Positions 1 through 64,000 of a stretch of 64,000 bases of DNA are shown here, piece by piece. The stretch is from contig NC_087245.1 of assembly GCF_037042905.1 (NCBI RefSeq), positions 10,666,001 through 10,730,000 of the forward strand. The letters are read 5' to 3'. The notes below the pieces were generated by a model. That model searched no databases. It saw only the letters and a list, made by a program, of their open reading frames with translations, and had not been told where the DNA came from. Every line of letters starts with the position of its first letter. Within the stretch, counting starts at the first letter, position 1. The position numbers were made by a program, and so were the translations under genes. The stretch comes from Lytechinus pictus (taxonomy: Eukaryota).

Positions 1-82
1 GGTAAAAAGTTTTATGCAACAGGCCCCAGATATATGAAGGCCTGGGCCCGTATTCCATAAACAAGATAAGCTTTTTGCTTAA

Positions 83-666
83 AGGAGAATGAAACCCTTG
101 AAACCAGCTGAATCCATATCAAAGAGAAATATCAAAGAAACATATTGTTGAAAGTTTGAGGAAGATTGAATGGATAATAAGAAAGTTATGAGCATTTGAA
201 TATTGAGATCACTAATGCCATGTAGATCCTCCCATTGGCAATGCGACCAAGATCTGTGATGTCACACACGTACAACTCCCTCATTGCTTTAGTACTTATT
301 TCACTTATATTCTCACTTTTATAGAATCTGTCACAAGGTGAGGTGTTCTCTTTATGAGAGGACAAGTACAGAGGTTTCACAACATTATATCATTGATGAA
401 TCGTTTGTCATATGATTAGAATGAGCAAAAAGAGATGTTTTGGGGTATATTTTCAGTGTCCAAAAGGGGAGAGTTGTTCATCTGTGATATCATAGATCTT
501 GGTTGCGTTGCCAATGGGAGGATCTCCATAGCATTAGTGATCTCGACATTCAAATGCTCATAACTCTTCTATTGCTAGTCCTATTTTACTCAAACTTTTG
601 TTGATCTTATTCTTTGATTTTTCTACTTTCACAAAAGCTAACTTGCTCCAAGAGTTTCATTCTCCT
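83..666. mobile_element. Kolobok-like MITE nested in the Harbinger element
   Basis: TTAA TSD at 79-82 and 667-670. TIRs aggagaatgaaac / gtttcattctcct. Long internal inverted arms at about 181-265 and 484-567. Confidence 0.85.
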
Positions 667-1939
667 TTAAGTCTTAGCAATTTGTCTTAGCATTTTGTTT
701 GTCTAAGAAAACTTCCCTAACGATATTTTATAAACTTTAAGACATTTCTCAGGTCAGGCGATATGGCTAAGCCAAAGTCTCAAATTCTATGACCTTCAGC
801 GACCTTCTCAATAATGAATTGCTGCAGGGGTGGCTGCAACAAACTTGCAAAAATGTCACTGAAGTTGTTTTTTCTTAAAAATCGGATTTTATTGAAACCA
901 ATTAGGATGGGGGGTCGGGTGTCCGGACACTTTATATTTTTGAAGCCTTCTTTTTTGTCTTTGGATTACACTAAAAATGTGAATTCAATAGTTGTAATCA
1001 TCTACTATTTTGTTCTCTATAATATTTCCTAACATTTTGTACTAAAAATTGATGAAACTTCGCTTGTCATTTTTTCCGGATGACTTTCTAAAATTGATCG
1101 TCCGGACACACAACCTGTCCGGACACACAACAACTGGGTATACAACGATTGTAGTAAGAGAAGAGCATTCATCAACCATATATGGTAAGAATTTTTTATT
1201 CAAATTATCTATATTTTTGTTAATCTCCAAAACATTTCAATCCCAAACCGAGTGACTTGCACAATTTTTTTGTGTATCAGTCCCATTTATTACTTTTCAT
1301 GTAGGCCTATTGTTTTGAAATATACATGTATATTGAATATATTCCTCTCGACATCTTTACTCTAACTTCAGTTTAAGTAGACCTAGGCCCCCAAAGGGAA
1401 AACCTTTTGAGACTAGTCTTGGGTCTAACATTAGGCCTAGATCTAGCCTAGGCCCAAGATCTATAATATCCGTCTGTTTGGAGGAGAATTTAACATTGTT
1501 TTGACTTTTTTATTTTCATGAAGGCTGCAAAACGTAACTTTGTTAGACTCTAGTGGCATGCCATATACATAGTGGAGCAACTATATCAATCTAGGTGTAC
1601 ATAGTAATAGGTCGAGATCTAGAGTAGAGACTTGTAGACTCTATCAAAATATAGATTTTAACGTTAGTTCTAAAAAATAAAATGTAGGCTAGTCTAGATC
1701 TATTCATCTAGGCCTGAAAAAGGAAGTAAGCTAGGGACCTAGCATTGGATTATGTCTAGGACTAAAGGATCTTGATTTAGGCTTACATCTAAAGCTAGGG
1801 GCTGTAGTTTGAGATCTAGAGGCCTAGCCCCTCCCCCCAAATATTAAAAACTAGAACCAAGCCCACAGCTACATGTAGTTCTCTATGTAGCCAAACAAAA
1901 GTTAGCATTGACCTTTGTCTTAATCTTATTTTGGCGTAG

Positions 1940-2860
1940 ATGTTTGTAGTTACCATACAAACACATGTTTTGATGAATGAGAAAATGTGTCTTGCAGATT
2001 ATTTTAGCTCAAAACCTACATTCCATGAGCATACAGGCCAATGTCATAAAATAAGAAGTAGTTCAATCCACATCATGCTGTTTACACATTTATTGATTTA
2101 CCATGGCAACACATTTTTCAATAAAGACTATGTCTTGCAGATCTATACCTCAAAATCAATGTGTGAGCCAACTTTTATAAGAACAGGTTGAAAACTAAAA
2201 ATGGGTTCAAAGTTCAAACCACAAGATTTTCACCTAATTTCGATATATAATATGTTGTTACCTTGGCAACACGACTTTTGATACAGGCAAAAATATGTCT
2301 TAGACATCTTCAACTCAAGACTAATGTGTATGCCAAATTTTTAGGAGAATAGACCAGTTGAAAACTGATAAAGTAGTTCAATCACAAGATTTTCATTTAT
2401 TTTTGGTATTTTATTTGTTACCATGGCAACACGATATTTTTTATATAGGCATAAAATATGTTTTGCACATCTTCACATCAAGACTAATATTTGTGCCACA
2501 TTTCATGAAAATTTGTTAAAAACTGAGGAAGTAATTGGAACAGCAAGATTTATACATAATTTTTGCCATAATATACCGTTACCATGGCAACAAAATTTCC
2601 GACACATGCAAAAATGTGTCTTACACATCATTTCCTCAAATCCAATGTGTGAGCCAACTTTCATGAGAATTGGTAGAAAACTAATGAAGTATTTTAAACG
2701 GCAAAATTTTGGCCATAATATATTGTTACCATGGCAACACAATTTCTGAAAAAGAAAAAAAAGAAAAAATCTTTCACCTCCTTACCTTAAGACCAATGTG
2801 TGTTCCAAATTTCATGAAAATCGGTTTAAAAATGAGGTAGGAGCTCGAAATGCAATATAG
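1940..2860. repeat. Degenerate ~160-bp tandem repeat inside the Harbinger element
   Basis: (g)ttaccatggcaac recurs at 2097, 2257, 2417, 2578 and 2725, together with a recurring aatgtgtgagccaactttcatga-like motif. Confidence 0.75.
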
Positions 2861-3304
2861 GTGTAAATTCTAAAATTTTGTTGGCTGAAATTGCCTTGAA
2901 ACTACAACAATTAAGACAGCTCACAACCGTCTTAAAGTTAGGGCTAAATTCTTAGCCATGTTGTATTTATGAAATACAGAATCTACAGTTTTAAGAAAAG
3001 TTACTTAGCCATTCATCCTATATCTGTCTTAGTTGCGCAAAACCTCTTAGCAAAATTCTAAGACAAAATTCTTAGCCAATTCTTTATGGAATACGCGTTT
3101 TGGCTAAGAATTTTATCTTAGACAGAAAATAAGACAAAATGCTTAGATTTTTTACTTAAGCATGCTTATCTCGTTTATGGAATACGGGCCCTGGTCCCAC
3201 TGGCCGACAGACACAAAACGTATTCATAACGGATACAGCAAAATTTCGGGTTGGCTCCATCGTTTTCATCCGCTCCAGACAATGGACAAAATGGGCGAAC
3301 AATG

Positions 3305-5015
3305 CACTGGCGTAAATCCGTGTTGATGGGTGGGGGGGGGGGGGATGACTGAAATTTTTATTTTATTTTTTTATTGCAATCATGTTTGTAGATATACAAG
3401 GAATTGTCATTGATATGTCCACAGTGGCGTACCGTGGGTCACGACATTGGGGAGGGGGGCACCAGCAAAATGTTTGAATCACTGAGTGAGTGCGCTCAGT
3501 TGCCAGTTATACTGACCTAATAGAGACATTTTTTGGACAATGTCATTAAATGGATATGCATCTCACTGATCAAATAATGCGAGCGCGAAGCGCGAGCTGA
3601 TTTTTTTTTATACTCACACCTAAAAAGAGACATATAATCAAATTTGTGTAATCATGATAGGTACCTGTCTCGCTAAACAATACGAGCGCGAAGCGCGAGC
3701 TGAAGTTTTCGTATATTTTGACCCCAAACAGCGAGATTTTGAGGAATATATTTTAGGAATCCATTAAGAGTATGCATATCTCACCATAGTCATCTAATGC
3801 GAGTGCCAAGCGCTTGCTGGTTTATAAGAATTACATCTGAACACATGAAACACTTTTTGTAGTCATTGCAATCATGATTATCATACGCATCTCACTAATC
3901 AAATATTGCGAGCGCGAAGCGCGAGCTGAAAATTTAGATAATTCAGACCTGAAGTGGGGAATTCTAAGGTTTCTTTGTAGGAATTAACTAGGACCATACG
4001 TATTTCAATATCCAAATGATGCGAGCGCGAAGCGCGAGCTGAAAATTTTTGATATTCAGATCAGAAGAAGGGACATTTTAAGGACTAATTTTAGGAATTC
4101 ATGAAGAGCAGACATATCTCACCAATCCACTAATTCGAACGTAATCACGGACAGGAAATGTTCCATATATACGAAGACCTTAACATGGGGCAATCACTTT
4201 TTGAGTCATGAAAAAGAAGCATATGTCACTACATAAAACAATGATAACTCAAGTGCTAGGAAATATATTTGGTTTATATTGACTTGAAAACGGGATGTTT
4301 CAGTACAACAAGATTATATATCTCATTAACAGACAATGCAAGCACCAGGAACAATGAAGACGTAGGCCCTGGGCAAATTATGTTTCATGAAGTTATGATA
4401 AAAATGTTTCTTATGCAATGTAACATAACATAATTATAATATAACATTATAATGAATAATATTTTCTTCTTTCCCACTATACGCTTCTCTTCCTTTCTCC
4501 CTCTTTTCTCCTTTTCCCCTTTTCCCCGTTTTTTTGGTCAGCCGATGGGGGGCAAATGCCCCCCCCCTGTAGTTACGCCACTGTATGTCCATATGGCAAA
4601 TACCCCTCCAATATTATTATCTTTTTTACCCCATAATGGTTTAATGGTTTTATTAGAGATTACATCAAAAAAGAATTGACATTCCATCTTAATCCCTTCC
4701 CAAAGACCCCAACATTGATGAATTGGAAGAAACGGGAGTTTCTCTTCAATGTTATAATAAGGACATAAGTATTTCGTTTGGAAATGGTGAACTGGCTCTT
4801 TATTTGCATTTTATGATTCAATAATATTGTTTTATTTGTTAAGCGGTATTTCAGGAAGAATTTTCACTAATAAAACAATTATCTCTTGTTTTTTTTTTTC
4901 ATTTCTTTCGTAAAAACTGGGGGGGGGGGGATGTTTGTACAGGCCATCCCCCCTCCTCGAAAAGTGGGGGGGGGGGATATATATCCCCCCATCCCCCCCG
5001 GGATTTACGCCAGTG
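3305..5015. mobile_element. Non-autonomous hAT element
   Basis: TIRs cactggcgtaaatcc / ggatttacgccagtg. Perfect 8-bp TSD gaacaatg at 3297-3304 and 5016-5023. Confidence 0.9.
3422..4583. mobile_element. Non-autonomous hAT element nested in another hAT
   Basis: TIRs cagtggcgta / tacgccactg. Perfect 8-bp TSD tatgtcca at 3414-3421 and 4584-4591. Internal repeats carry gcgagcgcgaagcgcgagc. Confidence 0.9.
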
Positions 5016-5369
5016 GAACAATGAAATCACAGTGGACGGATGCTCGATGGACATAGAGCGTATGAAACATACACAACGGATACATAACTTTTTCCAGCGG
5101 ATGGCAAGATTCTTTTCCGTTTTACATCCTCTCTGCATCCGCAAGTGTAGTTGGACCAAGCCTTAATGAGTGAGACATCATCAATAGGTTATCACTTCCA
5201 TTATCTGAAATACTTTACCAATCCCCCCCCCAAAAAAAATGTATGTATATATCCTTTTGTTTGAATGAGCTATTAAATTAAACCTGCACCATTACAGATT
5301 TATGTAACAATTAGCTATCCATAATTAAACCACAACCTTAGAAGAATTGAATTTAAACCCAAATTCAGT

Positions 5370-6216
5370 ATACGGGCCTATTTGTTGAGGGAGGAATGCC
5401 CTCTACCCTACTTTCTCTAGGGTTTTATTTCGGAAAAGTTTGATTTGTGTTTTAAATGACAAAAATATGAACTTATCTTGCCCTTTTAATTTCGTGCAGT
5501 TTATATTACAATTTTTCTTATATTTTCTAGAAATTTCTTTTTAACTTGTTTCCTTGCCCAAAACACTTCGAAGAGTGCATTGCGCCCCACCGAGGCCATC
5601 GTGACGATATTTGCTTTGCACTGAGCTGTGATTTACATGAAATGGCTTAGGCTTGATTTTCATTTTGTTAATCATTGTCAAGCTTGGAAAAAGTGTGGAG
5701 AAACAAGTATTAAATGAAAAATGAAATGTAAACCCACTTTAAATGATAAAAACTTAGTGAAAAAAATGCTGGAGATGTCTGATATAAACTTTTGTTCAGA
5801 TTCAGTTATGTCCTCAGATCCAGCTGGCACAAAAGGGTCAATGTTGTGCTTACTAAGTGTTGAAATTTCAATTTGGGTGGCAAAATTGTTGTAAAATCCC
5901 TGAATGTATCCGTTTTATTTCACTTGACTAGAAGTGCTAGGGAAATGTATGAAAAATGTTTCGCAGGGGTAAGATTGATTTTGCCCTTTCTCCTTGACAC
6001 ATCGTGAAAACGAGCATTTCTGCGAAAACAGATTTCTGCGAGCTTTACAAAAATGGACAGTGCTCACTCAAGTGTAATATTCTGTCAAAACTTTTACTTT
6101 CATTGGATAGATGAGATCCTAACCCAAGATTACATGTGGAAAAATTACCCACATGTTGCATATTTTTTAATTCCCAGGGCTTTTTCAAAGTGTAAACTTT
6201 TTTTTGATACGCACTG
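5370..6216. mobile_element. One-ended Tc1/mariner-like element remnant
   Basis: Ends in tttttgatacgcactg followed by TA, like the TIR of the adjacent element. The left end was not found, so the start coordinate is approximate. Confidence 0.5.
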
Positions 6217-6249
6217 TATAATCACACCCAGTCGCAAGACTGGTCTATA

Positions 6250-7539
6250 CAGTGCGTATAAAAAAAAACGGGACAGATTTGAAAAGTCTATAAAATTTTT
6301 GTTTCAAATTATGATGTCTTTATTTTAGTGTTAATAGGTGCTCTGTAGTCTCATCTTTCAAATGCCGTTAAAAAAAAATTAGTTTCGTTCATGCTTGAGC
6401 GAACAAGGAATGTTTTTGTCTGGGGTTAAAAAGGAAGCTTAAAATGATAAATATGATGATCGGACTTTTTGCTATTCAGCAGACTTCCTTTTGACATTTT
6501 CATTATATTTGCCATAATTTTTGAATTATGCGGTCGAAATTCATTTTCAAATCTGTTTATTTGCTTGAATTGTTCTGTTGCTGTTACTCTTTAATATGTT
6601 CTCTTTTAGCTTTGAATATTCCTTCTTTAAGCAAAAACAAACATTTTTCAACCGAAGTATGGGAGAGCGTGTATTTTTTTTCAAATCCTTTCATTGCGTG
6701 CTGCAAAGGTTATGGTGCCTTTGAACAGTGACATGCAGATGGACGGGACTCGGGGGTGCCCCCCCTTCAATAAAAGAAAGAAAAAAAGTTGAAAGGAAAG
6801 ATAGAAAGTGAAATATGATTTATTTTCTAAATATTATGTCAAAATCTATCACAAAATTCGGAATTTTAAGAAAAAAGTGGAGATTTTTGCGTGATCGCTT
6901 CGCTCGCAACTTTTTAAAACATGTTATCCCATCTGCCATATCTAGCTCCTTCCAAATTGACTCAATACACCATTGTCTTTCCGTTCGTCCTGTCAAGCAC
7001 ATAATTAAACTTGGTCAAGGGATCAATAACCCCTTGAAAATAGGATTCATGTTTTAAAGGTACCATAACATAATTCGTTTCACATAAAAATGAATTTGAA
7101 TAATTACAAGTTTTCCAATTAAATGCGAATCTTCTTGCTTGGGTTGTGTTTTTCTTACTTATGAAGGAAAATTCAAAGGTAAAAGAAGATTAAATGAAAA
7201 AACAAAATAATTCAAGTAAATAAATAAATTTGTAAATGAAATTTGACAGCATAATTTGAAAATCGTGGCAAAGATACTGAAAAGGTTAAATGGAAGTCTG
7301 CTGATTAGCACGAAGTCTGATCATCAAATTTCAAATTTCTGCCATTTTGGCGCAAGCTTCTTTTTGAATCCCCGATAAAAACGTACCGTATTCGCTCAAG
7401 CATGAACAAAATTTTTTTGAATGGCATTTCAAAGATAAGATTTGAGAGCATCTATTAACATCAAAATATAGATGTCATAATTTGAAACAAATTTGTTATA
7501 GACTTTTCAAAACTGTCCCGTTTTTTTTTATACGCACTG
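6250..7539. mobile_element. Tc1/mariner-type MITE
   Basis: TA TSD on both sides. TIRs cagtgcgtataaaaaaaaacgggacag / ctgtcccgtttttttttatacgcactg, extending imperfectly for more than 200 bp. Confidence 0.88.
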
Positions 7540-7594
7540 TATAGGTCGCTAACACGTTCAAGTCCTGAACACATTCCCGCGAACGCTCATTTGC

Positions 7595-8773
7595 GACGGT
7601 AGTTGATTTTGGAAGAGACTTTTGGGCCCGTCGTCATTGTCGTAAAACTCTGTCCTGCAATGCAAATTGTGTGACATGATATTTTTTTTCGTTTCGCATC
7701 TGGAACGGAAACATTCAATCTTCGTTTCGTGTGCAAAATTCTGGTTGCTACTATGGTAACAGCGATATATCCGATTTAGGACGACTTTCAAAAGCCACAT
7801 TTGGTTCCTCCCAGAGCTCGAAAGGCCGCCCGGGGGGCCAACTTCCATTGAAGAGTGGATACCAGGCGCGACCACGCATAAAAAGGGAAAGAGTGGGCAA
7901 GTCCGTTACGTATAGGTCTATGTAACGTTATAAGGGTGTCAAAAACGTTGTTTAAAATACTGAAAGGAGGATATCTTTTCAATACTCGTAGGGTTTCACA
8001 AGCTAAATACTTGTTAAGAGATGCATTTTTGTAATCTGGAAAAGCCTTGCTTGTTTAGGGTGCTTTTCGAAACTGCATAGTCGTGCCTGGTATCCACTCA
8101 CCAATGGAAGTGGTCCCCCCGGGAATTTGAATCTAATCCCCCATTTCTGGGGAAAGTAAAACATAATGCCCATTACATTGTGTGCTAGAGGCATATCGTT
8201 TGTGTAGAAGGAGTAAACAAAAGAAAAAACCCGCAAAATCGACTGAAGTCCAGACGAATTTGGCCTACTGCATGCTGTGTACATAATCAGTGCATGCGAA
8301 ATGGTTTCGGCTGGAGAGGTGATTTGACCCATTGAATCAATTGCCAGAGATCCACCAATAATCCACATTAAATGCAATATCGATTCGATGGACTGTAATG
8401 ATCTATATCTAAGCCTTAATTCAGTAACTTTTTCCTCACTCAATATGTACTTGATTTGTTTGAAAAACCACTTTCTTATCCATGTCATAATCTATTGTAG
8501 GTCCTGCATTTCGAATATCTCCAGCCATCAGTCGTAATGTACATGCATGTATGGTGCGAGTGTCGCGGGAAAGAATTTTGCACACGAAAAGCAGATCTGT
8601 AGGGCCCCCTGTAACCCCCTGTAACACAAGCTTAGCATTGATTGTAGAACAGTTTTCTACGTTTGATTGTATTGACTATAATGTACAATCAATCTTAAAA
8701 ATCAAGTGTATGATTAAGCGTAACTTTTGTGTTAGGGGACCCTAATATTAGCGTCCGTGAGGATTGCGAAAGG
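7595..8773 (+). repeat. Dispersed ~1.2-kb composite repeat, copy 1 (copy 2 at about 29271-30510)
   Basis: Colinear high similarity from gacggtagttgattttggaagag to cgtccgtgaggattgcgaaaggt. Confidence 0.85.
7829..8123. mobile_element. CCC...GGG-ended MITE inside the composite repeat
   Basis: Imperfect TIRs cccggggggccaacttccattgaagagtggataccaggc / gcctggtatccactcaccaatggaagtggtccccccggg. Confidence 0.7.
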
Positions 8774-9719
8774 TCCCAATTTGTAACTGTTGTACGACCT
8801 CCAGTCGACTAAATGCGACTTCTTAGTTGTGCCACCTCTCGCATCAAGTCGTAAAACCTTGAACAACACTCACACGATGATCGCCCGACCGATGGTACTA
8901 TCTGATGCGAGTGAATCGATCGTGTTTGGATTTTGAACATGTTCAAAGTTCAGATGCGACCAGTCACGACTCACGACCACCTCGGGTTCGTGCGATCGTC
9001 TACAACGAGTGCTAGTGCTCGCAAGACACCAAGAGATCGATCGTGCAACAACAACAAAAACAAAACTGTTGCAGGCGGTCGTAAACTGGTCGTACGTCAA
9101 TTAAGAAAGGAGCTTACAAGACTTGTCAGACGTTTTATCCGACTAGTCCTGTTTTATCCGACATTTACCACAGTAACAGTGCTTCTCCCCCAATCAAAAT
9201 CAAGGAAAGCTGTCAGATCTAACTACTTGTCAGACAAAAATGTTGATAAAACGCTCTCCTGACTTCTATTATGTAAGCTGGATGCGTGTATATTCATTTT
9301 TGAAATACCAAATGCATAAAAAAGAAAAGAAAAGAAAAACATTAAAGGGGTGTTCCGCGCTGAAAATATTTATATCTAAATAAATAGAGTAAAATCCACA
9401 AAGCAAAATGCTAAAAATTTCAATAAAATCGGATAACAAATAACAAAGTTATTGAATTTTAAATTGTATCAATATTTTGTGATAACAGTTATATGCACAT
9501 TGTCATGAATATTCATAAGGTTGGCTGATGATTTTAACAATGACGTAAACACGTTAATCCGTTCGTTCAGTGCAAAATGAAAAATAATGGAATTCTTTAA
9601 TTATAATCTTTGGTATAGGATTGCAATTTATTTTGGAATTAATCAATATCACCTCTCATGTTGATATGGTCGACACCCAATTATATTTTCAATGATTTTA
9701 ATTACAAACATCATGTCAT

Positions 9720-12700
9720 TGATTGATTTTATTCGTCAAGAATATCAAAGGAGATTACAATGAAATTGAAGAATACCTTGACAGGATAGCCCATGAAAGC
9801 CGAAAGGCTTATTTCCAATGGGGTCCTATAGTTAGTATAAAACATTAACACATTGTAACAAAAAGTATAAACTACGACAAGTACTGGAATATGGTTAAAA
9901 AAAATAATAAAATACATATATACATATCCATCAGTCAAATAATTTGCAAACATCTGAAGCAAACAACAATCTTCCTAATATATGAAACAAGATTATATTT
10001 TAACTTACCCTACATTATCTACAATACTAGAACCAAACTGTACAAAATGTGTGATTTTACTGGTAATACTGCTCTCGAGTAGCTTCCAGTTTTAGGTGCT
10101 TCTTTAATGCACTCTGAAATTGAGAAAATATTTTAACTGCTTTTACTTGATTAGGAAGAGCATTCCAAGATTGGATGCCATTAAAATAAAAAGTGTTCCC
10201 TATATGTCCTTCACGTTTTGGTAATACAAAATTAGAATTAGTATTTCGAGTATCGTACCTATGGATATTTGATACACGGGTGAAATTATTTGCTATATGA
10301 TGATCTAATGTATCCGAATAGAATATTTTATGCACGTGCATGGTGTAATACTAATTGTTGTGATCTGTGATCTGCATGAAGTAATCCTGCCTTTTCAAGT
10401 TCATTACATCCGACATGTGCTCTTGGTCCTAAAACATTTATGTATCTCACAATTTTATTTTGAATTATTCTTAGCTTTTTCTTATCCGTAACACCCAGAC
10501 TACCGTACCAAGCCGCAGTAGCATAGTCGAATATACATTGTATTAAAGCAAAGCATAAAATACGTCTAGACTTCATATTCAAACAGGTTTGATATCTATA
10601 CAAAAATTTTAAGCGTAAATTTGCCTTTTTGACGATTGAGTCTACCAAACCCGTCCATGATAGGTTACTTGTTAAATTAATTCCCAAATATTTCACTGAA
10701 TCTTTTCTGTCAATTACCTGATTATTATATGAAACCTTGAAATCGTGTGTATATCTTAACTTTCGTTTCGAACAAAATAAAATGCTTTCTGTTTTCCCAA
10801 CGTGTAAACTAAGCTTATTGTCAGACATCCATTCAATGCAATTTGCCAAGTTTTTTATCAATTATCTTGGGATTTGTATCTGAATATAGCAAGACACTAT
10901 CATCAGCATATAAAATTAATTTAGATTCGTTAATACAAGTACACATATCATTGATGTAAGACATAAAAAGAATGGGGCCTAAAATGCTTCCTTGAGGGAC
11001 TCCGCATTTAATAGGCAGTGAATCAGAAAGAACCGTCTACATGGTAACTACTTGATGACGGTTAGATAAATATGATCTAGACCATGTCACACATGCAGAG
11101 TCTAAACCCATCACTTCTAATTTCTTTAAAAGTACGTTATGATTTACAGTATCAAAGGCTTTTTGTAAGTCTAGGAGAACCATTCCAACCATGCGCCTAT
11201 GTGAAATTTCGTTCCTGATAAAATCTGTTAAATGTATTAAACAAGTTTCAGTGGAATATCCGTTACGAAAGCCGGACTGAAATTTATATATTAGCTTGGT
11301 TTCTTGAAAGTATTTCTCCACTTGAGCATGAACAGATTTTTCCAAGACACTACACTTAATACACTTATAGGCCTATAATTACTAACGTCAATTTTATCTT
11401 TCTTTTTATGTAGCGGGGTAACTTTTTGCAAATTTCATATCATCGGGAAAGGTAGAAGACATAAGAGATAAATTAATAACATAATTCAAAGGTTTGTACA
11501 AATTTCTTGCCCCATCTTTTAAAAATCTTGCAGATATCATATCTAGACCAGTACTTTTTGATATTTTCAACCTATTTAGTTTATCTAAAACAAATTTTTC
11601 TGGAACAGGGGAAAAATGAAAACTACCTTTTGAAATACCCTTTTCTTCATAAAACTTTTGAAATTGGTGACTTTCTGCATGAAATTTGTTTGTATTTAGT
11701 GGTAATTTACAAACTAGCTTGTCGGCCACAGTCGTAAAATAACGATTAAACTCATTTGCAATTTTAGCCTTATCATGACTTAATTCACCTTGCACATTAA
11801 TAACCGTTTTTTGATCAGATTTCCCTTTACTTTTTAGACCTAAACCTTTCAAATTCTTCCACAATTTTCTAGAGTCATGTTTGTTTTCTTCGATTTGTTC
11901 TTGAAAGTATTCGTTTTTGGCACTTCTTACCTTCCTTTGAACTAAATTCCTTAAAACTTTATATTTTCTTTCATGGTCTAAATTGCCAATGTTCCTATTC
12001 ATACTTTTGTAAGCTACATTTCTCTTTTTAATTAAAACAATAATTTCATGGTTCATCCATTTTTCAGTTGATTGCTTAATTCTTACCTCTTTCAGAGGTG
12101 CGCTCATATTTATTACTGATAAGAATATAGATTTAAAAATTTCCCAAGCCATATTTACATCGTTACATTCAGTTACCTTGGACCAGTCTGATCGGGATAA
12201 CTTTAAGTTGAAATTATCTACATTATAACCTTTTAATCTCCTGATGGATACAGTTCTATGGTGCCAAAATACGGGCCTAACAATCTTTCTTGAACAATAA
12301 ATTAATAAATGATCACTTATACCTAGGTCAATAACATCACTTTGTCTATTATGCTCTACTTTACTACATAATATGTGATCTATCAGGGAGGAAGATGTCT
12401 GAGTTGTACGTGTGGGTAGCTTTACAGGTTGGCTTAAACCACTTAGATTAAGTATATTATCATATTTCTGGGATAAAGGAGACTTTTTCGAAAGGCAAAT
12501 ATTCATGTCCCCTAAGACTATAATCTCAACATCTTTTAAATTTTTTTCTAAAGTGTCAGAGAGTGATTCAATGAAATTATCATCTATAGAGGGTCTGTAA
12601 AGAGCACCCAGTGTAATGGGCTTTGCCCGAGGCAATAGAATATCGATCCACAATGATTCAATATTTCTTGAAGTCAAGTCTTCTCTTATATTAAATGCAA

Positions 12701-12790
12701 TGTCGTTTCTTATGTAGAGACAAACACCACCACCTAGCCTACATTCACGATCGTTACGTAATATACAGTATCCAGCTATACATACCTCTT
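9720..12790 (-). mobile_element. 5'-truncated, frameshifted CR1/L2-group LINE (APE endonuclease plus reverse transcriptase)
   Basis: Endonuclease motifs RNDR..GGGVCLYI, GDMNI, SLIDHI and SDH. RT motifs QSGFR, LDLQKAFDTVNH, GVPQGSILGP (about 10975-11004), YADD (10899-10910) and KYLGI. 3' UTR ends in aataaa followed by (atca)n near 9720. Several frameshifts. Confidence 0.93.
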
Positions 12791-12899
12791 GCTAACCACC
12801 GACCTTTCCATTGGTTGGTCGTATTTTCAGTAGACATTTTATTTTTGTTAATTTTTTTTGTTCTGAAATGAAATGACTAAAATAGGATAAAATGAATAA

Positions 12900-13420
12900 A
12901 TTGATTTCAATATTGCAACCAGTGAGTGTGTTTACACATGTTACAAATAAATTGTTCATGTCAAAAACTGGGGAGAATGATTGGTTATATTGCACGGCTG
13001 AAGCATTTTGTAAATTTGTCAGGATTGAAGTTCTATAGCTCAATAATGTTACCTCATTTTGATTATGGTGACATTATCTACCAATCTTCAAACAAATCTC
13101 TGCTTGACCAACTTCAAACAAATCAAAATAAAGCTGGAAGAATACTCTTGAAAATTGAACCCTATTCACACACTTCTACCTCTCAAATTCATTCTATTCT
13201 GGGTTGGGACACTATTCAAAAGAGACAGCATACTCACTTGATATTATTCATGTATAAGACTAGTAACAACATGACAACTGAATATATAAAAAAGGTGTTT
13301 CATACAAAATCTACTCAATACCCTCTTAGAAATGAAAATAATATATATTTTCCCAGAACCAATAGTTGTAAAAGATATTTCCCTTGCAGAGCTGCCTCTA
13401 AATTTAACATAATCCCTTTT
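12900..13420 (+). mobile_element. CR1/L2-group LINE ORF2 C-terminal fragment
   Basis: The ORF reads FYSSIMLPHFDYGDIIY...LQTNQNKAGRIL...LGWDTIQKR, typical post-RT LINE sequence. Confidence 0.85.
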
Positions 13421-14756
13421 TACAAACGTAATGTTTGGTTTGGTTTCGTTTTATTTACCGTATAAAAAAATCACAATAAAATACATTGCACAAGATATGA
13501 GATTAAATATAAATATATAAAAATGCACGTAAAAATATACGGATGGATCACTCTATTCAGAGCCATTGATTCCTAGATTATTTTAAGAGTACCCTTTTGA
13601 AATACATCTATGCCAATTGAAATTAAATCACTGATTTGTACGGGGGGAGGGTGTTGTGGTGTGGGTTTTAGAATTTTTTAAAAATATCTTTTTTATCATG
13701 TTTGATGGTCAACTTCCTATTCATTATGGTAATCATAGCCATTATTCTAGTAAACTGGCTCCATGGAAGGCCAGCAGCAATATGAAATTATAGCAGGTGT
13801 AATATTTGAGCAAGAAAAGTAGTTTTGTAATCCAGTTAGCAGGATTCAATACAAGATGTTTGACATGTGTATCCTTATTCTTCGGTTCCTCAAGAAAATG
13901 TTAAGCTGTTGATCCTCTGGTGTCTTATATTCGCATTTGCAATCCATTACATTTTCTTATCAATCAGGTTAAATAAACCACCATTAACCAAAAGTATTCG
14001 AAAATGTGAAAATGTCGTTCAAGCGAATAACACTCATGTCATTGGCGCAAAGAATTATACCATGACATTGCCACGTAAAAAGAACAAAGGACATCGGTGC
14101 AGATATTGGTATAAAGTGTATAATTAAACCACACTTTTGTGAAAAATAGGTCTATATTTTGTCATGAGCAGAAGATACTGCGATAACCTGGAGCCTACTT
14201 CACTTACGGAATGTTTACGTGATACACAGTGAATATAATATAGATATGTTACACTTGCCATGCTTGTTATGCATCTAGGTCACTTTAATTTAATAGCTTC
14301 CAGTAAAAAATTTGAATCAATTTTATCAAGCGCTATTCGCGATACACGTATAATAGACCTTTCACGAAACGGAGGCAAATCAATGAAAATAATCATTCCC
14401 TAAATAGGAATCAAACCATTGGTGCATGCTGTTTGTTCTATGGATTGCAGAAACGTGTTCATTAAATTCACGTTAAGCGTCTAATTATGTAAAATTGCGA
14501 GATTGGCTCGCGAAACTGTACCCCTTTCCCAGCAGCCATTCTATAAATGAAAGCCAATAAGCCATTTTAAAGGCAAATAATAAAACATGCATTTATAGGC
14601 ATCAAGCTGTCGATTATCTTAGGTATATAATAGGGGGGGGGGGGGTGAAAGGTATAAATGGATTTATGAACCATGACGTCATACATGGGATGCTATGACG
14701 GTATTTATTCATTGGTCGTGTACATTTTGTTCGCCCTTCCAATTCTTGGGGGATGA

Positions 14757-14940
<184 letters not shown>

Positions 14941-16460
14941 AAGAAAAGGGAATGAGAAGAAGATGACGAAGAAGAAAATTAATAAGAACATTAAAGGTAG
15001 GTCGTATGTGAGTGATATAAAGGGATTTCCCCGTATGGTTGTGCCACTGCTGATTCTCTCTTCAGCACGGAGATTGTTCTTGACAACGCTTTATAATTAA
15101 ATCAATACTGGTTTTATTGTGTTTCCAAGCTAAATGTACTATCGATAGAGTAGGAAGATGAGAGAGATAACTAAATACAAATTGAATGATATATTTCGAT
15201 TTTTTTATAACAAAACATGACATTGTTTTTAAAAGAATGATGTCGTAAAAGTGTGTGGAGGAGAAGGGGTGGGGTGTTAGTGGGCGATAGTGAGGCAAAA
15301 TTGATTTGTTAGCAAAGCGGCTGCGCATGTGCACTTCATCACTCTTGATTCTCATCATTCCCTTCGCAAATACATTCAATGTGTAAATTGTGAAAGGCAC
15401 ACACGGTTACATTGACTTGAATGAACAGCGCTGCTCCGACTTTCAAATTTGCGCCACACAATTTCACGAAAAGGTTTCACAGGTTCTTAGAGTCCAGGTA
15501 AAGATCTTGTTTTGTATTATAATTAATTTTTTGACATTTAATTGATAATTGGTGTGGTTTACTAGCAATTTTATTTGGTTATGTGGTAGGTGCTTTGGTC
15601 TCAGCGTTATATTTTTTATTTAGTATTTTGGTTAGGGTGCCAATTTAAGAAGATCATTACAAGAAAGCATCTAGTCCTCTCCTGAATCGCACACTCATCA
15701 TTTCTAGAGTTGAAAGACTTCGGGAATGACATAGTTGGATCCAGGGGACCGAATCAGCCGCAGACCCCTATTTGCAGCGCCTCCCAAAAATGGGAGGAAA
15801 GGAGAAAAATGAAGGAAAAGGGGAAACGAAAGGAGATTAGAAAAAGAGGGAAAAGAAAAAAAACAGGAATAAGAAAAGTGAACAAAAATAAAAGAAACAG
15901 AGGCATTGGAAAAAAAATATCTTCAGTTTACCAAATAGAAAATAAAATTCTACTCGTGTTTGCATTCCCTATTTAATGATACACATATCCGGTTCAAGAG
16001 GATTCAGTGGTGCTTAAAATAACTTAAGTCAATATACAACAAATATTTTTTTTTTAGCGTTTATTAATAATTTTGTTTAGTAAGATATGCATCATCATAG
16101 TCGTGCTCATGATTACATAAAGCACTTAGAAGTCTTAGGTTTTTATCTTTAAAATTTTCAGCTCTAACATTTGTATCTGTTTCATGATTTTGTCAAACAT
16201 CGCTTTAAATGTTCCTTTTCGGGTCGTTATATATCAAAGTCAGCTCTTGCTCGCACATTTTGCTCGGTGAGAAACGAATTATTTTAATGATTGCAAAAAC
16301 TGCTTAAAATCTCCCGTTTCAGATTTAAATCAACATTTTTAAACTTGCGCTTCTCGCTCGCATTATATGATGAGTGAAACATCATATTCTTTAATTGCTA
16401 CCAAAAAATAATTAAAATGTCCCCCTTCTCAGATCAGTATAATAGTGAACAAATGAAAAT

Positions 16461-16770
16461 GAGAGAATATAGATGCGTAGCTTCACTCAAGGTCCCTCAG
16501 ATCTGTCTTCCATTCTGAATCAAAGGTTGAAAATGCTTCCGCCGGGAATCGAACCCTGGTCCCTGGCTCTAAACGCCAATACCTTAACCACTAGACCACG
16601 GTGGCGGGCCAGCAGGAAGGCGAGACTGAGTTCAATTAACTGGCAGGCAAACTTTCAACCTTTTTATTGATTCTTTGTCTTTTTGGTGCAGATGAGTTAA
16701 TGAACAATGAGTAGCCGCGTGCCGAAGTTGGATCTCAGCTAATACAAGCATTCATCAGAAAGGGGACAAT
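16461..16770 (-). mobile_element. tRNA-carrying, (TA)n-adjacent repeat, divergent subtype
   Basis: Colinear homology with 25173-25500: gagagaa..gcgtagctt..caaggt..cag, then the tRNA, then ctttgtc..gaacaatga..agccgc..tgcc..ag.tggatc. Followed by (TA)n. Confidence 0.75.
16534..16605 (-). tRNA. tRNA-like gene or pseudogene with anticodon TTA (ochre-reading)
   Basis: GCCACCG TG GTCT AGTGGTTA AGGT A TTGGC GTTTAGA GCCAG GGAC CAGGG TTCGATT CCCGG CGGAAGC A, then TTTT. Two acceptor-stem mismatches and one T-stem mismatch. Confidence 0.6.
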
Positions 16771-16775
16771 ATATG

Positions 16776-16820
<45 letters not shown>

Positions 16821-16856
16821 GCATCTTGGTTTTCCACGTATTGGCAATAATAAGAC

Positions 16857-17160
16857 ATCAGAAATGCGAAACAAATTCACAAGTAATGCAATTTTTGCAA
16901 TGCCAACAAGTTCTTTTATTCACTTTCCAAATTTTCGGTAGACATCTACCTTCTTTAGGGAAGATTCGTGAATTGTGACAAGTTTAAATGACAGTTCATT
17001 TAAACTTGACAGTTCATTTAAACTGTCATTTAAACTTGTCACAATTCACGAATCTTCCCCGAAGAAGGTAGATGTCTACCAAAAATTTGGAAATTAAATA
17101 AAATAACTTGTTGGCATTGCAAAAATTGCATTACTCGTGAATTTCTTTCGCATTTCTGAT
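16857..17160. mobile_element. Inverted pair of Penelope-like 3' ends with degenerate hammerhead ribozymes
   Basis: ~140-bp inverted arms between TA runs. HHR-like motifs at 16925-16962 (-) and 17055-17092 (+), with consensus ttcc CTGAAGA a ggtag atgt ctacc GAAA ATTT ggaa. Confidence 0.75.
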
Positions 17161-20100
17161 ATATATATGATAAATTGTTTAGACATAATGCATCCTGTTC
17201 AGGTTACAAAAGTGCAAAGAATGTTTCGTTTATATAATTTGCAATCACAAATTTAGATGCAAATTCACAAGGAAGAGGTCAGTTTTTAACTAAAGCTAAT
17301 GAATGTGTACTTGTAAATACGAGAAGCTGACTATCTATCATTGTAAGTTTGCAATGAAATGCATGACATTTAACTGGTTTTGGGACCTAAAATTGATTTG
17401 CAATAAAAAATGGCAAGTTTCTCGCAACAACTCATTCATATTCTCCCATTTTTTATTCACTGGTTTATCTGTATCTTTTTCATGATACTCCTACATATCG
17501 GAATGCTTAAAACGTTCCCTTTTGGGTATGAAGTAAACAAACAAATATTTCAGCTTGCGCTCACATTAATTATTTAGGGAGATACAAATAACTGTCCCGT
17601 TTTCTAGTCCGAATAAAGCAGATTTTTATTTGAAAGTAATTGTTAAGTGAGAAATTGTGTTCATGATTTCAGAATAGTCCTTAGAATATACTGTTTTCAT
17701 ATCTGAACACATGAAATATCTAAAATTTCAGCTCGCACCTCACGCTCACGATATTCATTTAGTCCTTATGAAAAAGAAAGCTTAAATTTTTTAGCTCTTT
17801 GAGCAGTCGATCGGACCCCTCATGCACAATGTTATGTTCACCCCTGAATAGGCACTTTAGTGAAATTTGTTCAATTACGTGCACATTTTTGTCGTCATAC
17901 AGTAAAAAGGTATGATAGTAAAATAAGAAAGTCTGCACAAATAAAATCAATAAAGTTACATGTTCTGTATAAGTCTTTTGTTTTCTTCATTCTATTTGAA
18001 TTTCTTCCTTAAATGTGAAATACAGTTTATCTCTATTTTGAAAAAGTTTAACTATGAATAATACAACCAAATGCTTCTTCATCATCAAATATACTAAAAA
18101 TTACATAGTTGATATTTCATTCCATAAATCGTAAGAAAATAGCGAATGTGACGTGTCGTCATCGAATCGAGTTTGTTACACTCTTAAACAAATACACCTG
18201 ATTATTCCACATATCAGATATTGTGTAAATGTCATGTCCTATATTTCAACTTTGAAATATTTAATATACCTAATATCTAAGCCTCAAATATGCCCTTTCT
18301 GCTGTAATGGACCTATACCTGAGTGCATAGTTTGTCCCCTGTTTTGCCTATTAGATATGCACAGCACACTTTGGGAACGTTATTTGCTTGGTATGTTTAC
18401 TTCCATATCCGTCATGGAACTAGATATGTGAGCAAACGCAGCGAGCGAGGAAAACATGCACCTTTTTATGGTAAAAGTTTAATTTAATCAACAGAATATG
18501 CAGTGAGAGATGGAAATCATATGTGTTTTCTATCAAAATGGTCTTCCCAAATTGATTCAGATGAGTAACTTTGCATGCTGTTACATGTATTTCTACAAGA
18601 CGAAAAAAAATAGATAAATGAAATGAAATAGCGAAGTGAGTTTACGTTCTTTAAACATATATAAAGTTACATGTTTTATTTCACAAATTTATTTTTTTCT
18701 GATTACTCAAGTATAAACTTTAGATGTACATTCACATTTTCGCCAGAATATAACAAATATACAATGACGAATATAGTTATTACGCTTACGTAAGTAACAC
18801 GACCATCGCATTTTGCTTTACTGCTTATGCGTACGTCAGTAAAACGTAATATAAGCATTAAATAGACCTGAATTATTTCGCATATGTGCAGCTTTTATAC
18901 GAAATATATCCTTGCCCTTGTCAGTTAGGTCGATATAATTATTACACACCGATGTTCCTATCAATTGATTTTATAAGAGTTCGCAAGGAGCCGATATGAA
19001 TCCAGTGTCTCGATACCAAGTATTAAAAAAAGGCCAAGGTGGAAGTAATACGTGTATATGGGCAATAAATATCATCAACTCGCATGGATGAATGAAACGG
19101 GGGCAAGGAAAAGCAAATGGGCAGGATAGGAGGGCGAATATTGGAAAGAATTAGATAGACAACGAGGTAAATATGAAGGGCAATAGTCAATACGGTTCCA
19201 GGACTATATGGACTGTGCTCCACCGATGTACTGCATAATTTATCAGAGTTTATTGAGTCATTCATTTATGGAGGTTTCTTTGCCTGGGACACAGCTGCTG
19301 CTAACCTGCATGTAAATGATAATACAAAAATATCATAAATTTGCAATCCCGTAAATTTGTACCTTTGTCACGCAATCCTCTGACAAGCTGTTAGGTTAAG
19401 CGTTAAGAATGCCTCTTCAACAATTGCAACACCGAAATACATTTCTACACACTTCACTTTCTCAATTTTTTCTTTTATATCTTTTAAGAACAAAATAATT
19501 GCAATCATAAACATATGACTAATACTAGTAAGCTAACATACTATACAAATAGTGTTTTGTGCAATAGTTTCTACTATCATTATGTATCTTGACACACCGT
19601 AGTATATTTTTACTTCATTATCATCTGGGTTTTTTTCATCATAAATTCCGACTTTTTTGCAGAAGAACAGTGAGCGTTTTGACTTTAGAGACAGCATTAT
19701 TACAATCACCGCTAGCTTATCACGACGATTATTTTTTGTTACCACATTAAATCATGCTAAATGTCACATAATCAGTAGAATTTTCCTAGAGTAAAGATGT
19801 AAACGAAAATGGTTGTTTAGAGTGGGTATTCTCGAATATATGTGCCAATTTAGAAAAATAAATGTAAAAGAGGAAACGAATAAACCAAAAGGCTGCTGTA
19901 TCTTACTGGAAATAATTGATGAATTGAAATAAAAGAAATGAATAAACCGAAGGTTAGAGGTTCGAGGAGAGTCCACCAATGAATACAAGATAGAATATGC
20001 CTATCAATCTTTTTCAGTATGAGCTCTATTGATGAAATCATACGTCTCATAAATTATTGAAATCAAATTTCACTTTGATACTAGATAAGTCCAGATGTGA

Positions 20101-21099
20101 CAGCATGATTGATAAATCTACTGCAAAATGCAGATTTAATTTCATTTATTGTGGGGATTGTGTGGAAGCTACGGTTATTTTTCAATTCCCTTTAACTTTC
20201 TGGTCCTTCCTGTTTAAAATATCAGATATAAATAAAATTGTTAAACCAAGAGAAAGAGAAAGAGAGTGAGGGCGGGGGGGGGGGGGATTATAGAGAAAGT
20301 GGATCTCATGCTATCATTCAGCTTTAGTTTGTTGCTTTTGCACATTATTATCAGATAATACGAAGTAATCCAATTATGGTCAATTCAATTTCTTTCTGCG
20401 TTTGATTTAGGAGTCGAAGTGGATAGATACATAATCGATTTTATATTAAAAATCCACCACCACGATTACCTTTTACAGAGTAAGGGCTTATAATATTCGC
20501 TACCTTGATATATAGCAGCTCGAGTTTATCGGAGCATGAGTATTGTTTATTGGATCATAATTATTTTAGGCAATTGGAGATTAAAGAAATATGATTTCAG
20601 TTTTTCGAATACATTGAAACAGTGAAAATCGTACAGGGACAGTTCTAGTTATGACTTTCTGGAATAGGGTCTTATGTTAATTTATGGGTGTTCGTTCTCC
20701 CATAAACATAGCTGATAAATGTGAAATGACAATTACATACGGGGCGACAACCCAAAAATGTATTTGATATATACGTATAAAACTTTGCAGACTTTGAACA
20801 TGGAATCATTAATTCATAGCAGTGGACTGTTATGGCATATTTTGGTATTACTGTACATTTTGGTAAAATACATTTGTTACCAAAAGTTGCCGATAGTGCT
20901 ATGCCTGACATGATTTTTTGTTACCAAAATTTGCAGTTATAACGTGATGTGACTGCACATTTTGGACAATATGGACATTTGGTAACAGATTTGACGGTTG
21001 TAATTGAGTGAAGAAAGATAATTATGGTATTGGGTTAGACAAAAAGTCAGGGGCAGTAAGGGTGTGTGTGTTTGTGTGGGTGGGTGATTTGCCTCTATG

Positions 21100-21435
21100 T
21101 TCAATGCCATTTCGTCCAATGATCGTGTCGTCTAATGCCGTTTGGTCCAATATCATTTCATTCAGTAGTCATTTCGTCTGATAGCCAATTTATGTAAGAG
21201 CCGCGTCGTGCAAAGCCACTTCCTCTAAGAGCCATTTCGTCTAAATGCCGCTTCGTTTAATGGACACTTCTTCTAATAGCCATTTCGTCCAATAGCGAGT
21301 TCGTCTAGCTTCATTGGTAGTTGGTCCAATTGCCATTTCGGTTCAATACCCATTTGGTCCTATTGACAGTTCATCCAATACCCACTGAGTTGGTCCAATA
21401 CCCATTTGGTCCAATTCCCACCTGGTCTAATAACC
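21100..21435. repeat. Array of short degenerate subrepeats, probably the interior of a DNA transposon
   Basis: Recurring ccatttcgtctaat / ttggtccaat units of about 20 bp. Confidence 0.55.
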
Positions 21436-22836
21436 GTTACTGGGGGCAGGCGCGGATCCAGGGGGTGAATGGGCCCCAGGTAAAAAAAAGGTGGAAGAAA
21501 AAAGAAACACACCACGCTATAGGATGAACAACTATTATTTAGACACAAATAGTGATTTATTAGCCTGATTTTGATAACCGTCTGTGCAACGCATTCACCT
21601 TATACCCAGTTTTCTCAAATTTAATCAATTTTGGTGTTGCAATTTATTCTCCTCATGAAATTAAATCTAGTGAGATCAGTCCGTCAAGTAATATGAAACC
21701 AAGCCTCATGCTTTTACAAATTTGACATATAAATTTGAGTCATATCTGCATACCTCTTGTAATTTTTAAAAACAAAAAAAAATTATATCTTTGATTTCTC
21801 CCCCTTTTATGTTTTATTTGTTTTCTTTTCAGAGTTATCCAGTGAATGTAATGAAATATTGGAGATTCTATTATTTGTTTGCATCGTTTCTTTTACTACT
21901 GGGTTTATTTTGTTCTGATATTAGAATAAAAGCCAATGAAATTGGGCAGAGCAATGATCATTAAATATTTAATGATTTTGGAAACCTATAGTTTTGGGTG
22001 TCGTTTGTTTTAAATATTGCAGTGTTTTTGTAGCATTTGTTTATTGCGCTCTCCTCCCTTTTCTCTCTTTCTTACGCGAGGCGTCAGTTATTTTGGACAT
22101 GGAATTATTAGTATTTATGTGTTTGTAATCCATGGAATTGCAACCTTTTTTGTTCTTGATTTGTTTTTGTTAATGCAATTCAAATAAATGGCAAGCGAAA
22201 AATAATTGTATGAAAACAATTAAATTTTCCAATTAAGAGATCTGTGGCCCGTAAGACAATTAGCTTAGCAATGGACGTAGAACATTTTCTACGATTAATT
22301 ACATTGACTACAATATACAATCAATCGTAAAAATTAGAAAGATTAGACAAAATCAATGGTAAACCAAATAGGTTTTGCCAATTTGGTTTAAAAAAATAGA
22401 GACTGAATGAAATGCCCTGCTTGTGCAGTTACAGTTTTTTTTTTTAATGCAATGAATGAGTACAGACAACTGAGCGAATAATCCAAGAACCTACCACAAT
22501 GTGCCGTCAATGTCCTGCACATTTTGGTAAATCTATCCTGGGTATAATCCTGCACATTTTGGTAAATTTACCAAAATGTGCAGATACCGAAATGTGCAAT
22601 TTACCAGAATGTGCCGTAACATGGTCTGATTAATAAAACAGTGTACTCAACCATGGCAACAGGCGTCAATTGAGCGAACTGTGACAAAAGCGCCCATCAG
22701 CATTAGACATTTGTTTTTATTATACGCGGTGAATTAAGCGTAATTGATATATGAAATCTGCATAAACCATGGGTTCAACCGACCGTTTTCAAAACCACCT
22801 TTGTGAATTCGGGCCATAGATTGTAATAGAAAACCG

Positions 22837-23384
22837 GAGCATAACTCTAAAAAAAATAAAGGTGAAGTTACACTTTTCGTCAGTGCCCATGATGTGACAA
22901 AAAGAGAATTCAAAGTCCGTTTCTGAAACAGTCGTGAAAACACGTCTGTTCATGGGCATACGGATTGTGAAGCTCACCTTTCAAAGAAATCCTTGCGCTG
23001 TAGATGGAGATAGCGCAACATAAAAGACGCATCTAAAGATGCAGTGCCATGACTGTAGGGTAAATTGGCGAATCTCCGGCTCTAAAACAGAAAAATCTAA
23101 AACAATTATGTATGTATATATATATTCCTGTTTTGGAGCCGGAGATTCGCCATTGTCATCTTGCAGTCATGGCAACGCGTCTTTAGATGCATCTATTACA
23201 GTGCGCTTCCTCCATCTTCAGCGCATTGATTTCTTTGAAAGGTGAGTTTCACAATCCGTATGCCCATGAACAGACGTGTTTTTCACGTCTGTTTCAGGAA
23301 CGGATTTTGAATTATCTTTTCTTGTCACATCATGGGCACTGACGAAGAGTGTGACTTTACCTTTCATCTTTGAGGGCTATGCTC
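22837..23384. mobile_element. Fold-back MITE (near-complete ~550-bp palindrome)
   Basis: The left arm ggagcataactc...tcagtgcccatgatgtgac...ggcgaatctccggctc is the reverse complement of the right arm, with a short AT-rich spacer at about 23095-23125. Confidence 0.8.
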
Positions 23385-23529
23385 CTTTTAAAATGAACGA
23401 TTTTATTTCTACGGCATTTACTAAACTATGTGTGATCATTATTATTATCATTTTATATATATATATATATATATATAACGATATTACATTTCGCGTGTTG
23501 GACATAGATGAGATAAAAGAAGCAAATAG

Positions 23530-25118
23530 GTAATGCGTTATATTAGTTCCAACAGATGGCTTCCAAAAATGGTGTCTACAACTGTTGTTGCTAATTAAAA
23601 AAAACGACATAGTTTGCTCAATATCCAGAATTATGATTTTTTTTTGTCTATACCATGGTTAAAAGGGTCAGATAATATATATGGGGACAAGTTACAAGGA
23701 AAGTCAGTGGTCTTGTGCAAAAATCTGCGATGGATTAAAAAAAATTGATTTTGAAAGGGCTGCTAATACTTAGAGCGGACATAGCTCATTTCATTTTGGC
23801 CTGGGCGATGTGATTGTGGTGTCTAAACCACTGGTTTCAAGGGTCAATCAGAAAATTAGGGCAAGTTACAAGAGCAGACAGTGGCCTGGTTTGTAAAAAA
23901 AATCTAAGTCGGCTTCCAAAAATTGATTCTAAATTGACTGCTGTTCTGGTTTCAAGGGTAAGAATAATACATTAGGACAAGTTTAAAGGACTGTCAGTTG
24001 TTTGTATGTTAAAAAATCCAAGACGACTTGAAAAAAATGGGGTGTAAAATCACTGTTGTAATTTAAAAGTATACATAGTTTATTAGAAATACACATTGGG
24101 GGTATGATTTTGCTGTAAACACTAGAGTTTGTAGGGTCAAGAAATACATTGGGTTAAGTTGAAAGGACAGTCAGGTGTCAGTTATGTCCCAAAATCCAAA
24201 TTTGCTTCAAAAAATGGGTTCTAAAGTGACTGCTGTTACTTAGAAATGGACATTAGTTCATACAATATCCACCTGTGAGAAATAATCTTGGTGCCTACAC
24301 TTAAATGCATGGGGATACATTATCATATTGTTTCATGAGTTGGTAACAGCATCCATTTTGATGAAATCTTAGAATCCACCATGGATTTTTTTACAAAACT
24401 GAATACTAACCATCCTTGTTACTTGTCTGAATGTATTATATGACGGTCCCTTTATACCACAATTTAGACACCAACATTATTTCTTACAGATAGATATTGT
24501 AGAACTCTGACCATTATTGAGTGATATGAGTCGTTTTAGATGCATTTAAAAAAAACCCTCTTGGATTTTTAGGCAAATTGGACAACTGCATACCAATTCA
24601 CTCAGTCCAAACGTATTGTTTTAACCGTGAAACCATAGTGTGGACACCGCAATCATCTCTCCTTGGTGGATTTTAAATGAACTATGTCCACTTTTAAAGT
24701 AATAGCAGTCATTTTAGACTCCGATTTTTGGAAGCCATCTGGGATTTTCGACATGCTGGACCACTGACTGTCCTTGTAACTAATTTTCAAAATCATATGC
24801 CCTTGACGGATACTTGTCCCAATGTATTATTTGACCATTGAAGCCATGGTCTAGACACAAAAATTATATCTCCCATGTGGATATGATATGAGCTATGTCC
24901 ATTTTAAGTATTAACAACCGTTTAAAACTCAATTTTTTGGAAAACATCTTGGATTTTTGGACACACCAGACCACTGACTGTCCTTGTAACTTGTCCCAAT
25001 GTACTACTTCACCATTAAAACCATCGAATACAAACCAAATTAAAGCCACTTAAGTAATAGATGAATTGTGGATTTTTTTGCCTACGGCAGCCATCTTGAT
25101 TTTCCTGGTACCCTGGAT
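23530..25118. mobile_element. Truncated copy of the Academ-like element with ~176-bp internal tandem repeats
   Basis: Colinear similarity to about 57640-60100, including the internal orientation switch. Both termini are missing. Confidence 0.8.
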
Positions 25119-25134
25119 TGTATATATATAAATG

Positions 25135-25179
<45 letters not shown>

Positions 25180-25254
25180 CAATGGTAGGCGTAGCTTAAT
25201 GCAAGGTTCCCCAGAGCTATCTACCCTTTGGAAGAATTGGTGATGCCGAAAAAA

Positions 25255-25326
25255 TGTCTCTGCCGGGAATCGAACCCGGGCCCCCAGCTTTGAACGACGG
25301 TGCCTTAACCACTAGACCACAGAGAC
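25255..25326 (-). tRNA. 72-nt tRNA-like gene, anticodon TCA (opal-reading, not Sec-type fold), copy 1
   Basis: GTCTCTG TG GTCT AGTGGTTA AGGC A CCGTC GTTCAAA GCTGG GGGC CCGGG TTCGATT CCCGG CAGAGAC A, then TTTTTT. One anticodon-stem mismatch. Confidence 0.75.
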
Positions 25327-25662
25327 GGGTTAGTGGCTAGGGCGACCCCGATCCGATTGACCGTCAGATAGACAGATTTTCGACAATATACCAATTATAA
25401 TTTCCTTTGTCGGGTGAAGGTGGGTTTTGAACAATGACAAGCCGCCATGCCTCAGCTGGATCAAAGGTATTGCTTTGATACAGTACACGTATGGGAGAAA
25501 GTATACAAATGTGTGAAGTTATTAATGTACAACAGCTTTGGCAACTCTTTTATTTAAATATTGTGTGAAAGAAATGGATGAAGAGAACAATGGTAGGCGT
25601 AGCTTAAATCAAGGTTCCCCAGACTTATCTACCCTTTGGAAAAATTGGTGATGCCGAAAAAA

Positions 25663-25734
25663 TGTCTCTGCCGGGAATCGAACCCGGGCCCCCAGCTTTG
25701 AACGCCGGTGCCTTAACCACAAGACCACAGAGAC
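25663..25734 (-). tRNA. 72-nt tRNA-like gene, anticodon TCA, copy 2
   Basis: Same fold with a fully paired anticodon stem CCGGC/GCTGG. A14 is replaced by T. Followed by a T6 terminator. Confidence 0.75.
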
Positions 25735-25903
25735 GGGTTAGTGGCTAGGGCGACCCCGATCTGATTGACCGACAGATTTTTGACACTATACCAATTATAA
25801 TTTCCTTTGTCGGGTGAAGGTGGGTTTTGAACAATGACAAGCCGCCATGCCTTTTAAATAAAAGAGTTGCCAAAGCTGTTGTACATTTATAACTTCACAC
25901 ACA

Positions 25904-25990
<87 letters not shown>

Positions 25991-26244
25991 GGGGCGCTAT
26001 TTTAGCACTTGCCCCAGGCGCCGTTTGTCCTAGATACGCCACTGATTATATACGCGTATATATATATTTTATTGACCTGATTACACTTTATTGTTGAAAT
26101 TCTTTTTTACTCTTTGTCTCCACATTCGCAGCTTGGTGTCACGGAAATCATTGATGCCGAAACCATCATCAATTTGGTTTTAAATCGACAATATCAAAGA
26201 CCAGTTGTGTATCTTCCCTCAGCATTCAATACAAGGAATGAACG

Positions 26245-26323
26245 ATGTTCTCTGATTTTCTCTCTCGTTTGCTGGTGTTTATTTTCTGCATCAGTTCTGC
26301 TGCAAGAGCACAGACATGTACAG
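26245..26323 (+). CDS. Secreted IgGFc-binding/mucin/PAN protein, coding exon 1 (signal peptide)
   Basis: Translates MFSDFLSRLLVFIFCISSAARAQTCT with an ARA-Q cleavage site. The phase-1 donor AG|gtagg matches the next exon. A polypyrimidine acceptor ending at 26131 implies an upstream UTR exon. Confidence 0.75.
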
Positions 26324-28899
26324 GTAGGAACTCCGCAAACTTTTTTTTCTAAAATAGATGTTGTCATGTACATTGAAAGGTGTCTAGTTACACAATCTAC
26401 TGGCTAGCAATACTCCTGAATGATATAAAACCCACTAAAGCAATCTAAGACATGGATATCATTTAATATTTGACACTAACACCACAACGGGAAAATCTAA
26501 TTGCAGTCCAAACTTGGATAATCTTCAGCAGAATTGGATCATTTTGGCCGACCCCAACAGAAGCGTGCCAGCTAAACCCATTTTCTTACTTACATTCAAT
26601 TTCGAATACATTGAGGGGTCGAATCTTACCTGATGAGAAAGGGAGTCCCTTAGCTCTTTAGAGGTCAGAGGCTTCTAGTCTATTTATCTGCTGCTGTTAT
26701 GGCCTCTGCCTTGAGTAGAAAAGTTCATCACCGTTTGTTGTCAGGTGTATCAGTCGAATCAGGTGGTTTTAGAGGCATTACACTAAACTTGGTACATGCA
26801 TTTTGTCACCTTTCGAATTGACTGGTGTAATAGCTTGTTATTTGGTCTTCCCCAAAAGACATATACCGGATAAAGATCAGACTAGACTTGTAACCCATGC
26901 TCTTACACATCAAAACATTAACAATACGCTTAAGATCGGCTTGTTGTTGAAAAGGGAATCGCAAGCATTTTTGTTTGGTTTTTAAAACACTTCACCATGT
27001 TCACGGCTTATGTGCATCCTATTTATCCAAGTTGCCATAACCCATCCCGGGAACCTTCGAGAAAAAAGCACGTCTTCTAATTCCTGGAAGCCACACATGC
27101 TTCTATTGTGGCAGACCATCTGCTGTAGCTGGACCAACCCTTTGGAACAAATGACCTCTCAACATCAACTAGATATCCACTTATTCAACTTTCAAGTCTT
27201 AGCTTGACATTTTTTTGAAACATTTTTTTCGTATTTCTTGGTTCATTGTAGTCTTGCTGTACTGGTAACCAACTCAGTTCTTGATTTGCTTGATAAGTTA
27301 GTAAGTAATTTACTACTAATAATATAGGCATTCCTTTGATATATTAGGCCCAATATGTATTTTTGTCCATATTGGAAAGGGCTTAGAGAAACATCCGGTT
27401 TATTTTATGTTATAATTTCAAACTTACTCTATGTAATATTATCGTCTGACAAGTCTGATCTGAAAACTTTCCTTAATTCTGATTGACTCAGAAGCCTATT
27501 TTCTGTGGTCACTATTGGATACAACATACTTTGTCAAATAAAATATCCTTTCAAGAAATGCTTCCATGATCTCAATGTATATTTTCAAAGGAAGGGCGAG
27601 CAAAGCAACGGAGTAGAGAAAGATTACATTATTTTGTCCATAAAAAAAACCAAAGTTTGAGCTTGGCTGACACTTTGGTATACAGCAACTTGGACGGACA
27701 CATCCTAGAAAATATGCGATGGGTCGAAGTGACTGGTTGTTATGTAGTAAGTTAATTTCATAGTATTCAATTTCACACGAACAGGAAATATATTTATTCT
27801 CTCATGCTTATTGCGTGATCGCTCATTAAATTATAGAATCGGAATAGAGCAGTTGGTAAACCCATCAATTCCCGATCATTGTAATGTATCAGATTGTCAT
27901 TGCCACGATGAAAATGCTTATATAGACAACATGTTGCACAAATTTTGTAGTTAACAATAATAATGAAAAATCAATCGAACACACATATGATTTATCATTT
28001 ACAGTCGCGGGAGACACACGTCCCTTAACGGTGTACAATCAAACACATAAAAATGTTCATCTTTTAATTCTCGCTATCACAACACAGTCACAAATACGGA
28101 ACAGACTTCACGCAACCGCGTAGCCAGGATTTCATTTTGGAGGGGGCGGTAAATGCACGCGAAGCGTGCCAACATTTACAGAGCGCGCGAAGCGCGCTCC
28201 CTAAGGGGTTGGGTGCAGGGAGGGGGAGTATCGATCAACCTTTTTTGAGCTTGCACTTTATGCATCGACGTTAGGATTCTCTCGATAGATCTTCATCCAT
28301 GTAATCGAGGCACATGCATAATTCCCCCCCTTTAATTTGGGGTGATATGGTGACCACAATTCTACCCTATTTGTCTGCCAACTATTACACGGACGACTCC
28401 TGGGCTGCAGCCCGTACAGCGGGCCGCAGTTGCCTGGGTTAGTCAAAATCTACCACAAAATCAGATTTTGTATAGAGTCTAGATCTAGAACTAAGTTAGA
28501 TCCTCTAAAAAAGGCAATTTTTTTTGCTAACTCACAGCTTAAAAAAAAAAAAATTGTCTTTTTTTATTACTGTCTGGCCACCAAACTTTTTATATTCACA
28601 AGCCACCCACCCCCCCTTGACAACTATAAGAAAAAAAAATCCCTCACAGTTACAGAGAACAATATTTGTGTTAGTCACCCCCCCCCCCAAAAAAAAAAAA
28701 ACATGCCCAAGCCGAGGCCAAACACGAGCGTGAACACCAATCGACACCCATCCATGCTTCTCGAGACTTGACTGTATTTTTGTCCCCACAACGACCCAAG
28801 CCACAAAAAAATAAAGGCTCACTCTCACACAACTGTTCACATATCACACTGACTTAATTAGGTAATTAAAGACTAAAGTCCGAAAGTCAGATAATTACA

Positions 28900-30820
28900 G
28901 TCCATCGAATCGATATTGCATTTAATGTGGATTATTGGTGGATCACTGGCAATTGATTTCATGGGTCAGATCACCTCTCCAGCCGAAACCATTTCGCATG
29001 CGTTGATATGTACATAGCATATATGCAATAGGCCATAATACGTCTGAGCAACATCCGAATTTGCGGGTTTTTTCTTTTACCTGCTCCTCCTACACAAACG
29101 ACATGCCTCTAGCACACAATGTAATGGGCATTATGTTTTACTTTCCCCAGAAATGGGGGATTAGATTCAAATAGGCCTATACGTAACGTACTTGCCCACT
29201 TTTTCCATTTTTACGCGTGGTCGCACCTGGTAATCCCGACCTTTCGTTGGAGAACGCGAACGCTTATTTACGACGGTAGTTGATTTTGGAAGAGCCTTTT
29301 GGGCCCATCGTCATGGTGGTAAAACTCTGTCCTGTAATGCAAATTGTGTGACATGAGATTTTTTTTTCGTTCGCATCTGGAACGGAAACATTCAATCTGC
29401 GTTTCGTGTGCAAAATTCTGGTTGCTACTATGGTAACATCGATATATCCGATTTAGGACGACTTTCCAGAGCCACATTTGGTTCCTCCCAGAGCTCGAGA
29501 GGCCGCCCGAGGGGACCACTTCAATTGAAGAGTGGATACCAGGCGCGGCCACGCGTAAAAGGGAAAGAGTGGGCAAGTACGTTACGTATAGGCCTATGTA
29601 ACGTTATAAGGGTGTCAAAAACGATGTTTAAAAATACTGAAAAGGGGGATATGTTTTCAATACTTGTAGGGTTTCACAAGCTAAATACTTGTTAAGAGAT
29701 GCATTTTCATAATCTGGAAAAGACTTGCCTCCCTTGCTTAGGGTGCATTTCGAAACCCCATGGTCGTGCCTGGTATCCACTTATCAATGGGAGTGGTCCC
29801 CCCTGGAATTTGAATCTAATCCCCCATTTCTGGGGAAAGTAAAACATAATGCCCATTACATAGTGTGCTAGAGGCATATCGTTTGTGTAGAAGGAGTAAG
29901 CAAAAGAAAAAAACCCGCAAATTTGGCTGGTGTTCAGACGCGTTTAGCACGTTTAGGCCTATTGCCTATGCCGTGTACATATCAACACATGCGAAATGGT
30001 TTCGGCTGGAGACATGGGAGAGGTGATCTGACCCATGGAATCAATTGCCAGTGATCCACCAATAATCCACATTAAATGCAATAATGATCTATATCAAAGC
30101 CTTAATTCAGTAACTTTTTTCTCACTCCATATGTACTCGATTTGATTGAAAAACCACTTTCTTATCCATGTCATAATCTATTGTAGGCCCTGCATTTCAA
30201 ATATCTCCAGCCAGCTGTCATAGTAGAGGCTCGCCGCCGGCTCATGGGGCATATACGATGATGACCATCAGTCGTAATGTACATGCATGTATGGTGCGGG
30301 TGTCGCGGGAAAGAATTTTGCACACGAAAAGCAGAACTGTAGGGCCTGTAACCCCCCTGTAACACAAAGCTTAGAAATGATTGTAGAGCAGTTTTCTACG
30401 TTTGATTCTATTGACTATAATGTACAATCTTAAAAACCAAGTGTATGATTAAGCGTTAACTTTTGTGTTAGGGGACCCTAATATTACCGTCCGTGAGGTT
30501 TGCGAAAGGTGGCTATTCACTCGTCAATGGAAGTGGCCCCCCGGGCGGCCTCTCGAGCTCTGGGAGGAACCAAATGTGGCTCTGGAAAGTCGTCCTAAAT
30601 CGGATATATCGCTGTTACCATAGTAGCAACCAGAATTGTGCACACGAAACGCAGATTGAATGTTTCCGTTCCAGATGCGAAACGAAAAAAAAAATCTCAT
30701 TTCACACAATTTGCATTGCAGGGCAAAGTTTTACGACCATGATGACGGGCCCAAAAGTCTCTTCCAAAATCAGTATACCGTCGTAAATAAGCGTTCGCGT
30801 CCTCCAGCGAAAGGTCGGGA
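28900..30820. repeat. Rearranged composite repeat with multiple inverted duplications
   Basis: 28902-29172 is rc of about 29810-30080. 29172-29232 is rc of about 29537-29595. 30525-30820 is rc of about 29232-29530. The core equals 7595-8773. Confidence 0.8.
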
Positions 30821-30824
30821 ATTA

Positions 30825-32110
30825 CAGCGAGCGCAAACAGAAATTTTCAATATGGGTTCAGGCTTGATAAAAAAGGGACCTGTTAAGGACGATTTGCAGT
30901 TAGTAATTAAGACGATACATATTTTAACTTTTAGATAATGCGAGCGCGAAGGGCGAGCTGAATATTTTTTTGACATTTCGACCTTAATAATTGATATTCA
31001 AAGCACTTTTTGAAATAAACGGAATAGGTATAAAACTTAACAATTGATGCGAGCGCGAAGCGCGAGCGGAAAAAATCGAGATTTCAGACCTGGACCGGTG
31101 AATAATTTTAGCACGTTTTGAATAAAGATCAAGCTGCGTATCTCAATAAACATGTGTGCGCGTGTTTTAGACTTAGACAGAATCTGGGCATTCTGAATAC
31201 ATTTCATTTTTTATCATGTAAATCAATAATGCGAGCGCGAAGCGCGATCGGAAAATATTTGATATTCCGGTATGAAAAGGGTGAATCTAAGCACTGTGTA
31301 GGGAAATTATGAGGTGTAGGTGGATAGCACTTAATAAATTATGCGAGTGCGAAGCGCGAGCTGATATCTTTATTATAATTTTGACCTAGGACCTGGATAT
31401 TCTAGGTCTAAGGACATTTTGTCATATGAAAATGATGACTAACTTCCTATTCCTTTTCCTAATCGCGATATGAAACTCGTCGATATTCCTTTCTGAAAAA
31501 GGGACAGTTTAGTTATTAGAAATTCATGAAATTCTATTATCATATTTATCAATGTAATAACCTAATGAGTGAGTGAAATTTGTTGACATTTGAGGCCTGA
31601 AAACTGCATATTTTAAGCACTTTTGTAATTATGAATAGGATTTATGTTGATATATATTTAACTATTAATGCGAGCGCAAATCGCTAGACGAAATTATTGA
31701 TAAACTGTCATAAAAGGGGATTTTAAGTAGTTTGTTACAGAATTAATATAGATAGAATCTTATTGAATAAACAAAGAGAATATGTAGGCCTACTTGGCAG
31801 ATCAAATAATGCGAGCGCACAGCGCAAAAATCTGCAAATGATATTCGCACTATAAAACGGACATTTTACAGAGCACTTAAAAATCAATTTGTAATTAAAC
31901 AAAATAATAAAAGCTCGATGTCCGAGCTGAAATATGTTTTGTATATTGACTTCAAATTTGATATTTTAAGCTACATATCAGCCTACTGAGCAAGATATTT
32001 ATTTCATCCAACAGGCTATGCGAGTGCGAAGCGCGAGCAAAAATTTAATAAAGTGACATGAAATATATATTTTTAAATCATTTTCCAAGTCTTCCCCGGA
32101 TCCGCCTATG
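30825..32110. mobile_element. hAT-like element remnant with gcgagcgcgaagcgcgagc repeats
   Basis: Same internal motif array as 3422-4583. Ends in ggatccgcctatg, a TIR-like terminus. Confidence 0.6.
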
Positions 32111-32234
32111 TAAAATACGAATGTTGGACCCTGCCAATTTTTTGACATTTGTGTCCCTGCAAAACCTTCGCAAAACATTTGTGAGCCCCGGGTAAACGGT
32201 GCTTTGTGATTAAAATAAAAGATATTTCTATTTA

Positions 32235-32730
32235 TCCTAACATAAAGTTGAAACTTTTGATCTCAACACAAAGACAAAAAATCGAAGAAAACCTCGAAAT
32301 TCTCGGCTGCTAACTGCAGCCTTCCTCAGCGATGACCGAAGTGACCTGATTCGACCTGTTGATGTAGCGATCGATAATCGGGTCGTAAACACTCGGAAGT
32401 TTGTATTACCCTCCTTCCCTATTGAGAGAAGGTTTGTACTCCCAGATGTATATCGCTTCTTTCACACCTCTCTCAAAGTACCGCGACTCCCTGTCCAGCA
32501 CTTGTACCTTGTTGATGTCCAGGTGATTCGATGTGAATGTGCTGCGATACCTCCGAAGAAATACAAGCTTCAGAGTGTCTACGACCCGATTATCGATCGC
32601 TACGTCACCAGGTCGAAGCGGGTCACTGCGGTCATCGCTGAGAAAGGCTGCCGTTAGCAGCCGAACATTTCGATGTAATTCTTCGAATATTTACATTGTG
32701 TTGAGATTAAAAGTTTTAACTTTATGTTAT
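32235..32730 (-). mobile_element. Penelope-like element 3' fragment with inverted pseudo-LTR
   Basis: The minus strand at about 32530-32360 reads NHLDINKVQVLDRESRYFERGVKEAIYIWEYKPSLNREGG*YKLPSVYDPII, a GIY-YIG C-terminus. Inverted arms carry HHR-like motifs at 32292-32334 (-) and 32633-32675 (+). Confidence 0.85.
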
Positions 32731-32831
32731 TTTCAACCAACACAGATGAACTTTCATGATCAGATATTTATCCTGATGAATTGAATAATGAGATAATTAA
32801 ATTTTTTTTTTCATTACATTCATGCCCACAG

Positions 32832-33151
32832 TCGGAAATCATGCAGATTCCTCTCGGTTTGCTTCTGACTTTGTTTTCGGTCTCCCTGCAAGTGGCCAGA
32901 GTAGTTCATATATCGGAGACTACGGGTGTTTTGTTCAGACTACCCAACCATTTGGTACTGACTTCAGTGCAGCTCGACCAGCCAGGAATGAGGCTGGTGT
33001 CTACACCATATCTGCTGAGCTGCCTCAACATATGAAGCTGACATTTACAGCAGGGCCATCAGTTACCAGAGACACGGGATTGCACAATGGAACCTTGACG
33101 GTCTTTCTTGAAAACACTCTTGTCATGTACTTATTCGGAGCCAACACAGAT
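32832..33151 (+). CDS. Secreted IgGFc-binding/mucin/PAN protein, coding exon 2
   Basis: Acceptor cccacag (phase 1), open frame (V)GNHADSSRFASDFVFGLP...GANTD, donor gtaagt (phase 0). Confidence 0.8.
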
Positions 33152-33486
33152 GTAAGTCTAAACAGGGAATTGCCTTAGTAACAATTTAAGTTAGGAAGCT
33201 GGACTTGTAAACACGCACATATGCGTTCATTCTAGATTATAATGGAGTAAAAGCGTTTGTATGGTGTCATATTATGTAGGCCTACCTCTGTTTGGAATGA
33301 CTGTATTGATGGCACAGGCTTCTCCATCACAGTAAATTATGCATGTTAAATCACGTTAATCTATTGTGTTTTAAAAATTTGACGATTTTTAGTCACCATT
33401 ATCTGCTTACACTGTCTACAATCATCATACACCACTGGTTCGTAAATATCCGAGGGGTTCTTTTTGTTTACCTTTCTTCTGTGCAG

Positions 33487-34471
33487 GACCAGGCATATGG
33501 TGCCACCGCCGTAATTCCCCTTGAATATCTAGGTCAGGAATATTTTGTATCAGTTCGAGCTGGACCAAGCCCTGGAGAAGTGGTAATCTCTTCAACCGGT
33601 GAAGCAACTTTGATTTGCCTGACACCCAATGGTCCTTTTACATACAATGGCATCAGTTATTCTGCTCCCTTATCGAGTGTCCAATTTGAGATTCCGGCCT
33701 GGTATCAAATGGTAATCACAAGCTCATCGAACGACTTTACAGGGTCAAGAATACTGGCAAACACGACCGTTTCTGTCGTTAGTGGGTCGGCTTGTGCTGT
33801 CAGTCCAAGGCAAGGAAACGAATCGTGTGACTATGCCATGGAACATCTGATGCCTTACGATAAATGGGGAACCATCTTTAATGTACCGCCATTTATAGAT
33901 GGGGTTTCTACGGGTTTCTATGTCCAGATTACCGCTGGGAGAGACGATACGACTATCAACGTCGATGGTACTGTAATCAGTCTTGATCAAGGACAGACTG
34001 AGAGCCGAGATGTCAACAACATCAACGACATTCTACGGATCACCAGTGATAAGCCCATCCAAGTAGTGCAGGTACTCGATGGAGCCACATCAATGGTTGT
34101 CATTCCACCTGAAGAACAATACACCCTCCAGACTTCTTACTTTCGTTTATCGGGTGCTGCATCCCTCGATTTATATTTTAACCACTTTTTTACAATCGTG
34201 GCTCCGTGCTCGTCCAGTTCAGGGATCACCGTTACTTCTTCAGCTTCTGGTTTCGCTAATTTGGCACCGTCTTCAACAATTAATGGTGGCATGATGTGTG
34301 CCTATTTTCACCAAGGAACCGAATTAGCTACCTATACGGTCTCGCAATACGATCCCGATGGGGCCTTCTTTGTTGTTAATTATGGAAGATACGGCACTGC
34401 AGGATATGCTTATGTGGGTGCTCAAAAGTACGAAACACAAAGATGCACAGACTATCAGACTATAACTTGTA
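33487..34471 (+). CDS. Secreted IgGFc-binding/mucin/PAN protein, coding exon 3 (IgGFc-binding N-terminal domain)
   Basis: Acceptor cttctgtgcag. Motifs VIPLEYLGQEYFV, CDYAMEHLMPYDKWG, ITSDKPIQVVQ, MVVIPPEEQY and GYAYVG are typical of FCGBP N-terminal domains. Donor gtgagt (phase 1). Confidence 0.92.
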
Positions 34472-34616
34472 GTGAGTATAAATATTATTATTGTTATGTA
34501 CTAAATGTATTAAAGAAAGAGCATTCACCCCGACGTTGTGTTGTAAAAATTGTCTTTTACTAACATCACGCGGCACAATATGCTACATCTAACTGGACAA
34601 CTGTTATTCATTTAAG

Positions 34617-34992
34617 AGCCGTGGGAGAGCCATGATGTAGTGGTTCTGACTCTCACCTTGTAAACAGAGGGTCGTATGTTCGAATCCCATCGCGGTCTAG
34701 CATCCTTTGGCAAGGCGTTAATCCACACTTTGCCACTCTCGACCCAGGTGCTAAATGGGCCCGGTAAATGGGTACCCGGTAGGATGCGAAAGATATTGTA
34801 TGTTTGAATTTGCCAGCGCCATAATGAGGCTGCGATGAATGCAATGAATGCTCCCCAGGGAGTAGAAATTCTACACTTTTCGTGCGGGATTGAAATGAAT
34901 CCAATGACCGGGGTAATGATATGCTGTAAAGTGCTTTGAGCCGTTCTGGGAAAAGCGCTATATAAAAATTGACTAGTATTATTATTATTATT
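34617..34992 (+). mobile_element. tRNA-derived SINE with L2-like 3' tail (intronic)
   Basis: A box tgatgtagtgg, B box gttcgaatcc, central cctttggcaaggc..ccactctcgacccaggtg, tail gtaaagtgctttgag..aaagcgctatataaa followed by (tat)n. Confidence 0.88.
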
Positions 34993-35481
34993 TGATTCAA
35001 TTTCCATTATCTAAAAATAGTAGCAACAACAAAAGCCTGAAATCCGACAAAAACTAGTTGCTATTATTGAATATGCTCTGAAGATTTCAGTCAGATTAAA
35101 ACAGAATTCAAGGACATACCAAAATGTGGCTTCTCTACCGATTACTGTGCAAGACAATTACCCTCTCTTATGTGCATCTACTACAGATTTCTTATTTCTG
35201 CGATTTAACGGACTAGTTTCAAGCCCATTAATAGAGTATCAAGTGCGTGATATATGTGCGCTCACAACACAACCCAATGCAATTGCCTTGAGTTGATTAA
35301 TTGTACTACAGTATCTGCGAAGCAAGATCAACAACGCAAATCTTTGTTTTAGTTAATCATTCATTGTTTCAATAATTCAAATACATTTAGATGTTAATGG
35401 TTTCATTTTTAAGGACATGCAAATCCAGAAGAAATTAGGTGAAAGTGAATAAATTATTTTTATCATATACTCCAAACATAG

Positions 35482-35685
35482 ATCCTCCAACGACAGTCCA
35501 AACAACAACTACGTCGCCTTCTACAACAACACCGCAGATGACAACAACAATAACAACTACAACTGATGCACCTACTACAACACCGAGTACCGAACCCCCG
35601 ACGACAACAGTGACAACCACAACACAGACAATTACCACTGCAAGAAGTACCGAAATCCCAACGACAGCAGCTTCAACAACCTCAG
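35482..35685 (+). CDS. Secreted IgGFc-binding/mucin/PAN protein, coding exon 4 (Thr/Pro-rich stalk)
   Basis: Acceptor aaacatag (phase 1), PPTTVQTTTTSPSTTT...ASTTS, donor AG|gtacat (phase 1). Confidence 0.85.
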
Positions 35686-36508
35686 GTACATTAAAAGTAG
35701 TGGGTTCTTTACAATTTCTTAGTGCAAGTTAATTTAATAGAGCTAAAGGATATTAACCAGTATGATACAAAACAATTGTAATTACATGTGGACTGATGTG
35801 TCTGTGTCTTTATCCTGTCGACCATGCCTTGTAACTCTCTTCATAAGCCTGAACACTAGTTTGGCGACTCTTTAATTATGAAAAAAAAAAATGTTTTTTA
35901 CGTGTATACAACTCTAAAAACACTTATTTGCTATTGCACTGATCCATCAGAAGGGTATCCAAAAATATTTACAAGTGCAGATTAACTTAATAATCTATGA
36001 ACTAGTGGATTGAATGATAGCAAGCTGTTTTCATATAAAAGCTTGTTGTAACGTTTGTAAAGTTTTCCTTCAGCGATACTTCAATTCCACGCGTTGGTGC
36101 TGATACAAAGCAATGCAAATGAGCTCTAACGAAAATGTTTATTCTTATACCAAATTTTGACGCGAATACGTCGGTTACATAAACGCACTAAAACACAAAG
36201 GACATAAACATCCGCACATACCATCACTTACCCGCATACACCCTCCTGAACACACATGTACACACAAAAGCATTAATCCTCGAATGCTTAGCAGTGTAAT
36301 TAATCATATGCAGAAATTTTAAATAATGAAGTGTGTAAAAGAATAAAGTAAAATAAAGTAAATTACAGGTTTATTAACTTCATTATATAGGCTTCACTAT
36401 ACAGTCAGTTCATTGGAGTTTTGGAAAGTGTTCAATACCATGGGGTATATAGAGCAAGTCGAATGTTGAACATACCTTGGATCCGCTACCCTGGGTTTCA
36501 CGCGCAAA

Positions 36509-37904
36509 GCGATCTTCAGTCGGTCTGGGGCCTGTTGCATAAAACTTTTTCCATGAAAAAATCTGGCAAGTTTTTTTGCCAGAGGTTTTAATGTGTAATA
36601 TTCAATGGCATAAATTTAATTGTCAGAGTTTTTGTTTATTTGCCAGAGTTTTGTTATGGCAAAAGTTTTATGCAACGGGTCCCTGTTGTCTAAGTGATGA
36701 CTTTTTCTAATGTGGCGTGATGCGGTTCGTTTTCCACGGTCGAATGGTCCTGAGTGCCTGCATTTAGTAATGAGCTGCAATCTTTTGTTGAGTGTGTGTT
36801 TGTTCGTGAAGATGAAGTATTTTCCTCTAGGCAAAGGTTACAGATGCCATTCTTCCTTTAAGCTACGTTTTATTTTTTTCACTTCCTCCCACTTGAGTTC
36901 GTATTCTGTTTTTTCATTATTTAATTTCCAAATGTACTTAGAGAGTTCCGTTTCATTTTTACATCTTTCATAGTTAAATGATTTCTTATGATTGGCGTTT
37001 CTGTCTTTGAAAGCCCCACCGGTTGATCCGTAGTATTCTTTTTGCCCACGCTCTGACGCTTTGAGCCAGAGGCAGTTGGACTGAAGTGGGCTTACCGCCC
37101 TCTGTCTGCATTTGCAGTTAGATTTTTCCGCCGGCTTAGGTCACACGGGCCTAACTACAACTGGCAAGCAAAATATATTCATTCGAGCCAACCCATACCT
37201 CAATTTTTAAATTTGATATTGCTGATTGACAAAAATGAATGAATTTGATTGACAATCTAACACTGATTCTAGAAAGGATACCTACTGAACTTCCTTTATC
37301 CAAATTGGAAAGATATATCACTACTTTGGAAGTGTTTTTTTTACTGGCGGAAGGATTGGGGCCATTTTACTCTCTCAAGTGATGAATTTGATCCCGTCAA
37401 TTGTTGTCTTCATAAATGTTGATTTATTTTTAAAATGAGCCGGTCGAGGTACCCTTTTCTGGTCAGATATGGAATGTCAGACATTATCCTATCCACTGGT
37501 AGTAGACATTCAACCCTCGAATTTCCTCCTTATTTTTTATGAATTCTTTTAAAGTGCCACTTTAACACACGAGTCTATGGGAAATGAATTAGGCCTGTGA
37601 TTCCCTTACTGATAATGGCAGGGGGTGGTTAGACAAGCGGTTCACGTAGAGGGGGTTGTCATTTGGTTTTCTGTACGGCTGATAGGTCTCATTGTTTAAG
37701 TTTAGTGTTACATCTAAGTAGTCCACACATTTAAAGTTCGTTTAGACAGTGATTTTTAGCCCCATATGCTTGAAGATTATAGTCAAGTCTTTTTCTGCTC
37801 TGCTACCTGACGACCTGCAGGCACTCAGGGCCATTTGACCGTGGAAAACGAACCGCAGCACGCCAAAAAGTCACCACTTTGACAACAGACCGCCTGAAGA
37901 TCTC
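36509..37904. mobile_element. Non-autonomous DNA transposon with ~90-bp TIRs (superfamily uncertain)
   Basis: The left TIR gatcttcagtcggtctg|ttgtc..ttttccacggtcgaatggtcctgagtgcctgca is interrupted by a MITE. It pairs with tgcaggcactcagggccatttgaccgtggaaaa..gacaacagaccgcctgaagatc on the right. Confidence 0.75.
36528..36682. mobile_element. Harbinger-type MITE inserted in the TIR of another element
   Basis: TIRs gggcctgttgcataaaactttt / aaaagttttatgcaacgggtcc with a CTG TSD. The end of a same-family copy is at window positions 1-27. Confidence 0.85.
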
Positions 37905-37990
37905 TCTATATTTTACTTTTGTCAAATAAGTTATCATTATTAAAGAACAGAACCACTTTATTGTATTTTATACCTCTTTTAATAATCCAG

Positions 37991-38241
37991 TTGCTGATTC
38001 AAGAAAGGTTTCAGGCTACTTCTTACGTCGTTTCCCAGACAAGTCTGTTTCATCGAGCAAGCAAATTGAAACTGTTGAAGGTACAACTCAGATCCGATGT
38101 GCACAACATTGCCTAGATAAAATCAACTGCCAGTCATTTAGCTGGGGGACATCGACTCAGCATTGCATACTCGGTGGCTCTATTGATTCACAGTCAGATA
38201 TTGTGCAAGATGATGGGGTTGATATATTTGTTCGCTCATGA
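37991..38241 (+). CDS. Secreted IgGFc-binding/mucin/PAN protein, last coding exon (PAN/Apple domain)
   Basis: Acceptor aatccag (phase 1). Reads (V)ADSRKVSGYFLRRFPDK...TQIRCAQHCLDKINCQSFSWGTSTQHCILGG...DIFVRS*, a CxxxCx5CxSF..CxL PAN pattern. This frame is absent from the ORF track. Confidence 0.85.
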
Positions 38242-38315
38242 TAGGGGCAGTTCAGCCCATGAACAGGTACACCCCTGATACAAAAGAACGTGTGCAAGAA
38301 AATTCTACGGCGGCT

Positions 38316-41302
38316 ATATCCTCAACAACATTACACTCCAATACCAAATGAGTGATATTCTACTATTTATCCCAGACCTCGACAATATTACACTCCAATA
38401 CCAAATGAGTGATAGTCGACTATTTATCCGAGACCTCGACAACATTACTCTCCAATACCAAATGAGTGATATTCGACTATTTATCCCAGACCTCAACAAC
38501 ATTACACTCCAATACCAAATTAGTGATATTCGACTATTTATCCCAGAGTTCAACAACATTACACTCCAATACCAAATGAGTGATATTCGACTATTTATCC
38601 CAGACTCCAACAACATTACACTCCAATACCAAATGAGTGATATTCGACTATTTATCCCAAACCTCAACAACATTACACTCCAATACTAAATGAGTGATAT
38701 TCGACTATTCATCCAAGACCTCAACAACATTACACTCCAATACCAAATGAGTGATAGTCGACTATTTATCCCAGACTTCAACAACATTACACTCCAATAC
38801 CAAATGAGTGATATTCGACTATTTATCCCAGACTTCAACAACATTACACTCCAATACCAAATGAGTGATATTCGACTATTTATCCGAGACCTCGACAATA
38901 TTACACTCCAATACCAAATGAGTGATATTCGACTATTTATCCAAGACCTCAACAACATTACACTCCAATACCAAATGAGTGATATTCGACTATTTATCCC
39001 AGACTTCAACAACATTACACTCCAATACCAAATGAGTGATATTCGACTAATTATCCCAGACTTCAACAACATTACACTCCAATACCAAATGAGTGATATT
39101 CGACTATTTATCCGAGACCTCGACAATATTACACTCCAATACCAAATGAGTGATATTCGACTATTTATCCAAGACCTCAACAACATTACACTCCAATACC
39201 AAATGAGTGATATTCGACTATTTATCCAAACCCTCAACAACATGACACTCCAATACCAAATGAGCGATATTCGACTATTTATCCAAGACCTCAACAACAT
39301 TACACTCCAATACCAAATGAGTGATATTCGACTATTTATCACAGACTTCAACAACATTACACTCCAATACCAAATGAGTGATATTCGACTATTTATCCGA
39401 GACCTCAACAACATTACACTCCAATACCAAATGAGTGATATTCGACTATTTATCCCAGACCTCAACAACATTACACTCCAATACCAAATGAGTGATAGTC
39501 GACTAATTATCCAAACCCTCAACAACATTACACTCCAATACCAAATGAGTGATATTTGACTATTTATCCCAGACTTCAACAACATTACACTCCAATACCA
39601 AATGAGTGATATTTGACTATTTATCCCAGACTTCAACAATATTACACTCCTCCAATACCAAATGAGTGATATTCGACTAATTATCCAAACCCTCAACAAC
39701 ATTACACTCCAATACCAAATGAGTGATATTTGACTATTTATCCCAGACTTCAACAACATTACACTCCAATACCAAATGAGTGATATTTGACTATTTATCC
39801 CAGACTTCAACAATATTACACTCCAATACCAAATGAGTGATATTTGACTATTTATCCCAGACTTCAACAACTTTACACTCCAATACCAAATGAGTGATAT
39901 TCGACTAATTATCCAAACCCTCAACAACATTACACTCCAATACCAAATGAGTGATATTTGACTACATGTATTTATCCCAGACTTCAACAACATTACACTC
40001 CAATACCAAATGAGTGATATTTGACTATTTATCCCAGACTTCAACAACATTACACTCCAATACCAAATGAGTGATATTTGACTATTTATCCCAGACCTCA
40101 ACAACATTACACTCCAATACCAAATGAGTGATATTCGACTAATTATCCAAACCCTCAACAACATTACACTCCAATACCAAATGAGTGATATTTGACTATT
40201 TATCCCAGACTTCAACAACATTACACTCCAATACCAAATGAGTGATATTCGACTATTTATCCAAGACCTCAAAAACATTACACTCCAATACCAAATGAGT
40301 GATATTTGACTATTTATCCCAGACCTCAACAACATTACACTCCAATACCAAATGAGTGATATTGACTATTTATCCCAGATTTCAACAACATTACACTCCA
40401 ATACCAAATGAGTGATATTTGACTATTTATCCCAGACTTCAACAACTTTACACTCCAATACCAAATGAGTGATATTCGACTAATTATCCAAACCCTCAAC
40501 AACATTACACTCCAATACCAAATGAGTGATATTTGACTACATGTATTTATCCAAACCCTCAACAACATTACACTCCAATACCAAATGAGTGATATTTGAC
40601 TATTTATCCCAGACCTCAACAACATTACACTCCAATACCAAATGAGTGATATTCGACTAATTATCCAAACCCTCAACAACATTACACTCCAATACCAAAT
40701 GAGTGATATTTGACTATTTATCCCAGACTTCAACAACATTACACTCCAATACCAAATGAGTGATATTCGACTATTTATCCAAGACCTCAAAAACATTACA
40801 CTCCAATACCAAATGAGTGATATTTGACTATTTATCCCAGACCTCAACAACATTACACTCCAATAACAAATGAGTGATATTCGACTATTTATCCCAGATT
40901 TCAACAACATTACACTCCAATACCAAATGAGTGATATTTGACTATTTATCCCAGACTTCAACAACATTACACTCCAATACCAAATGAGTGATATTCGACT
41001 ATTTATCCAAGACCTCAAAAACATTACACTCCAATACCAAATGAGTGATATTTGACTATTTATCCCAGACCTCAACAACATTACACTCCAATACCAAATG
41101 AGTGATATTCGACTATTTATCCCAGATTTCAACAACATTACACTCCAATACCAAATGAGTGATATTTGACTATTTATCCCAGACCTCAACAACATTACAC
41201 TCCAATACCAAATGAGTGATATTTGAAAATTTATCCCAGACCTCTACAACATTACACTCCAATACCAAATGAGTGATATTCGACTATTTATCCCAGACCT
41301 CA
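38316..41302. repeat. 57-bp minisatellite, about 52 copies
   Basis: Unit ctcaacaacattacactccaataccaaatgagtgatattcgactatttatcccagac, highly homogeneous, with no spacers. Confidence 0.97.
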
Positions 41303-44006
41303 ATTGCCCCGACCACTATTTTACTCATATCGTTTGACACGACAGAGATGCAAAAGATAATGTATTTTCCAAATAGTTTTGTTGGAGATTAAGTGGTCGT
41401 CAGATCTTATATGTGGGAAATTCCTTGTTTGTTATTTCCCTTAACTAATGGTTTGCGTGTCATAACAGTTTCGTGGGTTTTCTGACAAAAAAAAATCTTC
41501 TTCGTACTAACCAAGCTATCAATATTACATTTGAAATATTCCTTTCTATTATTAATTTGATATCAAAGACGACAAATTGTCTAGTTAAAATTAATTATGA
41601 ATTTGCATTGAAGTCGACGTACGTCATCTCGATGATGGTGGGTACTCCACCTTTGAACTTTTAGGAGTGGGCGGCGTTATGGGGCATATAGTAGTCCAGC
41701 AGTTTTACCTTTCCTATAATACCAATAAGAGCAAATGAGGAAGTAGTAGATTATAAAGAAAAAAAAGGAAAGGAAGAAGAAGAAGAAATTAAAAAAAAAA
41801 CTTAAACCAAAACATTTATTTAAGAGTCTGGCAATGAGGGTGTATTATTTATTTCATTTTTTTGGGTGGGGTCGCTAGGCACCCTCTGTCCCTGTTAACG
41901 AGGGGAACAAGTGAAATTACCGGAGAATTAGCGAAAAGGAAGTCTTTAAAGATATATTCGATCTTTTTAAAATGGTGCAGAATTTAAAGGCACAATCGTT
42001 AAGCACCGTTTTTGTTTTCCCATATCCTGACAGTTAGAGCAAATCAAATCGCTTTCTGGTGGTTTATGTTTACGACTTCTTAGTGTGTCAATAAAATACT
42101 ATGTTTTGAATCGATGGCGTGTAACCAATGGTATATCCCCCTCCAAGAGCATGGCCAGGGCAACGATTTTTCACATTTTTGCTCTTAAAATAATGACGCT
42201 CAACAATAGAGATTTGCGGGAGAAACTTCAAATAGTTGTGTAGAAAGGAGACAATGACAACATTCATTCCATACAAGCATATTAGCTATATTCCGATTTA
42301 AATGTGTTTTATAAAGTTCATAAATGAGCACGTGAGGCCATAATCTAAGTTTCAGAAACAGTTTTTAGGATGTTTCAATTCTTTTGACACCGCTAGAACA
42401 ACTGACGCCGAACATTACCTTTGTACATCGCTGAAGCGCTTCGCACAGTATCTATGAAAAAATTACTCTAATTGCTGATTACTCTCCAGATTAGCAAAAG
42501 ACTTATCAGCATTTTAGTTTTGAATTTGTTTAGCCACTAACTAGTACCAGACTGTAAAAAGACTATAGTTTTATGATGAATATTGGTCCTGAGTTTTAAT
42601 AGGAACGCTGCATATTTTCTTTCACATAGAAATATAAATAAAATCAATATGTAAATATATGAATTTTAGCTAATGTGAAACATTCCATCCATTGCATATG
42701 AGGTTACAATATGAATATTCGGAAAGAATATTTTGATAATATCAAGTGTATACCAACTTAACTTAATATGCATTCTCTATCTCGGACTTGTCAAATCCAA
42801 AATCTATCATCTTTACAGAGCGCCATCTGTAGCTATGGACACATATTTATTATGCTGTACCTTTATTGTGAATACATGCATATAGGATATAAACACGAAA
42901 AAGTCACACCATCATTTCCTCAATACCTTAGTTGTTTAACGAATACCTTATTTGTTAGATGATTTTGGTTAAAACAAAACTACCGCAGTGTTCTAAACTC
43001 ATTTACCAACTTTTCATTGATCATTCAAGGCGCCCGTGAGTGATATGTATTGAAAACCAATGGCCACTTTTCAATAGCAAAAAAAAAGTTTACTTCTTCT
43101 GCCCAAATAATAGCTAATACACCTAGTAAAGATACTCCTTGCTGAGAATGTATCGTTTTATTTTCCCCTAAAAACCTTATTGGATTTTAAAGTTTCAAAA
43201 TTATGAAAAGATTAAAAATCCTTATTAGGCTTGCTGACCTCTGTTTTTGTTATTGTCATGAGTAGAGTAAGGGTCGTAGGATACATGATTAATATCAATG
43301 GCGTTTAATCATAAACCACAAGTATAATTCATCTAACATGTTGAAATTCTGGATCAAATCTCTAAACCTAAAATGTCAAATTAACCTTTTGACTTTTGAA
43401 AAGTAATTGTGCATTAAATGTGTGATTGCTCATTCATTATTTGACTGATAAACATAATTGTCACACAAAACTGTTATTTCATAAGTTTAGCAACACATTT
43501 GATCTTCAAAATTATGCATCTAGTACCAATTTCGTAGAATAAAATGTATATATATATATATTTGTGAAGACGAAAACATAGATTATTTTGTTAAATGGTT
43601 TATAACATTATACAAATACATATTACTGAATATTATACATTAGAATATTAAATCGATTATTCGACGAGCTACAACTTGGTGTTATTTGTCAGAACACATA
43701 TTCTTGTGGCGTTTGGCCAACTTGGTTGTAATATGTCGCAATATCGCATATTCTACTTTGATGTTGGTAGAATGAAATGATATAATGAATATATCATGAC
43801 TAACAGGATTTTGAAGTTTTAATTACCAAACTGTATAAGTACAAGAAAAATTGCGTACGAATTTAGTATTGTGTACTTTTTGCATTGTTAAATAACACCC
43901 AACGCTCTTCATTCGAAACGTTCCCTCTTTAATGATTTTCACCGCCATCAAGGAAAGGGGACGAGCCGTATTTACTGGCCAGCAGCCAATCATGTCAAGA
44001 TTCCTG

Positions 44007-44175
44007 GTGGGTGTTTCATAAGCTGTTCGTAAAGTTACGCACAACTTTACGTATGACTGGAATATGTTCTTAGGTCATAAATCAATTACACAGGGATATC
44101 ACATAGCACAAGAAAGGATCACCAGTCGTGCGTAAAGTCATTCGTTTCTTACAAACAACTTTATGAAACACCTAC
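44007..44175. mobile_element. Harbinger-type MITE
   Basis: TIRs gtgggtgtttcataa / ttatgaaacacctac with a CTG TSD. Confidence 0.8.
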
Positions 44176-44344
44176 CTGCTGCTGGTAGGATACGAGGCAG
44201 GGTTGCTAAATATCTCGTCATAGAGCTCAAGATACATTCACCCGATGAACTTTACACCACCACTTCTAATTCAATTCACAACTGCCCCAGCGTTTCAGGT
44301 AGGGAGAACCAACAGATGACAGCAAGCTAAGTAACCTAAAAACA

Positions 44345-44492
44345 TCGTACCCATTTACTACACCTGGTTGGAGAGTGGCAAATGTAGATAAACGCCTTGC
44401 CAAAAGACGCGAGTGCTGCGGTGGGGCTTGAACCCCGGACCTTGTGGTTAAAAGTCCGGATACTTATCCACTGAGCCACAACACCTCTACAG
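44345..44492 (-). mobile_element. 3'-truncated tRNA-derived SINE
   Basis: Reverse strand has A box tggctcagtgg, B box ggttcaagcc, then ttttggcaaggcgtttatctacatttgccactctccaaccaggtg, similar to the SINE at 34617. Confidence 0.8.
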
Positions 44493-45489
44493 GAGACCAC
44501 ATTGTGAAAGAACCACTTGACACAGGTTCTATTCTGCTTGTTTCGGGAAAATATAATAAAAATCAACACTCATCCTTTTAATTCTCTTTCCCTGCACTAA
44601 TGTAAATACTACTGGAGTGAAAACATAATGATAATTGAAAATCTGCAATTTGAGTAGCGATGTAACGTAACACACAGAACGTCAAGTTAATAACTTTACT
44701 TACATACCCCAAAATGATTTCCGTCAATTGTTTGAAAGCGAAGGCCATTGAAAGCATCGTGTAAGTTTGTGTAGAGATTTCTTTCGAATCTTATCTTTTT
44801 TAATTATCGTTTAAAAACCAACGCATCGACATCCGATGTACGTGGTTTTGAAGCTACTTAATATGTTCAAACGTTAATAATCATAATGCGGAAAATTCTA
44901 TAGATATATTTTGTTTTTAGTAAGAACTCATATTATGACAATCTTCCATTTTTCTTTTCTAAAAATCAATAAATAATCAATTTTCATGATCGCAGAAGTG
45001 TGTTGACAATTTTCATAGGAAATATAATTAAGGTGATATGGTGCTAAAAAGAGAATTTCATTTAGAAATTATCAACACAAACTATGCGTAGTAAATTAAT
45101 ATTGATGCAGATATTTTAGTTTCATTTATTTGAAGACCTACACATAATAATTACACATTATGTAAGGTTTACCGAGAGTACATTTAGTCTTACGAAATTT
45201 TGATACCGTATTTAGGCTTAAATCATGGCAGCATTCTTGCCACTACTACTCATTATCTTCACAGCTATATTAAGATAGCAGGGGATTAAGAATAAAGTCA
45301 TGATTTTCAAAATGTAACGTTAGTACATGTATAATAGAGAAACTGAGGTGTAGCAACGGGCACACATTATATAAATAAGTGAATGGAATGAATATAAATT
45401 TTTACTTTAGTCTGTTGTAGCATCCGGACCACATGTTCTTATTCATTTAAGGTCTTAGCTTATATATATATATATATATATATATACAG

Positions 45490-45534
<45 letters not shown>

Positions 45535-45535
<1 letters not shown>

Positions 45536-47096
45536 ACAAAATACAAGGTGAATAAAACAACCGTAGAGAGAAAAGTTGATCAAATTTTCGCCCATAGGGC
45601 TTCATCAGGAAATGATGAATTTATTAGTCAAGAGCACCAAGAAACGCAGTGCTCAAAACGCAAGGCGTAAAAAACAACAGGCTAAAAGATAAAACGTGAA
45701 GCGCAACAGTACAAATAAAAAGAGAGAAAGAGAAAGAGAAAAACAGAAAACAGAAAGAAAGGGGAAAAAAGAAAGAAGAACAGAAGAAGAAGAAGAAGAA
45801 AAAGCCGGGGAGACAAAAGGAAGAGAGAAAAGGGAAAAGGAAAACGACTAGAGGAAAAAAGAGAGATGGAGAGAAGGGGGCAGAAATAGAGGACACCTGG
45901 GGAGAAAGAAGTAAAAGAAAAAAAAAGAAGAAAAAGAATTAAAAAAAGAAAAAGAAAGAAAAAGAAAGGGACCAAAGGGTACCTGGCATATCCAAGGCTC
46001 TTTCACATGGGTCACCAAGGATTGCATATATTCAGAGACTCCAACTCTCCCGCTTTCGGCGGGAGATCTCCCGCCGAAAGTCTATTTTCGCAAAATATCC
46101 CGTTCTCCCGCTTGAGATTTAATATCTCCCGCCCAAGCACTTTGTCTCCCGCTTAAGATGTATTTCCTCCCGCTTAAAATGATCTATCACAAAAATGTAT
46201 GGGTTTGTAAATGCTTATCAATTTCATATGGCAAGTGCATGAACAGTGCAGTGATATATAAAAAATCAGTTGTATTAAGCCAAAATAAATGATTTGATTC
46301 ATTGATTGTTATTCACTTAGTGCCATCATAATAATAATAAAATAGCCTAGAATAGCACGAGAGAGCATTTAGAACCCTACAGCTTCTAGAACCCTACAGC
46401 ATCTGTTAGTACCCCGGCCACAAGGCCTGACTTCGCGCTTTGCGTTCTTGGTGTGCGCGAAGCGCACGTCAAGTTGGAGTCTCCAGTTTGCGAGGGGATC
46501 TAGGCGGGAGAATCTCCAGATCAGACGGTGCTTTGGGTTGGAGTCTCTGTATATTGCATCTACTGCTCCAAGTGCAAGGCGATCTACATCGGAGAAACGA
46601 AGAGGAGGCTTGCTGACAGAGTGACGGAACATCTTCGCTCCATCATGATCAAGTCAGCAGGGTTGCCGGTAGCTCACCATTTTACCCAACCGGACCATAA
46701 CATCGGGTACTTCAAGTTGTGCGTTCTTCTGACTGGTTTTCGTTCAGATGGGGCAAGGAAAGAGAAGGAGGAACGCATCATTCACTCTCTCGGCTCTCTC
46801 TAACCTGATGGAATGAATGTGTCTTTCCACTCCTTTCCCGTGTTTTGATTTCTTTCTCCCCCCTCTCTCTTTCTCTCTCTCTCTTTTCTTTTGTACTGTT
46901 ACGCTTCGCGTTTTATCTTTTAGCGCGTTGTTTTTTACGCACTGCGTTTCGTGGTGCTCTTGACTAATAAATTCATCATTTCCTGATGAAGCCCTATGGG
47001 CGAAAATTTGATCAATTTTTCTCTCAACGGTTGTTTTATTCACCTTGTATTTTGCTTTATACTACCACAACCGAAGCAGGACCTTCATTTTTATTG

Positions 47097-47098
<2 letters not shown>
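45535..47098 (+). mobile_element. Neptune-like Penelope element 3' fragment with inverted pseudo-LTR, between (TA)n tracts
   Basis: GIY-YIG with CxxC: GSFTWVTKDCIY|CIYCSKCKAIYIGETKRRLADRVTEH..VAHHF..LGSL*PDGMN. Inverted arms at about 45535-45740 and 46865-47055. HHR core CTGATGA a gccc tat gggc GAAA at 46983 (+) and about 45580-45610 (-). Confidence 0.9.
46033..46549. mobile_element. hAT-like MITE with a 6-bp TSD inside the Penelope GIY-YIG
   Basis: TIRs cagagactccaac / gttggagtctctg, TSD tatatt, subterminal ctcccgc repeats. Removing it restores the host reading frame. Confidence 0.85.
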
Positions 47099-47132
<34 letters not shown>

Positions 47133-47181
47133 AGAAACAAGGTTGAAACTTTCATGCTTTAATCCAACAAAATTTATTTTG

Positions 47182-47224
47182 TCCACACATTTTCGACGAG
47201 TACATACCGTCTTTATCAAGTGAA
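47182..47224 (-). ncRNA. Degenerate hammerhead-like motif (further Penelope-type 3' end next to (TA)n)
   Basis: Reverse strand reads ttcac TTGATAA a gacg gtatgtact cgtc GAAA atgt gtgga, followed by aataaa. Confidence 0.5.
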
Positions 47225-50200
47225 TGACAAAAGTACCGCGTTTCTATGTACAATTGCTTTGTGTATCTAGGCGTATTGTCATGGAGAAGCATTAGGCTCA
47301 AAAGCATAGATCATAATAAATAATAAAACGTCATTTCGACATCACAATATATAATGTTAAGCAAAATAGGCGAAGCGTATCCAAATATGTGTGTTTCTTT
47401 TTTTTTAATGATAACTTACATTTACCTCAAATTCGAACATCAACCAAATGTGAACTCCATGTCTTTGTCTATCACCAGCGGAATGAATGGAAAGTGAAGA
47501 GCGCCACCAATCGATGGAACCGTAAATCCACCTACGTTCCCCAAAACTCACATTATGACTCCGAACAATCCACGTAAATCATACACACAAAATGTTTATG
47601 GTGGAAAACGAGGACATGTTTTCCTTGTCAGTATTTACTACATAATCGAAGACTTTTGTGTCAGGAGGTCAACTGGAGACCGTAATTTACCATACGACCG
47701 AAGACTCCTACGTTATTATAAACGGAGGACTTCTAACATTACTGTACCCAATAATGATTTGGACAATTTGCAATGGTCCGCAAAGCGAAGATGAGGTTCG
47801 CTGTATGTGTATCCTCGGTTTAAATTTGATTTTTTTTTGTAAGCGTCCTCGATTGCTAGTATGAGTAAGGGCACCACCGCTCACACACCCAAAATAATTC
47901 CATACATTCCAAATGCGGACAATCCTTGTATGACCACGACCTTGATTAGGATGCATGCCATCCAAAATAGTTGTTTTCAACGTAAATAAGTTTGAGCATC
48001 TTGACAAAATTATGGGGCCTTTAGTAGGTAATCCGATTCTAACTGATTTATAGTCTTCGGAAATAGATGAAATATCTTGGTGAACTATTATTTGATTATT
48101 TACGTTTGTATTGTAATCTTCCATAATTTTGCAACGTAATTAGTTGTTGATATAAACCAGAACATGATAATTGGATATCAAATTCGGGCATTTAGAGAGG
48201 TATGATATGGTTTTTTTTTTTTTTATATATCGTGGATAAATTGTTCTTTATCCAGTTTTTACGTACTGAAAGAAACAAGTAAAATAGCATCAATATTTTA
48301 CCAGAAAATAACTGATAACCCAGTTCTACTTCACTGATTAAAAACATGTCCCCATCTTTGATCCACGCCTGCTAATATGCTCCTTTGAATGACCCTGCTT
48401 AGGTGATTTCGATTATGTGAAAAAAAGAAAAAATATCATAAACCAATTCCATTTGGAAGTAATTTTCACCAGGCCTCAGATCTTATTACCGTTGTCTGAA
48501 AACTTTCTCGTTGGCAATCAAGTGAAAGAGATGAAGTGGGAACCTAAAGTGAATATGGCAAAGTCTTGTTAATTCTAAAATGAAATGAACTGATGGTCAA
48601 GGCATAGGCGACAATGTATTGATCGACTTCACCTTCATTTTACGAGATTTGAAATGATTTGTTCGCTCCATTGCATAAACGCACTGACCGCATGAATCGT
48701 GTGAGAGAGCCATACACTCGCGTTTCAGGCACAAATTAGATCTTTTCATATCTTATAAAACAAATTACAAAACCAACCATGAAAAGGGGTATCTCCCTTT
48801 TCTTCTCCATCTTTTGAAGAACATGGTGAAATTCACCCCAGACTTCTCACAGGAGAGATGTCGAAAGATTCGATGTCCTGTCGTAATTGATTTTGGTTGG
48901 CTATTTATATACATTAGAAATGCATCCCAAACTGTTCTGCTCATCCTTATTATTATCATTATTATTATCATTATTATTATTTTTTTTTTTGGGGGGGGGG
49001 CTGCATCCTGGATTGGAAAACATCCAGCAAAAAAAAAATTGATAAGTATTCTTTAAATGCACATCTCATCAACTTTTCAAATACAACTGAATTATATTAT
49101 TTTATACTTGTATGTAAATAAGTTTAAGAATATCTAAAAGAGCACACACTGCTGAGAAAGGTTAGTTGGTATCAAATATTAGTATGGTCGCCACCCAACG
49201 CAATCTTTAAAAGGGAAGTTTACTCTCGACACCCTGATGATAACTTGATTTTAACTTGTTTAATGAAAACAGAGATAATGATTTTTTTTAATCTGTGACG
49301 TCACAGACAAGCAGCTCTTCCATACTGTATGTGGTGGGATATGAATTCCTCAAGTGCCACTTTCTTTAAAAAAAAATAAAGTGAAGATATTTTGGCCTTG
49401 CTCCAGCATTTTCTAAATATGATAAAAATTAAAAGGCAAGTTGAAAAAGTTATGTTTTTCTCTTAATAAAAATACTGTAATGTTTTATTTTTAAAACGTA
49501 TATCACTCGCTGATAAGAATTGTGGAACAAAGAAAGAAATATTCAGTACATTCTAGCTTAAGACATGAATAGCTCCTCAAAGGAATATGGGATCGTGTCC
49601 CACAATTTAAGGGCAGCATATTAAAGAAAGTGACATCTCCCCCATGGAACTTGGTCTGAACGACAGGTCAATTAAAGAAGTGACTTTGAGATGGTCTTAG
49701 ATTGCGTGAAGGTATGTCATTGTATCTCACCAGCTTAATTTGGGGGTTGCAAACTGGCTGCAATTGATCTTAGCTTGTCAGAAAAGAGTGAAATTAATGT
49801 TTTCTTTGTCACATGGAAGGCATGCACTAAACTTTGCACACTTTCTTTATTTAAAAAATATTTTAATTGCTTTATATTGGTAGATCACACGAAAAAAGGA
49901 GGATACATAGAACATCCGTCCCATTATTACACTATGCAGTCTTGCATGAACGTTATTACTTTATTTACTAACTGTCACTGAAAATAGTTTTAAGTTAAAT
50001 GATTACTAAGCAAATATTATGACTATTCAAATTCCCAGTACATCGATTTACTTTTACTCAGCCCTTAAAGAGATTCAATCTGATTTTATTTCTTTGCAAG
50101 GATAGGTTAGGAACAACGAGTAGAAACCCTTTCGTTTACGCTCTTTCAATCTCTTTAGGAGCAACTATTTACAAAAAAAAGAAGAAACAACAATATGTTT

Positions 50201-53200
50201 TGTTTAGGCCTAAAAATCTGGTTTAATTATACACGCCAAAATCATGTTTACGTGTACATGCAAATCTGCCCTCCTGAGTAGGCTTTAAGGGATTCACCAA
50301 GTAATCATTTATACTAATTATAGAGAAGATATATAAGAGGATGAACTATATCTGCATTTGCGGCACCTATGTATATTTACCTACAACCAAGCATCTTAAT
50401 TGTAGTTTTTTCTTGGGAGTGAAATGATACTGTCTCATGAGAAATCGTCCCAAGTGGAATCCAAAATCCAATTATTTCATTCTAATAAGATGAAGTCTAG
50501 GAAAAAAAAACTTTTTGGCTTTGCTACATTCTGCTGATGTAATTGCCTTTTGCGTTTTTTCTCTACAAGTTCTTCTCTTGGATAGATTTGACTTTCGAAA
50601 ATAGCCTTAAGGTACGTATTCGATTTGCGAGAAATTTGTTTGAATTTAAATTCAGAGGAAATGGTCTGTTGTAGGAAGTAAGAATTTGCTGGGTTTATCC
50701 GAATTTGTGATATGTTGTTGTTTGTTCACATGAACTTTTCTGCTCGTGAAAATTGGTAATAAACATCAAATTAGCAAGTAGTAATTATTTTTAAACTTAA
50801 ATTTGGTTTAAAATAAAGATTATTTTTTTCAACGATAATTCTCTTATCGATAACTATTACTGGGGTTATTACGTTTGAATGTGATTTGCATAATTGGGAT
50901 GTTTTTTTCTCTCCCTACGTAGTCTCTAAAGTAGTTTTCCAATAATGCAATATCATATTTTAGGTTTTTAAAAGCTTAATGATGTTTTCATTTATCGCAT
51001 ATTTCTAATGTTTTCGGGTTTATCATGGTCATGATAGTATAGTATTTATTTCCCGTATAAAAACACACACAAAAAAGCCAAACGGATAGATAGCCCATAT
51101 TCAGTTAAGTCGACATGACTATACTATTCTTCAATCATGTCCATGGGGTCCATATACAAAACAAAGTAAAAAAGTAAAAAGTAAACACATATGAAAGAAG
51201 CATAACATACACGGTAAATCAAACAAAATAACAATAGTGATATGATATATCATGTTACTAATCAGAAAAGATCATAAGATTAAATAGTTTGGCAATAATT
51301 TACACTATTTTATAAAATGAATGATGAATGATAAAATGAATGATGATCCTGTACTTTGGAGAGAAAAAAATCATCATCTTCGAAGTGTGTACTTTAATGG
51401 TTGCAAGGGAAATTAGTAGACACCGAATTGTAAAAGGAACATTACTGCCACAAATTCTGCTTAAGGCAATATTGATGAAATACTCCTGTAATTGAAACCG
51501 ATCAGCAGAGAATATCCACACTTTGCTTATTGTATCCTTGACTTTTGTCTCTGCTTATTGAGCATAGTTATGACAATCTTCAATAATTACCTCGTAAGAA
51601 CAATTCGTAGCCTTTATAAAATCCTATGGGAGTAATGAAATGATAACGGAGAAAACGACGTGGATGATGATGATGATGATAAGAATAAAATTAGTTGTAT
51701 CTGCAACAAAAACAGTAATACAAATAGAAATAGATATGATACAAATCATGATATGATGTTATTTTTTACAATGATATCAATGATAATAATAATATTATAA
51801 TCACCGATGAAAATAATAATGATAACAATAATAACGTAATGATAATAAAAATGATGCTAATGCTGATGATGTTCGTGATTGTAATATTGATAATAATAAT
51901 AATAAAAACAACAATAATAATGATAATGAAGGGAATCTAATTTAGAAGAGAATCTCTGCCATGAACAATACCTTGCAATTTGCTTTTACATTTGTTTTTT
52001 AGCCTTCATTTACCAAATTGAATTTCATTATAATTCCAATATAGAATTGTGATTCAGTACAATCAGGTACAAAAAAAAGAGAAATATGATCAAGCATGCA
52101 CACTCTAAGAAAAAAAGTACATTAGGTTGGTTTAAAAATGAACCTTCTAACTGTTGATTAAAAGGTTGGTTAGGTTGGATAAAACATACATGCGAGTGCA
52201 GTAAATTAGTATACTGTGACAATATTTTCCCGGGGTTGTATGATAATGATTCAGCCATGTTAGTATGACTATTGCACTCGCTTTTGACTCAGGCAATATA
52301 CGCGAGCAAAGTTAAAATGTCTGTTTTACCAATCGATTGCGACCAAAATGATATAACCATGGAAAGGCAAGACCTACGAGGAATCGTTCTTTAATATACT
52401 GGCACAGATGACAAAGGTACAGGTGTAGAGTAAGGATTAAGAAATCGTCATCATGAACGATTATTTGATTTAAAATCGCTTCCAGGTGTAATCATCTATA
52501 TGAGACAGGTGGGATATAATTTGTCTCGTAGATCTATCCAGACACCCTACTGCGTCGCAAACTGCTGGCGGAATTAAGAATTTATAATAAATGAGGAATT
52601 TACTCTCCACCTCTATATTTTTCATTTTGTAGTTTATCGAATTATTATGATACCATCCACAAATAGACATGATTTGATATTGAAATTAAGAAAAAAAAAT
52701 TGTTTGGCCTATAGACGTGTAGAATATTAACAAAAGATGTTTCTTCACTACATACTGTAAGGTAGATACCAGCTTGTTCGTGTAAATCCTTTATAAACCT
52801 ATTTCATTTGAAACTGGCTCCAGCCTAGTAGCTTCATTAGTCTTTGTTACTTCGAACAAAATTAAGAAATTATAATCATGAACACGTTGCTCAGCACTTA
52901 AAATTAATCTCTCATGAATCCAAGCAAAGAAGATCAATTAGATTAATGCACGTTACATTACATATCACTGGCATTGTTGTCTTGTTTTAAACGAGCCTAA
53001 AAAAATTTCCAACCCTGATTTTCTTTTTTGAAATTATTTTTCGAAATTATTATTATTATGTCGAAATGTTTATTAATAAAATGTCTAAAGCAGTTTTTTT
53101 TTATCAGCAAGAATAGCTCAATTTGCCACGTATTTTATGAGCAGTAGCAGTAATTTGTAGTTTTACTATTTCATAATTCTACACAATTGTTATTCATTTT

Positions 53201-54251
53201 TTAAAAACTTTTATCTTAAGCGCTTTTGGGCTAATGGGACAAGCGCCATAATAACAACAATCAGCTGATATGGCGATGAAACTGAATTTGTATAAAATTG
53301 ATGTAAATCACAGTAAACTGCCAAACAACATGAACATTTAGTAAAGGGATTTGGAAGGGTCTCCAGATGTCTTTTTGTCTGGTTAGAACACCAAGAATTT
53401 AGATACAGCAGAAAAGACTAAGAAACGGAAAACAAGTTAGCGGAGTGACTGACTTTACATTAATCCAAGATAAACAGAAAACATTTATACCCATATTTAT
53501 CTACTTAGGTTGCAACTAGTGAATCAACCAGCTTGGTAAATAAAATTAACTTTAGTGTATAAGAATACATTTACTATCACTTTGCACGAATTGAAGTAAT
53601 GCCTGTCTCGGTAAAGACCAGCAATTTAAAAGGCACAAAGTTTCTTTTGCAGTCTTCAAGCATTGTAAAAGAATATTATCAATTAGTGAGTTAAAAAGTC
53701 CACCTATTGCTTACGAGATTTCAAATCAAACAACTGCGCTTGAATATCAATCGCGGAATACCAGGACCAGGCGCAGACAATTGAGCCTCGGCGCTATCGA
53801 TTTGCCATCGTTGCCATGGCAGCAGCGAAGATAGTGAGTGATGTTTGATGAGCAAGGCTGTCGTTCGTGTAAATACACTCCTTTTTGATCCGGCCCATCA
53901 CCGTACATCTGAAACATAATACCCACATTAGCTGTCTACATCGGCTAACTGGCGTGCTCTAAGTTGGTGTCGATAAAAGCTTGGATTGACGAGGATATAG
54001 TCTGCTTTGGTCATGAAATGGGTCAGTCTTCCGCCCCCACATTATCGATATATGCCATCGTGGCGCGGTTTGCTGAACCATTAAAACACATCAAAACCAT
54101 ATCCCTTCCAAGTAATTGATACGCATTATTTTAGGGTTTCTGTGTATCTGATGATTTGAGAAATAGTAAAAGTGCAGCATTTTGCTCGATTTTATTGTGA
54201 CGCAATTTCGTGGCGGGTTAAACGAACTCAGTCTGGGATGACGGCGTGGCA

Positions 54252-54312
54252 CTACTACTACTTCTACTACTGCTGCTGCTGCTGCTGCTGCTACTACTAC
54301 TGCTGCTGATGT

Positions 54313-54374
<62 letters not shown>

Positions 54375-54484
54375 TACTACTAGTACTACTATTACTTCTA
54401 CTACTACTACTTGTAGTAATATGGTAGTACTAGTAGCAGTAGTAGTAGCAGCAGCAGCAGTAGTAGTAGAAGTAGCAGCAGCAG
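54252..54484. repeat. (CTA/CTG)n followed by inverted (TAG/CAG)n microsatellite
   Basis: Directly visible. Orientation switches near 54412. Confidence 0.95.
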
Positions 54485-56489
54485 TTCATGTAGCTGATAG
54501 TACAATCAAGAATATTATTATAATATAATAGAATCTTCATTTGTTTCAATCAGTGTCTTCAATTATCAATATTGAGCGAATAAAGACAACATATCAATCG
54601 TTTTCTCTCCATCATTATTAATGAGACTTTGGCGGCAACCTTTCCCCCCTACTAGTGACATGGTATCGTAGCAATATTTCGCAAGTTTGAGAACAGTAAC
54701 GGATAAAAACTTACAAAACCTGAAAAAGGTTAAAGTCCTTCTTTCTCTAATGCTAAAGAAACGCCTTACCTTTCAATTGCTGCTATATAACTGACAGAAA
54801 ACTTTAGAAACATCATGGCATGTTTACCTGAATTGTATGAAAAGGAGAGTATTTTTGTCAATCCATCAATTTGTTATCGGAAATGAAATTCGATGAATAT
54901 GGGATGAACATGGAGTAATCAATTTCAGCCATAAATAGCACTTTTTACGCATCGACTTTATGGCAAAGGACAAAAAATGAATTGACCCCAAACAGTCCAA
55001 TTCATAAAGTAATGATAAACATGGACAGATAGATTTATTTACATGTATTTAAAATATGGCCATGCTTTACTGCCAGTTCTCCGATACTGAATGATCTATT
55101 TACGATATTTCAAATCCGCTTGCGCCTTGATAAATCACTTATAAACCTGCTTAATTAGCAAATAGACAGGTCGACTCTGGCTAATAATATTACTTTCTCT
55201 CAGGAAAAGATGAGGATTTGTCAGACCGTGATGACTTGAAAGCTTTGTCAGTATAGTGGGAAATCATGAAGAATTACCCTCCTAACTTTTATACAGAGTA
55301 ACCTGTTATCTGTTTTTCATGACCACTGGTGATTAAATAAACCATAATTTGCTGCTCTCGAGTATAAAAAACCGCATATGCCTGTAGCAGTCGTAAAAGA
55401 AAATGCAATCTCTTAATTACAAAAGCAACGACCGCCTACGGCACAGGACTAAGTGACAAAGGGGATCCCAATATAACATGTTTTACGACATAGACTACTA
55501 ATCTGAAGTTAAGTAAGTAAGACTCCATTTTATGTTCCTCCAATGTATAACAAGATGGCGTCACCAATTAATAAAACGCGGGAGCGAATCCTGAAATCAT
55601 TTGGCTTCCATCTTGTGATTTGCTGACCAACAAGCTGTTTTTAAGATATGAATAAAAATATATAGATGGAAGTTTTCAAACACAATATTTATTCTGTTCC
55701 ATGAAGATTCGATACTTCAGAGAAAACAAAAAATCAACATTACATTATATATATATATTAAATATCATATAAGCTTCTTAAAAATAATAATTCCTACTTT
55801 CACAAAACTGCCACCATCACAATCAAAATAATTTTTATTATAAATATCATCTCCACCATTAATGTGAGCTGTTATCATGATCATTATCATAATCACAATC
55901 AATCACGCCAATTCGTTATTATCCCCATTCTTCTTTAAAAAAAATTATATCATTTATTTTAATTGACCAATGCTTGACTGACGCTGGGAATTTTACCATT
56001 CTTACAGATGGATTAACCTGACACTATATCTCCTGCTATAGTCAACCGTACGAGATACAAACATAAACCCACACTCTCATAGAAACCAAGACATACACTT
56101 AAAAACTAACACAAACTAAACTCTTGGACAAAGAATTTCCAGCCTTTATTTCTTTGCCTCCTCCCTCTCTCTTTTTTTGCGCACACATTCTCATGCACGC
56201 GCACACCAACTGCGAATTCGCGCCCACACACATCCGACTCTCACACACTCTTTTCTATTCTTCCTTGTTTTCTCTCTCATAGCTCACACAGGGGGAGTCT
56301 CCGGCATACTGTTTGACCAACAAGCCGCTTTCATGCTGTTTTACTCTCCACACACTCTAAATCGGGCAAGATACCGACAATAAAGTGAAAATGGAAAATA
56401 ATATAATATACACAAGTATTTTCAATCTAGTGACCGACCCTAGGTGTAGTTTTCACTCATATTCTTTTTATATTATTATTATCAATAGG

Positions 56490-59400
56490 GCAAACTTACA
56501 TAATAATTTATGAAGTGTGGGTTTAGAACAGGCGGTGTGTTTTTAGACGTCCATAAAGCATTCGACGTTGTATCTCATGAGTAACGGTTAAATAAACTAA
56601 CCTGCTATGGCATAAAAGAAAATGAATATCATTGGTTTAAATCGTATATAACAGGTATAGAATACAACGTGTTTCAATAAATGGTACTTTAAGTGATTCG
56701 TTAATCGTAAAAACAGGAAGCATTTTTTACAATCACAATTTAATATAACTGATTGGATGGACAGAAACGAAATGTATATAAACGTCAACAAGACTAAAGT
56801 CATGATCTTTGGTTCAATTGACAAAATATAAGTTGTAAAATTTATGTATTATGTAAAAAATCTAACACCGGAAAACGTTAATAGCATCAAGTATCTTGGA
56901 GTTACTCTCGACCCAGTTATGAAATGGACAAAACATGTTAACAGTGTGTAACGCAAATTTCATCGGGTCACTGCTTGTATTCGGAGGATTAAGCCCTACT
57001 TAACCCAAAGACGCTATAGACGGGTCAATATACGACCAAAAATAGCCTTACCCGGAACAAATTGCAACAAATGATTTTTCAACGGTATTTTGTACTATTT
57101 GACCTCAGGAATAACATGCTAAAAATCTACCAAAATCCGAACCCGGGAAAGTGGTTATTTTCAAGATGGCGTCCAAGATGGCCGCCATTCACTGAAAATT
57201 GATACAACTGACACATTATCCACTCTAGAATCCTATTTCGGTTCATATTCCATGTTCTGGGGTTACAAAAACTGATTTAGGCTAGAATGAATTATAAGCC
57301 CTCCAGTGTACCAGGCAAATCCAAGATGGCGCCCAAAATGGCTGCCATATAGGCTGAAAATCAACAATTCATCTAAATTTGTTTTTATTCAATGGTTTTA
57401 AGGGTAAAATATTACGTCGAAACAAGTAATAAGGACAGCCAGTGGTCTGGTGTGTCCAAAAATCCAAGATGGCTTCCAAAAATGGAGTTTAAAATGGCTG
57501 TTGATAATTAAAATGGACATAGTTCATTTCATATCCGCCTGGGACATAATGATTTGGTGCGAAGACCATGATTTCAATGGTCAAATAAGACATTGGGACA
57601 AGTTACAAACACAGTCAGTGGTCTAGTATGTTAAAAAATCCAAGATGGCCTCCAAGAATGGAATCGAAAATTGCTGTTGCAACTTCAAAAAATCCGTCAT
57701 AGTTTGCTCAATGTCCAGAAATATGATTTTTGTGTCTTATACCATGGTTAAATGGGTCGAATAATACATTGGGACAAGTTACAAGGAAAGTCAGTGGTCT
57801 GGTATGTGCAAAAATCCTCGATGGATTCTAGAAATTGATTCTGAAATGGCTGCTAATACTTCGGACGTAGCTCATTTCATTTTGGCCTGGGATATGTGAT
57901 TTTGATGTCTAAACCACTGGTTTCAAGGGTCAAATAATATCTTAAGATAAGTTAAAAGGACAGTCAATGGTCTGGTTTGTCCAAAAATCGAATATGGCGT
58001 CCAAAAATTGGTCTTAAAAATATGCTGCTGATACTTAAAGTGGACAAAGCTCATTTTATATTGGCATGAGAGATGCGATTTTGGTGTCTAAACCGCTGGT
58101 TTAAGGGCCAAAATAATACATTAGGACACGTTTTAAGGCCAGTCAGTGGTCTGGTATGACCAAAAATCCAATATGGCTTCCAAAACTTGATTCATAAATG
58201 GCTGTTGATACTTAAAAGTGGCATAGCTCATCTTAAATCCTCCTGTGAGATATGATTTCGGTGTCTAAACTATGGTTTCAAGGGTCAAATTATATATTAG
58301 GACAAGACAATGGCAGTCAGTGGTCTAGTATGTCCAAAATTACAAGATGGCTTCCAAAAATGGAGTAAGAAATGTCTGATGTTACTTATAAAAGGACATA
58401 GTTTGTTTAATATCTGTCTGGGGAATATGAGTTTGGTGTTTAAAGCATGGTTTAAAAGGGTCAAGTAATACACTAGGGTAAGTTACAAGACCAGTCAGTT
58501 GTCTGTATGTTAAAAAATCGAAGATTACTTCAAAAAATGGGGTGTAGATTGACTGTTGCTACCTAAAAGTATGCATAGTTTATTATAAATACACCTTGGA
58601 GGTATGATTTTACTGTCTATACTAGAGTTTACAGGGTCAAGCAATACATTGGGTTAAGTTGAACGGACAGTCAGGTGTCAGGTATGTCCAAAAATCAAAG
58701 ATGGCTTTAAAAATGGGGGTCTTAAATGACTGCTGTTACGTATAAAAAGTGGATGTAGAACATTATAAATACACCTTGGGGATATTATTTTGGTGTCTAC
58801 ACTAGGCTTTCAAGGGTCAAACAATACTTTGGGACTGGTTACCAAGATATGCAGCTATCCATTTTGCCTTAAAATCAAAGTTGGCTTAAAAATGGGTTCT
58901 AAAGCATGTAAAGTGACTACTGCTCCATAAAATATCTACCTGTTAGGAATAATCTTGGTGTCTACACTTAAATGCATGGGGACAAGTTATCATATTGCTT
59001 CATGAGTTAGTAACAGCACCCATTTTGATGAAATTTTAGAATCTATCATGGATTCTTTGACAAAATGGAGTACTAACCATCCTGTTACTTGTCCGAGTGT
59101 ATTATTTGACCCTTCATACCACAATTTGGACACCAACATTATTTCTTGCAGATGAATATTGTAGAACTCTGACCACTATTGAATGATATGAGTCGTTTTA
59201 GATTCCTTTTTTAAAAACCCTCTTGTGTTTTAGGCAAATTGGACAACTGCATATCAATGTAACCAGTCCAAACGTATTATTTTAACCATGAAACCATAGT
59301 GTGGACACCGAAATCATATCTCCTAGGTGGATTTTAAATGAACTATGTCCATTTTTTAAGTAACAACAGTCATTTTAGACTCCGATTTTTGGAAGCTTTC

Positions 59401-61346
59401 TTAGATTTTCGACATACTGGACCACTGACTGTCCTTGTAACTAATTTTCTGCCTTTTGAAACCATGATATAGGCAACAAAATCATATGCCCTTGACGAAT
59501 AAAACATGAATTATGTCCATTTTTAAATACCATCGCGGCTGATTGATACTATTTTTTTAGCCACCGTAGACTTTTGGACATACTTGACCACCAATCGTCC
59601 TTGTAAAAGATCCAAATTTATTATTTGACCCATTTAACCATGGTATAGGCAAAAAAAATCATATTCCAGGATATTGAACAAACTATGTTGGGTTTTTTTT
59701 TTAGTAGCAACAGCATTTTTACTCCATTTTTGGAAGCCATCTTGGATTTTTGAACATACCGGACCACTGACTGTTCTTGTAACTTGTCCCAATGTATTAT
59801 TTGACCATTGAAACCATGGTCTAGACACCAAATCACATCTCTCAAGTGGATGTGATATGAGCAATGTCCAATTTAAGGATTAATAGCCATTTCAAACTCA
59901 TTTTTTGGAAACCATCTTTTATTTTTAGACACACCAGACCCACTGGCTGTCCTTGTAATTTGTTCCGATGTACTACTTCATCATTAAAACAATCGAATGG
60001 AAACCAAATTAAAGCCACTTAAGTAATAGATGAATTGTGGATTTTTTAAACTACGGCAGCCATTTTGGGCGCCATCTTGGATTTTCCTGGTACCCTGGAG
60101 TGCTAATATTCACTCTAACTTGTATAAATAAATTCTTTTACCCATTGGACCATGGAACATGAACCCAAATAGGATTCTAGGGTGGATAGTGAGTGAGTTA
60201 TATCAATTTTTGGTGAATGGTGGCCATCTTGGACGCCATCTTGAAAATAACAATTTTCCCAGATGCGGATTTTGGTAGATTTTTAGTATGTTATTCCTGA
60301 GGTCAAATAGTACAAAATACCGTTGAAAAATCATTTGTTGCAATTTGTTCCGGGTCAAACCATATATTGACCCGTCTACTAATTGATCTGTATTTTGCCA
60401 TGTTTGTCTCTCATCTTGATTATTGTTCCATTATCTAGGGTAACATAACAAAAACGAACATTACGAGACCACAACGTGCCCAGAATCGCTACGCCAGAAT
60501 GACTTTAAATGCCGACCGATATACATCTACTACATGCTCACTGCAGAAGCGTAATTGGCAATCCGTTCTCCAACGAATCAAGGTTATTCACTGTATTGTT
60601 ATATTCAAAATAATCAACAACTTTACCCCAAATTATCTAAAGAAGCTAATATCGAACAAGCAAATTTATCATACGTCTACAAATGCTGCAAAAACCCCTC
60701 TTTTTGTCACAACTCCACGTACTGAATATATGAAACCATAATTTTCTTATCAGGGCACATTCATGTCCTTTCTTGCCTTACATTTCAATCTTTTAAAAGA
60801 CAGTGCAAACAACTTAGCCATACATTTAAAGACCTGTTTAAACAAGTAATTTTTAGAATAGAAACAGCCAACATTTTCGCAGTGGGAGGGGGGGGGGGGT
60901 TGTGCAATTAGAAAAAATGTCTCGTTTTAATTTAATTGTTACTTTATCTGTACTGATAAATTGTAGTATTATTTGATTGTTTGTTTCTCAATTTTTATAC
61001 TTTTTTATTTTCATGCCAGAATCACAATCATTATCGCCTTTTTCATTTTATTCTAATATTCATCTAGTTTGCCATTTTATTGTTACATTTCGATCACTCT
61101 ATGTATCTATTATGTATTGTTAGTTTCATATGTATGCTTTTGAATTTCATTTCTTTTATATTGCTTGTAGTTTTTCTTTTTGATTAATTCTGTAATTATT
61201 CATCACTGTACACTGTATTACGATTGTTATATGTATTTGTATATGTATATGGCTCTCTCAAAAAGCAGTTTTATGTACTGAAGGGACCGCCCTGTCTACA
61301 AAACAGAAATGAATAAATAAAAAAAATTAATAATTAAATAAATAAA
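56490..61346 (+). mobile_element. Decayed CR1/L2-group LINE interrupted by an Academ-like element
   Basis: GGVFLDVHKAFDVVSH at about 56531, KYLGVTLDPVMKWTKHV at about 56889, then IDLYFAMFVSHLDYCSII after the insertion, and an (aaat)n tail at about 61310-61346. Confidence 0.8.
57017..60378. mobile_element. Non-autonomous Academ-like DNA transposon with internal satellite-like repeats
   Basis: TAG...CTA termini (tagacgggtcaatata / tatattgacccgtcta). 3-bp TSD cta at 57014-57016 and 60379-60381. TIRs longer than 300 bp. ~176-bp tandem units in two opposed blocks. Confidence 0.85.
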
Positions 61347-64000
61347 TTCCCTTTGCATCCGATCGGCAGCAAGAGACGCAGTTAAAGTGCACCAACACCG
61401 CCATGACCATGTACAATATCTCCTATATTTTCGCTGTCCCTGACTGTCAAAAGCAAGTAACTCTAGTTTTGACAGAAACTATCACTCGAACATTATACTA
61501 GTCTGAAATCGATTATATGACAACCATCTTTATATGGAAATTACCAGATTAACGGATTTAGCTTACAATATTGAAAATCCTAATTTGATGGGGGAATCTG
61601 TACCAACTTCAATGTGAAATAATTCTTTATGGCAAATAACACATACAGAGAGAAATCTGATAGCCTTGATCCAATGGATCAGAAGGAATTTTGCCGAGAT
61701 CAGCAGAAATTCAGCCTGTAATGAGGAATGTATACTACCTTTTCAGAGCCAATTTTTAATTATCGTTTAATAGTCTGTCAGAAGAATATAGCTACTGAAT
61801 TTTATGATCTACTTAGAAAATTCAATACAAAAGGGTCAATATGAGTTTAACATGGAATCAGATTGTATACCTTTGTTTGAAAATTATGGTGTATCAAAAT
61901 GAAAGAGAAAGTTTTAAAGGTTGAAACGGATTCACAGTTGGGCATAAAGGGAAGGCAGTGATTTTTTTCCGTCATATTCGAAATGTCCGTCTACGAATAT
62001 TACAATTTTGTTCTTCGAGAAGTTGATGTTGACAGGTTTCTTGAAACAGAGTTTGCTCGCCATTTCAAACGAAGCGTGAAAATATGAATATTTGTTGTTA
62101 GCATTATTGTATGTTGTTGTCTTGCTTCAATGATATAAACTAAGCAGATTTATTAGTCAAATCTCATTCAATAGAGTGCGTAAATGGGCAAGCGGTAACA
62201 CATAACTATCCCTGAAGGTTTTAACCTATCCCTTGCTTATGTTATCCTTAAAATATAATTGATTATATAAGTTAAACATATCTTAGCATACTGAATATAT
62301 CGATGCCATCTTTGTTGTTGCCCTTTTCTCTTATCAGGCTGCTGATTTTTGTTTTTTCACAAGTATTTTTCACAATTCATTTGCCCGTGCGTTGATAATT
62401 ACTTAATCCTGAAAACATAAAAAATAAGAGAGCAAAAAAACAGATTGGGTGCTTTAATAACGATGCGAATGACGGGGATTCAAATTGAATTTTGGAAACC
62501 TGTCATAAAATAAAAACGACGAGATATCTTGGCTTGGTGGGGATAATCGTGTTTATGATTGTTGTTCTTTTTTTTATATGCGCAAAACTGAGAAAAACTT
62601 CAATTACTTAAAAAAGTGGCGTATAACCGTTCCGAGCAGTAATTGATAATAATAAAATTAAATGAAATAGAAAAAATTGGGGGATATCCCCACTTGAATG
62701 CTATTTAAATGCAGGGGGGGGGGCATTAAAGTGTAAATGATACAATTTCAACTCTTTGAGATGACAGTTTAGGCCTATCATGAATCATGTGGCTCGATTA
62801 AGGTTTTGCTGTGACAAAATAATAAATGGAATTTTTAGAATCAAATAGCAATCTCTACCTACCATATACAACGCTGTCACAAACGATACTTTATGGAATT
62901 TCATCATATCACTTTCAATATGCAACTGTCTTATTAACGAAGCTTCAGATGGAATGTTGATCCCCCTGGTATCCCTCTTGTACTTGCCAAATAATTCAAT
63001 CACTATATCACCAGCCCTCAGTGGAATCATTAGTCATTTCTATCGTTATTTATGGGAACTTAACCGGATACGGCAAACAAGTTAACGACATTATAGTTAA
63101 AGTTTCAAGTCAGTTATCAATCATATTCTTCAATGTAAATGAAGGATTGTACAGAAACGTCAATGGCATACTATAGCCCACTCGTGACTTGCTAGTAATT
63201 TGTGTGCTAATTTAACCTTATTTACAATGCGGAAATGAAATAGTTCCTTAATCTCCGTCAAATTCGAGCGCTCTAAAACGAGCAATAAATGAATAATCTG
63301 ACCTGTAATTGTGATTGATGTGACTGGCAGTGCTAGCACCCATGTCCGAAGATCTTGTTTATTCGGAAAGCATGAAAATGAAACTACACGTAACACTTTT
63401 TTATATCATCGATTGGTGACAACAAGTTTGAAATCCACCTGTTTCTATTTTTTGTTTTGTCGTTGACCTGTTTCAGTTGCTAGTCGGCTTTTCATTAAAG
63501 TTGGGCATTATGAAAAACCCATTTTTCATACTACACTCAGAGTGATAAATTGGCATATGACATCAATGCATGTGAGATTAGAATTTTGGGCACCTTCAGG
63601 ACACCGTATTAAAACATACATGTTACAAATATTAAATATCATATTCAATAAGTTGACCTTACGAGTGATGTTGGACAAATGCCATCTTATACATTGACTA
63701 AATACATGATGAGTTCAAAAGAAACTGAGACAAGTAACAATTAAAAGTGACAGAAACGCCACAAAATACTAAATGAAAAACAAAAACAAAAACGAACACC
63801 TTAATTTTGAATAAAAAATAAAGGAAATAAGAAATAAGAAAAAAGATGAAACGACAATATACATGTATGAATAATATAAAATTTACACTTTCTAAACTAG
63901 ACTTCATTAAACAGTAAATGATTGCAAACAATAATGTTTGTTTAATCGATTGGATAGATTTGGGAAAATTGAATATATAATGCTTTTTTTATTAAACAGG

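Follow-up and report, generated by a model that had tools for sequence, protein, structure and literature searches.

Animal non-LTR retrozymes are short, non-coding tandem monomers with abundant RNA and a link to Penelope elements (Cervera and de la Pena 2020, PMC7229834; Li, Clavereau and Pollet 2026, bioRxiv 10.64898/2026.07.22.740005). RtcB has been proposed to close their circles, as is proposed here for a family of repeats in a sea urchin, and has been reported to close retrozyme monomers in vitro (PMC7229834). In plants, the retrozyme circles are described as hiding the ribozyme with a complementary strand. Penelope-like elements of the Naiad and Neptune style show 5' truncation, partial tandems, inversion of the 5' copy, two 3' ends that arise from a tail, and (TA)n targets; Naiads, which share this insertion style, are reported to lack canonical hammerheads (Craig et al. 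2021, PMC8557442). The tRNA intronic circular RNAs are produced by TSEN and RtcB from an intron at position 37/38, including engineered aptamer introns; a G-C proximal pair is tolerated, and weak helices are favored (Schmidt et al. 2019, PMC6614914). The 3' and 5' halves of circularly permuted tRNA genes are joined via a bulge-helix-bulge into a circular intermediate, which is opened by RNase P and RNase Z to yield the tRNA, and tandem tRNA transcripts can adopt the permuted fold in vitro (PMC3978253). The anticodon UCA, which is also the consensus of the family described here, is found in tRNA-Sec and opal suppressors; tRNA-Sec is marked by a 9/4 fold, a long variable arm, a 6-bp D stem and G73 (PMC5330540).

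The locus compared with these systems lies in the window, the whole stretch of 64,000 nucleotides of Lytechinus pictus DNA that was analyzed. It is a decayed, truncated copy of the older of two subfamilies, B, of a non-coding tandem repeat of about 405 bp. The copy, its parts and a young insertion of the other subfamily, A, are:

16441..16774, minus strand: 5'-truncated single subfamily B monomer, positions 41-388 of the 402-nt consensus, 90% identity to the consensus
16530..16533, minus strand: T run directly after the discriminator, T4 in this copy and T6 in both consensuses; terminator-like for Pol III, and paired in the predicted rod
16534..16605, minus strand: 72-nt tRNA-like cloverleaf, tRNA-Glu-derived body with rewritten acceptor stem and anticodon arm (ARAGORN, Rfam)
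16568..16574, minus strand: anticodon loop G32-U-U-[C>U]-A-G-A38, with 16571 the private C35U and 16574 the G32
16775..16817, no strand: (TA)n microsatellite at the truncated 5' end of the B copy, from the window sequence
25174..25901, minus strand: young subfamily A insertion between (TA)n/(GA)n tracts, with UCA tRNAs at 25255-25326 and 25663-25734

Of the two 3' ends that the family prefers, the B copy has the first. The first-pass annotation had described it as colinear with, and diverged from, the unit at 25.2 kb, and this is confirmed (BLASTN, 73% over 141 nt, E 1e-17) with the extent corrected to 16441-16774. In the A insertion, a single 408-bp period is accompanied by a second unit that is truncated at its 5' end (25582-25852) and by an inverted tail (25853-25901). 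Both ARAGORN and Rfam detect a 72-nt tRNA in the B copy, with anticodon UUA and 44 bits, while the two UCA tRNAs of the A insertion score 51.6 and 56.5 bits; by these programs and by alignment, the shared tRNA length, the G32-U33 loop and the stem and flank letters are as first written. The window tRNA differs from the B consensus tRNA by five changes (U4A, C25U, C35U, C49A, and G69A), and because three of these disrupt stem pairs its acceptor mismatches are attributed to decay. The stems had been called partly compensatory, which is true between the A and B consensuses (three double changes) and not of the acceptor mismatches in the window copy.

Other features of the window were recorded as well. 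A near-perfect palindrome with 150-bp arms (92%, 4-nt spacer) occupies 16857-17160, just past the (TA)n adjoining the B copy. A 57-bp tandem repeat of 52 copies at 38320-41303 has long open frames on both strands, with no Pfam match in the two frames scanned. The open frame at 33310-34563 (plus strand) matches IgGFc_binding (E 7e-36), and that at 11406-12791 (minus strand) matches an APE-type endonuclease and is likely a LINE remnant. A Penelope-like remnant lies between (TA)n tracts at 45461-47146, with a GIY-YIG match at 46549-46791 (plus strand) and inverted arms at 45530-45756 and 46849-47061.

The consensus monomers are 406 nt (A) and 402 nt (B), and the non-coding tandem units measure 402-408 bp in arrays of 1 to more than 24. 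Subfamily A copies form head-to-tail arrays with variable and often inverted 5' ends; most subfamily B copies occur singly or as inverted pairs, and L010 contains a partial tandem. Both share two 3' sites, separated by about 55 nt and frequently located at (TA)n: 52 of the 70 scored A ends fall in two clusters and 50 lie beside a microsatellite, and 32 of 55 B ends fall in the same two regions, with 15 beside a microsatellite. These insertion marks (5' truncation, tandem, inversion, two 3' ends, and (TA)n) match those of Penelope-like elements, and A, B and autonomous Penelope-like elements are often found back to back in one microsatellite (L016/L080, L012, L183, L185). Unlike Penelope-like elements, the family has an internal tRNA and a rod, and no 3'-end sequence link was found: of the 149 GIY-YIG matches in the genome, 30 loci were read with 1.5 kb on each side, giving co-insertion only and no 3' end of an autonomous partner, among loci that were of the C-terminal-endonuclease types and did not include Naiad 3' ends. 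The long arrays are of subfamily A, head-to-tail with monomers about 98% identical, at G000:C28 from about 719,000 to 957,400 (L153, L154, L156, L157, L204, L205) and from C2:8,866,155 onward (L198). The C28 array, which was sampled, appears to be about 240 kb and has diagnostic alleles in common with the C2 array.

Searches of the 812-Mb genome with the window copy gave at least 56 matches, which, leaving aside the copy itself, have 72-95% identity, with 40 of 147 candidates scored. No third subfamily appeared in the searches, which gave just A mutants, B copies, older A-like intermediates and tRNA-Gly genes; the older A-like copies L069, L070 and L261 carry B-type letters at some positions of the flank blocks and of the acceptor stem, and their loop is still GUUCAAA. 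The 34 matches of a metagenome scan with the second flank block all lacked the family tRNA and flank and were taken as chance. In the Rfam tRNA search of the genome, the 30 loci read held tRNA-Lys-type genes alone, and a tandem tRNA-Lys cluster at G000:C4:9.70-9.74 Mb (L124-L143) includes a degenerate variant with the anticodon UUA. Rfam searches for a ribozyme, at the gathering threshold and at E<=10, gave only tRNA; the scan at E=10 covered four loci (one A array and three B loci), and permuted or unknown ribozymes may escape it. Hammerhead, HDV and twister consensus motifs, compared by eye with the flank blocks, gave no fit that held in both subfamilies. A tRNA-derived SINE was rejected too: the tRNA is internal and not a 5' head, a T6 follows it, and the units are tandem and circularly permuted. 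A separate tRNA-like head, probably of a SINE family (L002:627-701, L019:41-112, L034:2009-2081), shares D-arm sequence and a similar UUCAA loop with the family tRNA, a resemblance that suggests a common tRNA-Glu origin. The family works like a retrozyme with no ribozyme detected. It is unlike retrozymes in that Rfam finds none, that a full tRNA sits where the processing signal would be, and that the circularity of its RNA is putative. No description of the element or of a tRNA-spliced retroelement was found in the literature covered, which did not extend to Repbase, Dfam, subscription journals or supplements.

The UUA anticodon proved to be private to the window copy. After three tRNA-Gly rows were removed from the 41 obtained by pooling all fetched loci, the 38 distinct B tRNA copies have 32 UCA (one with a deletion adjoining the loop), 2 UCU, 1 UAA, 1 UCG, 1 deleted and 1 UUA, the last being the window copy. 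In subfamily A there are 2,027 sites with an intact loop, and the variants (G32 22, U34 3, C35 23, nine of them UUA, and A37 7) track mutation bias and do not separate splicing from the rival models. The consensus anticodon of both subfamilies is UCA, probably a one-base slip of the tRNA-Glu(UUC) loop, and the UUA of the window copy is an ordinary decay mutation of it, C35U. Thus the divergent second subtype reported by the first-pass annotation exists, as subfamily B, but UUA is not its anticodon. Across 27 independent B loci, substitutions in the tRNA (170/2103) equal those in the flanks (543/6474) at 0.081 and 0.084 per site (p=0.68), so the inserted copies decay neutrally; the anticodon has 4/83 substitutions (p=0.32 against the flank rate). 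The loop reads G-U-U-C-A-R-A in both consensuses, and the identity of six of its seven letters has P 0.17-0.21 at flank rates. Selection to keep a stop-reading loop had also been proposed; these sequence comparisons do not support it, the conservation being within chance. G32 is present in A and in 34 of the 38 B copies, and argues against decoding because more than 99% of tRNAs are reported to carry a pyrimidine at this position (PMC5372741). The family tRNA is also unlike tRNA-Sec and opal suppressors, being 72 nt long with a 7/5 fold, a 4-nt variable loop, a 4-bp D stem, an A discriminator (A73) and G32, in about 2,000 decaying copies.

Between the consensuses the result differs from that among inserted copies. 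The A and B tRNAs are identical at 62 of 72 positions compared with 203 of 318 in the flanks (p=1.5e-4), so a tRNA better kept than its surroundings is found at this level and not among the insertions. Eight of the ten differences fall within stems, where all 21 pairs of the cloverleaf remain intact, with three double changes (2-70, 6-66, and 28-42) and two single changes, as counted on 16 copies. Random placement of eight stem changes keeps all pairs with P 0.0002-0.024, and keeps all pairs with three double changes at P<=0.0016; the claim that the cloverleaf was kept across old subfamilies is upheld by these counts. Both consensuses have an intact cloverleaf and the window copy does not. The A and B consensuses are identical to host tRNA-Glu(UUC) at 48/72 and 45/72 positions; in A the match covers positions 6-21 and 45-65, and the acceptor stem and anticodon arm have been rewritten. 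Acceptor and anticodon stems are not required for promoter function alone.

Variants common to every copy within one insertion were carried by its template. In 37 A loci with several units per insertion, 35 of them with at least two tRNAs, such variants are rarer in the tRNA (9/2509) than outside it (97/9121; p=5e-4, or p=0.012 after removing 20 positions used in picking some loci), while variants discordant among the units of one insertion show no tRNA depletion (p=0.35). Counted by distinct alleles the depletion is not significant (6/72 vs 49/322, p=0.19). Four of these six distinct tRNA alleles come from L152 (G000:C21:12039711 and 12040148), where both A units share UUA (C35U) and three other tRNA changes, and two stem pairs are broken in both, so a damaged template can be copied. 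Between the joined units of L152 lies a short palindromic insert containing TA, as though copying had begun again on the same template. The RNA fold of the repeat family was under selection.

The flanks take part in this fold. In the window copy the relevant segments are:

16475..16499, minus strand: second conserved flank block, predicted partner strand of the first (fold)
16606..16672, minus strand: antisense arms; predicted partners are the D arm, the T arm, the 3' strand of the acceptor and the trailer (fold)
16701..16734, minus strand: first conserved flank block, with the second block as the predicted partner of its 3' part (fold)

The A and B monomers, folded separately, give the same predicted rod with a small branched domain (z scores -6.3 and -4.4). 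The independent B fold reproduces exactly 82 of the 118 mappable A rod pairs, and 98 of the 118 can form in B (12 with double and 19 with single changes) compared with 35-54 when the sequences are slid. The 67 nt just upstream are the antisense of the tRNA's D arm, T arm and trailer, and in each subfamily they have changed in step with the trailer; in the predicted rod, which lies 23 (A) and 28 (B) kcal/mol below the local cloverleaf, these arms hide the tRNA apart from the anticodon arm, which alone keeps its cloverleaf pairing. Where a plant retrozyme circle hides its ribozyme, the window family is predicted to hide a tRNA. The 5' part of the first flank block is predicted to pair with the first hairpin domain of the monomer, a partner lost in the truncated window copy. 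In the folds of both subfamilies, the suggestion that the flank blocks are cis elements is borne out in the sense of predicted mutual pairing within a conserved rod. As an outgroup, subfamily B reveals the compensatory retention of the cloverleaf and the whole rod, and narrows the loop to G32, U33, U34, C35, A36, purine 37 and A38, a pattern that suits a splicing substrate better than a decoder.

RNA of the family was examined in X21 and X22, rRNA-depleted, long-insert libraries of one study, and in X24 from a second organism. Records matching the A monomer make up about 1% of X21 (90,127 of 8.71 M) and X22 (74,962 of 8.25 M), almost wholly from one strand, which for a library of the usual type is that of the tRNA. 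Depth in X21 is 20-44 thousand throughout the A monomer, head-to-tail joints number 15,641 in X21 and 12,688 in X22, and no sense-strand end was found in the A RNA of either library, including at the tRNA borders. Such one-stranded, end-free, head-to-tail RNA fits circles, but read-through of long genomic arrays would give the same. On a near-consensus B stretch the X21 depth over the tRNA reaches 38,800, almost entirely from reads that carry A-type letters and flanks, and is about 6 at most on B-only flanks; all 41,121 X21 reads on the stretch align partly and continue into an unlike, mostly A-type flank. Subfamily B is near silent in RNA. X24 gave 1,760 more diverged reads on the A monomer, whose tRNA changes among the rows listed are A68G and G29A, with pairing kept, and none in the anticodon; microsatellite loose ends are among the best-supported rows of X24 and absent from those of X21.

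The mechanism that best accommodates these results is tRNA splicing of the family RNA into unit-length circles that are copied by Penelope enzymes, to which a probability of roughly 45% is given. Pol III would read past the first T run to give a transcript from one tRNA (n) to the next (n+1), the outer halves of the two would form a tRNA body, and the 405-nt rod would be an intron at 37/38. The two anticodon arms would swap strands, with G32(n):C35(n+1) as an inverted anticodon-intron (A-I) pair, U.U pairs behind it and 3-nt bulges A36-R37-A38. TSEN would cut and RtcB would close the circle, the antisense arms would shield it from RNase P and RNase Z, and a Penelope-type reverse transcriptase would likely copy circles into (TA)n. 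Cutting, ligation and the circularity of A RNA are modeled steps. The tRNA fold would then be kept because the host splicing endonuclease and ligase act on it and not for stop reading, and the stop anticodon would be a by-product, with C35 held by pairing to G32. The intron would differ from those of tRNA intronic circles in being 405 nt, mobile, and the holder of its own tRNA halves; compared with permuted tRNA circles, the opening by RNase P and RNase Z is predicted to be blocked by the antisense arms.

Folding and published experiments bear on these steps in both directions. In the unconstrained n-to-n+1 fold of both subfamilies the outer acceptor stem has p ~1 and the T arm of n+1 has 0.95; in B the D stem of the first unit forms weakly (p 0.09). 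The swapped-arm pre-tRNA lies 2.8 (A) and 5.9 (B) kcal/mol above the minimum. The trans acceptor stem persists in 24-25 of 25 shuffles of the antisense arms, so its prediction shows no role for them, and this goes against their being its driver. Position 32 is at -6 from the putative 5' site and the next-unit C35 at -3 from the 3' site, which would match A-I geometry. As a matter of sequence alone, G32 and the next-unit C35 are complementary in both consensuses (G.U in the window copy), a match expected by chance in 1 of 4 cases. In the model this pair costs about 5 kcal/mol, forcing it gives 7.8 (A) and 11.5 (B) kcal/mol above the minimum compared with 5.9 for one host pre-tRNA-Tyr, and a competing 33:37/34:36 register scores better. 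Human TSEN is reported to cut an inverted G32:C substrate at both sites (PMC8479045). In fly cells a G-C A-I pair gives normal intron circles and G-U almost nothing; stronger helices work worse in the fly reporter, and unpairing the two middle helix pairs inhibits circles (Schmidt et al. 2019, PMC6614914). The middle pairs of the family's candidate splice helix are U.U, which counts against splicing given that inhibition; the one host pre-tRNA-Tyr compared (n=1) also has U.U adjoining its A-I pair. A further obstacle for Pol III is T6, plus T5 in A.

An explanation with appreciably less in its favor, and on the whole unlikely, is that the repeat is Penelope-driven and its tRNA works both as a promoter for Pol III and as a shape signal recognized by RNase P or Z, La, the CCA enzyme or the reverse transcriptase, with circles or multimers arising without TSEN and the G32:C35 match a coincidence. 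It is favored by A and B box regions that are identical between the subfamilies and, in A, lie in the stretches matching host tRNA-Glu (6-21 and 45-65), by T6 after the discriminator in both subfamilies, by the energy model, which disfavors the splice-ready pairs, and by L152, whose template was copied with a broken tRNA. Against it, the tRNA borders show no RNA ends, the rod is more stable than the cloverleaf by 23-28 kcal/mol when its own antisense arms precede the unit, and a free, compensated anticodon arm with a persistent G32 is left unexplained.

That the tRNA is a relic captured once, with the repeat spread as a satellite or by read-through RNA and its conservation due to a short history or to selection on the rod alone, is improbable. 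The even decay of inserted copies, the existence of large arrays, the distinct-allele test (p=0.19) and the pairing with the antisense arms, which could supply part of the tRNA constraint, are in line with such a history, but the three double changes (2-70, 6-66 and 28-42) left the cloverleaf paired (P<=0.0016), and in a tRNA-Tyr that is a passive passenger of another repeat, anticodon-stem pairs have been lost. That other repeat is dispersed, at least 2.3 kb long, and carries an intron-containing tRNA-Tyr with damaged anticodon-stem pairs (L265-L272, L274; e.g. G000:C1:14694145, C3:10297437); nine of the ten tRNA-Tyr loci read belong to it.

A working stop-codon suppressor tRNA (for UGA, and for UAA here) selected for read-through, for example of a partner element's frame, is very improbable: the UCA consensus of A and B, the anticodon unchanged among the second-organism reads listed, the complete Pol III cassette and the in-frame UGA reported in some Naiad elements of clams and spiders (PMC8557442) are outweighed by G32 and the absence of tRNA-Sec features, by a UUA that is private to a copy with three broken pairs, by anticodon conservation within chance, and by the X21 reads on B, which run into mostly A-type flank; libraries of this kind are blind to a mature 75-nt tRNA.

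Splicing by the host thus keeps its place as the preferred reading. In its full form, put forward tentatively and at somewhat less than even odds, the family would be a selfish tRNA intron: a mobile, ribozyme-free RNA circle with permuted tRNA halves, excised and closed by the host tRNA-splicing machinery via a strand-swapped bulge-helix-bulge, hidden from RNase P and RNase Z by its antisense arms, making up about 1% of non-ribosomal reads and copied by a Penelope reverse transcriptase, with a UGA-anticodon tRNA, which G32 likely disables, as by-product. If true, this would be a new way of making retrozyme-like RNA circles, in which host TSEN replaces the ribozyme, and would give tRNA-intron circles a parasitic role. 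It would also account for thousands of false "SeC/suppressor" tRNA calls in the genome, and would provide a natural high-yield circularization cassette.

Follow-up and report, generated by a model that had tools for sequence, protein, structure and literature searches.

The DNA analysed here (the window) is a stretch of 64,000 nt from Lytechinus pictus, animal DNA of 36% GC with many repeats. A host gene is represented by exons with IgGFc-binding and PAN domains at 33310-34563 and 37930-38238 on the plus strand. There is a broken LINE of the APE type, with Pfam matches to endonuclease and reverse transcriptase (RT), at 10331-12791 on the minus strand, and its RT (11.0-12.8 kb) is the nearest to the repeat that is the subject of this analysis. 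A second LINE-like 3′ fragment is found at 12926-13465 (plus strand). Between 38320 and 41303 lies an array of ~52 copies of a 57-bp unit, ~93% alike; it has a strong GC skew, and either strand contains long open frames. Two palindromic MITE-like elements occupy 16857-17160 (91% self-complementary) and 22836-23385 (83%), and a diverged satellite-like repeat of ~177 bp forms direct and inverted blocks at 23554-25120 and 57017-60378. At the edge of one of these satellite-like blocks is inserted a repeat that carries tRNA-like genes. Its parts are as follows.

25135..25174, no strand: (TA)n then (GA)n tract, the 3′ end of the insertion in the tRNA sense (from the sequence)
25175..25582, minus strand: one full 408-bp period, comprising core copy B and the 129-bp spacer; head-to-tail joints going back 401 and 408 in DNA run X1
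25175..25452, minus strand: core copy B, about 278 bp, 93.5% identity to copy A
25186..25226, minus strand: conserved island of the trailer, the predicted partner of the leader island in a terminal helix
25249..25254, minus strand: T6 run of copy B, Pol III terminator-like, directly after the discriminator base
25255..25326, minus strand: tRNA-like gene copy B, TCA anticodon, G32, private G30T mismatch
25327..25362, minus strand: 5′ leader of 36 nt whose sequence is the reverse complement, in degenerate form, of the T and D arms; predicted mask of the cloverleaf in long transcripts
25412..25452, minus strand: conserved island of the leader, predicted to supply the 5′ strand of the terminal helix
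25453..25581, minus strand: AT-rich spacer of the monomer, 129 bp, without primer-binding site (PBS) or polypurine tract (PPT)
25582..25852, minus strand: core copy A, 271 bp, 5′-truncated at the leader island (from sequence comparison)
25657..25662, minus strand: T6 run of copy A, with a T5 further on at 25640-25644
25663..25734, minus strand: tRNA-like gene copy A, TCA anticodon, G32, private A14T in the A box
25853..25901, plus strand: inverted spacer piece of 49 nt at the other insertion end, 98% to the reverse complement of 25510-25558
25908..25985, no strand: (TA)n tract of the other insertion end (from the sequence)

Read in the sense of the tRNA, the order is (TA)n, the inverted 49-nt piece, core A, the 129-bp spacer, core B and (TC)n(TA)n. 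The tract at 25135..25174 is likely to be the target site with microhomology, the terminal TCTC of the repeat running into the tract. The 408-bp monomer is non-coding, and is found both with tandem joints and as a dispersed, diverged copy (copy C, below). The tRNA lies ~180 nt inside the monomer, with T6 directly after it. This internal position, the immediate terminator and the tandem period bear out the view taken in the preliminary description that the module is internal and terminated, and is not the head of a SINE. Outside the terminator T4 runs are absent from the sense strand, a weak result (P = 0.043). No RT or transposase Pfam match falls at the repeat among 134 stop-to-stop frames of at least 70 aa, a set that leaves out the tandem array at 38.2-41.4 kb. 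The RT or transposase ORF with in-frame TGA that had been suggested as a partner is not found linked to the copies in the window.

The tRNA-like modules

Two 72-nt cloverleafs had been claimed 408 bp apart on the minus strand, each with a perfect 7-bp acceptor stem, a 5-bp T stem, a GUUCAAA loop, A73 and T6, and all of this is found. The two genes, at 25255-25326 and 25663-25734, have a start-to-start spacing of 408 bp, and in a numbered comparison both have 7/7 acceptor and 5/5 T-stem pairs. Each is 72 nt in length with a GTTCAAA anticodon loop, a variable loop of 4 nt, the discriminator A73 and T6 directly 3′. Both copies are called as tRNA by ARAGORN and by Rfam RF00005. The latter provides the covariance-model check that had been proposed, scoring copy B at 51.6 bits (E = 2.8e-9) and copy A at 56.5 bits (E = 1.2e-10). 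The copies differ at 2/72 positions, A14T in A and G30T in B, so that each does carry one different defect, as described earlier. G30T is private to copy B, since the pairing G30 is present in 99.8% of the depth in run X1.

Copies A and B have a paired cloverleaf, a promoter and a terminator, with UCA in the middle of a 7-nt loop, and G32 is the atypical feature. Position 32 of tRNA is nearly always a pyrimidine. The oddity of G32 had been remarked upon, and it is kept both in copy C and in a contig of the family with a TCC anticodon. The A and B boxes are the best-kept parts of the repeat. Other registers of the anticodon loop pair poorly. The Glu(TTC) register pairs 0/5 stem positions compared with 5/5 for TCA, which removes the suggestion of a shifted Glu(UUC) loop, and the Leu(CAA) register, with only 2/5, was rejected too.

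Nor is this tRNA-Sec, as the preliminary description had already argued. Eukaryotic tRNA-Sec has G73, a long variable arm and an acceptor-T stem of 13 bp (9/4) in a molecule of 90-101 nt in the account given in the sections of PMC5330540 concerned, whereas copies A and B have 72 nt, a 4-nt variable loop, 7+5 pairs and A73. The UCA anticodon is the sole likeness.

A third, diverged copy of the monomer lies elsewhere in the window:

16441..16772, minus strand: diverged copy C of the monomer, aligning over about 355/408 monomer positions
16534..16605, minus strand: tRNA-like gene copy C, TTA anticodon, G32, discriminator followed by T4; 44 bits

Copies B and C share 53% identity over the leader, 78% over the tRNA and 60% over the trailer. 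Copy C keeps 18/21 stem pairs, with three two-sided and three one-sided changes that preserve pairing, and three breaks. The two-sided changes include the acceptor and anticodon stems. At least three two-sided changes in the cloverleaf would be expected by chance with P = 0.014-0.11 depending upon the mutation model, and arise in 21/500 shuffles, although this covariation rests on two independent lineages only. As read from the sequences, the pattern is suggestive of selection on the shape after G32 arose. Because copy C and the young family have A36 in common, the two subfamilies may have inherited TCA from their ancestor, with TTA a change private to the decaying copy C.

Copy C starts adjoining (TA)n (16780-16817), at a monomer position of about 25505. 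It is bounded by a 14-nt imperfect inverted repeat (16420-16433 / 16756-16769) with TG..CA outer ends, perhaps a short inverted end comparable to the one at the main locus, and no target duplication can be seen around the copy. The MITE-like element at 16857-17160 is just upstream.

The family and its insertions

How abundant is this repeat? The public data comprise assembled contigs for all of 24 runs, 20 of which contain part of the stretch, and four were aligned on one 408-bp period. In the DNA run X1 there are 8288 contigs on that period, covering 30/30 bins, with a summed depth of 70,000-984,000; long contigs from single loci have 30-50. Such a sum over contigs does not count copies, yet it means that the family is present in very high copy. 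The original claim that the tRNA is carried by a mobile repeat is supported. The joints and ends seen in X1 are varied. Among 15 joints listed (of 49), nine change strand, four skip and two go back 401 or 408, and the junctions of inverted arms vary between loci. Among the six loose ends listed for X1 (18 of 520 overall), three, at 25502-25525 in the spacer (74 contigs), enter TA/TG repeats; this is the zone in which other copies join such microsatellites. Loose ends that enter microsatellite are seen in both X1 and X11. The point at which copy C meets (TA)n, ~180 nt from its tRNA, falls within the same zone, and the ends of insertions therefore lie away from the tRNA boundaries.

Among the best 40 of 91 variants, for which the cut-off appears to lie near 12% in at least one run, 20 sites vary at 12-63% in X1, and all are within 25327-25590. 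The tRNA and trailer (151 nt) hold 0/20 of these, with P = 0.02 for the tRNA alone and 9e-5 for the 151 nt; these values are loose in that the sites are linked. None of the same best 40 variants affects the anticodon. A T5 follows the T6 in copy A and in most of the family. TCA dominates the young family in X1; copy C has TTA, and in one X11 contig the loop has TCC with G32.

Other runs have their own spectra. In X10 the mix of subfamilies is unlike that of X1 (25401 T>A at 97% against 14%, 25346 C>G at 93% against 52%), the depth over the spacer is far lower, and there is a loose end at 25328 that resembles what we take to be a template-switch adaptor. One subfamily could be preferentially transcribed, though that X10 and X11 are RNA is a guess. 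A dip in X10 at 25327-25337 was considered as a cut site and rejected, as clipping at an indel can explain it. X11, from organism B, has 79 contigs covering 30/30 bins and another subfamily spectrum (25417 A>T at 77%), and its source may be a related species or mixed material. X19 has three contigs at a depth of 3-4, and same-sample runs of organisms C and D contain none of the search words of the repeat. Exact matches to the trailer island, or to the tRNA body with any anticodon, are absent from metagenome contigs and from viral contigs, a result without weight because the host is not to be expected in such collections.

Does the family also yield a working opal suppressor? The short Pol III transcript would then be matured, charged (most plausibly with glycine) and would read UGA, either to the benefit of the host or to that of an element that has UGA in frame. 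Glycine tRNAs altered to UCA can suppress UGA, and TCA is one change from the TCC of the X11 contig. Promoter, cloverleaf, A73 and terminator are intact, and the short form of copy A is predicted to fold as a cloverleaf. The dominance of TCA in the young family, the lack of listed subfamily sites in tRNA and trailer, and the A36 shared with copy C all point the same way. Against these stand G32 in the anticodon loop, relatives that read TTA and TCC, the likely cost of very many active suppressor genes, and the lack of any ORF linked to the copies. In addition, the recoding of UGA in Naiads, in the sections of PMC8557442 concerned, requires SECIS elements together with a Sec-specific tRNA. We regard a working suppressor as very improbable, and the headline proposal of the preliminary description, a UGA suppressor for elements with in-frame UGA, is unsupported given that G32 is kept with TTA and TCC and no ORF is linked.

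The anatomy of the insertion provides a further clue to the way in which the repeat moves. Some 20 kb from the tRNA repeat, and separate from it, there is a fragment of a Penelope-like element (PLE):

45461..47129, plus strand: PLE fragment with GIY-YIG at 46504-46800, a hammerhead-like core, a truncated copy in inverted orientation, and a (TA)n tract on either side

The GIY-YIG match, which is C-terminal, is to PF01541 (E = 7e-6). The hammerhead-like core near 46983 is present also in the inverted truncated 5′ copy of the PLE. The fragment has a ~45-nt tail at one end and an unrelated insert near 45980-46500. Its layout matches that of the tRNA repeat. Moreover, the window has seven (TA)8+ tracts, of which three adjoin the tRNA repeat and three adjoin the PLE fragment, with ~1% of the window being no further than 30 nt from a tract of this kind. 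Both of the repeat loci in the window (2/2) adjoin (TA)n. The parts of PMC8557442 that deal with PLE insertions describe partial tandems, an end that is inverted and truncated, a one-sided extension and (TA)n as the target. Of the Penelope connection that had been put forward, therefore, the insertion anatomy fits, but the link to Naiad recoding of UGA fails on its need for SECIS and tRNA-Sec.

The monomer and copy C have no similarity to the PLE (45.2-47.4 kb) above that of shuffles, of which 3 to 53 of 100 score as high, and the neighbouring PLE is thus not shown to be the partner, as it shares no sequence with the repeat beyond chance. With the PLE as positive control, no type I hammerhead core is found on either strand of copies A and B, and there is no strict match in C. 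Rfam likewise gives no ribozyme in the repeat, a weak result given that the hammerhead-like core in the PLE escaped Rfam as well.

A short internal part flanked by two direct repeats that both carry a tRNA-like sequence might instead suggest a TRIM of the Helenus type, in which two tRNA-bearing LTRs flank a 129-bp internal part, or an ordinary dimer of a SINE; one Helenus family does form tandem arrays in the sections concerned of PMC10886601. However, TG..CA ends, PBS and PPT are lacking in either orientation, and the spacer belongs both to the repeating monomer and to copy C. The tRNA has an internal position with T6 after it, whereas SINEs are defined as non-tandem with a 5′ head in the relevant part of PMC3531059. 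Both ends of the main locus are in microsatellite, where a 4-bp target duplication is unreadable. We give an origin of this kind hardly any credence.

The predicted rod and the masking of the cloverleaf

Free folding of the monomer RNA gives the same rod topology in 3/3 copies. The leader and trailer islands at the ends of the core are predicted to pair in an interrupted terminal helix of ~29 bp, with four two-sided changes. Over the whole 81-pair rod there are seven two-sided changes, a number reached by 2/500 shuffles and compared with one or two in slid controls; the structure was derived from the same three sequences as were tested, which favours the rod. The folding z-scores are stronger for the sense than for the antisense strand, at -5.2 against -3.4 for copy B and -2.8 against -0.9 for copy C. 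The island duplex alone is weak (22, 83 and 104 of 1000 shuffles), and its stability is about equal on the two strands.

This last property would be expected too if the repeat were an element that moves as DNA (foldback, MITE or Helentron-like) or a satellite propagated through recombination, with the islands acting as sub-terminal inverted repeats on single-stranded DNA. The paired islands at the ends of the core and the inverted 49-nt arms either side of copy A might be read in the same way. Yet the inverted arm comes from the interior of the monomer and has junctions that differ between loci, the insertion ends vary and lie in microsatellites, and the layout is the same as that of the PLE in the window. 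Such a DNA-level origin is in our view very unlikely.

Within the predicted rod the D and T arms are taken up in pairing with the 36-nt leader, so that the anticodon hairpin alone would be left standing. With a leader of 8 nt the calculated pairing probabilities of the acceptor and T stems are 0.99 and 0.86 for copy A, and 1.0 and 0.79 for copy B. With the 36-nt leader they fall to ~0 in both. Copy C gives no cloverleaf fold even when the leader is removed. Summed over the eight family variants that fall in the leader, ddG is near 0 (P = 0.013), where the mean cost expected is 1.5 kcal/mol for transitions and 2.6 kcal/mol for transversions. The pairing of leader with tRNA is matched by shuffled leaders in 6/2000 cases for copy B, 233/2000 for A and 123/2000 for C, and is thus clear in B only. 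The two private changes of copy A fall within the leader-tRNA helices. Shuffled leaders often break the acceptor stem too (83, 134 and 299 of 300). The complementarity of the leader could have come from an inverted duplication of the tRNA arms, with no selection.

The tRNA in this same mobile repeat may instead be a mere relic or a Pol III promoter, with the rod and the masking helices arising as by-products of GC content and of inverted duplications in the past. The weakness of the masking statistics in copies A and C is consistent with that, as is the preferential keeping of the A and B boxes. There are precedents in Helenus, which retains tRNA-derived promoters with odd anticodons, including false suppressor calls, in the sections concerned of PMC10886601, and in the high-scoring tRNA-derived repeats of other animals (PMC8450103). 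This does not readily account for the two-sided changes seen in the terminal helix as well as in the acceptor and anticodon stems, nor for the sense-strand bias of folding in B and C, and the T6 after the module would halt Pol III before it had copied the element. We consider the relic or promoter an alternative to be taken seriously, but an unlikely one.

Our preferred reading, which we think probable, is that both cloverleafs are modules within a tandem repeat of 408 bp, non-coding and of high copy number, that has inserted in (TA)n, that this repeat is likely to be copied by the RT and endonuclease of a PLE, and that its RNA is predicted to mask the cloverleaf. The module would then probably function in transcription or RNA handling, and not in the decoding of UGA. 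The long RNA would fold into the rod, with the islands at the core ends forming the terminal helix of ~29 bp and the 36-nt leader hiding the D and T arms, while a short transcript of the Pol III type would fold instead as a cloverleaf. By this masking a long or multimeric RNA could evade RNase P and RNase Z and stay whole as a template for RT. A masked, uncut long RNA agrees with insertion ends that lie away from the tRNA. The PLE endonuclease would nick (TA)n and the RT would prime at TA, CA or TC microhomologies, and priming of this kind could yield the partial tandems and the inverted end. Pol III is an unlikely source of the unit-length RNA unless it reads through, because of the T6 and of the additional T5 in copy A and most of the family. 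It is likely that the tRNA module is kept as a Pol III unit or as a processing handle, and the fallback of the preliminary description, a tRNA mimic or processing signal, is plausible. The TCA anticodon was perhaps a passenger of the founder of the young family.

A bolder version of this idea would make the repeat a retrozyme-like element in which the ribozyme has been replaced by a switchable tRNA. A leaderless copy of the tRNA would be cut by RNase P and RNase Z, and a leader-bearing one masked, so that read-through of a tandem would be trimmed to one monomer with one protected tRNA. This would be copied into (TA)n by the RT of a hammerhead-less PLE, and the short Pol III product may then be a real UCA tRNA. 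At present we find this scheme rather unlikely.

Relation to known elements

The closest systems in their working are the non-LTR retrozymes of animals, which in the accounts consulted (parts of PMC7229834 and of 10.64898/2026.07.22.740005) have a short non-coding monomer, occur as monomers and tandems, make a structured RNA and are proposed to be mobilized by PLEs. The repeat cannot be counted as a retrozyme because it is without the type I hammerhead, having in its place a full tRNA-like Pol III unit. The EN+ PLEs, notably the hammerhead-less Naiads and the non-autonomous Chlamys elements, as described in the sections of PMC8557442 concerned, likewise have the partial tandem, the inverted truncated end, the extension at one end and (TA)n, and are without a hammerhead. 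By contrast, the repeat has no RT or GIY-YIG ORF and shares no end with the PLE in the window, and its extension is about 73 nt, compared to 30-40 nt in EN+ PLEs in that source. A tRNA module is not described for PLEs in those sections, and the word tRNA occurs once in the main text, as tRNA-Sec.

Helenus/TRIMp3 (sections concerned of PMC10886601) also has an internal tRNA-derived sequence in direct repeats, inflating tRNA counts and giving false suppressors. The repeat differs from it in being without LTR termini, PBS, PPT or a visible 4-bp duplication, and in having a complete cloverleaf; and in those sections there is no echinoderm family of Helenus. With tRNA-derived SINEs the repeat has in common the A and B boxes, high copy number and simple-repeat ends, but its tRNA is ~180 nt inside with a terminator after it, and the arrangements are tandem and inverted. 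No description of such an element was found among titles and the openings of abstracts, a search that lay outside subscription journals, Repbase, Dfam and supplements; the supplements of PMC10886601 and PMC8557442 hold consensus sequences and could include the family.

The repeat family will inflate the counts of tRNA-Sec and suppressors in annotations of the Lytechinus pictus genome. If the preferred reading is true, it would represent a class of PLE-dependent parasites with a complete Pol III tRNA unit in place of the hammerhead. It would also provide a small, testable substrate for how PLE-type RNAs without a hammerhead are defined, and how they are reverse-transcribed into tandem and inverted insertions. 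The leader that masks the tRNA from processing nucleases would then be a new RNA switch in a mobile element.
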